From NCBI RefSeq assembly GCF_009914755.1, contig NC_060932.1: DNA of 64,000 bases, one strand, 5' to 3'. A program made the translations under genes and the position numbers. The notes under the pieces were generated by a model that made no database searches, was not told the origin of the DNA, and saw nothing but the letters and a program-made list of their open reading frames with translations. The stretch is from the human T2T-CHM13v2.0 reference genome, Homo sapiens. Of the stretch, positions 1 to 64,000 are shown piece by piece (the first letter of the stretch is position 1; every line of letters begins with the position of its first letter).

Positions 1-2160
1 TTCAACTAAACACATTTAGAACTAGGAAATAGACTGCAACTACTGAATATATTTCAACATGTCATTAGGGAGAGCTCACTAGAAGAGAAGGGAAAGCAAG
101 TTGGTGAGGAAGGGGATCTCGTGTCTTTAAAGGAATTAAAAATATGAGACTCCACAGTTTCATATGTGACTCTGTGGATGACCTTACGTGGATGAAGGTT
201 GACAGAAGATCAATTTCCCACAGGCTTTGAATTCTATCCACATGTCTTTATTAGAGTCTATGATATTGAAAAGAAAGCCATTCAAAGGGGTGAGGCCATA
301 GGGATAGCAACATTGTGCTGCCCAGTTGGGTGCATGCCTATGGGGCTGCATCTGCCCAGCGGGGGCACCATTTTCTAATTCTTGAATAAGCTGGCACCAG
401 CCATGCTTTAGGCTGGGGAAGGGTGAACACTGAGGTGAGGGTGAGGTATTTTCCTGTGACTGAACAGTTAATTTGGCTTTCAGCTTGGAAAGGGAGGACA
501 AAAGAAGAAAGAAAGCTTCTCCAGGTAGTTCTGAAAATGAACAATCTCATATATGTACAAAGAGTTCACAAACTTGATCAACCTCAATTCAGTTTAATTT
601 TTTGCTTCAATCACCACCTTCAAATATTCTCTGTAAAATTTTCTTTGTTCTTTAGTGATTTTGAGTGCATTTCATTGCTTTGTGGTCACTTTCAATTTTC
701 ATGAAGTCCTCTTTAATGCATACAACTCATATCCTACTTGATGTTTGTTTCCTCTTCTATCCTCCTCCCACTAGGCTGGAGGGCCCTGCAGTGGGCAGGG
801 ACAGTGGCCTCTTATTTTGAATCATTCTTTTACTTTTCTGGTTCTTGTGTTGCATTAGGGAGGCGGATACAGATGGGACATGGCTGTCTTATTTATCTGG
901 CCATAGATATAATCCTTCCATTATTTCCTCTTCTTTGGGTAACACTGACAGCAACTTGATACACTCTCTGGAACTGACGCTGATCTGCCGGCTCTACAGG
1001 GCACAGGGATGGGCTCTTCAGGGGGCTGTGAGTGGGAGAAGGGTGTTTCTCACTGCACAGTTGCCTGTATAGGAATTCTGCTATAGCCCTGCTGTTTGCC
1101 AACTCCTTTCCAGCTCTTGACCCCAGCAGTAAACCCCACAGACTCCTGGTGCTGGAGCAACTCCCAAGCAGCCAGTCTTCTCAAGTGGGATTCCAGTAAG
1201 ATAGTTCCAGCATGGGTCTGAGGGCAGGCTGTTCATATTCCTTTCCTTTGACTTTCTTGTTGTCTTCCTTTATTCCCCCAACCCCACCCCCCTTCTGAAA
1301 AGGGAAGACCAGCCAGTCTGTTGATCTAAATAACTATTAAAAGTGATGTCTGTATAATGGTAAATGAGATGATGTTCTTTTCTTCTTGAAGGTCCGTCAA
1401 TGTTTGTAGACGATTCACTTCAACTTTCTTTCATTTTCCTTTGGAGAGGTATAAGCACTTCCTGTACTCCACATTTTGTTCAAAGATGGGTGGCAAATGG
1501 CCAGCACTCTCCTTTAAAGTCGACAACTAGTGATTCTAACAATTGTATCTTTTTTCCTCTCCTCAATTTCTAGTCTTCTGTTTATATAGACTGAGGTCTG
1601 AAGGAGCTGTGGTTAAGAAGAGGTTGCAAAGTACCAGACCTGGCAGAAACTTCTGGTTCCAATTACTTGAAACCCCCTTTACAATGTGGGTTCTTTGACA
1701 CCTCTTATGGATCGACAATTAAAACCTCACTCAGTATACTATTGTGTTAACTTATTTTACGTTGCATATATTATGATTTCTTCTCTCCTTCAATACTGAC
1801 TTTGATGAAAATTTTAACCTGATTACATTGGCCTAAGAGCATTGGCAGGGAAAGCAGATAATTTTGTCTGTGCAGACATGGCTAATCCTGTTAAGCCTGG
1901 GTATAGAGCCAGATTTTTATATAGATGAGCTGGTTTATATGTGGGGGGTGGGTTGGGCAGGGGTCATCTTGTTGAAAAGGAGAGGGTATTGAATTCTCAT
2001 TTATAGAATCCTTTATACTTTGTTGAGATAACATCAATTGTCAAAGAAGGGGAGGCTCTGTGGAAATTATGAGGGTAGGAGGAGGGTTGTAAAGCTCCCT
2101 AATGCCCTTATGGTTACTACTGTAGCCCCAGGCAATGAGAGAAAAGTATCTCTGGGCACC

Positions 2161-2612
2161 TATATTAGTCCTATATTAGAATAAAAGATATTACATTCTA
2201 ATGGGTAATTGAGGAGACTTTAATAAAGGAACTATTTGTAAGATGTGGGAAGCCAACAGGCACAAGGAAGCACATGATAGCCAGCAACAGCAGGAAGCCA
2301 TTAGAGGAAGGAGAGGGAAAGTTTACCAGGACCCAGAGAGAGCCATAGCCAACGCTATAGAAAAGAAAATGAGTCACTGCCAACTTATGACCTAGCAGAG
2401 AGAGAACTGATGCCTTTCTCTTCCTTGCCTCTGACCTCCTGCTGGTACCTCTTATTGGGTGAACTGGACTTGTATCCAACTGGAAGCCACAGGGAAGAGA
2501 AGCCACGGAGGCAGTCCATAAAAGTCAGTTACCTTGGGGGGATGTCAGCAGGCCACCAGGGTGGAGAAAGGTGGAGAGAGAGTCTGCAGGGGCAAGTGGA
2601 AAGTAACTGCCA
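2161..2612 (-). mobile_element. Old ERVL solo LTR (LTR33/LTR41-like)
   Basis: Contains recalled LTR33/41-type blocks in reverse, e.g. aatgggtaattgaggagactttaataaagg and cctctgacctcctgctggtacctcttattgg...caactggaagccacaggg. Heavily diverged. Confidence 0.6.
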
Positions 2613-5600
2613 TAGACCCACTTCTTGCCTAGAGAAAGCCTGTTTGCTGACAGATTATTCTATCACATGTCTCATGCTAGAGTGAGTCTCTGACTTTTAC
2701 GCCACCTGCAATCAGGACAACTTTTCATGATTTTGTGCTTCTAGGCAGAAATTTTCACAATTCGGCACATCCTCAGGTATTCCTCATATATGCATCAATG
2801 TTCTGGAAACAAAAACAGATAATAGGCCATTCATCACTTGGCTGAGCTCAATCCTGCTCTCAGTTGACCCTTATTTCATTCATTTTATTCAAGACTGGAC
2901 CTCTATTCCTTTTCCCCTTTCTTTGCCCAAGGTAGCCATCATCAATTGATCTTTGCTTCCTTCCCTGATGAGCTAAGATACAGCCTCAGAATCTTTCTTA
3001 ACCTACTGCTCTAGCATCAAAATAAATCAACTGGAGTTGATGTAGAGGGTGAAAGCATCTTTTATCCATGTTCTATGGGTTTCCTTAAATGTTTTCTTAT
3101 TTTATTTAACAGATTCCTTCCCATTTACCCTGGAAAACATTTACTATACCCACTGAGTTTTTTGGTTTTGTTTTTACCATATGGAATAACAGCCAGATTA
3201 TCATTAATTAGAAGACCTTTTTTTGAGTTTTCTAAATATCAGGGTCTTACCCCTTCACTTTTACTATAAGTTTATTTTCCTTTGCCTTGCATAGGCCCAG
3301 CATTCCATCCTTTGTTTTCCTTTCCTCACTATGGGGCTACACTTTCCCTGCCAGACTCTGATTGGAGTTTTGTTTCTCTCACTTAGAAGAGGCTGTTTCC
3401 ATACGAGGATCCATAATAACAACATTGCCTCATATTTATAGGATTCTTTGGAATGCACAAAATACTTGCATATATATTTATGAACTTCTTTCTGATTGAA
3501 GGCAACATTTGGTGATATAATTAGAGGATCTTGGATCTTTGGTTTATGGGACTATATTACTCTTCAGAGTCTCTTATTATCTTACTATGGCTTTTAGTCA
3601 CCTTCTTGAGAAAAATACCTTTCTACCCACAAAATCTTTCTTTTTTCCTCATGTATATTTATTCAGTTACATAGGTAATTTTTGTTTTAGAGTGTTAGTC
3701 AAAGGAAGTAAGCCTTTAGAAAAATAAATGTGTAAAACAAACCGCCGATTTAGAAATCGAACTATAAATACTTTCTTCTTCCAAGATGATATTCAACAAT
3801 TGAACTTATGTAAACCAAAGTTCATGTATGCATTTTCTAGCAATTTACTCATGATTTCAGAAACTTACAGTCACTTTTAATATGTGGTTTTTTTTTTGAG
3901 AAGTGTTCTTTTTGAGGATATTAATGTTCTAATCCCTTCTTTTTTCTTAAAGAGGAAATAGCTTGACACATTTCAGCTGGTCCTTAGAGAATGAAATTTA
4001 CTACAGATGAAATTTACTACATTTCCTGTGGTATATTTTATAGGGGTCTTTTTTAAAAAAAAAGAAAAACTTTTTTACCTTTTTAAAGCCTGCAGCACCA
4101 ATGTCTTTCCTCCTGGACATAATTTCTCCAGGTGTTCAGGCTGAGCTTGTAAAGCCTTCTACCATCATGAGCCTCTCTTTAAACTGGAAGCCTTCCTGAA
4201 ATTTTTAAAATAATGAGGCCTCACCAGGCAAATTTATGATAAGGTTCCTTTTCCTCTCAGCCAAACCCACTGAACCTCCCATCAATTCATAATTGGTCAT
4301 TGGCCTGTAAGACAATGGTAATAAACAACAGAAAGTGTTTCCTAGGTGTTCTGATCTTTTTATGAGAAAGAGGAAATGACCAAGTGATTTCACCTTAGTC
4401 TATGAAGTCAAGGGATATCTTGTGATGACATTATTAATCTCGAGTCTAGATTCTGGCTTCTCTCTGCTACCCCCCTCCCCTCTGCTTTTTTCCCCCAGAC
4501 CTTTGCTTCCTTTACCCAATGCCTATGAAGCCAATCCCTGTGGTATCTTACCTTGGAAATAGACAGAGAAAAATAAGAGTTAAAATTAGAGGGTTTTTTT
4601 TTGTTTTTTGTTTTTTTTTGTTTGCATCTATTAGTGTTCCTTCTGTTTTCTGAGGGGTTTCCAGAGCATGGTTAGTGCAGAGTCTGCAGCTTTAACATTC
4701 TTATGGCGTCTTGTCTCTTCTATAATTCAGGGCTACTAAAGCCCCAGGGAGTGTCTTTAAAACAGGAAGTTGCTCAAGCAAATTATTATCTTTAGGAGGA
4801 CAGATCTATGGCCAAAATGTTGCAAAGGCCAACTGCCTGTTCTTCAGGGAGGCCAGCAGACAGAGGCACACTTCAGGAGCAGAGGAACTAAACATGCAAG
4901 GCTTCTGCTTTCTCTCGTCTCTCTCTTACCCCTTAGAGAAGCCGCTGGCTGAACTAAAAATAAGTCACTTAAACTAAGTTGTTAAAGAGTCATCGTACTC
5001 AATTGGGTTTACTCATATTTTTCAGTAAAGCCATAAATGGTTATAAACACACTCTTCATTTTTCCCTCTATGTTCCTACCTTGCTCATGGTTCAGTGGCG
5101 AGCTTCACGAAGGCTTTTCATTCAAGTTTGACTTCTTTTTCCGCTTCATTTGTTGCCGAGAGCTCCAACTCATATGTGCTCATGCAGTTGGCTCCTGCTT
5201 TTCAGGGCTTCTGGGAGGCAGCCAGAGAGCTCAGGTGAGGAGTTAAAACATTTTGATTAAGTGTAGCCAATACCTCTGCTGCACTTGGCCTGCTTTGATT
5301 TAAAACATTCCTGAATCTTATTTCCCATAGCCCATGACAAAAAATAGGATGTACAGGGAGATCCATACTGAAACTCCCCGTACTAAAGTTGGGAAGGATA
5401 TACATGGATTTAAGATTCAGTGAGATTCAGTGTTAACATTTCTTCCAGAGTAAAATGGAACATTTTATTTCACAGAATCATGAGAAAGTAAACAACAAAA
5501 TATATGATTTGTCATAAATGTCTCTGTTGGCCCTCTGATCTGGGATGAACATGCTATGTGGGTTATGTGCTCCTGGAGTGCAAGGGCATGCCATAGGTTG

Positions 5601-6566
5601 CATTTCTGCTGTGGGACCACTATAAGGCATGGCACACAGTGGGCATGCAAGAAATGCTCGTTAAGTAAATACCTGCATAACAAAGTGAGTTAGTATTAAA
5701 CCCCAAATGCCTTTAGGCAATGGTTATAGGAAAGAGAAGTAAAAAAGTAAGAAGTGAAAAAAAAACCCTCCATTCAATTCAGTTTCTCCAAGATAAGTGG
5801 ACAAGTGATCTTCAGTAGAAGATGAACCTGAGGTTCCAGATTCTTCCAAATTCATTCCACTTACAATTTTTGAGGTAAAAAGCTTCTTTTAAAAACAAAG
5901 TATAACACTGTGAAAACACTAAATGTTTGATGTGGAAGCCTTTTCAACATCAGTAAAAAGAACAAAATCTTTTAGTATTTCAAAAACAGGGAAATGGTTT
6001 TAGATTTCCTTGAACATTTTAGAATTTAAAAGAATTGCCCATACATGAATAAAATCAGATTTTCATCAAAAGGCTTTTAAGCAAAACTTCACACTTTTCT
6101 CCATAAAACAAAACAAATATTTTTCAGAGTAATATTCTCTTACACAAAAGATTTTCACAAATCATTAGAGTGTTCCATGTCAGGAAAATAAAATTCAAAA
6201 TTATTCAGTAAAGTATTTTTCTTTCATTTTTTATTGCTACTATGAATAAGAAAGCATTAAAGAGGATGAATGACTACAGATGAAAGTTAGCCTGCCAAAC
6301 ATAAAGAAAAAAAATTCTTTTAATGTTTTGGTCACGAACTCTGACAATGATAAACCACTTTTCAACAGCTGCAGACAGCTGTTAAAGTCTGGAGCCTAAA
6401 ACGCTTAATTGGGGAAGTGTGTTAAAAGTTAAAGGGCCAGAGTCCTTCTAGGTTATGTGAAGACTGTCTTTGACAGACTATAATATTGATTTCCAAGGTT
6501 ACAGAAAGAACATTTTTTCTCTACATTCATTAAACTAAAAATTTTAGTTTGCCAAATGTAAAGTAT

Positions 6567-6596
6567 GATAGATATAGATATATAGATATAGAAATA
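6567..6596. repeat. (GATATA)n microsatellite
   Basis: gatagatatagatatagatatagaaata is directly visible. Confidence 0.85.
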
Positions 6597-7080
6597 TTAA
6601 TATCCAGAAATTGACATAGATACAGACTGAAAATAAGAGGCAGTGAACAATATAAGACGACACTCAAACTCACATTTGGTGATGAGATCAAGATTACTTG
6701 TACTCTTTTATTTCAGATGTTTGAACTGGCAACTCCTAGTCACTTAATGTGGGCATTATTAGAATTAATAAATTTGCTCAGGTTTAACTATTTAGTGATG
6801 ATTGCCAACCCTACTCAAATTAGCAAAGTAGAAAATTTAAACATTTTGAATACTTTTTGTGTGTGTTCCTTGGTTTTTATTTTGACAATGTTTGGGCAGT
6901 GAGATACCTCAGTTAGTTTAGAGATTTCTTCACTTCAAATCTGTCTTCATTAGGATATTTCAAACCCATTTGCAGACATAATATTTTTTCAAGACTCACA
7001 ATTGCTGAAATAGCATCCTTTCAAAGTAGCCTTTGTTGATTGCACGTGGCTTTTATTTCCAAAGTGTATTCTGAAGTAAA

Positions 7081-7797
7081 ATACATATATACATATTTAT
7101 ATAAATATATATTATATTTATATAAATATATTTTATTATATAAATATTTATATAAATGTATTTATATAAATATATTTTATTATATAATATATTTTATTAC
7201 ATAAATATTTATATAAATATATATTTATATAAATATATTTTATTATATAAATATTTATATAAACATATATTTATATAAATATATTTTATTATATATTTAT
7301 ATAAATATATGTTTATATAAATATATTTTATTACATAATTATTCATATAAATATATATTTATATAAATATATCTTATAATATATATTTATATAAATATAT
7401 TTTATTATAATATATATTTATATAAATATATTTTATTATAATATATATTTATATAAATATATTTTATTATAATATATATTTATATAAATATATTTTATTA
7501 TATAAATATTTATATAAATATATTTTATTATATAAATATTTATATAATGTATTATATTTATATAAATATTTATATAATGTATTATATTATATAAATATTT
7601 ATATAATGTATTATATTATATTATATAAATATTTATATAAATGTATTATATTATATTGTATAAATAAATATAAATATTACATTTATATAAATATGAGATA
7701 TTTATATCATATTTATACAAATGTGATATATATATACAAATGTGTTATATTTATATAAATATTTATATAATATATATTTACATATAAATATATATAT
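7081..7797. repeat. AT-rich minisatellite/low-complexity tract with palindromic cores
   Basis: About 720 bp, almost entirely A/T. Repeated perfect palindrome ATATTTATATAAATAT, with ~29-bp units around 7380-7500. Confidence 0.95.
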
Positions 7798-8526
7798 TCT
7801 GCTAACCTCTGAAATAGTTGATCTGATGGTTTTACTTTATTTTTGCCATGGGTACCAAGTGTGTAAAGTTAAACATCATATATCTGTTTGAAGAGGGACA
7901 TTTCCCATTGAGTAACTGTCGGTAGGTCATTTCTCCTCTGTAAAACTCCTGACATTCAGGAAAGGGAGTAGTTCTGTTTCACACTCCGTAGCAAAGGTGA
8001 TCTCTGGGAATTGTTTGCTGAGTAATTTGTTGTTACACAATACATCATTTTTATTGGTAATAAGGCAGATGTCACCAACAGCGCAGTTTGTCCAAGGCTA
8101 GCTCTGAAATTTCCTTTAAGACATTGTGCTCCCAATCAGGCAGAAAATTGTCGTCAGCTATGGCAGATTGAAAGATCACATTGCAGTGTCCAAGGACTGT
8201 TTATGACTTTACCAGCTATACACAGAGTGGGTGGTGAAGAGTGGCCTTGAATAAGAGTATTTGTTCCAGTTATGATGAATCTGGAAACATGATTCCTCTT
8301 TGTAGTGTATAAAATTTTGGCAGAAATGTATCATAAAAATATGTTGTGTAAAGTTTGTATTTTGTGAAACAGATGGATTGATATCAGGGATAGAAAAATA
8401 AAAAAGACACCCACACATCAGTAAAGGTCTTTATATAAATTTTCTATTTGAAGCAATTCTTTGTATTGCTCTAAAAGATTCCAGGATGAATGACTGTAAA
8501 TTAAATCTCTTCATTGTTAATTTTAA

Positions 8527-8742
<216 letters not shown>

Positions 8743-8931
8743 TAGGGTACATGTGCACAATGTGCAGGTTAGTTACATATGTATACATGTGCCATGCTGG
8801 TGTGCTGCACCCATTAACTCATCATTTAGCATTAGGTATATCTCCTAATGCTATCCGTCCCCCCTCCCCCTACCCCACAACAGGCCCCAGAGTGTGATGT
8901 TCCCCTTCCTGTGTCCATGTGTTCTCATTGT

Positions 8932-12731
<3,800 letters not shown>

Positions 12732-12779
12732 TTATTTTGCTCGTTAGTTGATGCAGTTTCTTCCTAGTCTCGATGGTCT

Positions 12780-13720
12780 TTACATTTTGGCATGATTTTG
12801 CAGTGGCTTGTACCGGTTGTTCCTTTCCATGTTTAGTGTTTCCTTCAGGAGCTCTTTTAGGGCAGGCCTGGTGGTGACAAAATCTCTCAGCATTTGCTTG
12901 TCTGTAAAGGATTTTATTTCTCCTTCACTTATGAAGCTTAGTTTGGCTGGATATGAAATTCTGTGTTGAAAATTCTTTTCTTTAAGAATGTTGAATATTG
13001 GCCCCCACTCTCTTCTGGCTTGTAGGGTTTCTGCCGAGAGATCCACTGTTAGTCTGATGGGCTTCCCTTTGTGGGTAACCCGGCCTTTCTCTCTGGCTGC
13101 CCTTAACATTTTTTCCTTCATTTCAACTTTGGTGAATCTGACAATTATGTGTCTTGGAGTTGCTCTTCTCGAGGAGTATCTTTGTGGCGTTCTCTGTATT
13201 TCCTGAATGTGAATGTTGGCCTGCCTTGCTAGATTGGGGAAGTTCTCCTGGATAATATCCTGCAGAGTGTTTTCCAACTTGGTTCCATTCTCCCCATCCC
13301 TTTCAGGTACACCAATCAGAGGCAGATTTGGTCTTTTCACATAGTCCCATATTTCTTGGAGGCTTTGTTCATTTCTTTTTATTCTTTTTTCTCTAAACTT
13401 CCCTTCTCGCTTCATTTCATTCATTTCATCTTCCATCACTGATACCCTTTCTTCCAGTTGATCGCATTGGCTCCTGAGGCTTCTGCATTCTTCACGTAGT
13501 TCTCGAGCCTTGGCTTTCAGCTCCATCAGCTACTTTAAGCACTTCTCTGTATTGGTTATTCTAGTTATACATTCATCTAAATTTTTTTCAAAGTTTTCAA
13601 CTTCTTTGCCTTTGGTTTGAATTTCCGCCTGTAGCTCGGAGTAGTTTGATCGTCTGAAGCCTTCTTCTCTCAACTCGTCAAAGTCATTCTCTGTCCAGCT
13701 TTGTTCCATTGCTGGTGAGG
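12780..13720 (-). pseudogene. L1 ORF1 remnant (N-terminus missing, internal stop)
   Basis: ORF 12780-13526 translates as L1 ORF1p (RPNL..IGVPE, REWGPIFNILKEKNFQ). Upstream TAG near 13530; the element ends near codon 26. Confidence 0.95.
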
Positions 13721-13838
13721 TAGAGATGGGGTTTTATCATCTTGGCCAGGCTGGTCTTGGACTCCTGACCTCAGGTGATCCACCTGCCTCAGCCTCCCAA
13801 AGTGCTGGGATTACAGACTTGAGCCACTGCGCCTGTCC
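13721..13838 (-). mobile_element. AluS left arm
   Basis: tagagatgggg...ctcctgacctcaggtgatccacctgcctcagcctcccaaagtgctgggattaca...gcctgtcc. Confidence 0.92.
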
Positions 13839-14017
13839 AAGGTATCATGATTTCTACTGTAGCACTTTAAAAAAGCTCAAGCCCACTTCAAATTTGGGAT
13901 AATATTGTATCAATATTCTGCACTAAATTTTAAACTTTACTTTTCCATAAATTTGTAAGGAACTTATGCCAATACTCAAATAACTAATTGTAGGAGAGTT
14001 GGATTATAAATTTAATG

Positions 14018-14450
14018 TATTGGAATCAACCTAAATGCCCATCAATGGTAGAATGGATAAAGAAAATATGGTACATATACACCATGGAATACTATGTAGC
14101 CATAAAAAAGACTGAGATAATGTCCTTTACAGGAACATGGATGGAGTTGGAGGCCATTATCCTTAGCAAACTAATGCAGGAACAGAACACCAAATAGCAC
14201 ATGTTCTCACTTATAAGTGGGAGCTAAATGATGCGAACACATGGACACATAGAGAGGAACAACACACACTGGGGCCTATTGGAGGGTAGAGGGTGGGAGG
14301 AAGGAGAGGATCAGAAAAAATAACTAGTGGGTATTAGGCTTAATAACTGGGTGATGAAATAATCTGTATAACAAATTCTCATGACACAAGTTTATTTATA
14401 TAAGAAACTTGCATATATATCCCTGAACTTAAAAGTTAAACTTTAAAAAA
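14018..14450 (+). mobile_element. Older L1 3' end (L1PA15/16- or L1PB-like)
   Basis: WNQPKCPS..WIKKIWYIYTMEYY ORF2 C-terminus, then 3'UTR ending aaaagttaaactttaaaaaa. Confidence 0.9.
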
Positions 14451-14589
14451 TAATGAATGCATTTTATGTATTATCACAAGTGTGGTAAGATGGCCCATGT
14501 CTACCATTGTGCCAAACCATACATTCTCTTGTTGCTTCATTATTTACAGTGTGTTGATGACTATGCATTTGCAAAGCCGACACTAACTA

Positions 14590-14985
14590 TTGTAAAGACA
14601 TATACCCTAATACTGCAGTGACTTAATAAAATAAAACTTTGCTTTCTCTCACACCACAGTTCATTGTGGTTGTTCCTGGTCAAGAGTTTCTACCCCAAGT
14701 AGTGATTCAGGGACCCAGGCTTCTTCAGTCCTGCAGTTCCACTATCCTCAATATGTGGCTCCCAAAGTAGCCCAGTGAATGAAATACACTAAGGAAAGTA
14801 GAGAAGGGAGGTGTTTGGGACACACATCCCATTTGCCCACATGCCATTGGTTAGAACTCAATCACACAGTCTTACCTATATGAAAAATATGCTGAAAAAT
14901 GTACTGATTGTATACCCACTTGTCAGCAGCTCCATACTATGAAAGCAGACAGGAAATTTCAGTGGATAGCTAGCCATCTCTGCCA
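14590..14985 (-). mobile_element. MaLR LTR (MLT1J/K/L-like), diverged
   Basis: agtgattcagggacccaggcttcttc, cacatgccattggttagaactcaatcac and gctagccatctctgcca resemble old MLT1 LTRs. Confidence 0.6.
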
Positions 14986-15565
14986 GAGCAGAAAGATTTT
15001 GGGTTCTCACCCTCTCTCTCTTTCAACACCCGACACTTGTTTACTTGTTATAGGGATCACAAAATGAGGCAAGACTTTTGATAAAAATAAATGAAAAGAG
15101 CAAATAAGAAAACTTTTATTTTGTGGAACTTGCTTGACGTTTTGAATTAAGCAGAGTTCTTTGACTGGTTTAGCTTTTAAGATAGTCAGCTTGTTAATGG
15201 CTAAGAATTTAAGGATTGAAAATGAATGTAAGAAAATATTTATACCTATATCCATTTTCCCTCCACCCTCCCCAATCACCAACCAGGCTGCAAGCTCATA
15301 GAGTGAGGCACATTATTCTTCTTAGTGTTCAAAATGTCTAGCACATGGTATCTGCCAAATAATTTTTGAATGTTTGCCTAAGTGCACACGTGGAAGAAGG
15401 AATTGTGGGAGTGAGTACACAAAGAAACTTAGCCTTGTTTCCTGATGGAGACTTTTTCTAAGAATTGGTCGCAAATGAATTAGTTAAAATATTTCTTAAT
15501 CTGATTTTGTTAAAAAGAAAAAAAGTAGGGTACTGGTAAAAATTTAAATTAAAAAATAAACTTTT

Positions 15566-15860
15566 GGCCAACCATTGTGACTCATGCCCCTAATTCCAGC
15601 ATTTTGGGAGGTTGAAGCTGGAAGATCACTTGGGGCCAAGAGTTTGAGATTAGCCTGGCCAACGTAGCAAAACCCCGTCTCTACTAAAAATACAAAAAAG
15701 TAGTGGGGTGTAGTGGCACATGTCTATAGTCCCAGCTACTCGGGAGGCTGAGGCAAGAGAATCGCTTGAGCCTGGGAGGCAGATTACAGTGAGCTGAGGT
15801 CACACCAGTGCACTTAAGCCTGAGCAACAGAGTGAGACTCTGTCTCAAAAAATAAATAAA
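15566..15860 (+). mobile_element. Old Alu (AluJ/early AluS)
   Basis: Full dimer with A-rich linker. Imperfect TSD aaataaactttt / aaataaaccttt. Confidence 0.92.
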
Positions 15861-16899
15861 CCTTTAAAAGATACGTAGGTGCTAGAAGTGAAGCTTCCAG
15901 AAACAAGAAGTAATGAAAGCAAAAAAATTCATTTTCATCATGCAGATTACTAACGCTTATCAAGTTAAAAAATAAGGTATGGCAAAGATTTTGCAAAGGC
16001 ATTTTTAAGTGGTGAACATCAAAAGAGCAATAACTGCAACACTTAGGATGTATGAAAAAATATTTTTTAGAAAACAAACATTTCTACAGCAACAACACAG
16101 ACAATCCAAGAAACTGAAATGCAAATATGTATGCCGAGGCGGGAGAAAGTTGTCATTGATTCCTCAAGGATGAGTCTAAAGATCTAGCTAAGATGTGTAA
16201 GAGTAAAGCTACAGAAAATGGAACGTAATGTTGTGTAGAGGGGAAAAAAAGGACAAATAATAGTGTTTTTATGTATTTACATAGAAAAAGGAATAAATAT
16301 CTTTTAAACAAAAAATTTACCTTAAAATACAAATTAAAGACAATGCTTTTTAAATAAGAAGGAAAATACTTTGTGTAGGAAATCACTTTATACAATCTAG
16401 GTTAAAAATAATTCACCAATGTCTTTGAAAAGGCACTGGCTAGAGACAGGAAAGAACCAGCATTGTGCATAGTTTAGAAAAAAAGTGAAAAATCTTACCT
16501 TTTATTACTAGGTTAATAGGAAAAAGAATCAAAACAAAATCCATTTGCACTCACAGACATTAAGGGTCTACAATAACCAAGAACAAATTCTGTCAGACTG
16601 TGCAAATATCTGCCTAAGAAAAAAACAAAGCCAGTGCATGACTAAGAGAAGGATTTCGCAGCTGCTTTACTCAGCATGTCATTAGCAAACTCAGAAAAGT
16701 ATCTGAGACCACTTACCTTAAGTATTTTCACACCTATAGCTTTGCTTTTTGAGAAAATGAGTGGCAGCAAATCAGTATCAATCTTAGAAACATCACAGTT
16801 GATGTTTTGCAGGTTGGTCCTGCAAAACTCATACTATTTTCAAATGATCTTCCATGCTACTTTTATAGAGAAACCACAGATGAGTCTCACTTGATTTAG

Positions 16900-17440
16900 C
16901 AGCTATCCTGCCACCACTCCTTCATAGCACTTATCTTGATTGTAATTTAAATCGCTGTTGGATGTGTTGATGTGTTTAATATCTATCTGCCCCACTAGAC
17001 TCCTGTCTCGTTTATTGCTATATTTCCAGTACCAAACATGGTCTCTGGCATATAATAGACTCCCAGTAAGAGCTTCTTAAGTGGAGGAATGATCTGAGGG
17101 CTGAAGAATGTTCTACCCTTCACTTCGTTAACCCCTTCTCATCTCTCAGATATTGACTTAACGGTGGCTTTCTCAGGGAAGCTTTCCTTGCTCCTCTCGA
17201 CTAGGCCAAATCTACTTGAGAAATGGTCCCTTAGCCCTGTATTCTTTCACTGCTCTGGTCAAAGTTGCAATTTGACATTTATGTAATTATTTGATTATCT
17301 CTTTCTTCAATAATCTATAAGCTTTATGAGGGTAATTTATTTTATTCATAGAACCTAGCATAGTAATCAGCCTATAGTTGGCTTTTAATTAATGTAATTC
17401 TTCAGCATATAAGTGGTTCAAATAAAAGAATGAAGGAACA
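16900..17440 (+). mobile_element. L2 3'-end fragments (two)
   Basis: catagcacttatc...cccactagac...tggcatataatag and ctcagggaagctttcc...tctataagctttatgaggg...acctagcatag. Boundaries approximate. Confidence 0.55.
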
Positions 17441-19239
17441 AAAAAATATAAGAATGAATGAAGAGATGAGATATATATATGAAGTTTGCCATTGAACATA
17501 TCCTGACTCGGGATAGTTTTTATATACATATATATATATATGCTTAAAGAAAATACAAATTGAAAGTAACCTTTTAAAATTGGCATGGTAATGGCAACAA
17601 ATTATAATAACATAAAGGTAAAATATAAGATACACAATACATTGATGAGAATAATATGCATTCTATACATATTTCCTAGATATAAGTGAAGTCATTTTGC
17701 TGAACAGATTAACAACAGTTAAAGCCCAATACTGAGATCCAAATATTATGTTGGAAGAATAAGTTGAGCACTGCGTTGAATGCCTACTCAGAGAGAAAGA
17801 TGTTCATATCTGGCTGAACAATTGCAAATAGCTAAAGAAAACTTGAAGCCAATTCTAGGGAATATCAATCAGAAGAATGAATGAGGGCTTGAAAATTAAG
17901 CATTAAGAAAGATGTGAAATGAACTAGTGTAATTGAACTTCAAGAACAGGAGAAAGAAGCAGCACCCTCACGTAAAATTTTTTACAGTGAGACTTTAGAG
18001 CTATTTTCCAACTCCCCTATTGCCAGAGCAATAAAAATGAACAAAATACTGCAGGTGGGACTTCTGTTAGAAGCATGGATAAGTGTTTGAGGTTGAGCTA
18101 TTCAGACCTTGAACTAACTTATTAAGGACACTGTGTTTCTCTGAAAAATCCATAGGGACAGGTCTATCCTTAACGGGATAAAATGATTTAGAAGTCATGA
18201 GGGCAGGTCCAGGACAAAGACTTTGTGATCTCTCCAGTGCCCTCAACCTCTGCACTGAATAATAATGGGGGTTGGATAATAAAAGAGGTTTTTCATATTC
18301 CTTCATTATAGGTCTGCTCTGCATTCACCCACATGATCTCCTTACTTCATTTGTTAAACACCTTCTGGAGTTTGTAACTAAAGGAGAAATCATAGCATAT
18401 TTATCCAGAATATAAATGATAATGCAGGATTATCAGTTCCTACAGCATCCAATGGGGATTATTTTAGATTTGGGGTGGGGGATTATAAATTGAGAATTGA
18501 AGGAAAAATCAGAAACGGACTAAAATTGGTACCAAGGTCATGAAAAGGAATGTTTTCAAATGTTGAATATCTGTTGATTTAATCTACTGAGGACCAAGTG
18601 TCTGAGTATTAAGAAAGCTAGAGCTTTTTTGTCCTGAAATTTTCAGATATCATGGGTGGCCTTTATCATGATGAAATATAGAATTTCTACATGATAAGCT
18701 AGTTCACTTTATTTATTCCTTCAGCATTAATTGAATATGAACTGAGCCCTTATGTGCAAAGTGATAGTGGTACACTCTATGAAACAAGAACTTTCAAACA
18801 GGAAATCTTCCCCAGTGAGGTTTCTAAACTAACCTTTCTTTGATCCAATGTATCAGAGACTAGTTTAGCAAACCAAAACTATCTGTGTTTATTCTATCCT
18901 AATGTAACTAAACTCATTTATTTATAGGTTCGTTCAACCAACACATATTTATATCTCCTATAATAAATATTTGTTAGTTGAATGAACCTGTAAATAAATA
19001 AGTTTATTCACATCTATATTTACATATATTTACATCTATAAACAAATGAGCTTATTTACATCTCTTGTCTCAAAGAGCTTTTGGTTTAGTAGGACAGAAA
19101 ATCAGTACACACCAATATCTAAATCAATATCTGAAGTATCGGGTCACTTAATTTCAGTGCCTGAGACTAATATTTACTTTAGGTTGGCTCTGAACACCCA
19201 TTCCCAACCCATTTCTCCTTTGTTTTTCTAATCTATCTT

Positions 19240-19460
19240 AGAAAGTAGAAAACCAAATAATTGATTTTACAGCCACCATTGCAGTTAGGGGTGGCAATAA
19301 GACTTTTCCAAAGAGGCAGTCTTCTGAGAGAGATTCTGTAAAAGATTTTGCTTTCCAGAGTAGAGCAGGAGTAAAGTGCAGTCTTTTGTTGTCCTTCCTT
19401 TACCTTCCTTGTCTGGGATGTAACATGATACCTGGAAATGCAGCAGCCATCTTGTGTTGA
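19240..19460 (+). mobile_element. MLT1-type MaLR LTR fragment
   Basis: cagccaccattgcagttaggggtggc...atgatacctggaaatgcagcagccatcttg. Confidence 0.5.
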
Positions 19461-19580
19461 CATTGTTACATGCAGCCAAATGCATTGCTAACTGGCATAG
19501 TATTAAATCACTCCAGTACACATTAAGCTACTATAGTGATTCAAGGAGAAAAAGGAGTAACCAGCAAAGCCTTCATGGGG

Positions 19581-19982
19581 TGTCTTAGTCTGTTCGTGCT
19601 GCTATAACAGAATAGCTGAGACTGAGTAATTTGTAAGTGATAGAAACATATTTTATCATAGTTGTGCAGGCTGGGAAGTCCAAGATCAAAGCACTGGCAG
19701 GTTCAGTGCCCGGTAAAGAGCCGTTTCTTATTTATGGTACCTTGTTATTGCATCCTCACATGTGGGAAGGTGAAAGAGAAAGCGTCCTCACATGTGGGAA
19801 GGTAAAAGAGAAAGAGTGAGGCAACTCTCTGAAGCTTCTTTTATGCTGTGAATTCATTCATAAGGGCATAGGCCTCATGGCTTAATCACTTCCCAAAAGG
19901 TCTTACCTCTTAATACTGTAATATTAGGGATTATATTTCAACATGTGAATTTTAGGTGTTACACAACATTCAAACATTAGCA
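19581..19982 (-). mobile_element. MaLR solo LTR (MST/MLT1A group)
   Basis: TG...CA ends, tgtcttagtctgttcgtgctgctataacag...cattcaaacattagca. Perfect 5-bp TSD TGGGG at 19576-80 and 19983-87. Confidence 0.9.
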
Positions 19983-22019
19983 TGGGGGAAGTGGCATTTG
20001 TTTATAGAACTTGAAGACTCATTTTTTCTATTAGGCTGTAAGCTCTTTGAGAGAGGCAAATGTATGTTATTTATCTTTGTATGTGTGTGACAAAAAGTTG
20101 CAAAAGAGTTTAGCATATAGGAGGTTCTTATAAATGTTTGTTAGATAAATATAACAGACATCATGATACCCCTCCATGCACACCTCAATGCATCAAGGTT
20201 AGATTACCATCTGGGGACATGCCTTTTGCACAGCCCAAGTGGGTAAGACTTCTCCCAATTAGAGTAACATACAACTATTTTAAGGCCACCAAGCAATTGA
20301 TGAACCACATAAAATATATCAATATTTCAAATCAATATAAATTATATATTATTTTCTTCTAAGTTTTTCCAGTTTTATAGTTGTAGGAATTGGTGCACAG
20401 TGGCTCAAAATAAACAAATTGATAGGTTACTAGGAATTCAGTCAACTAATTTTGCCTTGATTTGCTCTGATATAACATGAAATATGCCTGAGCATTTATT
20501 GAGTCTCTATTGTGTTTTAGACACTGCTAGGTGCTGGGAATTTAAAGATTAATTGTCCCAACTCTTCAGGAACTCACTGTTCATTGGCAAAAGAAGCAAG
20601 TGAATAGAGAAGATATCATAGTTTCTATGGTATGAGCTTGTTCCGATATAACAAAGCCATGGAGGAGGAATTCCAGCAAAAGCTTTATAAAAGTTTGTGC
20701 CATGAACTGACAGTGAGGTCATTAAAATGGAGTTTGCAATTTAACTCACTAGTTTTTGGCAAATAAAATATCCTTCATACTTTATTAACTAATAATATCA
20801 TCCCAAATTGCCTTTTATTATGAATAATAACTTTGAATTGTTTTCTATTAACAGGACATCTGTGCCCTAAGTGGAATGGTAGAGACCATTAAAAAATTGT
20901 CTTGAAAACATACAGCTGATATTTTAGCACCGTGCATTGTAAGTACGGGTCAATCTTGGGGTCAACAGGAATTTATTTTTAGAATGTAAAAATCACCCTT
21001 ATTATAAAGGGGTCTTAGAAAACATCCAGCCCTAGGGCCTGTAGCATGGCTCCCAAGGATACGATTGAAATAAGATTCTGGTTTAGTCGTTTTAAGAAAC
21101 AATATTTTATTCAGGTGATCTATAAATAAAAAGTATACTTGCATATTTTTCTTCTTAAGTAAAATGTAAATATATTAAAATAATAAAATTGTTTATTTCA
21201 TACTCTACTGAAGGAAAGAGATGATGAGAAGAACTTAGAAGTAAATGAACTCTTCATTTGATTTTAGCCACCCCCTAATTATTCCTAAAGTGGTTCCTAC
21301 AAATAGCACAGCTCTGTTTTGAGATCCTGGGAAGCACAAGGCTCATTGCTTCAAGTCCTTTGACGTCCGTCCCCACCTCCCACTTCTTGACCAACCCCAA
21401 GTACTTTTTCATTCAACACCCCTAACAGCAAATGAGTTTCTTTTGTCTGACATCGTCTAGACGAATACTGGGGGCAGGGAGAATTCCAGATTGCTGTTTT
21501 GAGTGTGATAATTGAGGCTGTATTAACTTACTACATACCAGTTCTTACTAAAGAGTTTAAAATTGCTAATGTAAATCCACTTATTTCAATGAAACTTTAG
21601 CGCTTAGTTGTCCATTATCTAATGGTGCCTGAACATTATGAATATTTTTTAGCAGAAATAATCTCCTGTGTGGCTTGTGATGAATATCTTGCTGTTTAAG
21701 TCTGTTCTTTCACAAAGCCCTAAAAATACATGATACACTTCTGCTATTGGGGTTGACTTGAAAGAGAAAGCCTCATATTCCTGAATTTTAACTAAAATGT
21801 GGGCTTTGTTTTCACACTTCTGGCAGAGTTTTTCAGCTTCAGCAAGGATTTAATAGTATTTTTATTCACAGGGAGTACTAAGGATTCCTTGGGGCTCAAT
21901 TACGGGTGGACATAATAGATGACCTCGTAAACTTGCTGGCATTCTGAATCTACTCCTGGGAATTGTCAACTGGATAATGAAAAAATATGTTCAGGGGTTC
22001 AGATGTGATTGTTTTCTGT

Positions 22020-22602
22020 GCACACACACACATGTATGTTGCTATTTGTGTGTGTTGGGGTGTGTATGTGTAGGTGTTACTATATGCAGGTGTGTGTATT
22101 AATGTATATTGGGGTGTGTATGTGTTAGTGTATGTCAGTGTGTTGGCACATGTGTTACTGTATGTGTATTAGTGTGGGTATTAGTGTGTTAGTATATGTG
22201 TGTTGATGTGGATGTAAGTGTATGTGCTGGCGCATGTATGTTAGTATATGTATGTATATTAGTGTGTGTTGTGTGTTAGTGTATGTGTTAGTATGCATAT
22301 ATGTTAGTGTATATGTTAGTGTATGTTAGTATGTGTTGGTATATGTATGTATATTAAAGTGTGTTAGTATATATGTGTGTGTTGGTGTGTCTGTGTGCTG
22401 GTATATGCGTTGGTGTGTGTGTGTTAGTGTATATGTTGGTGTGTGTTGGTGTGTGTTTGATATATGTATGTATATTTGTGTTTGTTGATATATGTGTATT
22501 GGTGTGTCTCTGTGTTAGTGTATGTGTTGGTGTATGTGTGTGGGTATATGTATGTATATTAGTGTGTGTGTTGTGTGTGTGTTGTGTGTGTGTGTGTGTG
22601 TG
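22020..22602. repeat. Degenerate (TG)n/TGTA low-complexity tract ending in pure (TG)n
   Basis: About 580 bp of gtgtatgtgttagt-like motifs. Explains the HT/VC-repeat ORFs. Confidence 0.95.
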
Positions 22603-24439
22603 TTGCAAAAACAGGGGCCAGGATAAACTGTGAAACTTGATGGTCATGTTCTTTATTTTTATTTTTTTCATAAAAATGCCAGCTGGACATGTTCACTGAA
22701 GCTCTGGGTAAAGAAGTTGGAAGGAAAGCCATGAATTGAGAGAAAGTGGGAGCTACAGTGAAGAGAGAGAGCATGACCTAAGTAGGAAGGGAAGGGAGAG
22801 AGGAAAAAGAAAGAAACCACGGAAGGATGGAAAGGGAGAAACCTCATCTGGGCCAATTGGGGTCTGGCTTCTTCAGGGGAGCTACTTAACCATAGAGCAC
22901 GTGACGAAAAACGATTGAAAGATCAGGTTCAATCACATGGGCTGAAGTCCATCTCACCTCCAGTTCTGTCTTGCTCTGCTTTTGAGGATTGTTAATGGTC
23001 AGCCTGATGAAGGGCAGCGGGTAGAACCAGAGCGCTGAATGCTTCTGAGCTGCATGCTGGCTCCTGAGCATTGACAACATTCTCCTGCCCATGCAGCATC
23101 AGCCCCAGAAAGAGCTGAGAGAGCTGCCCTGAGGATTCATTCTGTGTGTGTTGGAGGAGTGGGGGTGGGGGTGGAGGTGATTACAGGGAACAACAGAGAA
23201 AAAGAGAAGTATAGTTTATAATTTCCCCTTACATTGAATGGCTTTGTAGCTGCTGAATTGTGCTACCTGTTTTCATACTGAGATTTATCTAAATGTATTT
23301 TAATGGCATAGGTACTAGTAAAAAATTTTAGTCAAATAATGTGTCTACATAAAAAGTCTGTAAAAAGCCTTGCCTTGCAAAATAAACTGTTAATTGCATT
23401 TAAAGATAATAAGGGTTAAAAAAATAAGGGGCATGTTTACAGGGATAAATGTTCATTGTGAACAAGAAAATGTGGTTTCAACTAAAGTAAGGTAATTAAC
23501 AACAACACAAAAACGCCAAAGGATTTGGAGAACCGAAACAAAAACAAAACGCCTCAGAAGGGTGATGCACCTTCCGACTCTCCCTTCCTCGTGCTCAGCC
23601 CCCACGTCAATCACCTCCTCTCAGCGGTCACTAACCTGGCTATTTGTCTGTTTCCACACTACTGCATCACAAAACATCATGCCCACTTGCCTGGAAAAGA
23701 TAATATCTCACACATATGGGGCCTGCCTTTGATCTCTGTGGTCGAGCTGGAGGTCAGAGGCCTGCCTTCTTCAGGCCCTTACTTCAAATGATTCCTTTCA
23801 TTTACTGAGAAACCAAACGTTAGAAGGGCAAAGGCAGAAAAAATAAAGCCGTGATTTAATAGCAATTTATGTGTTTGGCCTATTTCGGGTTGGGTTTTAT
23901 TCTCTTTGGGTCACATCTAATCCTCATTCCTCACTGTTCCCCTGTCCTCCTCCCCCATCATTTGTTTGTTCTGTGGTCTGCAGACAAATTGGCACTCCAA
24001 GGATGCTCTCCCCTGGAACCAATCTTCTGCCATTTTGTCTTTCCTAAAGATAGCATTCAGAAACTGAATTATTTGTCTCTCACTGACAACATATCTAAAT
24101 CAAAAGGCACAATTATAGAGGGGAGTCTTGTATATTTAATGTTTTAAACTGTGCATATAAGTGGCTTTCTTAAATTCACCTGACTCCTTGAGGGAATGTT
24201 CTATTTGAACACAAATAGGGAAAGAAAGTAGATACGGAGAAAGTTCGACCCAAAATTGAAGTCGAACTTAGATATGGAAAACATTTGATAATATTTTCTC
24301 TTTCCTGAATCTTTAAAATAAAAATGATAATATCTAAAGGTGCTTCAGATTTTTAAAGTCTGAATTTCAATGTAAGATAAAATGACTTATTTTACAGCTA
24401 TTTTGCAAGGTTATTAATAACCACCATAACATTGTTCTT

Positions 24440-25000
24440 CACTTGTATAATAACATGGAATGTTCATATGTGTTGAGGGTATCCATGCACCCAGCATTGT
24501 GGAGGGTGCTTAGTCTGTGTTCATTTCAATTTATCCTCCAAGAAGCCTCTTAGCTCAATATTATTCCTCTTATAGAAATGACAAACAGTTAATTAATTAG
24601 AGTTACACACAAAAAAATGTAAACCTGGTTTGATTCCCATGGAATTGACAATTCCCTGAGGGAAATTGACTAGAATGGATGAGTTTTACTAAAAGAATTC
24701 GAAAATACTGTACTAGGCTTTCACAGTGGAAGGACTGGAAAGCTCAGTCCAGTGCTGCAATGCTTTTGTCATGGTAACTCTCTGCTTTCACTGCTAATAA
24801 TGGAGGCAGCATTGATAAGAATGCCGGAGTCAAAGAGAAGTGGAATCCCAGTGTTGATCTGAGCCATATGCTATGGGTGGGATACAGAACTCTGGGCCCC
24901 AGTTTCTCGACAATGTGGATATGAAGAGAGTACTTACCTCACAGGGCTGTTCTGAGGACTAAATGAGACGACACATGTGATACTCTTAGTCTAGTGCTTT
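24440..25000. mobile_element. Two MIR fragments in opposite orientations
   Basis: Minus: tgttgagggtatccatgcacccagcattgt. Plus: ctctgggccccagtttctc...acctcacagggctgttctgaggactaaatgag. Confidence 0.6.
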
Positions 25001-25080
25001 CCATATGCCAATATGTGTGTGGGTTCTATATGATCATATATATTCTTTATACCTATAGCCCAACATTTATTTTATATTTC

Positions 25081-25272
25081 CTCTCTCCCTCTCTCTCTCT
25101 CTGTATGTATACACACATATATACATACACGCACAGATCTCTCTCTATATATAGATCCCTTTCTCTATATATATATACACACATGTATATATCTCTCTAT
25201 ATCTATATTTCTGTATATCTCAATATCTATATTTCTCTATATATCTATATGGGATAGATATAGGTATATAAA
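25081..25272. repeat. (TC)/(TA)-rich compound microsatellite
   Basis: Directly visible. Confidence 0.9.
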
Positions 25273-25732
25273 TATCGATGCTTATATGTAATAAGATAAA
25301 CTTGGAGACGGACTCTTTTGCCACTCCAGTAGATAGAACTGTTGGGTACAGGCTGGGACTCATGGAGACACAGCAGCCATGCAATATAATAATCAAGATT
25401 TTTGCGCCTCAAGAAGATAAAGGGGAAAAATTAGATTACTGACCACTATGAGTGGTTAGCTTATGAAGACTTAGAAAAGAAGCACATAGGAACAAAGTTT
25501 CTATATATTGCATTGCCTAAGTATACAAATCAAAAACAGAGAAGTCAGTTAATCCAGTCTGAGAAGGTTTATATACTCAGCAGGAGGGCAAAGGCACTGT
25601 CCTGGAGATGCTGACTGGGACACAGGAAATCCACTGAGGACAAAGACATACTCAACTTTCTGTCAATAAATCAGGCAGGGGTATGGCAGTTAAGAGCCTG
25701 GACTTTGGAGCCAGGCAAGCTTGGTGTAAATA

Positions 25733-26398
25733 TAGTAGTTTCCCCTTATCTGAGGTCCAAAATGGGGGAGTAGAGTACAATAAAATATTTAGAGAGAGAG
25801 AGGGAGATCACATTCACATAACTTTTATCACTGTATATTGTTATAATTGTTCTATTTCATTATTAATGTTGCTAATATCTTACAGTGACTAATTATAAAT
25901 TAAACCTTATTATGGGCACACATATGTGTTAATTTGTTCTCACACTGATAATAAAGACATACCCGAGACTGGGTAATTTATAAAGTAAAGAAGTTTAATG
26001 GACTCACAGTTCCACTTGGCTGGGGAGGCCTCAACAATCATGGCAGAAGACAAGGGAGAAGCAAATGTGTGCCTTACATGGCAGCAGGTAAGAGAGAGCA
26101 TGTGCAGGGGAACTCTCATTTATAAAACCATCAGATATGCTGAGACTTATTCACTACCACAAGAACAGTATGGGAATGACCTGCCCTCATGATTCAATTA
26201 TCTCCCACCAGGACCCTTCCACAACACATGGGAATTATAGGAGCTACAATTCAAGATGAGATTTTGGTGGGGACACAGCCAAACCATATCAGTATGTATA
26301 AGAAAAAACAGTGTATATAGGCTTCAGTAATATCCATGGTTTTAGGCCGCTGCTGGGGGTCCTGGAACATATCTTCCATGGATAAGGGGTAACTACTG
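25733..26398 (+). mobile_element. MER44A (Tigger-family MITE), split by THE1
   Basis: TIRs tagtagtttccccttatc / gataaggggtaactactg with TA flanks. Internal cacattcacataacttttat matches recalled MER44A. Confidence 0.85.
25925..26291 (-). mobile_element. THE1 solo LTR (THE1B/C-like)
   Basis: aataaagacatacccgagactgggtaatttataaag...gtggggacacagccaaaccatatca. Confidence 0.93.
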
Positions 26399-27349
26399 TA
26401 CTAGCTCTGTCACTTACTAGATGTGGAACTATGAGCAATTTCATCAACCTCTCAGTACCTCCATTTCCCCAACAGATTCCTCAATACATCTTGAAGTGAG
26501 GATGAAATGAGTTAATATAAACGAAGCACCTGCAGCACTGCCTGGCACAAGACCAGCACTCAATGGTCATTTGCTGTATAGAGATCAGATACTAGACAGG
26601 GTCCTTTGAGTGGATTCATCTCAGTGTCTAGAGAAGAGTATGCTTTTCAAAGCTTTCTCTCCAGGCTGTCAGAATCTACTGTACACTATATTAACAAGAA
26701 AAGCCCAGAATTGGGAGGGGGCTACATGAGCTTTCCAGAGTTTTCTAGTGTCTGACTTACTCGTTGCTGGGTTCTGAGATGGGTAATCACTCCTTGTGCC
26801 AGCCAGGGTCCCATTTGCTGCTTCTGCTCAGACCAGAGTCTCCTGAGTAAAAACCTAGGAATGAATCATCTAGGAATGGCCTAAAATCTGAGGATGAAAG
26901 AGTCCGGGGAATTGTCCGACTAAGGGTGTGGTAGGATTACAGATGTTCAGGAAGCAGAGTTGATTGGGAGTCAATGTCTGTTTTTTATTGGAATATTCCA
27001 TGAAGGTTTAAGATTTAGAAGAATTTTGAAGGATGAATGGCAACTCAAGGCTAATATAAAGACAGAAAATGAGTTTCAGTCACAAGATGACCACTGAGCA
27101 AGGAAAACAAAGAATACCATTTGTTAGCACTGTACAAGGTTTACAGGTTCGTGTCGCAGTAGCTATATTCAACTGGCAGATTTGTGGTTGAAAAGCCTTT
27201 ATGAGTATAGAGTTTTGGGTTAACTTCTCCCTTCATCTTGAAAGGAGTGACTCCCATGTGTTAACACCTTGGAGGAGTGGGTAATTACAAGAATAGCCTC
27301 AGTTTCTCCTAGAATTAGAGGGAAGAAGTAACTACAAAGGAGATGTAGA

Positions 27350-27639
27350 CAGAAGCTCCTTGACTTATGAAGGAGTGACATCCCAAGAAACTCATTTGAA
27401 AATAAGATGAATCAAATGCATTTCGTGCTGGCAACACAGCAGACAGTTATTGATGTACAATGGTTGACTTTTGATTTTTCAACTTTATGATGGTGTAGAA
27501 AGCAATATACATTCAGCAGAGACTGTAACCCCATCACATGTTGTAAGAAACTCCTTGACTTAAGATGGGGTTAAAGTTCTGATAAGCTCATCAGAAAGTG
27601 GAAAAATAAGTCAAACCATCCTAAGTCAGGAATTGGGTG
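27350..27639 (+). mobile_element. MER47-like (Tigger) DNA element
   Basis: cagaagctccttgacttatg start; internal ctccttgacttaagatggggtta; end aagtcaaaccatcctaagtc...tg followed by TA. Confidence 0.65.
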
Positions 27640-28200
27640 TATATTAGGAAAACATGTTACTTATTCATTGGAATCAGAGGAACAGTGTTGAGGCCACAGA
27701 CAGGGAAAGCAGTTCCTTTCCAGATCTTGGTTGTACCAGCTGAACTCTGTTTCTTAGGTGTGCATTCCAAAGTTGGAAATGCTGCAAAAAGGGATTAGGT
27801 TCGCAGCACCTGTGATAGCCTAAGCTCTCGCTGACCTTGGAACACAAGAAGATAAGCTTCCCGGTAAGGAATTCTTACTTTTGACTTGCTTGAATTGAGC
27901 CCAATGCTGCTTTCTCTCACTTTTCAATTACCAGTGAGCCATCTTTCTCATTTGTTTTTAAACTAACATTTCTGTGGCCTTACCCAGAACCCTGTGCGAT
28001 TCATTCAGGCTCACTAATCTCCCCACATACTAGTTTGAGGTCCTCTTTCCCACCTGCTAGTCGTTAAAACAATTACATGGTTAGGAGCTCACAAACAAAG
28101 CAATTAATAATGTACCTGGGTCATATTACCTCCCATTCCCGTATGCAGAGCAATGAATTATGTCCTTGTCTCATTTAGGAGCTGTGTCTCTGGAATAATG

Positions 28201-28202
<2 letters not shown>

Positions 28203-28245
<43 letters not shown>
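28203..28245. repeat. (CA)~21 microsatellite
   Basis: Pure CA run. Confidence 0.98.
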
Positions 28246-28247
<2 letters not shown>

Positions 28248-29138
28248 GGAAAAGGGGGTGGGGGATTTTTTTGACTTCTCTTGTCTAGACACCTAAGTCT
28301 CATAACCCCTCACCTGACAATATGCTCTTGGGCCAGTTTGTCTGACATTAACATTTACTTTTAAAATCCTGTGCTTGTTTGTTTTTTCTCCATTGTGTGT
28401 AAGTTCCTTTAGTTCATTAATTCATTATTTAGCACATACTTTCTGAGTAGCTACCATTCCTGGTGCTGGGGGTACAGCAGTAAGTAGACAAAGTTCTTGC
28501 CTTCCTGGAGCTAATGATCTCCTTCCTGGCTATGTGGTCTGGTTACATCAGTACTTTGCAAGTCAGATGAAAAGTTTTTCAAGGGTGAATAGGATACTTT
28601 TTAGTCTTTTTGGTAATAGTATGAATTATGATAGCAGTTATCGTTTGTGCCATGCTTCATAAGTTGTAAAGCGTTCTGGTCCTGCCATTTGATTTTGTTA
28701 CTCCCGGAGGCACCGTCTGCTGGGGCTGGTGTTTTGTGACAAACCACATTGTATCTTCTATTCCTCAGAATCCTCAGACTGTTCTGTGGCACTACAGACA
28801 GACAGTGTAACACTTTCAATTCACTATTTGAAGACTTTTTTAAAAACATTGCTTATAATAAAAGAAATGCTGGGATAACACGTTAAAATGTATACAGCAG
28901 AGGATAAACATCAATTCAGAAAACATGTAAAGGTAACATTTGGGGCTGGGGGAGTGGAGATGGACGTTAAGCCCCTTTGCACAAGAGGAATCATGGTATC
29001 CATGACTTCTGCATGGTGGGAGCTGCCTTTTCAGTCCGATTTCAACTTGGAAGTTTATCTTATTGCTCCCTCTTCACATTGAAGCCAGCATGGTTTAGAA
29101 CAGAAGTTTCTGGAAAGTAAAGGCATAGACTGCAGTAA

Positions 29139-29483
29139 TTTCATGCTCAGGGTTGGGGTCCAGCCTCAGCTGAGGTCCAAGGGGAGTGGGTGGACATGGG
29201 GCAGGCAGCTGGAAGAACACTCGAGAGACAGCAGGTAAATGAGACATACCTCTATTCAGCAGCTCCTTCACAGGGTCAGTGTTAGGTTTATACACTACAC
29301 AAACAATAGTGGCTGAGAGCCAGGTGGTGAGATTCTCTATGTTATGTCTACATGGTTAAGATTATAGAAGACATGGGACCATGTGCTCATGCCCCCAATC
29401 CTGCTGAGTCATCTAGGTGTTTACCTCGGCCTATGCCTGCTGCCCTATGTCTGCTTGGTGGCAGCACAGCCATTTTCCTTACA
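29139..29483 (-). mobile_element. LTR18A solo LTR (ERVL)
   Basis: Reverse strand reads TGTAAGGAAAATGGCTGTGCTGCCACCAAGCAGACATAGGGCAGCAGGCATAGGCCGAGGTAAACA..., matching recalled LTR18A. Perfect 5-bp TSD AGTAA at 29134-38 and 29484-88. Confidence 0.88.
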
Positions 29484-29809
29484 AGTAAATAAAAACAGCA
29501 CCACCAGCACAGAGTATTTTGAGGAACCTGGGCTATGGCAACAACCCTTTTTAAATATAGCTAATGAATTCATTCCATTTAGCAAACATTCACCAGGCAC
29601 CTTCCCTTTGAGGGGCTTTGTGCCAGGTGCTCTATGAGGGATGGGTCAGGGTAGTATGTATTTTAAGGAGTATAAGTGTCTTTGAATTTAAAGAGTAAAC
29701 TTGGGATATGTGTAGATACAAAATTGAGAATTATCGTGCAGTAGTTACACAGGCCCTAAAGAAGCAATAACTTCAATGTGTCCTGAAGTGACCAAGAACA
29801 GTTCATTCC

Positions 29810-32300
29810 TGTTCATTCAGTTAATAGACATGTTGAGCACTAATGAAAATAGTTTCCATCCCCAGCCAACATTAGAATCACTTGGAAAGATTTTATACTC
29901 AATGTCACCACTCTAGATCAAGTAAATCAGAATCTTGATGGTGGAGTACATGTACTGGTATTGCGATAAAGGCCCCCAGGTGATTTTAATGTATAGTTAA
30001 GGCTTGAGTACCATGGCCTAGTATATTGGCTCTCAAACCTGGCTGTACATTAGAATCACCTGGAGAGCTTTAACAATGTACTAACCCTGGGTCCCAACAC
30101 ATGCCAATTAAATCTGACTCATGAAGAGAAGGACTTAGGTATCAGTACTTAAAAATGTCCCCAGGTGATTCTAACGTTCAGCCAACAGTGTGAACCACTG
30201 GCCAGTGCTAGGCACTCCCATTAGATACTTGTAAACGGTAGTGAACAAATCTGACATAGTCCCTGTCCTCACAAAATATAAAATTTAATGAGACAGGCAA
30301 AGAACAGGCTACAAACAAATAAATTATGAGAATCTGTGACAAGTGGGATGACGAAAACTAAAAGGTGACAATAATTGAAAAATAATGATGGGGTATGAGG
30401 TGACGATGAATTTTAGACAGAATGATCAGAGAGGTGACACTTTAGGAATTGAAGGAAGACAAAGAGCTAGTCTTTGGAATAGGGGAAGAAAGGTGAGAAG
30501 GAGATGGAATAAATATTTCTAAGTAATTTGAACAGCACATGCAAAGTGGGGTGAGACAGAGCTAGATATATTTGAGGAAGGCTTCTGTCTGGCAAGTAAT
30601 AAGTGATATGAGATGACCTGGAGAAATTGGGCAGGGACCCCATCATGTGCAACCTTATAGATCATGTTAAATAACTTGCATTTCATTTAAGCTTAATGAG
30701 AATCTATTAAAAGTTTTTAAGCAGTGATGTGAGATGCTTTTATTTAGATTTTTAAAAGATCAGGTAAGAGAGGAGATGGCCTGAGAGGAGACTGATACAG
30801 TGGAGATAGGAAGGATGCTTCCCATTGTATGTTAATTATATACAGAGGTCCCCCAGAATTGTTATTTAAGACAAGTATTTAATTTTCTTTTATATAATGA
30901 GCATTTCAGGGCTGAAATGCTGGCTTTTGCAGCTCCCACCTCTACCTTCCCCAAGAGTGCCTACATCCTCAAAATAATCTCATGATTGCAAAACAGCTTG
31001 TGTGGCCCTAGCTGTTCTGCTTTTGCTCTGAGCGGGAAGAAAGAAGTAGATAAAAGAACCCCCCAAAATCTAGCCACCTTTTGGAGATCTTTCTTACTGG
31101 AGATCTTACTTACTTGCTGGAAGCCACACTCAGTTCTTCTGCTTACCTTCTATTTGCAAGGAATCTTGCTACCTCAATCTGCAAAAGTGGCTGAAAAACG
31201 TGCCTTTTCATCTGAGTACATTGCCGCCCCCAACCAAATCTAAATTTTGTTGTAAAGAGGATGGAAAAATGATATTGGGTAGGCACTACTGGGTTTGAGA
31301 TATAATAGGAAGTAAAATTTTGCCAAATTGGAATTCTTGCTGAATTGAACCTTGCTGAATTGTAGTGGAGAATTGAGGAAAAGCAAGCAAACAAGATGGG
31401 AGCCACAGGGGATTGGAAAAGACCATGAAACACTAGGTTGAGAAATCAGAAGTCCACTGGGGTAATGTGGAGTTTAAAATATCCATGAGGCTTTGTTAAG
31501 CAAGCATGGGGGCAATAATAATTAAAAACCCACAACAACCTGAATCCCGAGAAATGGTACGGGCTGAAGACATAAATTTGGAATTGATCAGCAGTTCCTA
31601 ACAGATTGCTAGGTGCAATCTCATTCCACCTAGCACTTCAATTTGTGAAGTACTGGGGAGAAGGTATTTAGAAGTAACTGAAAGTGGTTGAAGACTAATA
31701 TCTGAAAAGCACCAATAATTAAGGGTTGGGCAGATGAGATGGAGCCAGCACAGGAAACTGAAAAGAGTCCAGTGATTTAGACAGAAAACCAAGAAGGTAA
31801 ATTCCAGCAGCCTAGAGCAGAGAATATTTCAAGAAGATTTGAGGTCACCTTGTTTAAAGTTTTTGAGAGGTTGAGAAAGTTGAAGATAAAGATGTATCTA
31901 TTGGATTTGGCAAATGGGGTCACTGATGACCTTGAGTTTCAGCCAACTGATAGGTTGGAAACCAACTGTAGTGAGCGGAAGAGTGAATGGAAGATGAGGA
32001 AGTGCACATAGCATATGTAAGACTCCTCTTAAAAGATGCTTGATTTTGGACAGACGCAGAGTGATAGAGTAACTGCTGGAAAAAGGACTGGGATTTAAAG
32101 GGATTATGTGTGTGGTTTTTCAGTTGAAAGGTACTAAAGAATCTTTGTATACTGGGAGAAATCATCCAATAAAGAAGGAATGGTGATGAAGGAGGGAGGA
32201 GGAAAATCAAAATGGCTGCATCTTCAAGAAACCTAGAGGGGGTGGGAGCCAGGGCAACATGGATGGCTTGGCTTGTGATAGGAGCATCCTCATCCTTTGT
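29810..32300 (-). mobile_element. Long fragmented L2, with a gap at about 30770-31480
   Basis: ttcattcagttaatagacatgttgagcac, gtgaacaaatctgacatagtccctgtcctc, gggctgaagacataaatttggaattgatcagc, ttggatttggcaaatggggtcactgatgaccttga. Confidence 0.7.
29847..30200. mobile_element. Two adjacent MER5 (hAT-Charlie) MITEs
   Basis: Each copy has cattagaatcac(c/t)tgg ... ccccaggtgatt(t/c)taa. Copies at about 29847-30016 and 30024-30200. Confidence 0.8.
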
Positions 32301-32705
32301 CATGTAACCCAGTGTAGGAATGGCATTCTGGAGCTTAGGTTTAGTCATTCTCCAGGACTGATCTTCATGTTTTCCTTTCTACCTCATTATGAATTTCAGT
32401 CTGAGACAATGATTGCAGTTAATATCATGGTACCTGTTGTGGGCAGACCAGGCTAGCAATATTTCCTGTAAAAGGTAAGGTATACTCTGCAAGTATACAA
32501 GGTATACATTTTAGGTACAAATTTTAAAACTTTTGCAATAGCACACATTGAATACAATATTATTCCTCTCTTCCCTTCCTTCCTCTCTCCTTCCTGCCCC
32601 CCCTTTAAGATTTTTGTTACAGAACGTATGTACATGGGTGCTTAGCTTGGCTGGAAATGGGACATTGTGTTTAAATCCTCATTTACTTTCAAAATTGGCA
32701 TATGG

Positions 32706-33243
32706 TTGGGTAACCAACTGTCTTAGTCCATTTTGCATTACTATAAAGGAATACTCGAGGCTGTGTAATTTATAAATAAAAGAGGATAATTTGACTCTAC
32801 ATGCTTCTATAGGCTGTACAAGAAGCATGGGCCCAGCATCTGCTTCTGGTGAGACCCTCAGGAAGCAAACAATCATGGTGGAAGGGGAAAGGGAGCTGGT
32901 GTGTCACATGGTGAGAGTGGGAGCAAGAGAGGGAGGAAGGTGCCAGACTCTTTTTAACATTGAGATCTCACAACAACTAATATAAAGTGAGAACTTACCA
33001 TTACCATGAGGACTGTGCCAGGCCATTCATGAGGGATGGGGCCCCATGACCCAAACACCTCCTGCCATGCCCCACCTCCAACATTGCAGATCAAGTTTCA
33101 AGGTAAGATTTGGAGGGGACATACATTCAAACTATATTACCAACCATCCTGGTTTACCCAGCACTGAAGAATTTCCTGGGATGCAGAACTTTCAGTGCTA
33201 AACCAGGCAAGTCCTGAGTAAACCTGAAAGGTTGGCCACCCTA
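32706..33243 (+). mobile_element. MER81 (hAT-Blackjack) split by an MST LTR
   Basis: ttgggtaaccaac...ccaaccatcctggtttaccc...ctttcagtgctaaacc...gttggccacccta. Confidence 0.8.
32719..33139 (-). mobile_element. MSTB-like MaLR solo LTR
   Basis: tgtcttagtccattttgc...ggaggggacatacattcaaactatatta. Perfect TSD CCAAC at 32714-18 and 33140-44. Confidence 0.9.
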
Positions 33244-33288
33244 AGTATAGGTTACAAGTATAATAGTAGTTTAAAAGATCTTTGGATT

Positions 33289-33636
<348 letters not shown>

Positions 33637-33749
33637 CTATTGAAACAAATTATTATTTCTTCTCACTACTCAATCAGGCTTAAAATAAAAGAATACCTTG
33701 GTAAAGGTAAAACAAGTATAATCCAACTATAGCAGAGTCTTCTGGAAAT

Positions 33750-33880
33750 GGGTTAGCATTGCATAGAGCTCAAAAGCCCAGCTTTGGAGTCAGAAAAACC
33801 TACATGTGAATTCCTGGCACTATTGCTGTATAAGCTTAGATACTCAACGAGTCTCTAAAAGCTTCAGTTTCCTCAGTTAA
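33750..33880 (+). mobile_element. MIR fragment
   Basis: ctttggagtcagaaaaacc...gcttcagtttcctc. Confidence 0.6.
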
Positions 33881-36145
33881 TCTCAGTTCTGATAACTGTA
33901 CCATGGTTGTGCAAGGTGCTAATCTTGTATCTTTTTTCTAAGTCTAAAATTATTTCAAAATAAAAGTTTTTAAAAATCTCTAATGGTAAACATAAAATCA
34001 TAAGGTAACAACCAGTACCATTTTGATCTCCTAAAATGTTAGGAGATTCTGGTGATATTTTATAATTACTGTATTTATGCTGAAGCTATTAAAATGAGAG
34101 AGATGCAAGCATTGAAACATCAAAGTACAGGATAAAAATCAGCATCAGATGTGTGTGTATTTCTATTCAGTTCCACCTCAGAGTTGAGATTTTTTTTTAA
34201 AGCATTAAATTAATTCTGTACCACCAAAATGTACAGGTATCTGAAAACAGATAGTGAAGAGTTGCTTTGTAATATTTATCTCTGTTGAAGTTGAGCTTTC
34301 ACAATGTGGTTTAGTTTCAGAGCCTAATGAATAGAAATCATTTTCTTTTGTTCTTCCAAATACCTGAAAATAAGGTGAACAAGCCTCAGTAAACTTTGCC
34401 ATTACATTATGTGGAAGCCACACATATTCAAGAAAATTGTTTTCAACTATCAATTTATATGAAGATTGATAAAGCAATGGGAAACATCCAAGTGAGAGTT
34501 TGTAGGAAATGCCCAAACTGGCCAAATAAATTATTTCAGTACCTATGTGCTTGTTACCTTTCTATCACTTTTATTAAATAGTTGTATTTAATTTTAAAAT
34601 TTTATTAAAATGTTAAAAAGTACAGAGTTTAATCATTTACTTAAAGTCTTGTATTTTATAATATGAATCAGCACAAATATACAAGTTTCAGAAATAACTC
34701 TCACTGCCATAGTGACCTGCCTATTTTACATTTGGGAAGCAGTATCAGCTGATAAGCAAAAAAAAAAAAAAAAAAAAAGTGACTGATGAGTGTTTGCATT
34801 TTTTCTCTCCAAAATAAATGTCTATAACACAAATGATTATTTTCCGTTAGTATAAATACAGTACCAAAATATTTTTAGAAACTGATAAAAATAGGAGATT
34901 ATAACTCTTTACTCTAAATTTTCCTAAAATTCTGCCACCCTACAAATGGCATTTACATTTTTTTTTTTTTTTGACAAGCAAGTGCATCTATCTCAACAAT
35001 AAAAGGACCTAGACTTTTCCTGGTGATATTTTTCCCATGCTAACTGGCATTGAAAAAGTAAAATTGCTTAATGTTAATCAGCCTAATCTGAAGGAGAGGA
35101 AGTTTACTCCCCATTTCTCAACAGATTCTCTTTAATTTGGAAGTAACACTGACAGGTGGCCTCAACACCCAGGGCATTACAGACCACCTTGAAGGTCTCA
35201 GCGGTAGTAGCCTTTGAAGTCAAAATAATCAACAAGTCATTTGATATCCGATCACACGGAAGGGCCCCCAGAGAAGGCCATCTCTCAGGTAGACTGATTG
35301 TCTATCAAATAGGGCTAACTCGATACAGTTTGCTGAACAAATTCATAGACTTTAATGGAACTATAAACTGGAGAGAAATGTCCATTACAAACTGATTTTC
35401 AGTGCTCTTTCTATTAAAATGTTAATATGTTTTTTTAAGACTAGATAAGCATCTAGAAAAAAAGATTCATTACTAATAATGAAAGGAAGAAAGATTAGTT
35501 TGTATCTTATGGACAGATATCCCCCCACCATTTTTGTGAATGGAAAATTATTTTATCAAATATTTTGGGTCAAAGGATATCTCAAGTCACATATAGTGCA
35601 AAAAAAAAAATAAATTTTTTTTCCAGAATAAATGAAGAAGATAGAGAAAAAAATCTGCATTCTTTGGAGGGAATTGATGTTTTTCTATTAGTACAAAGTT
35701 AAATTTTCTGGGCATTAGATGTTCTCTACTCTCTGAAAATGGTTGTTAAGGTTTCCATTTACCAAACCTGATTCCAGTTGCATTTATTGAGTTCTTAGTT
35801 TGGTTCTGCACTCAGTGAAGCAGGTAAATACATGTTTTAATTTATGTAACTAATCTGTACTATTCAAATGAGGAGTGGTTTATAGCTGCATTGTATGCTC
35901 AGGAAAGGATCCAAGACCACATACATGTATATCTGAGACATTCATATTGTCAACATTCATATCAATTCAACATAATACAACAGTTTCTGAGTCTCTCCTA
36001 TGTTTCCCACATTGAACCAAGTGCTATGAAGGGAATTCCATGGAGCAATGGCTTCCTGAATAGTATTTATAAATATCATGGGCATGACTCCCCAAAGTGA
36101 ATGATACATTCAGCATCTTTATATGGCCACAGGTTCCATATAATT

Positions 36146-38136
36146 TTCCAGTTCCAGAATTGGAACTACAGGTCCTGTTACAGTTCCAGAATTAGGACTC
36201 CATTTCCAGTGCCAGTGCCAGAATTGGAACTCCAATTAAAGTTTCAATTCCAGAATTGGAAATCCAGTTCCAGTGCCAGTTCCAGATTTGGAACTCCAAT
36301 TCCACTCCAGTTCCAGAATTGAAACTCCAGTTTCAGGTCCAGGTCCAAAATTGGAACTCCAGGTCCAGGTTTAGTTCCAGAATTGGAACTCCAGTTCCAG
36401 GTTCAATTCCAGAATTGGAACTTTAGTACCATTGTCAGTTCCATAATTAGAACTGCATTTCCAGTTCCAGTTCCAGAATTGGAACTCCAGTTCCTGTTCC
36501 AGTTCCAGAATTGGAACTCCAGTTCCTGTTCCAGAATTGGAACTCCAGTTCCTGTTCCAGTTCCAGAATTGGAGCTCCAGTCTGTTCCAGTTCCAGTTCC
36601 AGAATTGGAACTTAAGTTTCTGTTCCAGTTCCAGAATCGGAACTCCAGTTCCTGTTCGAGTTCCAGAATTGGAACTACGGTTCCTGTTTCTGTTCAGAAT
36701 TGGGACTCCAGTCTGTTCCAGTTCCAAAATTGGATCTCCAGTTCCTGTTTGAGTTCCAGAATTGGAACTACAGTTCCTGTTTCTGTTCAGAATTGGGACT
36801 CCAGTCTGTTCCAGTTCCAGTTCGAGTTCCAGAATTGGAACTACAGTTCCTGTTTCTGTTCAGAATTGGGACTCCAGTTACTTTTCAAGATCCAGAATAG
36901 CAACTCCAGTTCCTGTTCCAGAATTCTAACTCCAGTCTGTTTCAGTTCCAGAATTGGAACTCCAATTCCAGGTTCAATTCCAGAATTGGAACATTAGTTC
37001 CATTGTCACTTCCATAATTATAACTGTGTTTCCATTGCCAGTCGCAGAATTGGAACTCCAGTTCATGTTCCAGTACCAGAATTATAACTCCAGTTCCTTT
37101 TCCAGTTCCAGAATTGGAGCTCCAGTCTGTTTCAGTTAAAGAATTGAAACTCTAGTTATAGTTTCAGTTCCAGAATTGGAACTTTAGTTTCTGTTCCAGT
37201 TCCATAATTGGAACTCCAGCTCCTGTTTGAGTTCCAGAATTGGAACTCCAGTTCTTTTTTCTGTTCCAGAATTGGAACCCCGGTTCCAGTTCCAGAATTA
37301 GAACTCCAGTTTGTTCCAGTTCTAGAATTGGAACTTTAGTTTCTGTTCCAGTTCCAGAATTGGAATTCCAGTTTCAGGTCCAGTTCCAGAAATGGAACTC
37401 TAGTTCATGTTCCAGTGGAGTTCCAGAATCGGAACTCCACTTCCTGTTTTAGTTCCAGAATTGGAACTGAAGTTCCAGTGTCAGTTCCAGAATAGGGTCT
37501 CCACTTCCAGTGCCAGTTCCAGAATTGGAACTCCAGTGCTAGTTCCAGTTTCAGAATTGGAACTCCAGTTACAGGCCCAGTTCTAAAATTGGAACTCCAG
37601 TTCCTGTTCCAGTTACAGAATTGAAACTCCAGTTGCAGTTCCAGGTCCAGAATTGGAATGCCAGTTTCTGTTCCAGGTCCTGGACTGAAACTCCATTTCC
37701 AGTTTCAGGACCAAAATTGGAACTCCAGTTCCAGTGCCAGGTTTAGAATTGGAATTCCAGTTCCAGTGCCAGTTCCAGAATTGGATTTCCAGTTCTAGTT
37801 CCAGGTCCAGAGTTGGAATTCCACTTCCAATTCCAGGTCCAGAGTTGGAACTCCAGTTTCAATTCTATTTCTAGAATTTGAACTCCAGTTTCTTTTCCAG
37901 ATCCAGAATTGGAACTTCAGTACCACTGCCAGTTCCCAAATTGGATCTCCAGTTTTTGTTTCAGTTCCAGAATTGGAACTCCTTTTCCTGTTCCATTTCC
38001 AGAATTGGAACTCCTGTTCCATTTCTAAAGTTGGAACTCCAATCTGTTCCAGTTCCAGAATAGGAACTCCAGTTCCAGTTCCAGTTGCCAAATTGGAATT
38101 CCAAAGCTAGTTCCAGTTCCAGAATTGGAACTCCAG
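36146..38136. repeat. ~2 kb hairpin-core tandem array, ~63 units of ~32 bp
   Basis: Consensus TTCCAGAATTGGAACTCCAG + (TTCCWG)1-3. About 63 cores by manual count. The core inverted repeat is AGTTCCA-GAAT-TGGAACT. Confidence 0.97.
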
Positions 38137-38140
38137 ACCT

Positions 38141-38375
38141 AGGTTCTGGAGTCAGACCATAATTCTAATTCCACTTCTGCCGCTTGCTGATTGGCCTTTG
38201 CTGATTATTTAAATGTTCTGATCTCAGTTTCCTCATCAGTACAATATGGGCAATAAGACACCTACAACATCCTCTGATGTTATCATTAAGATGAAGGAGA
38301 TAATATATGTAAAGTACTTAGCATATATAGCTTGATACAAAATCAATGTTCAGTATCTTGTAGCTTCTATTTATA
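38141..38375 (+). mobile_element. MIR directly abutting the array
   Basis: ggttctggagtcagacc...ctcagtttcctcatcagtac...gataatatatgtaaagtacttagca. Confidence 0.8.
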
Positions 38376-39200
38376 TTCAGAAATGTTGTTCAAGCCTTCC
38401 TGAAAGCTTCTTGGCAAAGCATATATTCTTTTTCAAGGTACTGACTTGTAATTGTTGTTATTTTCATTGTTTAGCTGTTAAGCCACTATTACCTTTGACT
38501 TTCTCCCAATACATCCCCAACTTCTGGAACTCAATAAAAGTATTTGAGTGGATGAATCTAGATCATTCAGAATTTTCTTTAAGAGAGTAGGAGAAAATAT
38601 TTGTAAAGTCTGCCTTAAATACTAGACTGCAGAGGTTGTAGACAAAGATTTTTAATCTATGTAAAACGAGCAAAATTGTGGTTTAGGAAAGGTGTCTGAG
38701 AATAACATTCTAAGTACATTGACAGGAAACACAGAAGCCAATGACAAAAGCTGTTAAAATAATCCAGGTGTTAACTGGAGGTAAGGGGGTAGGCCTCAGA
38801 GATAGTGCAGTAAACTAGATATACAGTTTTAAGAAATGAGCCTCAGGATATACAAACGAGATATATAGTTTGAAGAAATGAACCCAGAAAGTAGTACTAT
38901 TTAGAATAGCACCAGGAAATATGAAATATTTAGTGGAAAAATCTAGCAAAATATGTACAGGATCTGCATGCTGAAAACTACGGATGATAGAAATCAGAAA
39001 AATCTAAAACAAATGGAGCAATTTATAATGTTCATTTTTTGGAAAGCTCAATATTATTAACATGTAAATTTTCCCAAAACTTGTCTATACATTCAATGCA
39101 CTCCCAAACAATATCCCAGCAGGTTTTTTTTTGCAGATATCAACAAAGTTAATTTAAAAGCTTTTTTATTGAAAAGCAAAAGCAAAAAAAACAAAACCTT

Positions 39201-39523
39201 GATGTTGATGATTAATAGCAACACTTCCTCACTTGCTCTCTTCTTTCTCACTATCTGACAAGTATACACTTACTGTCTGTCCTTTCCACCCCACCACTAT
39301 AAGTAAGTTCTATAAGAGCAGGAGTTTTGTTTTGCTCTTGCTGAAGTCCCAATGAGTGTAAAATAACAGTCATTGGACACTTGGACACGTGGCAGGATGA
39401 GAGAAGGTGAGGGTTGAGAATTATTTGATGGGTACATTGAACACTCTACAGGTGATGGTTACACCAATAGCCCAGACTTAATCACTACACACTATGCTTG
39501 TATCCCTTAAATTTATAGAATAA
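39201..39523 (+). repeat. Diverged duplicate of 44266-44705 (unique + L2 + L1MA composite)
   Basis: Shared blocks: ctctcttctttctcact, cacccca..actataagtaag, gttttgttttgctcttg, gaagtccca, agtcattgga.acttgga, ggtgagggttga. Confidence 0.85.
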
Positions 39524-40109
39524 CCAAAACAATCTGAAAAAGAAAAACAATCTTGGAGGACTAGTGGATTTCAAGAATTACGTGTAAAGCTGCAATAATC
39601 AAGGCAGGTGGTATTAGCAAAAGATAGACATATAGATTAGTGCCATAAAAAGAAGAGCCCACAAATAGACAGATATAAATGGATTTTTGGCAAAGGTACA
39701 AAGGCAATTCAGTGGGGGAAAAAAATCACCTTTTCTACAAAAGGTGCTGGGACAATTGGATCTCCACATGTGAATAATATAATCCTTAACCCGAACCATG
39801 CATGTACAGAAAAGTTAATTCAAATGGATTACAGACTTAAATATGAAGCCCCAAACTATAAAACTTCTAGATTAAAACATAGGGGAAAACATTTGTGACC
39901 TCAGGCAAAGATTTCTTATATTTCTTATATATGATAATTCTTACATATGACAAATCATAATCTACACAAGAGAAAAATGGATAAGACAGGCTTCATCAAA
40001 ATTAAAAACTTCTTTAAAAAATACCCTTAAGAGGAAAAAAAGCCATTCACTGGGAGAAAATATTTACAAATCATATGTGCAACAAAGAACTTTATCCAGT
40101 GTATATAAA

Positions 40110-40702
40110 TGATGCAGGATTTTCTTCTGGGTCACTTTGCAACCCAGGGACCTCTGGCCGGCAGTGCCCCACTGGTCCTCACTCTGCCACACAACATGCT
40201 GCAGGAGACAGCCCTCTCACTTGGCCAGCCCAAGCCAAGTCTGGCTTCTTCACCAATTCCCAAGTTCTTGTCCTACATCCAAGAATGAGGATGTACTGAC
40301 AATCAAAGAGTAAACAAGGTGGGGAGTTTTGTTGAGTGATGAAACCGCTTTTAGTGGAGAGGGGAAGAGGGGACATCGGGGTGGTCCCCCTTCCTGAAGG
40401 CAGGAAAGTCCCCCTAATATGGCTGAGTCTGGGGCTTTTATGGGCTCAGAATGGGGGAGGGGCAGGCTGTAGGTAGTACTGGAAAAGGCAACATTCAATT
40501 GGTTAAACGGCATTATTCAGAAAGAATCAATGGGGAAAAGGTGGGCAAACAGGAACAGAAGTTCTCACTCTGGGTCGTCGGTTTCATCTGGGACCAGTAG
40601 TCCAGTCTTTCAGGCTTCAAGCTGTTTTTGGCTTGAAAGTGGGATTTCACTGGGGACCCACCCCTATCTGCCTAGGCATTCAGCTGCCTTCTGTCACTAT
40701 CA
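40110..40702 (-). mobile_element. ERV1 solo LTR (LTR9/MER61-like; subfamily uncertain)
   Basis: TG...CA, 593 bp. Reverse strand begins TGATAGTGACAGAAGGCAGCTGAATGCCTAGGCAGATAGGGG. 4-bp flanks TAAA/TATA. The L1M resumes after it. Confidence 0.8.
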
Positions 40703-42398
40703 TATAGTGTTCTCAAAATGCAACAATAAGAAAACAAACAACCCAATTTTCAAAAAAAAAAAAAGAGCAAAGATTTGAACTGACATTTTACTAAAGAAGA
40801 TAAGCACATGAAAAGATGCTTTTAGAGAAATGCAGATTTAAACCACCATGGGATATCTTTACAAATCTGTTAAAATGACTAAAATGAAAAAGACTGACAA
40901 TACGAAGTGCTAAAGCAGATGTGGTGTAAATAGAACTCTTACAAATTGCAGGTGAGTATTCAAAATGGTACAGCCATTTCTGAAGACAGTTTGGCAATTT
41001 CTATAAAGTTAAACATAGCCTTACCATGTATCATACACAAGAGAAATGAAAACTTATGTATATACAAAAACCTTGTATGCAGAGTTTTGTAGAGTCTTTA
41101 TTCAGAATCACACATGCACAAACTGAAAATACCCCAAAAGTGCTTCAACTGGTGATAGAAAAACAATGCAAATGCATAGGATGGAGTGCTATCCAGCAAT
41201 AGAAAGGAAAAAAAAAATGGATATATTAATCAACGTAGATGGCATGAATGTAGTATGCTAAGTGAAAGAAATCAGACTTAAAGGCTAATACTGGATGATT
41301 CTGTTTATATGACATTCTGGAAAATGCAAATTACAGGAACAGCAAATAGATGAGTGTTTGCCAGTGGACTGGGGTGGATGAAGGGCAGCATGAGGAAATT
41401 TGGGGAGGTGAAAGAATGTTTCTGTATCGTGATTTTAGAGGTTGTTACACAACTGTAAGCCTAAATTATATATCTAAATGTATCACGTATAGGCCAAAAA
41501 GAATTAACCTTACTGCACACATATTTTTTAAAGTGAGTAGAGTAAAAGTAAAACAGCAAAAAAGAATCAAGTGTTGTTTTTTTTTTTGTTTTTTGTTTTT
41601 TGTTTTAGCTTGTGTGGTCACAAAGAAAAAGAACTATGGCAAAAATTAAGGAAGACATCAGAAAAGAAAAAAGAAAACCAAAAATATGTAAAGTCCTGGA
41701 AGAGAAAGGAAGAAACTTTCTAGAAGCAGATGATGGCAAGCATGTTTAAATGTCAAAGAAAGTTGTCGACTTTAGAAAGAGCTGTTTCAGCAAAAGGGTC
41801 ACCCCGTCTAACATTTTATTATTTCTTAGGTAAACAATGCATTAATCTGACATCTAAATAACCACTCTTGTAAGAAGTCTGGTAATGATAAGAAAAGACA
41901 AATGTAGGTGCTAGATGGGACTTTCGGTTTAAGAGGCAGATTTTTCAAGATGGAGATGGAGTTAAGAATGTAGGATACAGGAAGAGCAAGGGATTCATAG
42001 CCGAGGGAAAATGAAGACGTTAGAGAAGGGAGCAATGGGAGTGACAGCATGGCCTCTTTGGAAGTGAGAAGAGATGGAGATTAGCCTGTAAGGAAGGGAA
42101 GGGACCTTTTTTCCCTTGAGTTAGGGAGAAAGGCCAGGGATAAGACAATGAGACCGAAATAGGAAGGGGCAAAGGACTGTAACGGGCTGAGGTTATCCCA
42201 GGATGGCCTGTGAACTCCATTCCTTCTTCTCTTTAATGGTGATGAGTCTTAAGACATTGTAGAAGATTTTCAGACCGCTTTTTCCTTCCTGTGGTAATTT
42301 CAAAATGGCTGATGGGAGCTCTTTTTTTTGTTAACTGTTGATGCTGCTCTTTGACAAGCTTAACCTGACTCAGTAGTGTATACAGGAAGGTGTTAACC

Positions 42399-42415
42399 TA
42401 GCGCCCCCTTGTGGG
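42399..42415 (-). promoter_or_regulatory. Near-consensus CTCF binding motif
   Basis: Minus strand CCCACAAGGGGGCGCTA versus consensus GCCACCAGGGGGCGCTA. CpG retained in a CpG-poor context. Confidence 0.7.
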
Positions 42416-42484
42416 CTGAGGGAAGAATGGGGCTCTGTAATATTTGCAAAGGCAATACTCTAGAATTCACGAGGCTTTACAAGA

Positions 42485-42600
42485 CGGTTGAAAAATTACC
42501 TATCAGGTACAATGTTCACGTTTTGGGTAATGGGTACACTAGAAGCCCAGTTCCTACCAGTATGCAATATGTCCATGTAACAAGCATGCATTTTTAAAAA
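42485..42600 (+). mobile_element. L1MA/L1PB 3'UTR fragment
   Basis: ggttgaaaaattacctatcaggtacaatgttcac...ccatgtaacaagcatgca. Confidence 0.75.
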
Positions 42601-44309
42601 TAATTGTATGGAGGTGCTATTATATTTTCTGAGCCTTCTTCTCCCCAAAGTAACCAAGGTTTAGTCAAGTGTCACCTTGAATAAATATTCAGGGATAATG
42701 TGCCAGCAGAAATGTTAATAATGGGTAAAAATAACGTTTGAATGAATTCTACTTCCAGATGTGTTCAAGTATATTTGTAGCTTTCATTCAGACAAGGCTT
42801 TTGTATATATAACTTTTGGCACTGAAAAAAAAGGAAACGGGAAAAAATAGTTCTGAGATTGTTCTGATTATTCCTAAGCTGTTACTTAATGAATGTCATT
42901 CATAAATCTATTTGTAAGACTATTGACCACTGACAGTGAAGCTATAGAAACCAATTTGCAACGGTGTTTGGAATAGGAGGCTTGGGATATGGATGTTAAA
43001 CATCAGAAAATTCAAAGCAATTTTTCCATGAAAAGGCCTAAGAATAAATGAAATTTGACGTATGTCATACGATGTTTGCCAATGAAATAAAAATCCTACA
43101 GAGACACACATAGTGCTTTAATTGCAAAAATAACACCTGCCCTAAGGAGAAATACAGCGAAAAGCCTCATGATTCCCATTACCTCTAATTGGAATCAAAC
43201 AGCAAAATCCCTGACCTCCAGAGTAGGTATTCATTTCACAGCTGACATTTGATTTTTCTCAACTGATATTTCAAAATTATCATAAAGGAAGAAAGATGTT
43301 TTAGAGCCCTGCTTAATTCAATGTTCTAGGCTTGATTTGTGAGACTACATTCAGAAGTCAAGTGAAACCCTTCTCTACACCCCTTTAGAGCCATATGGCA
43401 AGATGAAGATAGACTCAGGTCATGGTGGTTTTTCCTTCTAAGCCATTCTGTTCATGGGAAAGTGCTGTGGCAAAGCAGAAAAAAGTGTGAATTTCCACAC
43501 TCATGACCAATACATAAATAAATAACTGTATGGTTTCCATCCTTAAATGGAAACAAAATGGCTTCATCTTCAACTTGCAATAATTTTGTCCATACCATCA
43601 GAGCTATTCTCAGAGGCTGAGCACTTCTAGATCTAGAAATAATGCAGCCCAAGCAAGCAGCAGTATGCGTCCAGTTGTCTATACTCAGGCTGACTATAAA
43701 GACTGATCACCTGAAAGGTAAAATTTATAAGTTTCAAAGCTACCACAGTATTTATTTCTTGAATCTGCCAGTTGAATATTAATAAATCTACTGAGAAGTG
43801 CTGCTATGGGGAATTCCTTCCCTGGCTGTTTGAAGAGTGAAAACTAATTACAGTTACATGGCTGATGGCTAAAATCTTACTTGATGACTGTGCCGAGTCT
43901 ATACAACAGCAAACACCTGAAAGAAAACCAAAAATGGCAATAAATTGTCCTAGATATTTGACCTATCCAATATTGAAAAACATGAAAATGCACAAAACTA
44001 TAGACACTAGAACTTCCCTGTAACATTATTTTCAGGATCCATTGGAATTTCCTATGGGGAAATTATAATGAGGATTATTTCAGATAAAACCAGCTGGAAG
44101 AATGAAATCACTCCTGAGAATACTGGTGATATTGGAAATAGAAAGGAATAGATAGGAATAGAAATTTAGAAATCAACTTTAGGGAGGAACTGTGTAATCA
44201 AATCAATTTCCCTAATTTTGGAACACAGAGAAGGACCAGCAAAAGGTAAAGCTGGGTGCCTGATAGATGCTAGTGATTAACAGCGCAACTTCCTCACACA
44301 TCCACCAGC

Positions 44310-44475
44310 ACTCTCTTCTTTCTCACTCTTTGGCATTTTTATACTTATTTAGTGTCTGTTCTTTTCACCCCACTACTATAAGTAAGCTCTATAGGGGCAG
44401 GTGTTTTGTTTTGCTCTTGGGGAAGTCCCAGTGCCTAGACAATTGCTTGTAATGCAGTAGATGCTCCCAGGAAAA
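44310..44475 (+). mobile_element. L2 3' fragment
   Basis: taagctctataggggcagg...cccagtgcctagac...agtagatgctc. Confidence 0.65.
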
Positions 44476-44519
44476 CACATATAGCTGGTGAATTGGGACA
44501 GAGAAAAGAGACAAGACAT

Positions 44520-44725
44520 AAAGTGCAGAACAGTAGTCATTGGAGACTTGGAAGGTGGGAGGATGGGAGGGGGTGAGGGTTGAAAACTTAATGGGTATGA
44601 TGTACACTATGTGGATGATGATTACACTAAAAGCCCAAACTTGACCACTACACAATATAGCCATGTAACAAAATTGCACTTGTGCCCCTTAAGTTTATAC
44701 AAATGAAAATTTTAAAAATTTAAAA
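44520..44725 (+). mobile_element. L1MA 3'UTR fragment
   Basis: cattggagacttggaaggtgggagg...ccatgtaacaaaattgcacttgtgccccttaa. Confidence 0.8.
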
Positions 44726-45439
44726 ATTATATGAGAACTAGGAGAAAAACTATAAGAAGAGTCATAAGCAGGTGGCTCATTGCTGACAGGTGAGGCTAAA
44801 AAGTAAAAAAGCAAAAAATTTAGGAAGGGACCATAGATTAGAATAATAAATTAGAAAGAGGTTTAGCGGAGTCAGGAGCTAGGCAGGCTATGTCATGACT
44901 GGCATAGCAAGCCACCTACTGAAAAGTGTCCCTCTAAGTGGGCTTCCATAGCACCCATGAGTCCCCCTTGAGTTAAGGCAAAACATTTGTTAATTTGCAA
45001 TTTTAAGAAGCAGGAGGCATAACAGAATATTAGAAGCCATTAACATGGATTTGTTTTTCAGATTGCCACCTTTCTCCTTCAAGTGCTTTTAAAATTAGCA
45101 ACATAAATGTGTGTGATGTGACACATGACAAAATGTCTTACCAATTATTTTGAACAGTTGCTAAAATTAAGATTGATTATAGAGATCAGAATTGAGATGT
45201 ACTTGGAGTACACAAGGAAATATCTTTTTATATTGAATTTCCTAACTTTCCAAAGTTCAGCATTAACGTAAAACTTTGACATTAGTGAGCATTCACACAG
45301 GTCAGAAAAATTGACCCTAGAGGCTAATATTGTGCAGGGTAAGCAACTTGAGATATAAATGTGTTCTGGATACCCTACATACAACCTGCCACCTAATATT
45401 TCTCAATTATAATTACTATTCAAGGGCAACAAGCCAGAG

Positions 45440-45800
45440 GGAATGCCTACACTGGAATTCCACAGGGATCTGACATGGGCTTGGGACAATTTAACTTCTT
45501 AATTAATGACTCATGAAAACCAATACAAAATATTGTCATTAAGTATACATATGACCCAAATTAGGTCACCATGGTGCTAGACAGGACCAAATTAAAAATA
45601 GGAAAGCAACCTTGTTAAACTGTCAAATAGAAGATGAGGGTATGTGTAAACAAGATGGAGCTGACAGGATTAAAAGTTCTCACAATTTGACAAGAACCGA
45701 AACAAAAGAGAGGAATGAGGAAGGGGTAGGAGAGCAGATAGGAGGATCCCTTCAGCACAAACTGGACAGAAAAGATCTGAAGGTCATAATGATTTTCATG
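45440..45800 (+). mobile_element. CR1/L3 LINE RT remnant
   Basis: From 45454 the sequence reads GIPQGSDMGLGQFNFLIND, like CR1 GVPQGSVLGPVLFNIFIND, followed by a decayed KFADD-like segment near 45540. Extent approximate. Confidence 0.65.
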
Positions 45801-47149
45801 TTAGTCAGTAATGTGTAAAGTATCTTACATATGTAAATACTTATCGCAGTGCTTTATATGAAGTTAAGTGCTTTTTTCAAATGGTAGCTATTAGCATTAA
45901 TACATGAATAGGGATATAGCAGGGCAAATGTGAGCTATATTCTCAGTTTGTTAAATTCATGCTGTCTAAGATTGAAGTCAACCAGCCATAACAAGCTACC
46001 TTTACCACTCAAGCCCACCACATTGGATCTCCTGGAGTGAGGCCATCTTTTCACAGATAGATTTTCTCATAGTTCCTGCTTCCCCTGGGAAATTGTGACC
46101 ACTGGTCTTGAGAATTCTCTCCTAATATCCAACCTCACAATCATTTGAGTAAAAACTTAGTAAGAAGGAGGCAGCCCGTGGGGAAAGGTAGCCCTTAGCC
46201 ATCTGGAGAACTAAATTCTCGATACAGTTGCTTTGCTGGAAGAACCTGAAATCAATGGACACCCTTTGCACCTGGAACAATTATTCTGCTACTTACCAAA
46301 GCACATTTAATCATATCTCCACTCCAACAGCATCCCCAACAGCCCCTACCTAGTCATTGTTGCCTCTCACTTGTCATCGCTAATAAGAGACAAGAGCTCA
46401 CTGGCCATGGAGAAAGTGAATTGGGACACAGGTGCCTAGAACACACACACAGGTCATTGGAGTCCTGATTGCAACTCCAATATGTGGTGGGAAACTTGGA
46501 AAGTGCTCAAAAACAGTGGGGTTTCTTTTTAATGGTATGATTATGGGCTTGGGAACTTGATCTGGAGAGAAAAAGAAAAATGAACTGTATATATTAAATG
46601 AACAGAAGAGAATCCTGTCTAGGGACTTGATTATGGGGATTCTGGTAGTGATGGTTAGCTGCTGTTCTCTGTGCACTTGAGAATGTTTCAGGAGTCTTGC
46701 TATGCAGCACAATGGGTTCAAGTTAGACATTAAAATCTTCCTGAAATGAACCATTTCCTGCAATAATGCACTTTGCTGTAAATTTTTCAGAGAAAACATA
46801 CAGCATTTTGGAAAGCATTTATTCAGTTACATCAAAGATATGTGAAGTTATGCAAATTTTGAACTATCATCAATTGAGAACTTCTCAGGCAGCACATGTA
46901 CATTTAAGGGTGGAAGGATAGTCTTCAAGAAAAGCTCAAGTATCCAGGATCTTCCGGTCAGCTGGTCTTGACTCTAGTCTTGTTTTCTTCATACTCCAGA
47001 TTTTTCTCCTGAGCTCAGGAGCCATATTTAAAATAAGATTATAATTAAAGTTGAAGAAAACTTTTAGAGTGAAAGGAACGGGCCCTGGAAATTGTTGAGT
47101 AGAGATAGGGATGTGTCCTTCTTACATTGACTCAATCTAGAAAGGAAGA

Positions 47150-47375
47150 AAGGGGCATGGGATTTTCAGAGTCAGGCAAATCTCACTTTGAATCTCAGAT
47201 AGTGAGTTAACTAGCTCTGGGACTGTGAATTAATTCACCTTTCTGAGCTTAACATTTTTCTCATGCTTGAAATGGGAATAATAATGATATTTACTTTACA
47301 GTGATCTTGCTAGGATTAGGTGATATAAGTAAAACTCCTGGAATGTAGTTGGTACTCAAATTGTAGTCATTATTA
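47150..47375 (+). mobile_element. MIR
   Basis: agagtcaggcaaatc...actagctctgggactgtg...aaatgggaataataat...aggattaggtgatataagtaaa. Confidence 0.7.
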
Positions 47376-47496
47376 CATCCATCCTCTCCCATTCTTCATC
47401 CTGAGATACATGATACTGTATTGCGTTGTGATATTGTATATATTGTGATGTTTACCTTGATATGGCCCAAAGGAAATATTTTTTGGTGTTTACTTA

Positions 47497-47697
47497 TAGG
47501 GTTGCCAGAAAGTATACAGGAAGCCTGCTAAATTTGAATTTCAGATAAGCAAGGAATTCTTTTTTAGCATAGGAATGTCCCAAATATTGCATGGGATGTA
47601 TTTGCACATTTAAAAAGTTATTTATCCAAAAATTTAAATTTCAGATCAAATTTAAGTGGGTTTCCAGCATTTTTATTTGCTAAGTCTGGCAAGGCTG
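47497..47697 (-). mobile_element. MER53 palindromic MITE
   Basis: tagggttgccaga...aaatttgaatttcagata...atgtcccaaatattgcatggga...tttatttgctaagtctggcaa. Confidence 0.85.
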
Positions 47698-47699
47698 CC

Positions 47700-48050
47700 T
47701 ACTCAGCATCTATTCCTTACTTACCCTTTTCTAACAACACGTCAGTTTTTATTCTGGTAATGAACCCTCTGCTGCAACAGTTGACTCTACCTGGCCCTCA
47801 AGTGGACTATGCCAGGCCCCTAGATAGTTTAAGCCCATCAGCACATTTCATCCCCTGGAAGAAGTGATTGGTTGTTTGGTGAAAATGCAACCTAAGTCAA
47901 AGCGAATCTCAGGACTCTTGTTAGGAACACAGAACTAGAAATGCTAGCTCTCCCTTGGCTGTAGACAAGAAATAGGGAGCCCCTGAAATTGCTGGTAATT
48001 ATTTGGCTGCTATGAGGGAATCTGACCCATAGAAGATACAAAGCCAAAAT
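47700..48050 (+). mobile_element. Old ERVL LTR (LTR16-like) fragment
   Basis: gcccatcagcacatttcatcccctgg...agtgattggtt. Confidence 0.45.
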
Positions 48051-48340
48051 TATTGCCGGGGAACAGCCCATTTCTGGAGCTAGGAGTGGGATCAGTTTCC
48101 TTGGAAGTACATTGCTGTGTGGGGAAAGGATGAACACTTGAACAAGACCTTTTTTAAATCTTTCTTCTTTTTTTTAGGGAAGGAAGAAGGAATGAATAAT
48201 TAATCCACCAAAAGGTGAAACATGGAACTAAAAAAAAAATGTGTCCTTTTATCAGTTCTATTACTTGGCTGCAAGTAATAGAAAAACCTAACCCAGACAG
48301 ATGTAAACAATAAAGGGAATTAGTAGGTGGCTATAACATA

Positions 48341-48792
48341 TTTCAACCTAAATAACAACAGAGAGAGGCTCTCTAAAAGAGAAAGATACTTATTTGGGAA
48401 TAGAGCATTGGGAATACACATGTCACAGTAAACTATGTACATACTCAGGGAGATAAAGATTTTTAAGGGAAATAAATGAGGAAGATGTCATAATTGTTCT
48501 GAAATAATTATCCTTGGCTACCAAAGTCAGTAATAAGTGTGATGCCAGTCTGAGATTGGACAGGCAGTTGCTGGGCAGTTGTCGTTGCCGAAGTATTTTT
48601 TGTCTAAGACTGTGTGTCCTTTGGGCAAGGTTGTGTTTTTTGTGGAATTATTTTGTGATAGTTTTTGTTATCAGGCATACAAGCATGAGAAACCTCTTTT
48701 CACGGCCTCCTCCCCCACTCTATTTGTCACGCTTTTTATTTGCTTGTTTTCTTTTAACATTAGTGACTGCTTTGATTTTGACAATTTTCACA
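48341..48792 (-). mobile_element. ERV1 MER4-group solo LTR (MER72-like; subfamily uncertain)
   Basis: Reverse strand begins TGTGAAAATTGTCAAAATCAAAGCAGTCACTAATG. Perfect 4-bp TSD CATA at 48337-40 and 48793-96. Confidence 0.8.
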
Positions 48793-50249
48793 CATAAAAT
48801 CCCAAAAGTAGATGAGCCTCAAGTTTGTCTACAGGGTCCTCTTTAGGGAAGTTGTTTATTTAAAAGTAAAATATGGCAACACAGAGAATGAGGGAGAGTT
48901 GTTTTTTTCTTTTCTTTTTCTTTTTTTTTTTAGCTTAGCCACTGATTCTGTTTTTATGATTCTGTAATTCTATGATGATCTGGCAAACTTAAAATGCAGC
49001 TGTATTCATCAGTTTTCCAAATTATTATTTATGTGGCTTTATACAGAGTCCAGAGCCAAATTTTAGAATTTTAGTAACATTTGTTTGAATCGCAGTCTTA
49101 TCTGCTTAGAAATGGAAGCTTCATATTTTTTTGTACGTATCCTAGAATTGCTTCTGCCAGTTCAAGATTTCTTAAGTTTATACTTATCAGGTTCATTTCT
49201 GGATGCCTTGTGTCTTTGCAAATTGTAATTTTTTCATTTTCAGTGAAACTAATATGACAATTAAAAAGTCTGATATATAGCAGTCCTTGCTGTCTGAATT
49301 TAGATCTTAGATTTTTTTAAGATAACATTTTTTCCACACCTGATTTTAACAATATATATAATGATAATTGCTATAAAGTAAAAGGTATGTGATAAGAAAT
49401 CTTCTTCCACTTCAGCAAACATGTTTTGAGCACCATTATGTCTAACGTTAGGATAGATATTCTTACCTCCATGAGCCACTAATATGCATACTATAGAAGA
49501 TATTTGAATCATGAGTCTGAGCACTGGAAACATTCAAACTGTAGAATTGCTCAGAAATAATTTTTAGGTGACTATCACTTTTTAAATTGCATATTGACAT
49601 ATTTGAAAATAACAAAGGTGTATTTCAGCGGGCAGAGATGACAGCTCAGAGCTGCCCTGTGGCCTAATCAAAGCCAAGGTTGCAATCAGAATAAGAAAAT
49701 CACCTGGTTAGACTTGCAGGTACCATATTTACTGCCTTAGTTTTTAACCAGTACATGTTTCAAAAGACAGCAACTGTCTTGAAGTGCTGCTTTCCAATTG
49801 CACGAATGTGTATTAGATAAATCATTGATTAATTAGCATAATGGAAAGAAATACTTGCAGAACACATCTAGTGAAACAGAGCAAGTCTTTTCCTTTTTTG
49901 CTGGGCTCTACTGGAATTCTACCTTAGCTTCAGAAATAGTGTTGTTTTGGGCAAAGACAGATTTCAGACCATCCCAGTAAAATATCTTCTACTGTAAATA
50001 GCATTTGTTAATGATATGAATAAGAACAGAACAGCTAGTATTTACTGAGCTGTTGCATCAGGAGTGTTTCGCACTCATTTTCTCTTTTTGTCTTCAGTGG
50101 ACAACTCTGTCCTAATTTTGTGGGGGAGTGTTTTGCTGAATCCAAAGCAATGAGGGGCCACTTGGACAGTATCGCTATAAAGCAGAGCCAGCACAAGGAC
50201 ACAAATTCTTCTGGGTGTTGCTGGGGCTCATAAGCAGTAAGATACACCA

Positions 50250-50420
50250 TTCAATATTGGAGTGTTGTGAAGCAGACAATATTGTTCCCATTTTGTAGAT
50301 GGGAAAACTGTGACTAGGAAGCTAGTCACCTGCCAGACTCACCTAGCTGATAAATGGAAAGCCTCAGTTAAATTCAGACTTCTCACCAAAGAGCTTTATT
50401 GCTCTTTGTACTTCATGTCT
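50250..50420 (-). mobile_element. MIR fragment
   Basis: tattgttcccattttgtagatgggaaaactgtgact. Confidence 0.65.
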
Positions 50421-51174
50421 GCTATAGTTCCATTCAACTACTTTACCAATTTGTATTTGTTTATCATAAAAAGTTTAGAAATATAGATGGTATCTGTCTT
50501 GACAAGAAGAAGCTTTCAACGATATAGAAGATGACCAACTAAGGAAGTTTTGTGGTGAGATTGATTTGAGGATATAAATTTTTAAGAGAATATTAAGCTT
50601 CAAAAACAGCTTATTTTCATCAGCATAAGCAAAGGTAGCTGAATCCAAGCAATACTGTTCTAAACCCATATGTTTCTTAAACATGTAAGAAAGATAAAAA
50701 CACACAAATGACATTAGCTTTAAGAGGTATGTTTTTCTCATCAAGCTTTCAACTAATATATATAAACTCTATTATTAGCATTGCTAAGAAATTGTTTTTG
50801 TGTAATTCAAACTTCATTGTAAACTTCCTTTCAGGGTCTGGCTTAAACTCACAAAGCAACAAACTTCAAATTAAGACCTCCCTTTTCAAACTGTCCTTTT
50901 GTTCCACAGAGCAGGCACTAGCCCTCCACGTTAGAGAAATCAGTATCTCAACAGAAGGTTACTGCTTGAAGCAGAACAACCTTTAACATATGGAAAGATT
51001 CTCCACCAAATTGTTGGACATTTGTAGTTCTACTCCTTATCAGCTTTACCTGTATAATCTCCATCAAGATGGGTCTGTTTCACAGGCAGGCATTGTGAAG
51101 AATATAGCATATTCTAAAGGTCAGGTTGTCCATTCCACTCTCTAGTCTGTTGCTCTCATAAAAATGACCATATG

Positions 51175-51560
<386 letters not shown>

Positions 51561-51676
51561 CTAAATATTTATGTGTGTGGACTTTTGACATTTTTCCACA
51601 CGTCACCTTGGAAAATGTCACTTGCCCTTTTAGGCCTCAGTCTTCTCATCAATAAAATAAAATCATTGAACTAGAT

Positions 51677-53953
<2,277 letters not shown>

Positions 53954-54478
53954 GGCTAAATCACCTCTGTCTCAGTGGTACATAACTGCTGGTACTGGGG
54001 TTAAAATGCACACTTTTTTTGAAATGATGATGAGAGTAGATATTAGATACTTAATTTTTTAAAAAAATTCCTAATTGGTAAGATAAAATATTGTGATCTT
54101 TTGTTCCTTCATTAAAAAATAGTTACACTGCCAATCTATATATAGACAGGCCCATGAACTCTTCTTGTAACCTCCTATTATTCAGACAGGGAAAAACATT
54201 GGTTTTTGATAGAGATTGTTATCACCCAAATGAGTGTCAGATGGTGTTTTATTTAACTGTCTCTTTGTGCCCTTGTAACTTTTATATGGAAAATGTATTT
54301 GATTGGTAACCTAATTAATAAGAAGACACTTTAATACTACCCTAATGTCAAGTTCTACCTTGTTTTGTCTTTGTCTGGGCTTTCCAAAGTTTCTCACAAT
54401 TGATTTTGAGTCACACTCTGAGACTAACGCCAAAAGTTCAGTCCTCAAACATCATTTTAAGGTATCAGAAATAAAAAT

Positions 54479-54870
54479 TGCTGGGTGCGGTGGCTCACAA
54501 CTGTAACCTCAACAGTTTGAGAGGCTGAGACAGGAAGATTGCTTGAGACCAGGAGTTTGAGACCAGCCTGGGCAACATAGCAAGACCCTGTCTCTAATAT
54601 ATATATAAAATTAGCTGGGCATGGTGGTGCATGCCTGTAGTCCCAGATACTCAGGAGGCTGAGGATCACTTGAGCCCCAAAGGTCAAGGCTGCAGAGAGC
54701 TGTAATCATGCCACTGCACTCCCTTCTGGGCAACAGACTGAGACCCTGTCAAAAGAAAAGAGGAAGGAAAGAAGGAAGGAAGGAAAGAAGGAAGGAAAAA
54801 AGAAAAAGAAGAGAGAAAGAAAGAGAGAAGAAATTTAAAAAAGGAAAGGAAAGGAAAACAAAGGAAAAGA
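54479..54870 (+). mobile_element. AluJ with tail expanded into a GA-rich tract
   Basis: gattgcttgagaccaggagtttgagaccagcctgggcaacatagcaagaccc. (GGAA/GAAA) tract at 54751-54870. Confidence 0.9.
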
Positions 54871-56024
54871 GAATTAATATATGTGAACTTTTCCAGTAGT
54901 TGCTCAAAAAATGACTGCTGCCAAACTCTGAGGGGAAAATTCCCGACTCGATCAATAGCTCTCTTTGGAACACTATGTCTTTGACAGATTACTTCTGGTT
55001 ATAAGATGAAAATTTGATTTTTAATTTTGAATAGGAATTTTTATGCTTAATTAAAGAAAACTGCAACTCAAGATTGTATCAGTGAATATTTCCTTTCCCT
55101 AATCAATTATATGGTAAAATAAGATTATCATGTTCATGTAATCTATATAAAGTTCATACCATTAAATGATGGGTCAGCTAATTAATTATTTCCAAAGCAC
55201 TTTGGTAGTGCTGAAGAATGCTTTTTTTTTTGTCCTCATAGAGTCCTTCTTTAATTTGATTTCCAATATGTAGTGCTTTTCTCCAGATTTTTAAAAGTAC
55301 TTCTTTTTATTCTTCCCCATTACATCATCCTTTTTCCTCCTTGTTGGACTGAGTGACAAAGGGCCTTGAATTCATGATGAAAGAAGATGTAATTGAGCCT
55401 AGTGAACTAACCACAGGAAAATGTGAGTTCAAACTCTGGCACAGTCTCCTCTTCATTATCAAATCTTGAAGTTTCATAATTGAGACAATGTATATTGTTA
55501 TAATACTTCATGGATATGTTGTAAAGATTACTGAGTAATGTTTCGTTTGGCATCACTAATCTGAAGATGTAGGAAGAGATAAATGCTTTTCCAAATGCAT
55601 TCCACTTGAGTGAGGGCGGAAGTTCTGGGAAGCAACTCTGTCCCAAAATGCTAATCAAGTCAATGGCAGTAGAAACAAGGTGTTAGAAGCATGCCTTTTT
55701 CACTTGTAGGAAGTTGTAATTAGCCTAATTTCTTTTGGAAGGATTCTGAGAGACCTGTGTATAGCCTGGGAAGTAGAACCTGTTCTTCTTGCTGTGAAAT
55801 TGACTTCATTCTGGTATTAGTTTCAAAGGTAGGTGAAAGCAGTCAGAAGCAGGTCTTAGATCTAAATATCCACACTGCTCTATTACACTGACTGTCTTTT
55901 TATTCACTCTCTGGGAAAGGACTAGCCAATGGTTTTTAGTGCAGAATCCCTTTGATCACTGCAGAGTCCTATTATGCTTCCATGGAAGAGCCTTCACAAT
56001 GATGACATCTCAGTCTACAGCAGG

Positions 56025-56215
56025 GCAAGACTTCTCACCCTCAGCACTCTTGACATTAGGGGTTGAATAATTCTTTGACTGGGGATAAGAGGCTGGCCTG
56101 TGCATTGTAGAATGTGTAATAGCAAGCCTGGTCTCCACCCATTAGACGCCAGTAGCAGTCCCACTGCACAGTGGCAACAATCAAAAATGTCTCTAGACAT
56201 TGCCAAATAATCATT
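56025..56215 (+). mobile_element. MER20 (hAT-Charlie)
   Basis: ctcagcactcttgacatt...ctgtgcattgtagaatg...cccattagacgccagtagca...caaaaatgtctctagacattgccaaa. Confidence 0.85.
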
Positions 56216-56689
56216 GAAGGCAAAAGAAATACTAATCTATAGGGTCACAAAATATAGGAATTAAAAGAAACTTCACATGTAGTTCTGTTTTTTCTAAGTT
56301 GTAGCTTCTTGACCACTCATGGTATACTTGATGATTTTAGGAAAGAGGCAGCATTAAATGACATTGAATTACGTAGTAGAAAGTAATTATCTTTTCAATT
56401 TTCTTTCAGGTGTTCTCTTTAATCAAGAAGAAAGTCTCTGTTTACTACTAGAACATCTTTAACACCTCCCAATATTTGCATATGATAGAAACCAGAAGAA
56501 GTAAAACCTCAGGTACATAGCAGACAACATTATCTAGCTATTATTTAATAACGTGGTTTTATTTTTATGGTATTTATTTTCATAAGTGGCATTGGTTCTT
56601 CATTTGCCCTATGGATAAAAGTTTCTTTTCGAATTAATGTATTTGGTAATTACATTGGAAAATATTTAGCAATAATTCTAATCCTGCCA

Positions 56690-56900
56690 AAAGTCAAGAT
56701 AATGTTTACCCCAACGAAATAATGACTGTGAGGGGCCTGAGGGGGATCATCTGGGGTGTTGGTAATGTTCTGCTTCTTGGTCTGGTGGCATAAGGATGTT
56801 CAGTTTGTAAAAGCTTATCCAGCATATAGTCATGAGTTGTACACCTTCCTGTATATAAGGTATACTTCAATTACATTTCAAAATTTAAATTACAAAAATA
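56690..56900 (+). mobile_element. L1ME-like 3' end
   Basis: ctggggtgttggtaatgttctgcttcttggtctgg...tatacttcaat. Confidence 0.6.
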
Positions 56901-57620
56901 AAACAGTAGGTGGAAATAAAAATGTGAAGCAATATTAAATAAATACTTATGCAGGTGGTATGTCAAATCAAAATAACCCCACAATTGTAAGTGGTTTGTA
57001 AAAGACTGAAGTCAGGGAAACCCTGATTTTGTACAATTCCTTTACGTTAAAGATGGCACCCGGGACCAGGGAATGCAGGAGTTACTTGATCAGAGACCAT
57101 AGGCAATGAGTAGCTAGTGGCTCTGTGACTATAACCAAAGCTTCAACTCCCAGTCCAGTGCCTTTTCTGATGACATATGCCCTGTGCCAGGTTTCATACC
57201 CACTGGTTTCAACCCTCACTTTCTGGCATCCTCGTATTTCTGCCTCCCTACTCAGCCATCTGCCACGGTCATACCAGCACCTTCGATTTGACAGGTCTGA
57301 AACTTATTAATATAAAGTACTTCACCTTTTTGCTCAGTGTCTCCAGAGCATTTGGGTAGCCATGAATTGGTAACAGGAACTTGACCTTCTGTCTCTGGCT
57401 GGAGCAGTCCCCTATTCATTTTCTATTGGTTGAAAATGAACTGCAAAGCAAACTCAGAGATCTCACAACCACACTTATTTTCACGATTATAGTAATTGAA
57501 ACCACACTGATTATTTCTGCAACATGCCATTATTTTCTAATCATTTCAAAGCATTTCCAGGTATTATTGTTTAACTTGAAAGCAAAATGCATAACACTGC
57601 TTTTGAAAGAGGAAAGAGGA

Positions 57621-57935
57621 GGCTGGGCACGGTGGCTCACGCCTGTAATCCCAGCACTTTGGGAGGCCAAGGTGGGCGGATCACAAGGTCAGGAGATGGA
57701 GACCATCCTGGCTAACACAGTGAAACCCCATCTCTACTAAAACCACAAAAAATTAGCGGGGTGTGGTGGCAGGTGCCTGTAGTCCCAGCTACTCAGGAGG
57801 CTGAGGCAGGAGAATCGCTTGAACCCAGGAGGCAGAGGTTGCCGTGAGCCAATATCGCACCACTGCACTCCACTCCAGCCTGGGCAACAGAGCAAGACTC
57901 CATCTCAAAAAAAAAAAAAAAAAAAAAGAAAGAAA
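57621..57935 (+). mobile_element. AluSc/Sc8-like
   Basis: ggatcacaaggtcaggagat..accatcctggctaacac with an S-type right arm (aatcgcttgaacc). Small duplication cactccactcc. Confidence 0.9.
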
Positions 57936-58134
57936 GAAAGGGAAAGAAAGGGGAAAGCGGGGAAGAGTAAAACCATCCTCTTCTTTCTTGGAAAAAGGAT
58001 CACCTCAAAAAGACCCTCAACAGGTCTATATTGGATAGCTGTTTTCCACCATTGTAGTTTGGGGTGGACTCTTCACCTTATAAGAATGCCACCTGAGTTC
58101 AGAGTTGCTGTGGTGAAGACGAAAGGGGGCTAGG

Positions 58135-58310
58135 TTTGGTGTGATATGCCTTCAGGAAAGTCTCTCATCTCCCTTTAGGTTCTTCATCTATGAAATGGGG
58201 ACAAGAAACCTCCTACTTATCCTATAGGGCTGTCATAGTGAACCCAGTGAGATAAAGTATGTGACAATGTCCTGTAAAATGTGCAATAAGGCTTACTGGG
58301 GGTTATTGTT
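58135..58310 (+). mobile_element. MIR fragment
   Basis: cttcatctatgaaatggggacaag...tagggctgtcatagtg...gagataaagtatgtga. Confidence 0.6.
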
Positions 58311-59999
58311 GATAAGCAGCTCAAATATTTTGCCTCCCCTAGTGGACATTTTATGTGGCATATCTTAATATTAAATTAAAATTAAAATATTAAATTAAAT
58401 TAAACTTAAAATGGCAAGGCTAGTTTGCCCCCATAACATATCTTAATGTAGATACATAAAACATGTTACAACATGTTACATTTATAATGATCTCGGGCTT
58501 GAAGTTTTGTAAGAAGTTTTGCAAGAAGTTTTGCATTTTCTTACAATGAGAAATTTAGACTTTGACAAGCTTACAATTACTCTTTCACCAGAATGATGTT
58601 TCTTCTAGATGGAAACACTTTGCTGCAGTTTTTTCCATGATAAGCAGTGCTGCATTCTGGGAATCCAGCCAGCTCCAATGGGGAACTGGGCAATATGGAA
58701 ATTTCAGTGAGCACAATACACAAAGTGATTCTATATTGGTATTAGATATGCAGATGATGCACTAAATGGGCTTATGTTTCTTCTCAAATACTTGTAATCT
58801 CTTTGCGTACTAAACAAAAGTGGGAATAATATTGATCTTTGGCTTCTATTGCATTGAGATTTGAATTCTTAAAGTGATTTGTGAGCCTAACTGGTATTTT
58901 TTTTTAATTTCGCAGATCACAATTCTGTTAACAGCAAAGGCTTAATCATTGCCTTTTCAATGTGTTTGGGTACAATAAAAGACCCTTGCTTTTTACCAAT
59001 GTGTGACAGTGCATCAACCTGAAAGAACAGGAAAAGCTGCTGCGATGAGAAACTCGACATCCAAGGTATGCACCATTTGCAAGTTTACACGTTGTTGGAT
59101 TTCAAATGGCAGGAGAGGAAGCCCTGTGGGCTGGAAGTTGACATGTCATTCTGTAGCCCTTAGCCTGACCTTTAAACATCTGCTCACACGCAAAAGACAC
59201 TGTGCTCCAAATTATTATTTTACCTCCAGGCTGGTAACAGTATCATCTTCCTGAATGACACCTTCACCACATCCACTCTTGTCAGGAAGGAAGCCTTTTT
59301 AATTCTCCAAAGCTCAAAGCCCACAATGTTCTACACAGTGACCTTGAGGGACTGATCACCCCTTGGTACTTGCCAACTACAGATTAATTTCTATTGTTTA
59401 GTCCAGAGAAAACTGTCAAGGAACTATGGATTCATGTAAGTCTCCCTGATGGGCTAAGTCACTTTAAATTTATTTGCAGATGAATTTGTTTATGATTAAT
59501 GTTTTGATGAGAATTACAGAACACATGAAGCTATTTAAAATTCTATTAGAAAACTTGTGCAGAACATCAGTAGAGATGAATATATTTGCCTCCATGTAAT
59601 AACTGCAAAATTGTTAAAAGAAAAAATAGAGGTTAAACTGTTCTATTTTGTTGACTAAACCAAGAGAAACAGAGCCAAAGACTGAATTTGAGGACTGGCC
59701 TCAAATAGTTTCCTGAAATGAAAATTGGGATGAGAGAAGCAGTCCAAATGCGATGAGAACCAACTTTTATTTAAATAAAGCTGTTAGAAGCTGGGAGAGA
59801 GTACTTTTCCTTACCTTGTTTTTCATTTTAAAATTACTCTTTCTCACTCAGATTGTGTCAGAAATTGACTAGAGATTATTGAAAAAACTTGTCATGTGGA
59901 CTATCTAAGACATTCTCCCTCCCAGCAACAAGAACAAAAATACACCAGAGGTCCATCAAAGATCAGGAACAGAGTTACTGGGAGATACATTTGGAGATG

Positions 60000-60085
60000 C
60001 TTTTTTCTTTTTCTTTTTCTTTTTCTTTTTCTTTTCTTTCTTTCTTCTTTCTTTCTCTTTCTTTCTTTCTTTTTTTTTTTTCTTT
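60000..60085. repeat. T/C-rich (TTTTC)n tract
   Basis: Directly visible. Confidence 0.9.
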
Positions 60086-60174
60086 ACGGTTGTGTGTCTT
60101 GGCACTGAATTGGAATCAAAGAAGGTATCTGGGCATGTAACACTTAGGCATTCAGGGGTATGTGTGTATATGTG

Positions 60175-60775
60175 TTTTAATTGAGGCAAAATTCACATAA
60201 TTAGCCATTTTAAAGTGCAGAAATCAGTGTTTTGTAAATATATTGAAAGGTGTGCAACCATCACCTCTATCTAGCTCTAAAGCATCATCATCCCCACTGG
60301 AAACTTCATGTCCATTAGCAGTCATTCTACATTGCCCCCTTCCTCCAGCCCTTGGCAACCACTAATCCACTTGTGTCTATGGGTTTGTGTATTCTGGATA
60401 TTTTAAACAAAAGGAGTCACACAATATATGCTCTTTTGTGCCAGTTTTCCACTTAGCATATTTTCAAGGTTCATCTATGTTACAGCATGTATCAGTACTT
60501 CATTCTTTCTTATGATGGAATAACACTCCATTGTAGGGATACACCTCATTTTGTTTATCGATTCATCATTCATCCACTGATGGACATTTAAGTTGTTACC
60601 ACCTTTCTGCTATGGTGAATAATGCTGCTATGGGCATGTGTATATAGGTGTTTGAATATTGGCGTCCACATTCAAATTTGAATACCTGTTTATCCCTAGG
60701 AGTGGAAGTACTGGGTCATCTGATAATCCTGTGTTTAACTTTTTGAGGAACCGCCATACCGTTTTCCACAGCATG
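60175..60775 (-). mobile_element. L1MB 3' end (L1MB7/8-like)
   Basis: aattgaggcaaaattcacataa, tgtgcaaccatcacc, ccagcccttggcaaccactaatc, tcagtacttcattct, aactttttgaggaaccgcca. Confidence 0.85.
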
Positions 60776-63699
60776 TGCTCCTTTACTTGTATGCGTGTAT
60801 TCCATCTCTTCTAACAACACTCCAGCAAAATAGGCCTACTGCAGGTAAACCTTTAGGTGGCCTGATCTTGAATCTTTTCAGAGTGGAGTAGATTCAATGG
60901 CAATTATCTCTTACATTTGGAAAACGTTTCTGGGGGCCTGCGGGTATGGGAATTTGCTTAGTCTGTTTTGTGAATCAATCCAAACTCCAAGTCTGTCTCC
61001 ACAGGGGAGGACAGATGCCATTATTTGGGAAATGTTAAATCCAGTAAAAATTTACTATGGTGTGGCCTTTTAAGACCTAGATCAGAAGTTGGAAATCTTT
61101 CCTTCCTTCAAATTTGTGTAGAGCATCAGGGAGACTTTTAAGTTACAAGCACTAAGCTCCTTAGACTGTTGAAGTCCTTCAGACTTTTGTTTTCTTGTGG
61201 TTTCCCAGGTTACATTGAGTCTTCTTACTCAACTCCATTTATCCAGGAACTGGGCTCCTGACTCTTGAGAGATGGAGAGAAGTGTGCTGGTGGGCCTGCA
61301 AAAGAAGATAAGTGGGGGCAGAGGAAATGGCTATGGAAAAGCACAGATATCATGAAGAGTTAGTGAGGGGATGGGCTCCTCTGTGGACTATGAATAAAGT
61401 GTTTACAACACTCTATGGCAAGTGGAACAAATCAGACTGCTGAAAGTCAGTAAGGAGTCTCTTGGAATCCCATATGAGACAGAGATTGCCTCTCTTAAAG
61501 TTTATCAGTTTTATTTTTGAATTGCTTTTATCCAAAACTAGAAAGAAAACTCCTTTACCCTGTCAAAAAACCAACAGACATGTCTGAACCCTACAAAATT
61601 GCCCAATCCATACACAGATACATAGAAATATGAGGTTTTGATAATTTGGAAAATCATCCAAACCATTGTTTAAATTTTAATACCTTACTTGTTTTCACTT
61701 AGCCTTTCCTGGAGGTTTCTAAGCTCTCCAAAATTAATAAATAAGAGAAGTAACTTAGCCATTTCTGTGAGTTGCTTATGTTAGAAAGACATCTCCAAAC
61801 TATAGTCTTTCAAGCACTCCTTTCCTTTGCAGATGGCTATTGATATAAATATTTCTCTAATTCCCTGAGCATTCAAATGGGCTGGAGTTTCATGTTAAAT
61901 CTGGACTTAAGAGAGAGTTCGGTCTCTCTGACTTCATATTATGGTGACTTTTCCATCTCTGCTCATTTATCAGGGAGATAACTTTCCGTTGGAATGGCTT
62001 TCTTGATCCTTGAACTATTAGTGGGATAGACTCTTATCTGATGGCTTCAAGAAGGGCCTGGTTTGCTTGTGGTGGCCAAAAAGGCCTTAATTGATACTGC
62101 AAATAGTTAATTTATGACCCCAGGTTAAACTGGAAACCTGATTTCTTGACTAGCATATTTAAGAGCTATTTCTTTTTTTCTCTTTGTCAATAGATCATAT
62201 TTAGTTATGCTGATCTGTTCTATTCATCCACTTTACCTTTGTGTAATAAAGTCTTTGAAAGTATTGCCTTTATATTTTCTCCTATTATTGAATAATATTA
62301 CCCATGAGATCAGAAAATATTAACAGTACCTCAAAGGTCATTTGTTTTTCCTGTCATCTAAAAACGGAAGAGTACATATTTAAAAATTGTGCTTCCAGGG
62401 ATTGGAATAGTCATGGATGTTAGGAGAAAGATTGAAAAGGGGCAAATCTGCTCCCAGGTCTTCTGGAAAAGCCAATGTCATGACTGTGTATTATTCTGAT
62501 AGGTGCAAGGTTGAGCCAGGGCAGGAGCCAAGATTGAAGATAAACTCTAGCTGGGATGTGGGTCACAAAATAGCCACTGCTGAGCTCCCTGGAAGGAATG
62601 TAGTTGACTCAGTTATGGGACAGTCTGGACTCCTTTCTCAGCTGTTTTCAAGATGCAGTGTGAGATGACATAAGGCGAAGTGTTGAGAACCCCAGTCTAG
62701 GGTCATATCCTGTGTTTAAAAATGTAGTTAAGAGGTTGGGGGCATGAATAGAGAAACTACCACTCAGAGGAGAGTGTACATACCCAGATGCACCATCCTT
62801 GGGCTCCTTTTACACCCTGCCAAGCTAGGTCCTCATGTTTATCCTGATTTTGATGTCAGACAGTCTCCTTTTATTTTCAGGGGGTCATAGATTCAGTTTT
62901 GCTTTCCATGCTTTTTCCTGAAAGTGTGCCACAGTGTTACTATACCTTTCCCCAAAGTGAGTCAGATGTGCTGACCATCAGAATACCAAAGTGGTGGTTC
63001 CCATAGCAGCCAGAACCACATGGAAGCAAACAATAAAATACCAACACTGTTCTCAAACCCAGTGGAGAACCACGGTCCCTAGAGTGAATTGAGGGTGTAT
63101 TCAAAACACTGTGCCTTTCTAAGTTGACATTTCTTTTCCAAACTGAAAGAGTTGTACCTCCTTCTCTGAAGGCATCTTCACTAAGTGAATATTAGAGCCA
63201 CACAGATTTTCCATGAAAGGACTCTCTTAAGTTTCCTCTTGCATGCTCGATTATGGCTAGGATGACGTTATATGGTGGACTCACATATAAGACCCTTTTG
63301 TGGACTTTCAAAGTAAAGCCAGATGTTAGCTGCTGCTTCCACAGAGACTAAATGAGGTTTCAGGTAAATCAGATATATGCATGATTATAAAATTGCATGG
63401 TCCATTTCATTGAAATCTGCACTGGTGCAGAACATGATCTCCACGGCACAACCTTAAAATATTGAGCTGAACATTTACCTGGAAATATTTTAAACTTACA
63501 TAGAATCATATTTGGGTGAAATAATTATAAGGACTCACCAGTTTTAGAATATTTACCTTTGGAACAAGGAGAAAGAAGAAGCACATGTTCTTACCAATAG
63601 AACCAAAAATTATCTTTTTGATTCTGTGTAAATAAAACCCAGAAGACATTAACAACATGGTAGGAAACAAGTAGGAAAATTTCCGAACAGATACATTTG

Positions 63700-64000
63700 C
63701 ATGCACACTAGGGAGACAGCATAGCTTAGGAGTGAAGAGTATAAACTCTGGGGACAGGCAGATATGGCAGTGGTGCCACTTTGACAAGCTTGTTACTTTA
63801 ACATCTCAAAGCCTGGACTACCTTCCTTTAAGAGGGCCATTGTACTGATAACATGAGTTCCCAGTTGATGAACGTTTACTGTGAGAGAGGCACTATATAA
63901 AACAGTTTACATTCATTACCTCATTTAATCCTCAAAACCACTTTATAAAGTAGTACTATTATTATCCAATTATGATTTAGGGAACTGTGGTAGAGATTGC
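63700..64000. mobile_element. Two MIR fragments (plus, then minus)
   Basis: actttgacaagcttgttactttaacatctc; cattacctcatttaatcctcaaaaccactttataaagtagtactattatt. Confidence 0.65.

What the first reader, a model, noticed from the sequence alone, without database searches (positions are those of the whole stretch)
36146..38136. ~2 kb array of ~63 regularly spaced hairpin cores (32-bp period)
Seen: each unit is TTCCAGAATTGGAACTCCAG plus usually two TTCCWG hexamers, giving mostly 32 bp (about 25-38 bp). Each holds a 7-bp inverted repeat, AGTTCCA-GAAT-TGGAACT, and the cores look better conserved than the linkers. I do not recognise it as any interspersed repeat or classical satellite, although TTCCA/TGGAA is the HSat2/3 pentamer. 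Established: TTCnnGAA is a two-pentamer heat-shock element unit, TT-N4-AA is a STAT-type spacing, and TGGAA is the NFAT core. Inference: 32 bp is about three helical turns, so the cores fall on one DNA face. The array could be a homotypic factor-binding platform, a cruciform-prone VNTR or a template for a multi-hairpin RNA. It could equally be a neutral old minisatellite.
Basis: partly seen in the sequence, partly recalled or inferred. Interest (0 to 1): 0.8.

Follow-up and report, generated by a model that had tools for sequence, protein, structure and literature searches.

The report
Single-locus 32-bp minisatellite on chromosome 8
This is a real, roughly 2-kb tandem array of 63 copies of a 32-bp unit found at only one place in the human genome; it looks like an old, ordinary minisatellite, and nothing seen here shows that it has a function.

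Summary
TRF finds one array at exactly 36146-38136, with period 32, 62.8 copies and 75% matches. It has 63 recognisable cores.

The array is locus-specific. All 20 of 20 genome matches to the 22-nt core lie inside it. The 16-nt core occurs elsewhere at about chance level, 78 times against 59 for the control.

Each unit is three TTCCAG-type hexamers plus a 14-bp block that carries an inverted hexamer. Length variants differ mostly by 6 bp. The array grew by multi-unit duplications.

Cores are about 2-fold less variable than linkers: 8.2% vs 18.2%, and 6.5% vs 12.4% for changes that arose after duplication. The hairpin itself shows no constraint:
- 0 compensatory changes among 86 altered stem cells.
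- Only 18 of 63 stems are intact.
- The loop bases are the most invariant positions.

There is no 3-pentamer heat-shock element, no STAT site, no NFAT enrichment and no Rfam family. The locus is not among the published MORC3-restricted tandem repeats.

Best reading: a neutral old minisatellite. Orthologues, population lengths and chromatin data could not be examined.

The parts
36146..38136 (+). The 32-bp minisatellite array: 63 units, about 62.8 copies by TRF
   Evidence: TRF period 32, 75% matches, score 1721. 63 cores found. 46 of 63 units are exactly 32 bp. The array occurs at one place in the genome.
36469..36486 (+). One example of the exact 18-nt core: 7-bp inverted repeat around a 4-nt loop. 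15 of 63 cores are exact.
   Evidence: Folds as single-stranded DNA into a 7-bp stem with a 4-nt loop at -5.4 kcal/mol. Exact-core count.
36655..36896 (+). Youngest part of the array: a block of two to three units copied three times
   Evidence: TRF period 73, 97% matches at 36737-36878. Tiles match at lag 93 with 98% identity. The copies differ at 2 of 72 and 3 of 63 aligned positions.
36344..36695 (+). Older internal multi-unit duplication, copy A
   Evidence: Aligns to 36917-37266 with 38 differences in 343 aligned positions. Lag-571 tiles are 88-94% identical.
36917..37266 (+). Older internal multi-unit duplication, copy B
   Evidence: Same alignment as copy A.
38142..38400 (+). 5'-truncated copy of an old dispersed SINE-like repeat directly after the array. 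It is context, not part of the array. The name MIR is recalled, not tested.
   Evidence: Homologous to an independent copy on chr17: the genome search gives 75% over 99 bp, E 2.7e-6. The alignment is shown. Local score is 71 against 19 +/- 2.3 for shuffles.
38130..38152 (.). 8-bp perfect inverted repeat bridging the last unit and the SINE-like element (arms 38130-38137 and 38145-38152)
   Evidence: Read directly from the sequence. Not tested against chance.

Best explanation
This is a locus-specific minisatellite (VNTR-type tandem array) with no demonstrated function for the organism.

Anatomy (shown). The unit reads AGTTCC / AGAATT / GGAACT / CC / AGTTCC / AGTTCC. That is three copies of one hexamer plus a 14-bp block containing the reverse complement of that hexamer, which creates the 7-bp inverted repeat.

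Origin (inferred). A (TTCCAG)n-type hexamer microsatellite acquired a short inverted segment. The resulting 32-bp compound unit was then amplified by replication slippage or unequal exchange.

Growth (shown). The array grew by multi-unit duplications of different ages, and unit lengths vary mainly by one hexamer.

Possible role of the hairpin (inferred). Short hairpins formed by single-stranded units may make slippage easier. That would be a property of the DNA, not a cellular function.

Why cores vary less than linkers (inferred). The 2-fold difference is most simply explained by three things together:
- linker variants copied along with their units, for example A or T at position 27;
- a C-rich linker made of two adjacent identical hexamers that is prone to slippage;
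- possibly preferential copying of intact units.
Selection for a binding site is not needed to explain it.
For: Single locus: the 22-mer core at up to 1 mismatch gives 20 of 20 hits inside the array, 0 on the reverse strand and 0 for the control. The 16-mer core at up to 1 mismatch gives 113 genome hits, 35 in the array and 78 elsewhere, against 59 for the reversed-pattern control. The only other BLAST hits are plain hexamer microsatellites on chr5 and chrX.

Hexamer build and 6-bp length steps: units of 26 bp (x4) alongside 46 of 32 bp; spacings of 26 (x6) and 38 (x2).

Duplication history: lag-571 blocks at 88-94% identity and a lag-93 block at 98%. JC distances are 0.12 for the older block and 0.03-0.05 for the younger one.

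No structural constraint: of 441 stem cells, 355 match the consensus, 64 are broken, 22 are G.T and 0 are compensatory. Loop positions 9-11 match the consensus at 0.98, 0.94 and 0.97, the highest values in the unit.

No canonical factor sites. No Rfam family near its threshold: the best is 25 bits against a cut-off of 94-102. RefSeq lists no transcript or functional element at the array (hub table in the task).

The core/linker contrast shrinks when only post-duplication changes are counted: 18 of 276 vs 25 of 202, p = 0.035, and 18 of 199 vs 20 of 144 in the large block alone.

The array is almost free of CpG, 7 seen against 90 expected. Low mutability of that kind would help an old array stay recognisable (inference).
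Against: The core/linker difference does not vanish under any control I ran:
- 8.2% vs 13.6% after dropping the three most bimodal linker positions, p = 0.0004.
- The same hexamer TTCCAG varies 20.2%, 15.4% and 9.4% according to its place in the unit, lowest in the core.
- About 2-fold remains among post-duplication changes.
- The core rate is lower than the linker rate in 9 of 10 200-bp bins.

High invariance of the loop bases is what a sequence-specific binding site would show.

A neutral reading is a default, not a demonstration. I could not examine orthologues, population length variation, chromatin or transcription data. The hexamer-plus-inversion origin is read from the unit alone and has no outgroup support.
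Confidence: 0.75

Rival explanations
1. Homotypic binding platform. The palindromic core (TTCC, 6 bp, GGAA) is a site for a dimeric or zinc-finger DNA-binding protein, and about 60 copies make a high-avidity cluster. It would act as a conditional or repressed enhancer or a chromatin nucleation site in the gene-poor stretch upstream of MSC, like the tandem-repeat enhancers with up to 61 homotypic motifs described for MORC3.
For: Cores are about 2-fold less variable than linkers in every comparison. Both arms and the loop are conserved as sequence: arm mismatches are 37 and 39, and loop positions 9-11 are the most invariant. Conservation is not by pairing. There are 36 TTCnnGAA and 47 CCAAT pentamers in 2 kb. 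A precedent exists: VNTRs with units of 20-192 bp carrying large homotypic motif clusters can be repressed enhancers (PMC13373173; I read the abstract and sections 7 and 13).
Against: No canonical site of any factor tested: 0 HSE trimers, 0 STAT sites at either spacing, 0 NF-Y-type flanked CCAAT, 0 kappaB, 1 ETS, NFAT at background. The locus is not in the MORC3-restricted tandem-repeat table; its chr8 entries are at 0.63 and 143.2 Mb only. RefSeq lists no functional element in the window (hub table). Comparisons between paralogous units cannot separate selection from copying bias. No binding data could be consulted.
Confidence: 0.12
2. Template for a structured, multi-hairpin RNA, for example a precursor of small RNAs.
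For: Both strands fold much better than dinucleotide shuffles: z = -11.3 on the + strand and -6.3 on the - strand for 451 nt.
Against: That follows automatically from a unit with an inverted repeat. The predicted fold uses long helices between units, not a row of 7-bp hairpins. There are 0 compensatory changes, and only 18 of 63 stems are intact. Rfam gives only plant and insect microRNA models at 18-25 bits against cut-offs of 51-102. No transcript is annotated within 30 kb (hub table). A 7-bp stem is far shorter than a microRNA precursor (established knowledge).
Confidence: 0.03
3. Cruciform-prone or otherwise fragile DNA, where the inverted repeats extrude in duplex DNA and cause breakage or rearrangement.
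For: 63 inverted repeats are regularly spaced. The single-stranded hairpin is stable enough to form: -5.4 to -5.6 kcal/mol per unit, z = -2.7 to -3.9.
Against: Arms of 7 bp with a 4-nt loop give little energy compared with melting 18 bp of duplex (inference). Known cruciform-forming human palindromes are far longer (recalled). 45 of 63 stems carry at least one non-Watson-Crick pair. The array has evidently persisted long enough for its units to diverge by about 12% from their consensus.
Confidence: 0.04

Closest known systems
Ordinary human minisatellites (VNTR loci)
   Same: Head-to-tail units of tens of bp. A single locus. Internal variant units. Growth by slippage or unequal exchange, seen as multi-unit duplications. 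Intergenic position next to an old interspersed repeat.
   Different: The unit contains a 7-bp inverted repeat. The units are rather diverged (75% matches) for a 2-kb array. Copy-number polymorphism, the defining 'variable' property, could not be checked.
MORC3-repressed tandem-repeat enhancers (IFNB1-MRE, TWIST2-MRE; PMC13373173)
   Same: Minisatellite-type arrays (unit 20-192 bp) with tens of copies of one short motif, up to 61. The present array has 63 cores.
   Different: Those clusters are SPI/ETS, AP-1 or SP/KLF motifs. The present core matches none of them (1 ETS-type match). The locus is not in that study's table of MORC3-restricted repeats.
Human satellites 2 and 3 (pentamer satellites)
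   Same: They share the pentamer TGGAA/TTCCA, counted 127 times on both strands in the array.
   Different: Period 32, not 5. The pentamer is part of a TTCCAG hexamer. The array is a single 2-kb euchromatic locus rather than megabase pericentromeric blocks at many loci.
(TTCCAG)n hexamer microsatellites, such as those on chr5 and chrX of the same genome
   Same: 18 of the 32 unit positions are exact copies of this hexamer. Unit length changes by 6 bp. These loci were the only other BLAST hits.
   Different: Those loci are short, pure hexamer runs without the 14-bp inverted block and without the 32-bp period.

Membership tests
Minisatellite / VNTR | Tandem head-to-tail repeats with a unit of roughly 10-100 bp | tested here: met
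   TRF period 32, 62.8 copies.
Minisatellite / VNTR | A discrete locus, not a dispersed or multi-locus satellite family | tested here: met
   20 of 20 22-mer hits lie in the array. 16-mer hits elsewhere number 78 against 59 for the control.
Minisatellite / VNTR | Copy number varies between individuals | not testable with these tools
   No population assemblies are on hand. The motif is absent from the searchable supplements of PMC8327921 (one file not searched) and PMC11701250. No chr8 row was found in the locus table of PMC8275641, whose stored copy is cut, so it decides nothing.
Human satellite 2/3 | Arrays based on the 5-bp unit, at pericentromeric sites on several chromosomes | tested here: not met
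   Period 32. Single locus.
Heat-shock element (HSF binding site) | At least three alternately oriented nGAAn pentamers (definition recalled) | tested here: not met
   0 GAAnnTTCnnGAA and 0 TTCnnGAAnnTTC; only 36 two-pentamer TTCnnGAA.
STAT (GAS) site | TTCN3GAA, or TTCN4GAA for STAT6 (definition recalled) | tested here: not met
   0 and 0 in the array.
Structured RNA family | Match to a curated covariance model, or pairs kept by compensatory change | tested here: not met
   Best Rfam hit is 25.4 bits against a gathering score of 101.7. 0 compensatory changes among 86 altered stem cells.
MORC3-restricted tandem-repeat enhancer | Large homotypic cluster of ETS/SPI, AP-1 or SP/KLF motifs, and listing among the MORC3-bound, accessibility-restricted repeats | tested here: not met
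   1 ETS-type match. The chr8 rows of the paper's table are at 0.63 and 143.2 Mb only. My hg38 position for this locus, about 71.77 Mb, is estimated from recalled gene coordinates.
Annotated repeat family (Dfam/RepeatMasker) | Match to a curated consensus | not testable with these tools
   No Dfam or RepeatMasker library is on hand. The genome-wide pattern counts serve as a proxy and show no other copies.

The most novel reading that the evidence does not exclude
The 63 palindromic cores (TTCC, 6 bp, GGAA, with invariant AAT in the centre) are kept by selection on sequence, not on pairing. They would be sites of an unidentified dimeric or zinc-finger protein, making this array a latent, chromatin-repressed homotypic enhancer or silencer in the gene-poor region upstream of MSC. 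It would be of the kind recently shown for MORC3-repressed tandem repeats, but with a new motif.
Probability: 0.08. Interest if true: 0.55.

Novelty: new member of a known kind. Interest (0 to 1): 0.2.

Why it matters
As it stands it matters little. The human genome holds tens of thousands of minisatellites (more than 55,000 VNTRs according to the abstract of PMC8327921), and this looks like one of them.

Two things give it modest value. First, it is a clean example of how a compound unit can arise from a hexamer microsatellite plus a short inversion and then be amplified. Second, the 2-fold lower variability of the core, including its unpaired centre, is a small unexplained signal. It could be tested cheaply once orthologous primate arrays and repeat-aware chromatin maps are consulted. 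If that signal turned out to be selection, the locus would add a new motif to the recently described class of tandem-repeat enhancers.

Tried and rejected
1. Array derived from the adjacent SINE-like element (my own idea, from apparent similarity to the element's 5' part). Rejected: three units against the chr17 copy score 15 (+) and 11 (reverse complement), against about 15.6 +/- 2 for shuffles. The 5' flank also shows no similarity in either orientation (17 vs 19 +/- 2.3).

2. Coding potential. The unit has no stop codon in any frame, so stop-to-stop frames up to 224 aa appear on both strands: 21 frames of 60 aa or more overlap 36000-38300. This comes from the low-complexity unit. A period of 32 is not a multiple of 3. 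I did not pursue it further.

3. A recalled 23-nt core motif of the SINE family gave 0 matches in the window at up to 3 mismatches and 0 papers. The family name MIR therefore rests on recall plus the homology to one chr17 copy.

4. Literature. The 15-nt core is in 0 papers. 'VNTR + EYA1 + MSC + chr8' gives 0 papers. Supplements of three VNTR catalogues gave nothing usable.

6. Rfam at permissive threshold gave 9 weak hairpin matches, all far below their cut-offs.

7. A whole-genome BLAST-type search with the 3' flank found only one other copy. That search is insensitive to old repeats, so it says nothing about copy number.

Full report
**What is there**

Reading 35900-38400 and running Tandem Repeats Finder confirm a single array at 36146-38136: period 32, 62.8 copies, 75% matches, 4% indels, score 1721. 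It is the strongest tandem array in the window. The only other rows scoring 150 or more are an AT-rich array at about 7.1-7.8 kb and a 60-bp repeat at 22.3 kb.

A fuzzy search for the 18-nt core finds 63 cores, and 42 of 62 spacings are exactly 32 bp. After two cores were re-registered, 46 of 63 units are exactly 32 bp. The others are 22 (the cut last unit), 26 (x4), 30 (x5), 31 (x4), 36, 37 and 42 bp.

**Anatomy of the unit**

The majority consensus of the 32-bp units reads as hexamer AGTTCC, then AGAATT, then GGAACT (the reverse complement of the hexamer), then CC, then the hexamer twice more. So 18 of 32 positions are three identical hexamers. The 7-bp inverted repeat exists because one inverted hexamer sits 6 bp after a direct one.

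The common length variants differ by one hexamer: 26 bp, and spacings of 26 and 38 bp. From this I infer that the unit began as a (TTCCAG)n-type microsatellite that acquired a short inverted segment. That step is inference from the unit alone.

Plain hexamer runs of this kind exist elsewhere. They were the only other hits of a genome-wide similarity search, on chr5 and chrX.

**One locus, not a family**

- The 22-nt core with up to one mismatch occurs 20 times in the 3.1-Gb assembly. All 20 are inside this array, on the + strand, with 0 hits for the reversed-pattern control.
- The 16-nt core with up to one mismatch occurs 113 times: 35 in the array and 78 elsewhere, against 59 for the control. 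Outside the array the core is therefore about as common as chance.

This rules out a dispersed repeat or a multi-locus satellite in this genome. I could not run RepeatMasker or Dfam.

**How it grew**

- Ungapped self-comparison shows a multi-unit block copied at a lag of 571 bp, 88-94% identical per 64-bp tile. A young block is repeated at a lag of about 93 bp with 98% identity. TRF sees the latter as a 73-bp period at 97%.
- Gapped alignment gives 38 differences in 343 positions for the older pair, and 2 of 72 and 3 of 63 for the young copies.
- The corresponding Jukes-Cantor distances are 0.12 and 0.03-0.05.
- With recalled neutral rates of 1.2-2.2e-9 per site per year, these are roughly 27-50 and 6-20 million years. 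The counts are small and gene conversion would distort them, so I take from this only that the array is old and kept turning over.
- Units differ from their consensus at 246 of 1971 aligned positions.
- The array has 7 CpG where 90 are expected from base composition.

**Core against linker**

- A wrap-around alignment of the whole array to the cyclic consensus treats all positions alike. It gives substitutions at 92 of 1126 core positions (8.2%) and 154 of 845 linker positions (18.2%), Fisher p about 4e-11. Indels are 1.7% and 4.6%.
- Units are not independent, because variants are copied with them. Position 27 is A in 30 units and T in 28. Positions 25 and 31 are also strongly bimodal.
- Leaving out those three positions gives 8.2% vs 13.6%, p = 0.0004.
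- Counting only differences between duplicated blocks, which arose after the copying, gives 18 of 276 (6.5%) vs 25 of 202 (12.4%), p = 0.035. In the large block alone it is 18 of 199 vs 20 of 144.
- The same hexamer TTCCAG varies 20.2%, 15.4% and 9.4% at its three places in the unit, least in the core.

So a roughly 2-fold difference is real as a description and survives every control I could apply, with weakening significance.

What it means cannot be decided from paralogous units. Possible neutral causes are copying bias, a C-rich linker of two adjacent identical hexamers that is prone to slippage, and preferential duplication of intact units. All of these are inference.

**The hairpin**

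If pairing mattered, changes in one arm should be matched in the other. Of 441 stem cells (63 cores x 7 pairs), 355 are the consensus pair, 64 are broken, 22 are G.T and none is a compensated pair. Only 18 of 63 cores keep seven Watson-Crick pairs.

The most invariant positions of the whole unit are 9, 10 and 11, in the unpaired loop, at 0.98, 0.94 and 0.97. That is the opposite of what a hairpin constraint predicts.

Both strands fold much better than shuffles as RNA, z = -11.3 and -6.3 over 451 nt. Any unit with an inverted repeat must do so, and the predicted fold uses helices between units rather than a row of small hairpins.

As DNA, one hairpin is worth -5.4 to -5.6 kcal/mol. I judge this too little to extrude a cruciform from duplex DNA, though it could stabilise slipped intermediates on single strands (inference).

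Rfam gives nine matches at E up to 1. All are microRNA models from plants or insects, at 18-25 bits against cut-offs of 51-102.

**Factor-binding ideas**

Counts in the array:
- TTCnnGAA: 36.
- Three-pentamer heat-shock elements: 0 in either orientation.
- TTCN3GAA: 0, and TTCN4GAA: 0.
- WGGAAA: 10, which is 5.0 per kb against 3.5 per kb in the rest of the window.
- GGAATG: 1.
- An ETS pattern: 1.
- A kappaB pattern: 0.
- CCAAT: 47, but 0 with NF-Y-type flanks.

The motif definitions are recalled. An unknown factor cannot be excluded.

**Helical phasing**

At 10.5 bp per turn, 51 of 62 neighbouring cores lie within 45 degrees of each other. Over the whole array the phases spread out, with resultant length 0.20. 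The value swings between 0.05 and 0.52 for helical repeats of 10.4-10.6 bp. 'One face' is a statement about neighbours only.

**Surroundings**

The 3' flank from about 38142 is a 5'-truncated copy of an old dispersed repeat.
- It aligns with an independent copy on chr17 over roughly 240 bp.
- The local score is 71 against 19 +/- 2.3 for shuffles.
- I recall this element as the MIR SINE, but a recalled core motif matched nothing in the window or in papers. The name is therefore unverified.

My idea that the unit derives from this element was rejected.

An 8-bp inverted repeat spans the junction, with arms at 38130-38137 and 38145-38152. I did not test it against chance.

According to the hub's table, no transcript or RefSeq functional element lies at the array. 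The nearest gene model ends about 31 kb upstream.

**Literature**

- The core sequence is in no paper of the searched library, and no paper combines VNTR, EYA1, MSC and chr8.
- The motif is not in the searchable supplements of the human-specific VNTR study PMC8327921 (three files searched, one not) or of the 8,222-genome VNTR map PMC11701250.
- No chr8 row was found in the locus table of PMC8275641. The stored copy is cut, so it decides nothing. My coordinate prefixes there rest on recalled gene positions.
- A relevant precedent is PMC13373173 (abstract, sections 7 and 13, and one supplementary table read). Minisatellites with units of 20-192 bp and up to 61 homotypic motifs can be MORC3-repressed enhancers. 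Their motifs are SPI/ETS, AP-1 or SP/KLF. The table's chr8 entries are at 0.63 and 143.2 Mb, so this locus is not among them in that cell type.

**Verdict**

The feature is real and the description accurate. The best-supported reading is an old, locus-specific minisatellite without known function (about 0.75).

The one loose end is the lower variability of the core, including its unpaired centre. This keeps a sequence-specific binding platform alive as a minority reading (about 0.1). Structured RNA and cruciform readings are unlikely.

What is missing is exactly what these tools cannot give: orthologous arrays, population allele lengths and chromatin data.

Noticed in passing
window 7081-7797: AT-rich tandem array. 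TRF gives periods 2, 30 and 46, with scores 420-615. It coincides with a stretch masked in NCBI's file.
   Followed up: no
window 22302-22476: Short tandem repeat of a 60-bp TG/TA-rich unit: 2.9 copies, 67% matches.
   Followed up: no
window 38142-38400: 5'-truncated copy of an old dispersed SINE-like element directly abutting the array. It is homologous to a copy at G000 chr17:40574303-40574398 and its flanks. I recall it as MIR; the name was not verified.
   Followed up: partly
window 38130-38152: Perfect 8-bp inverted repeat with a 7-nt spacer spanning the junction between the last unit and the SINE-like element. It could hint at how the inverted hexamer arose, but it was not tested against chance.
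   Followed up: no
L007 about 1505-1560 (chr5) and L008 about 1485-1570 (chrX): Pure or nearly pure (TTCCAG)n / (CTGGAA)n hexamer microsatellites. They are the only other similarity hits to the array, and are possible models of its ancestral state.
   Followed up: partly
window 36150 and 38115: The first and last units of the array both carry an exact 18-nt core. Array edges are usually expected to be the most degenerate part. 15 exact cores of 63 is close to the roughly 13 expected from the per-site core rate (my arithmetic), so this may be chance.
   Followed up: partly
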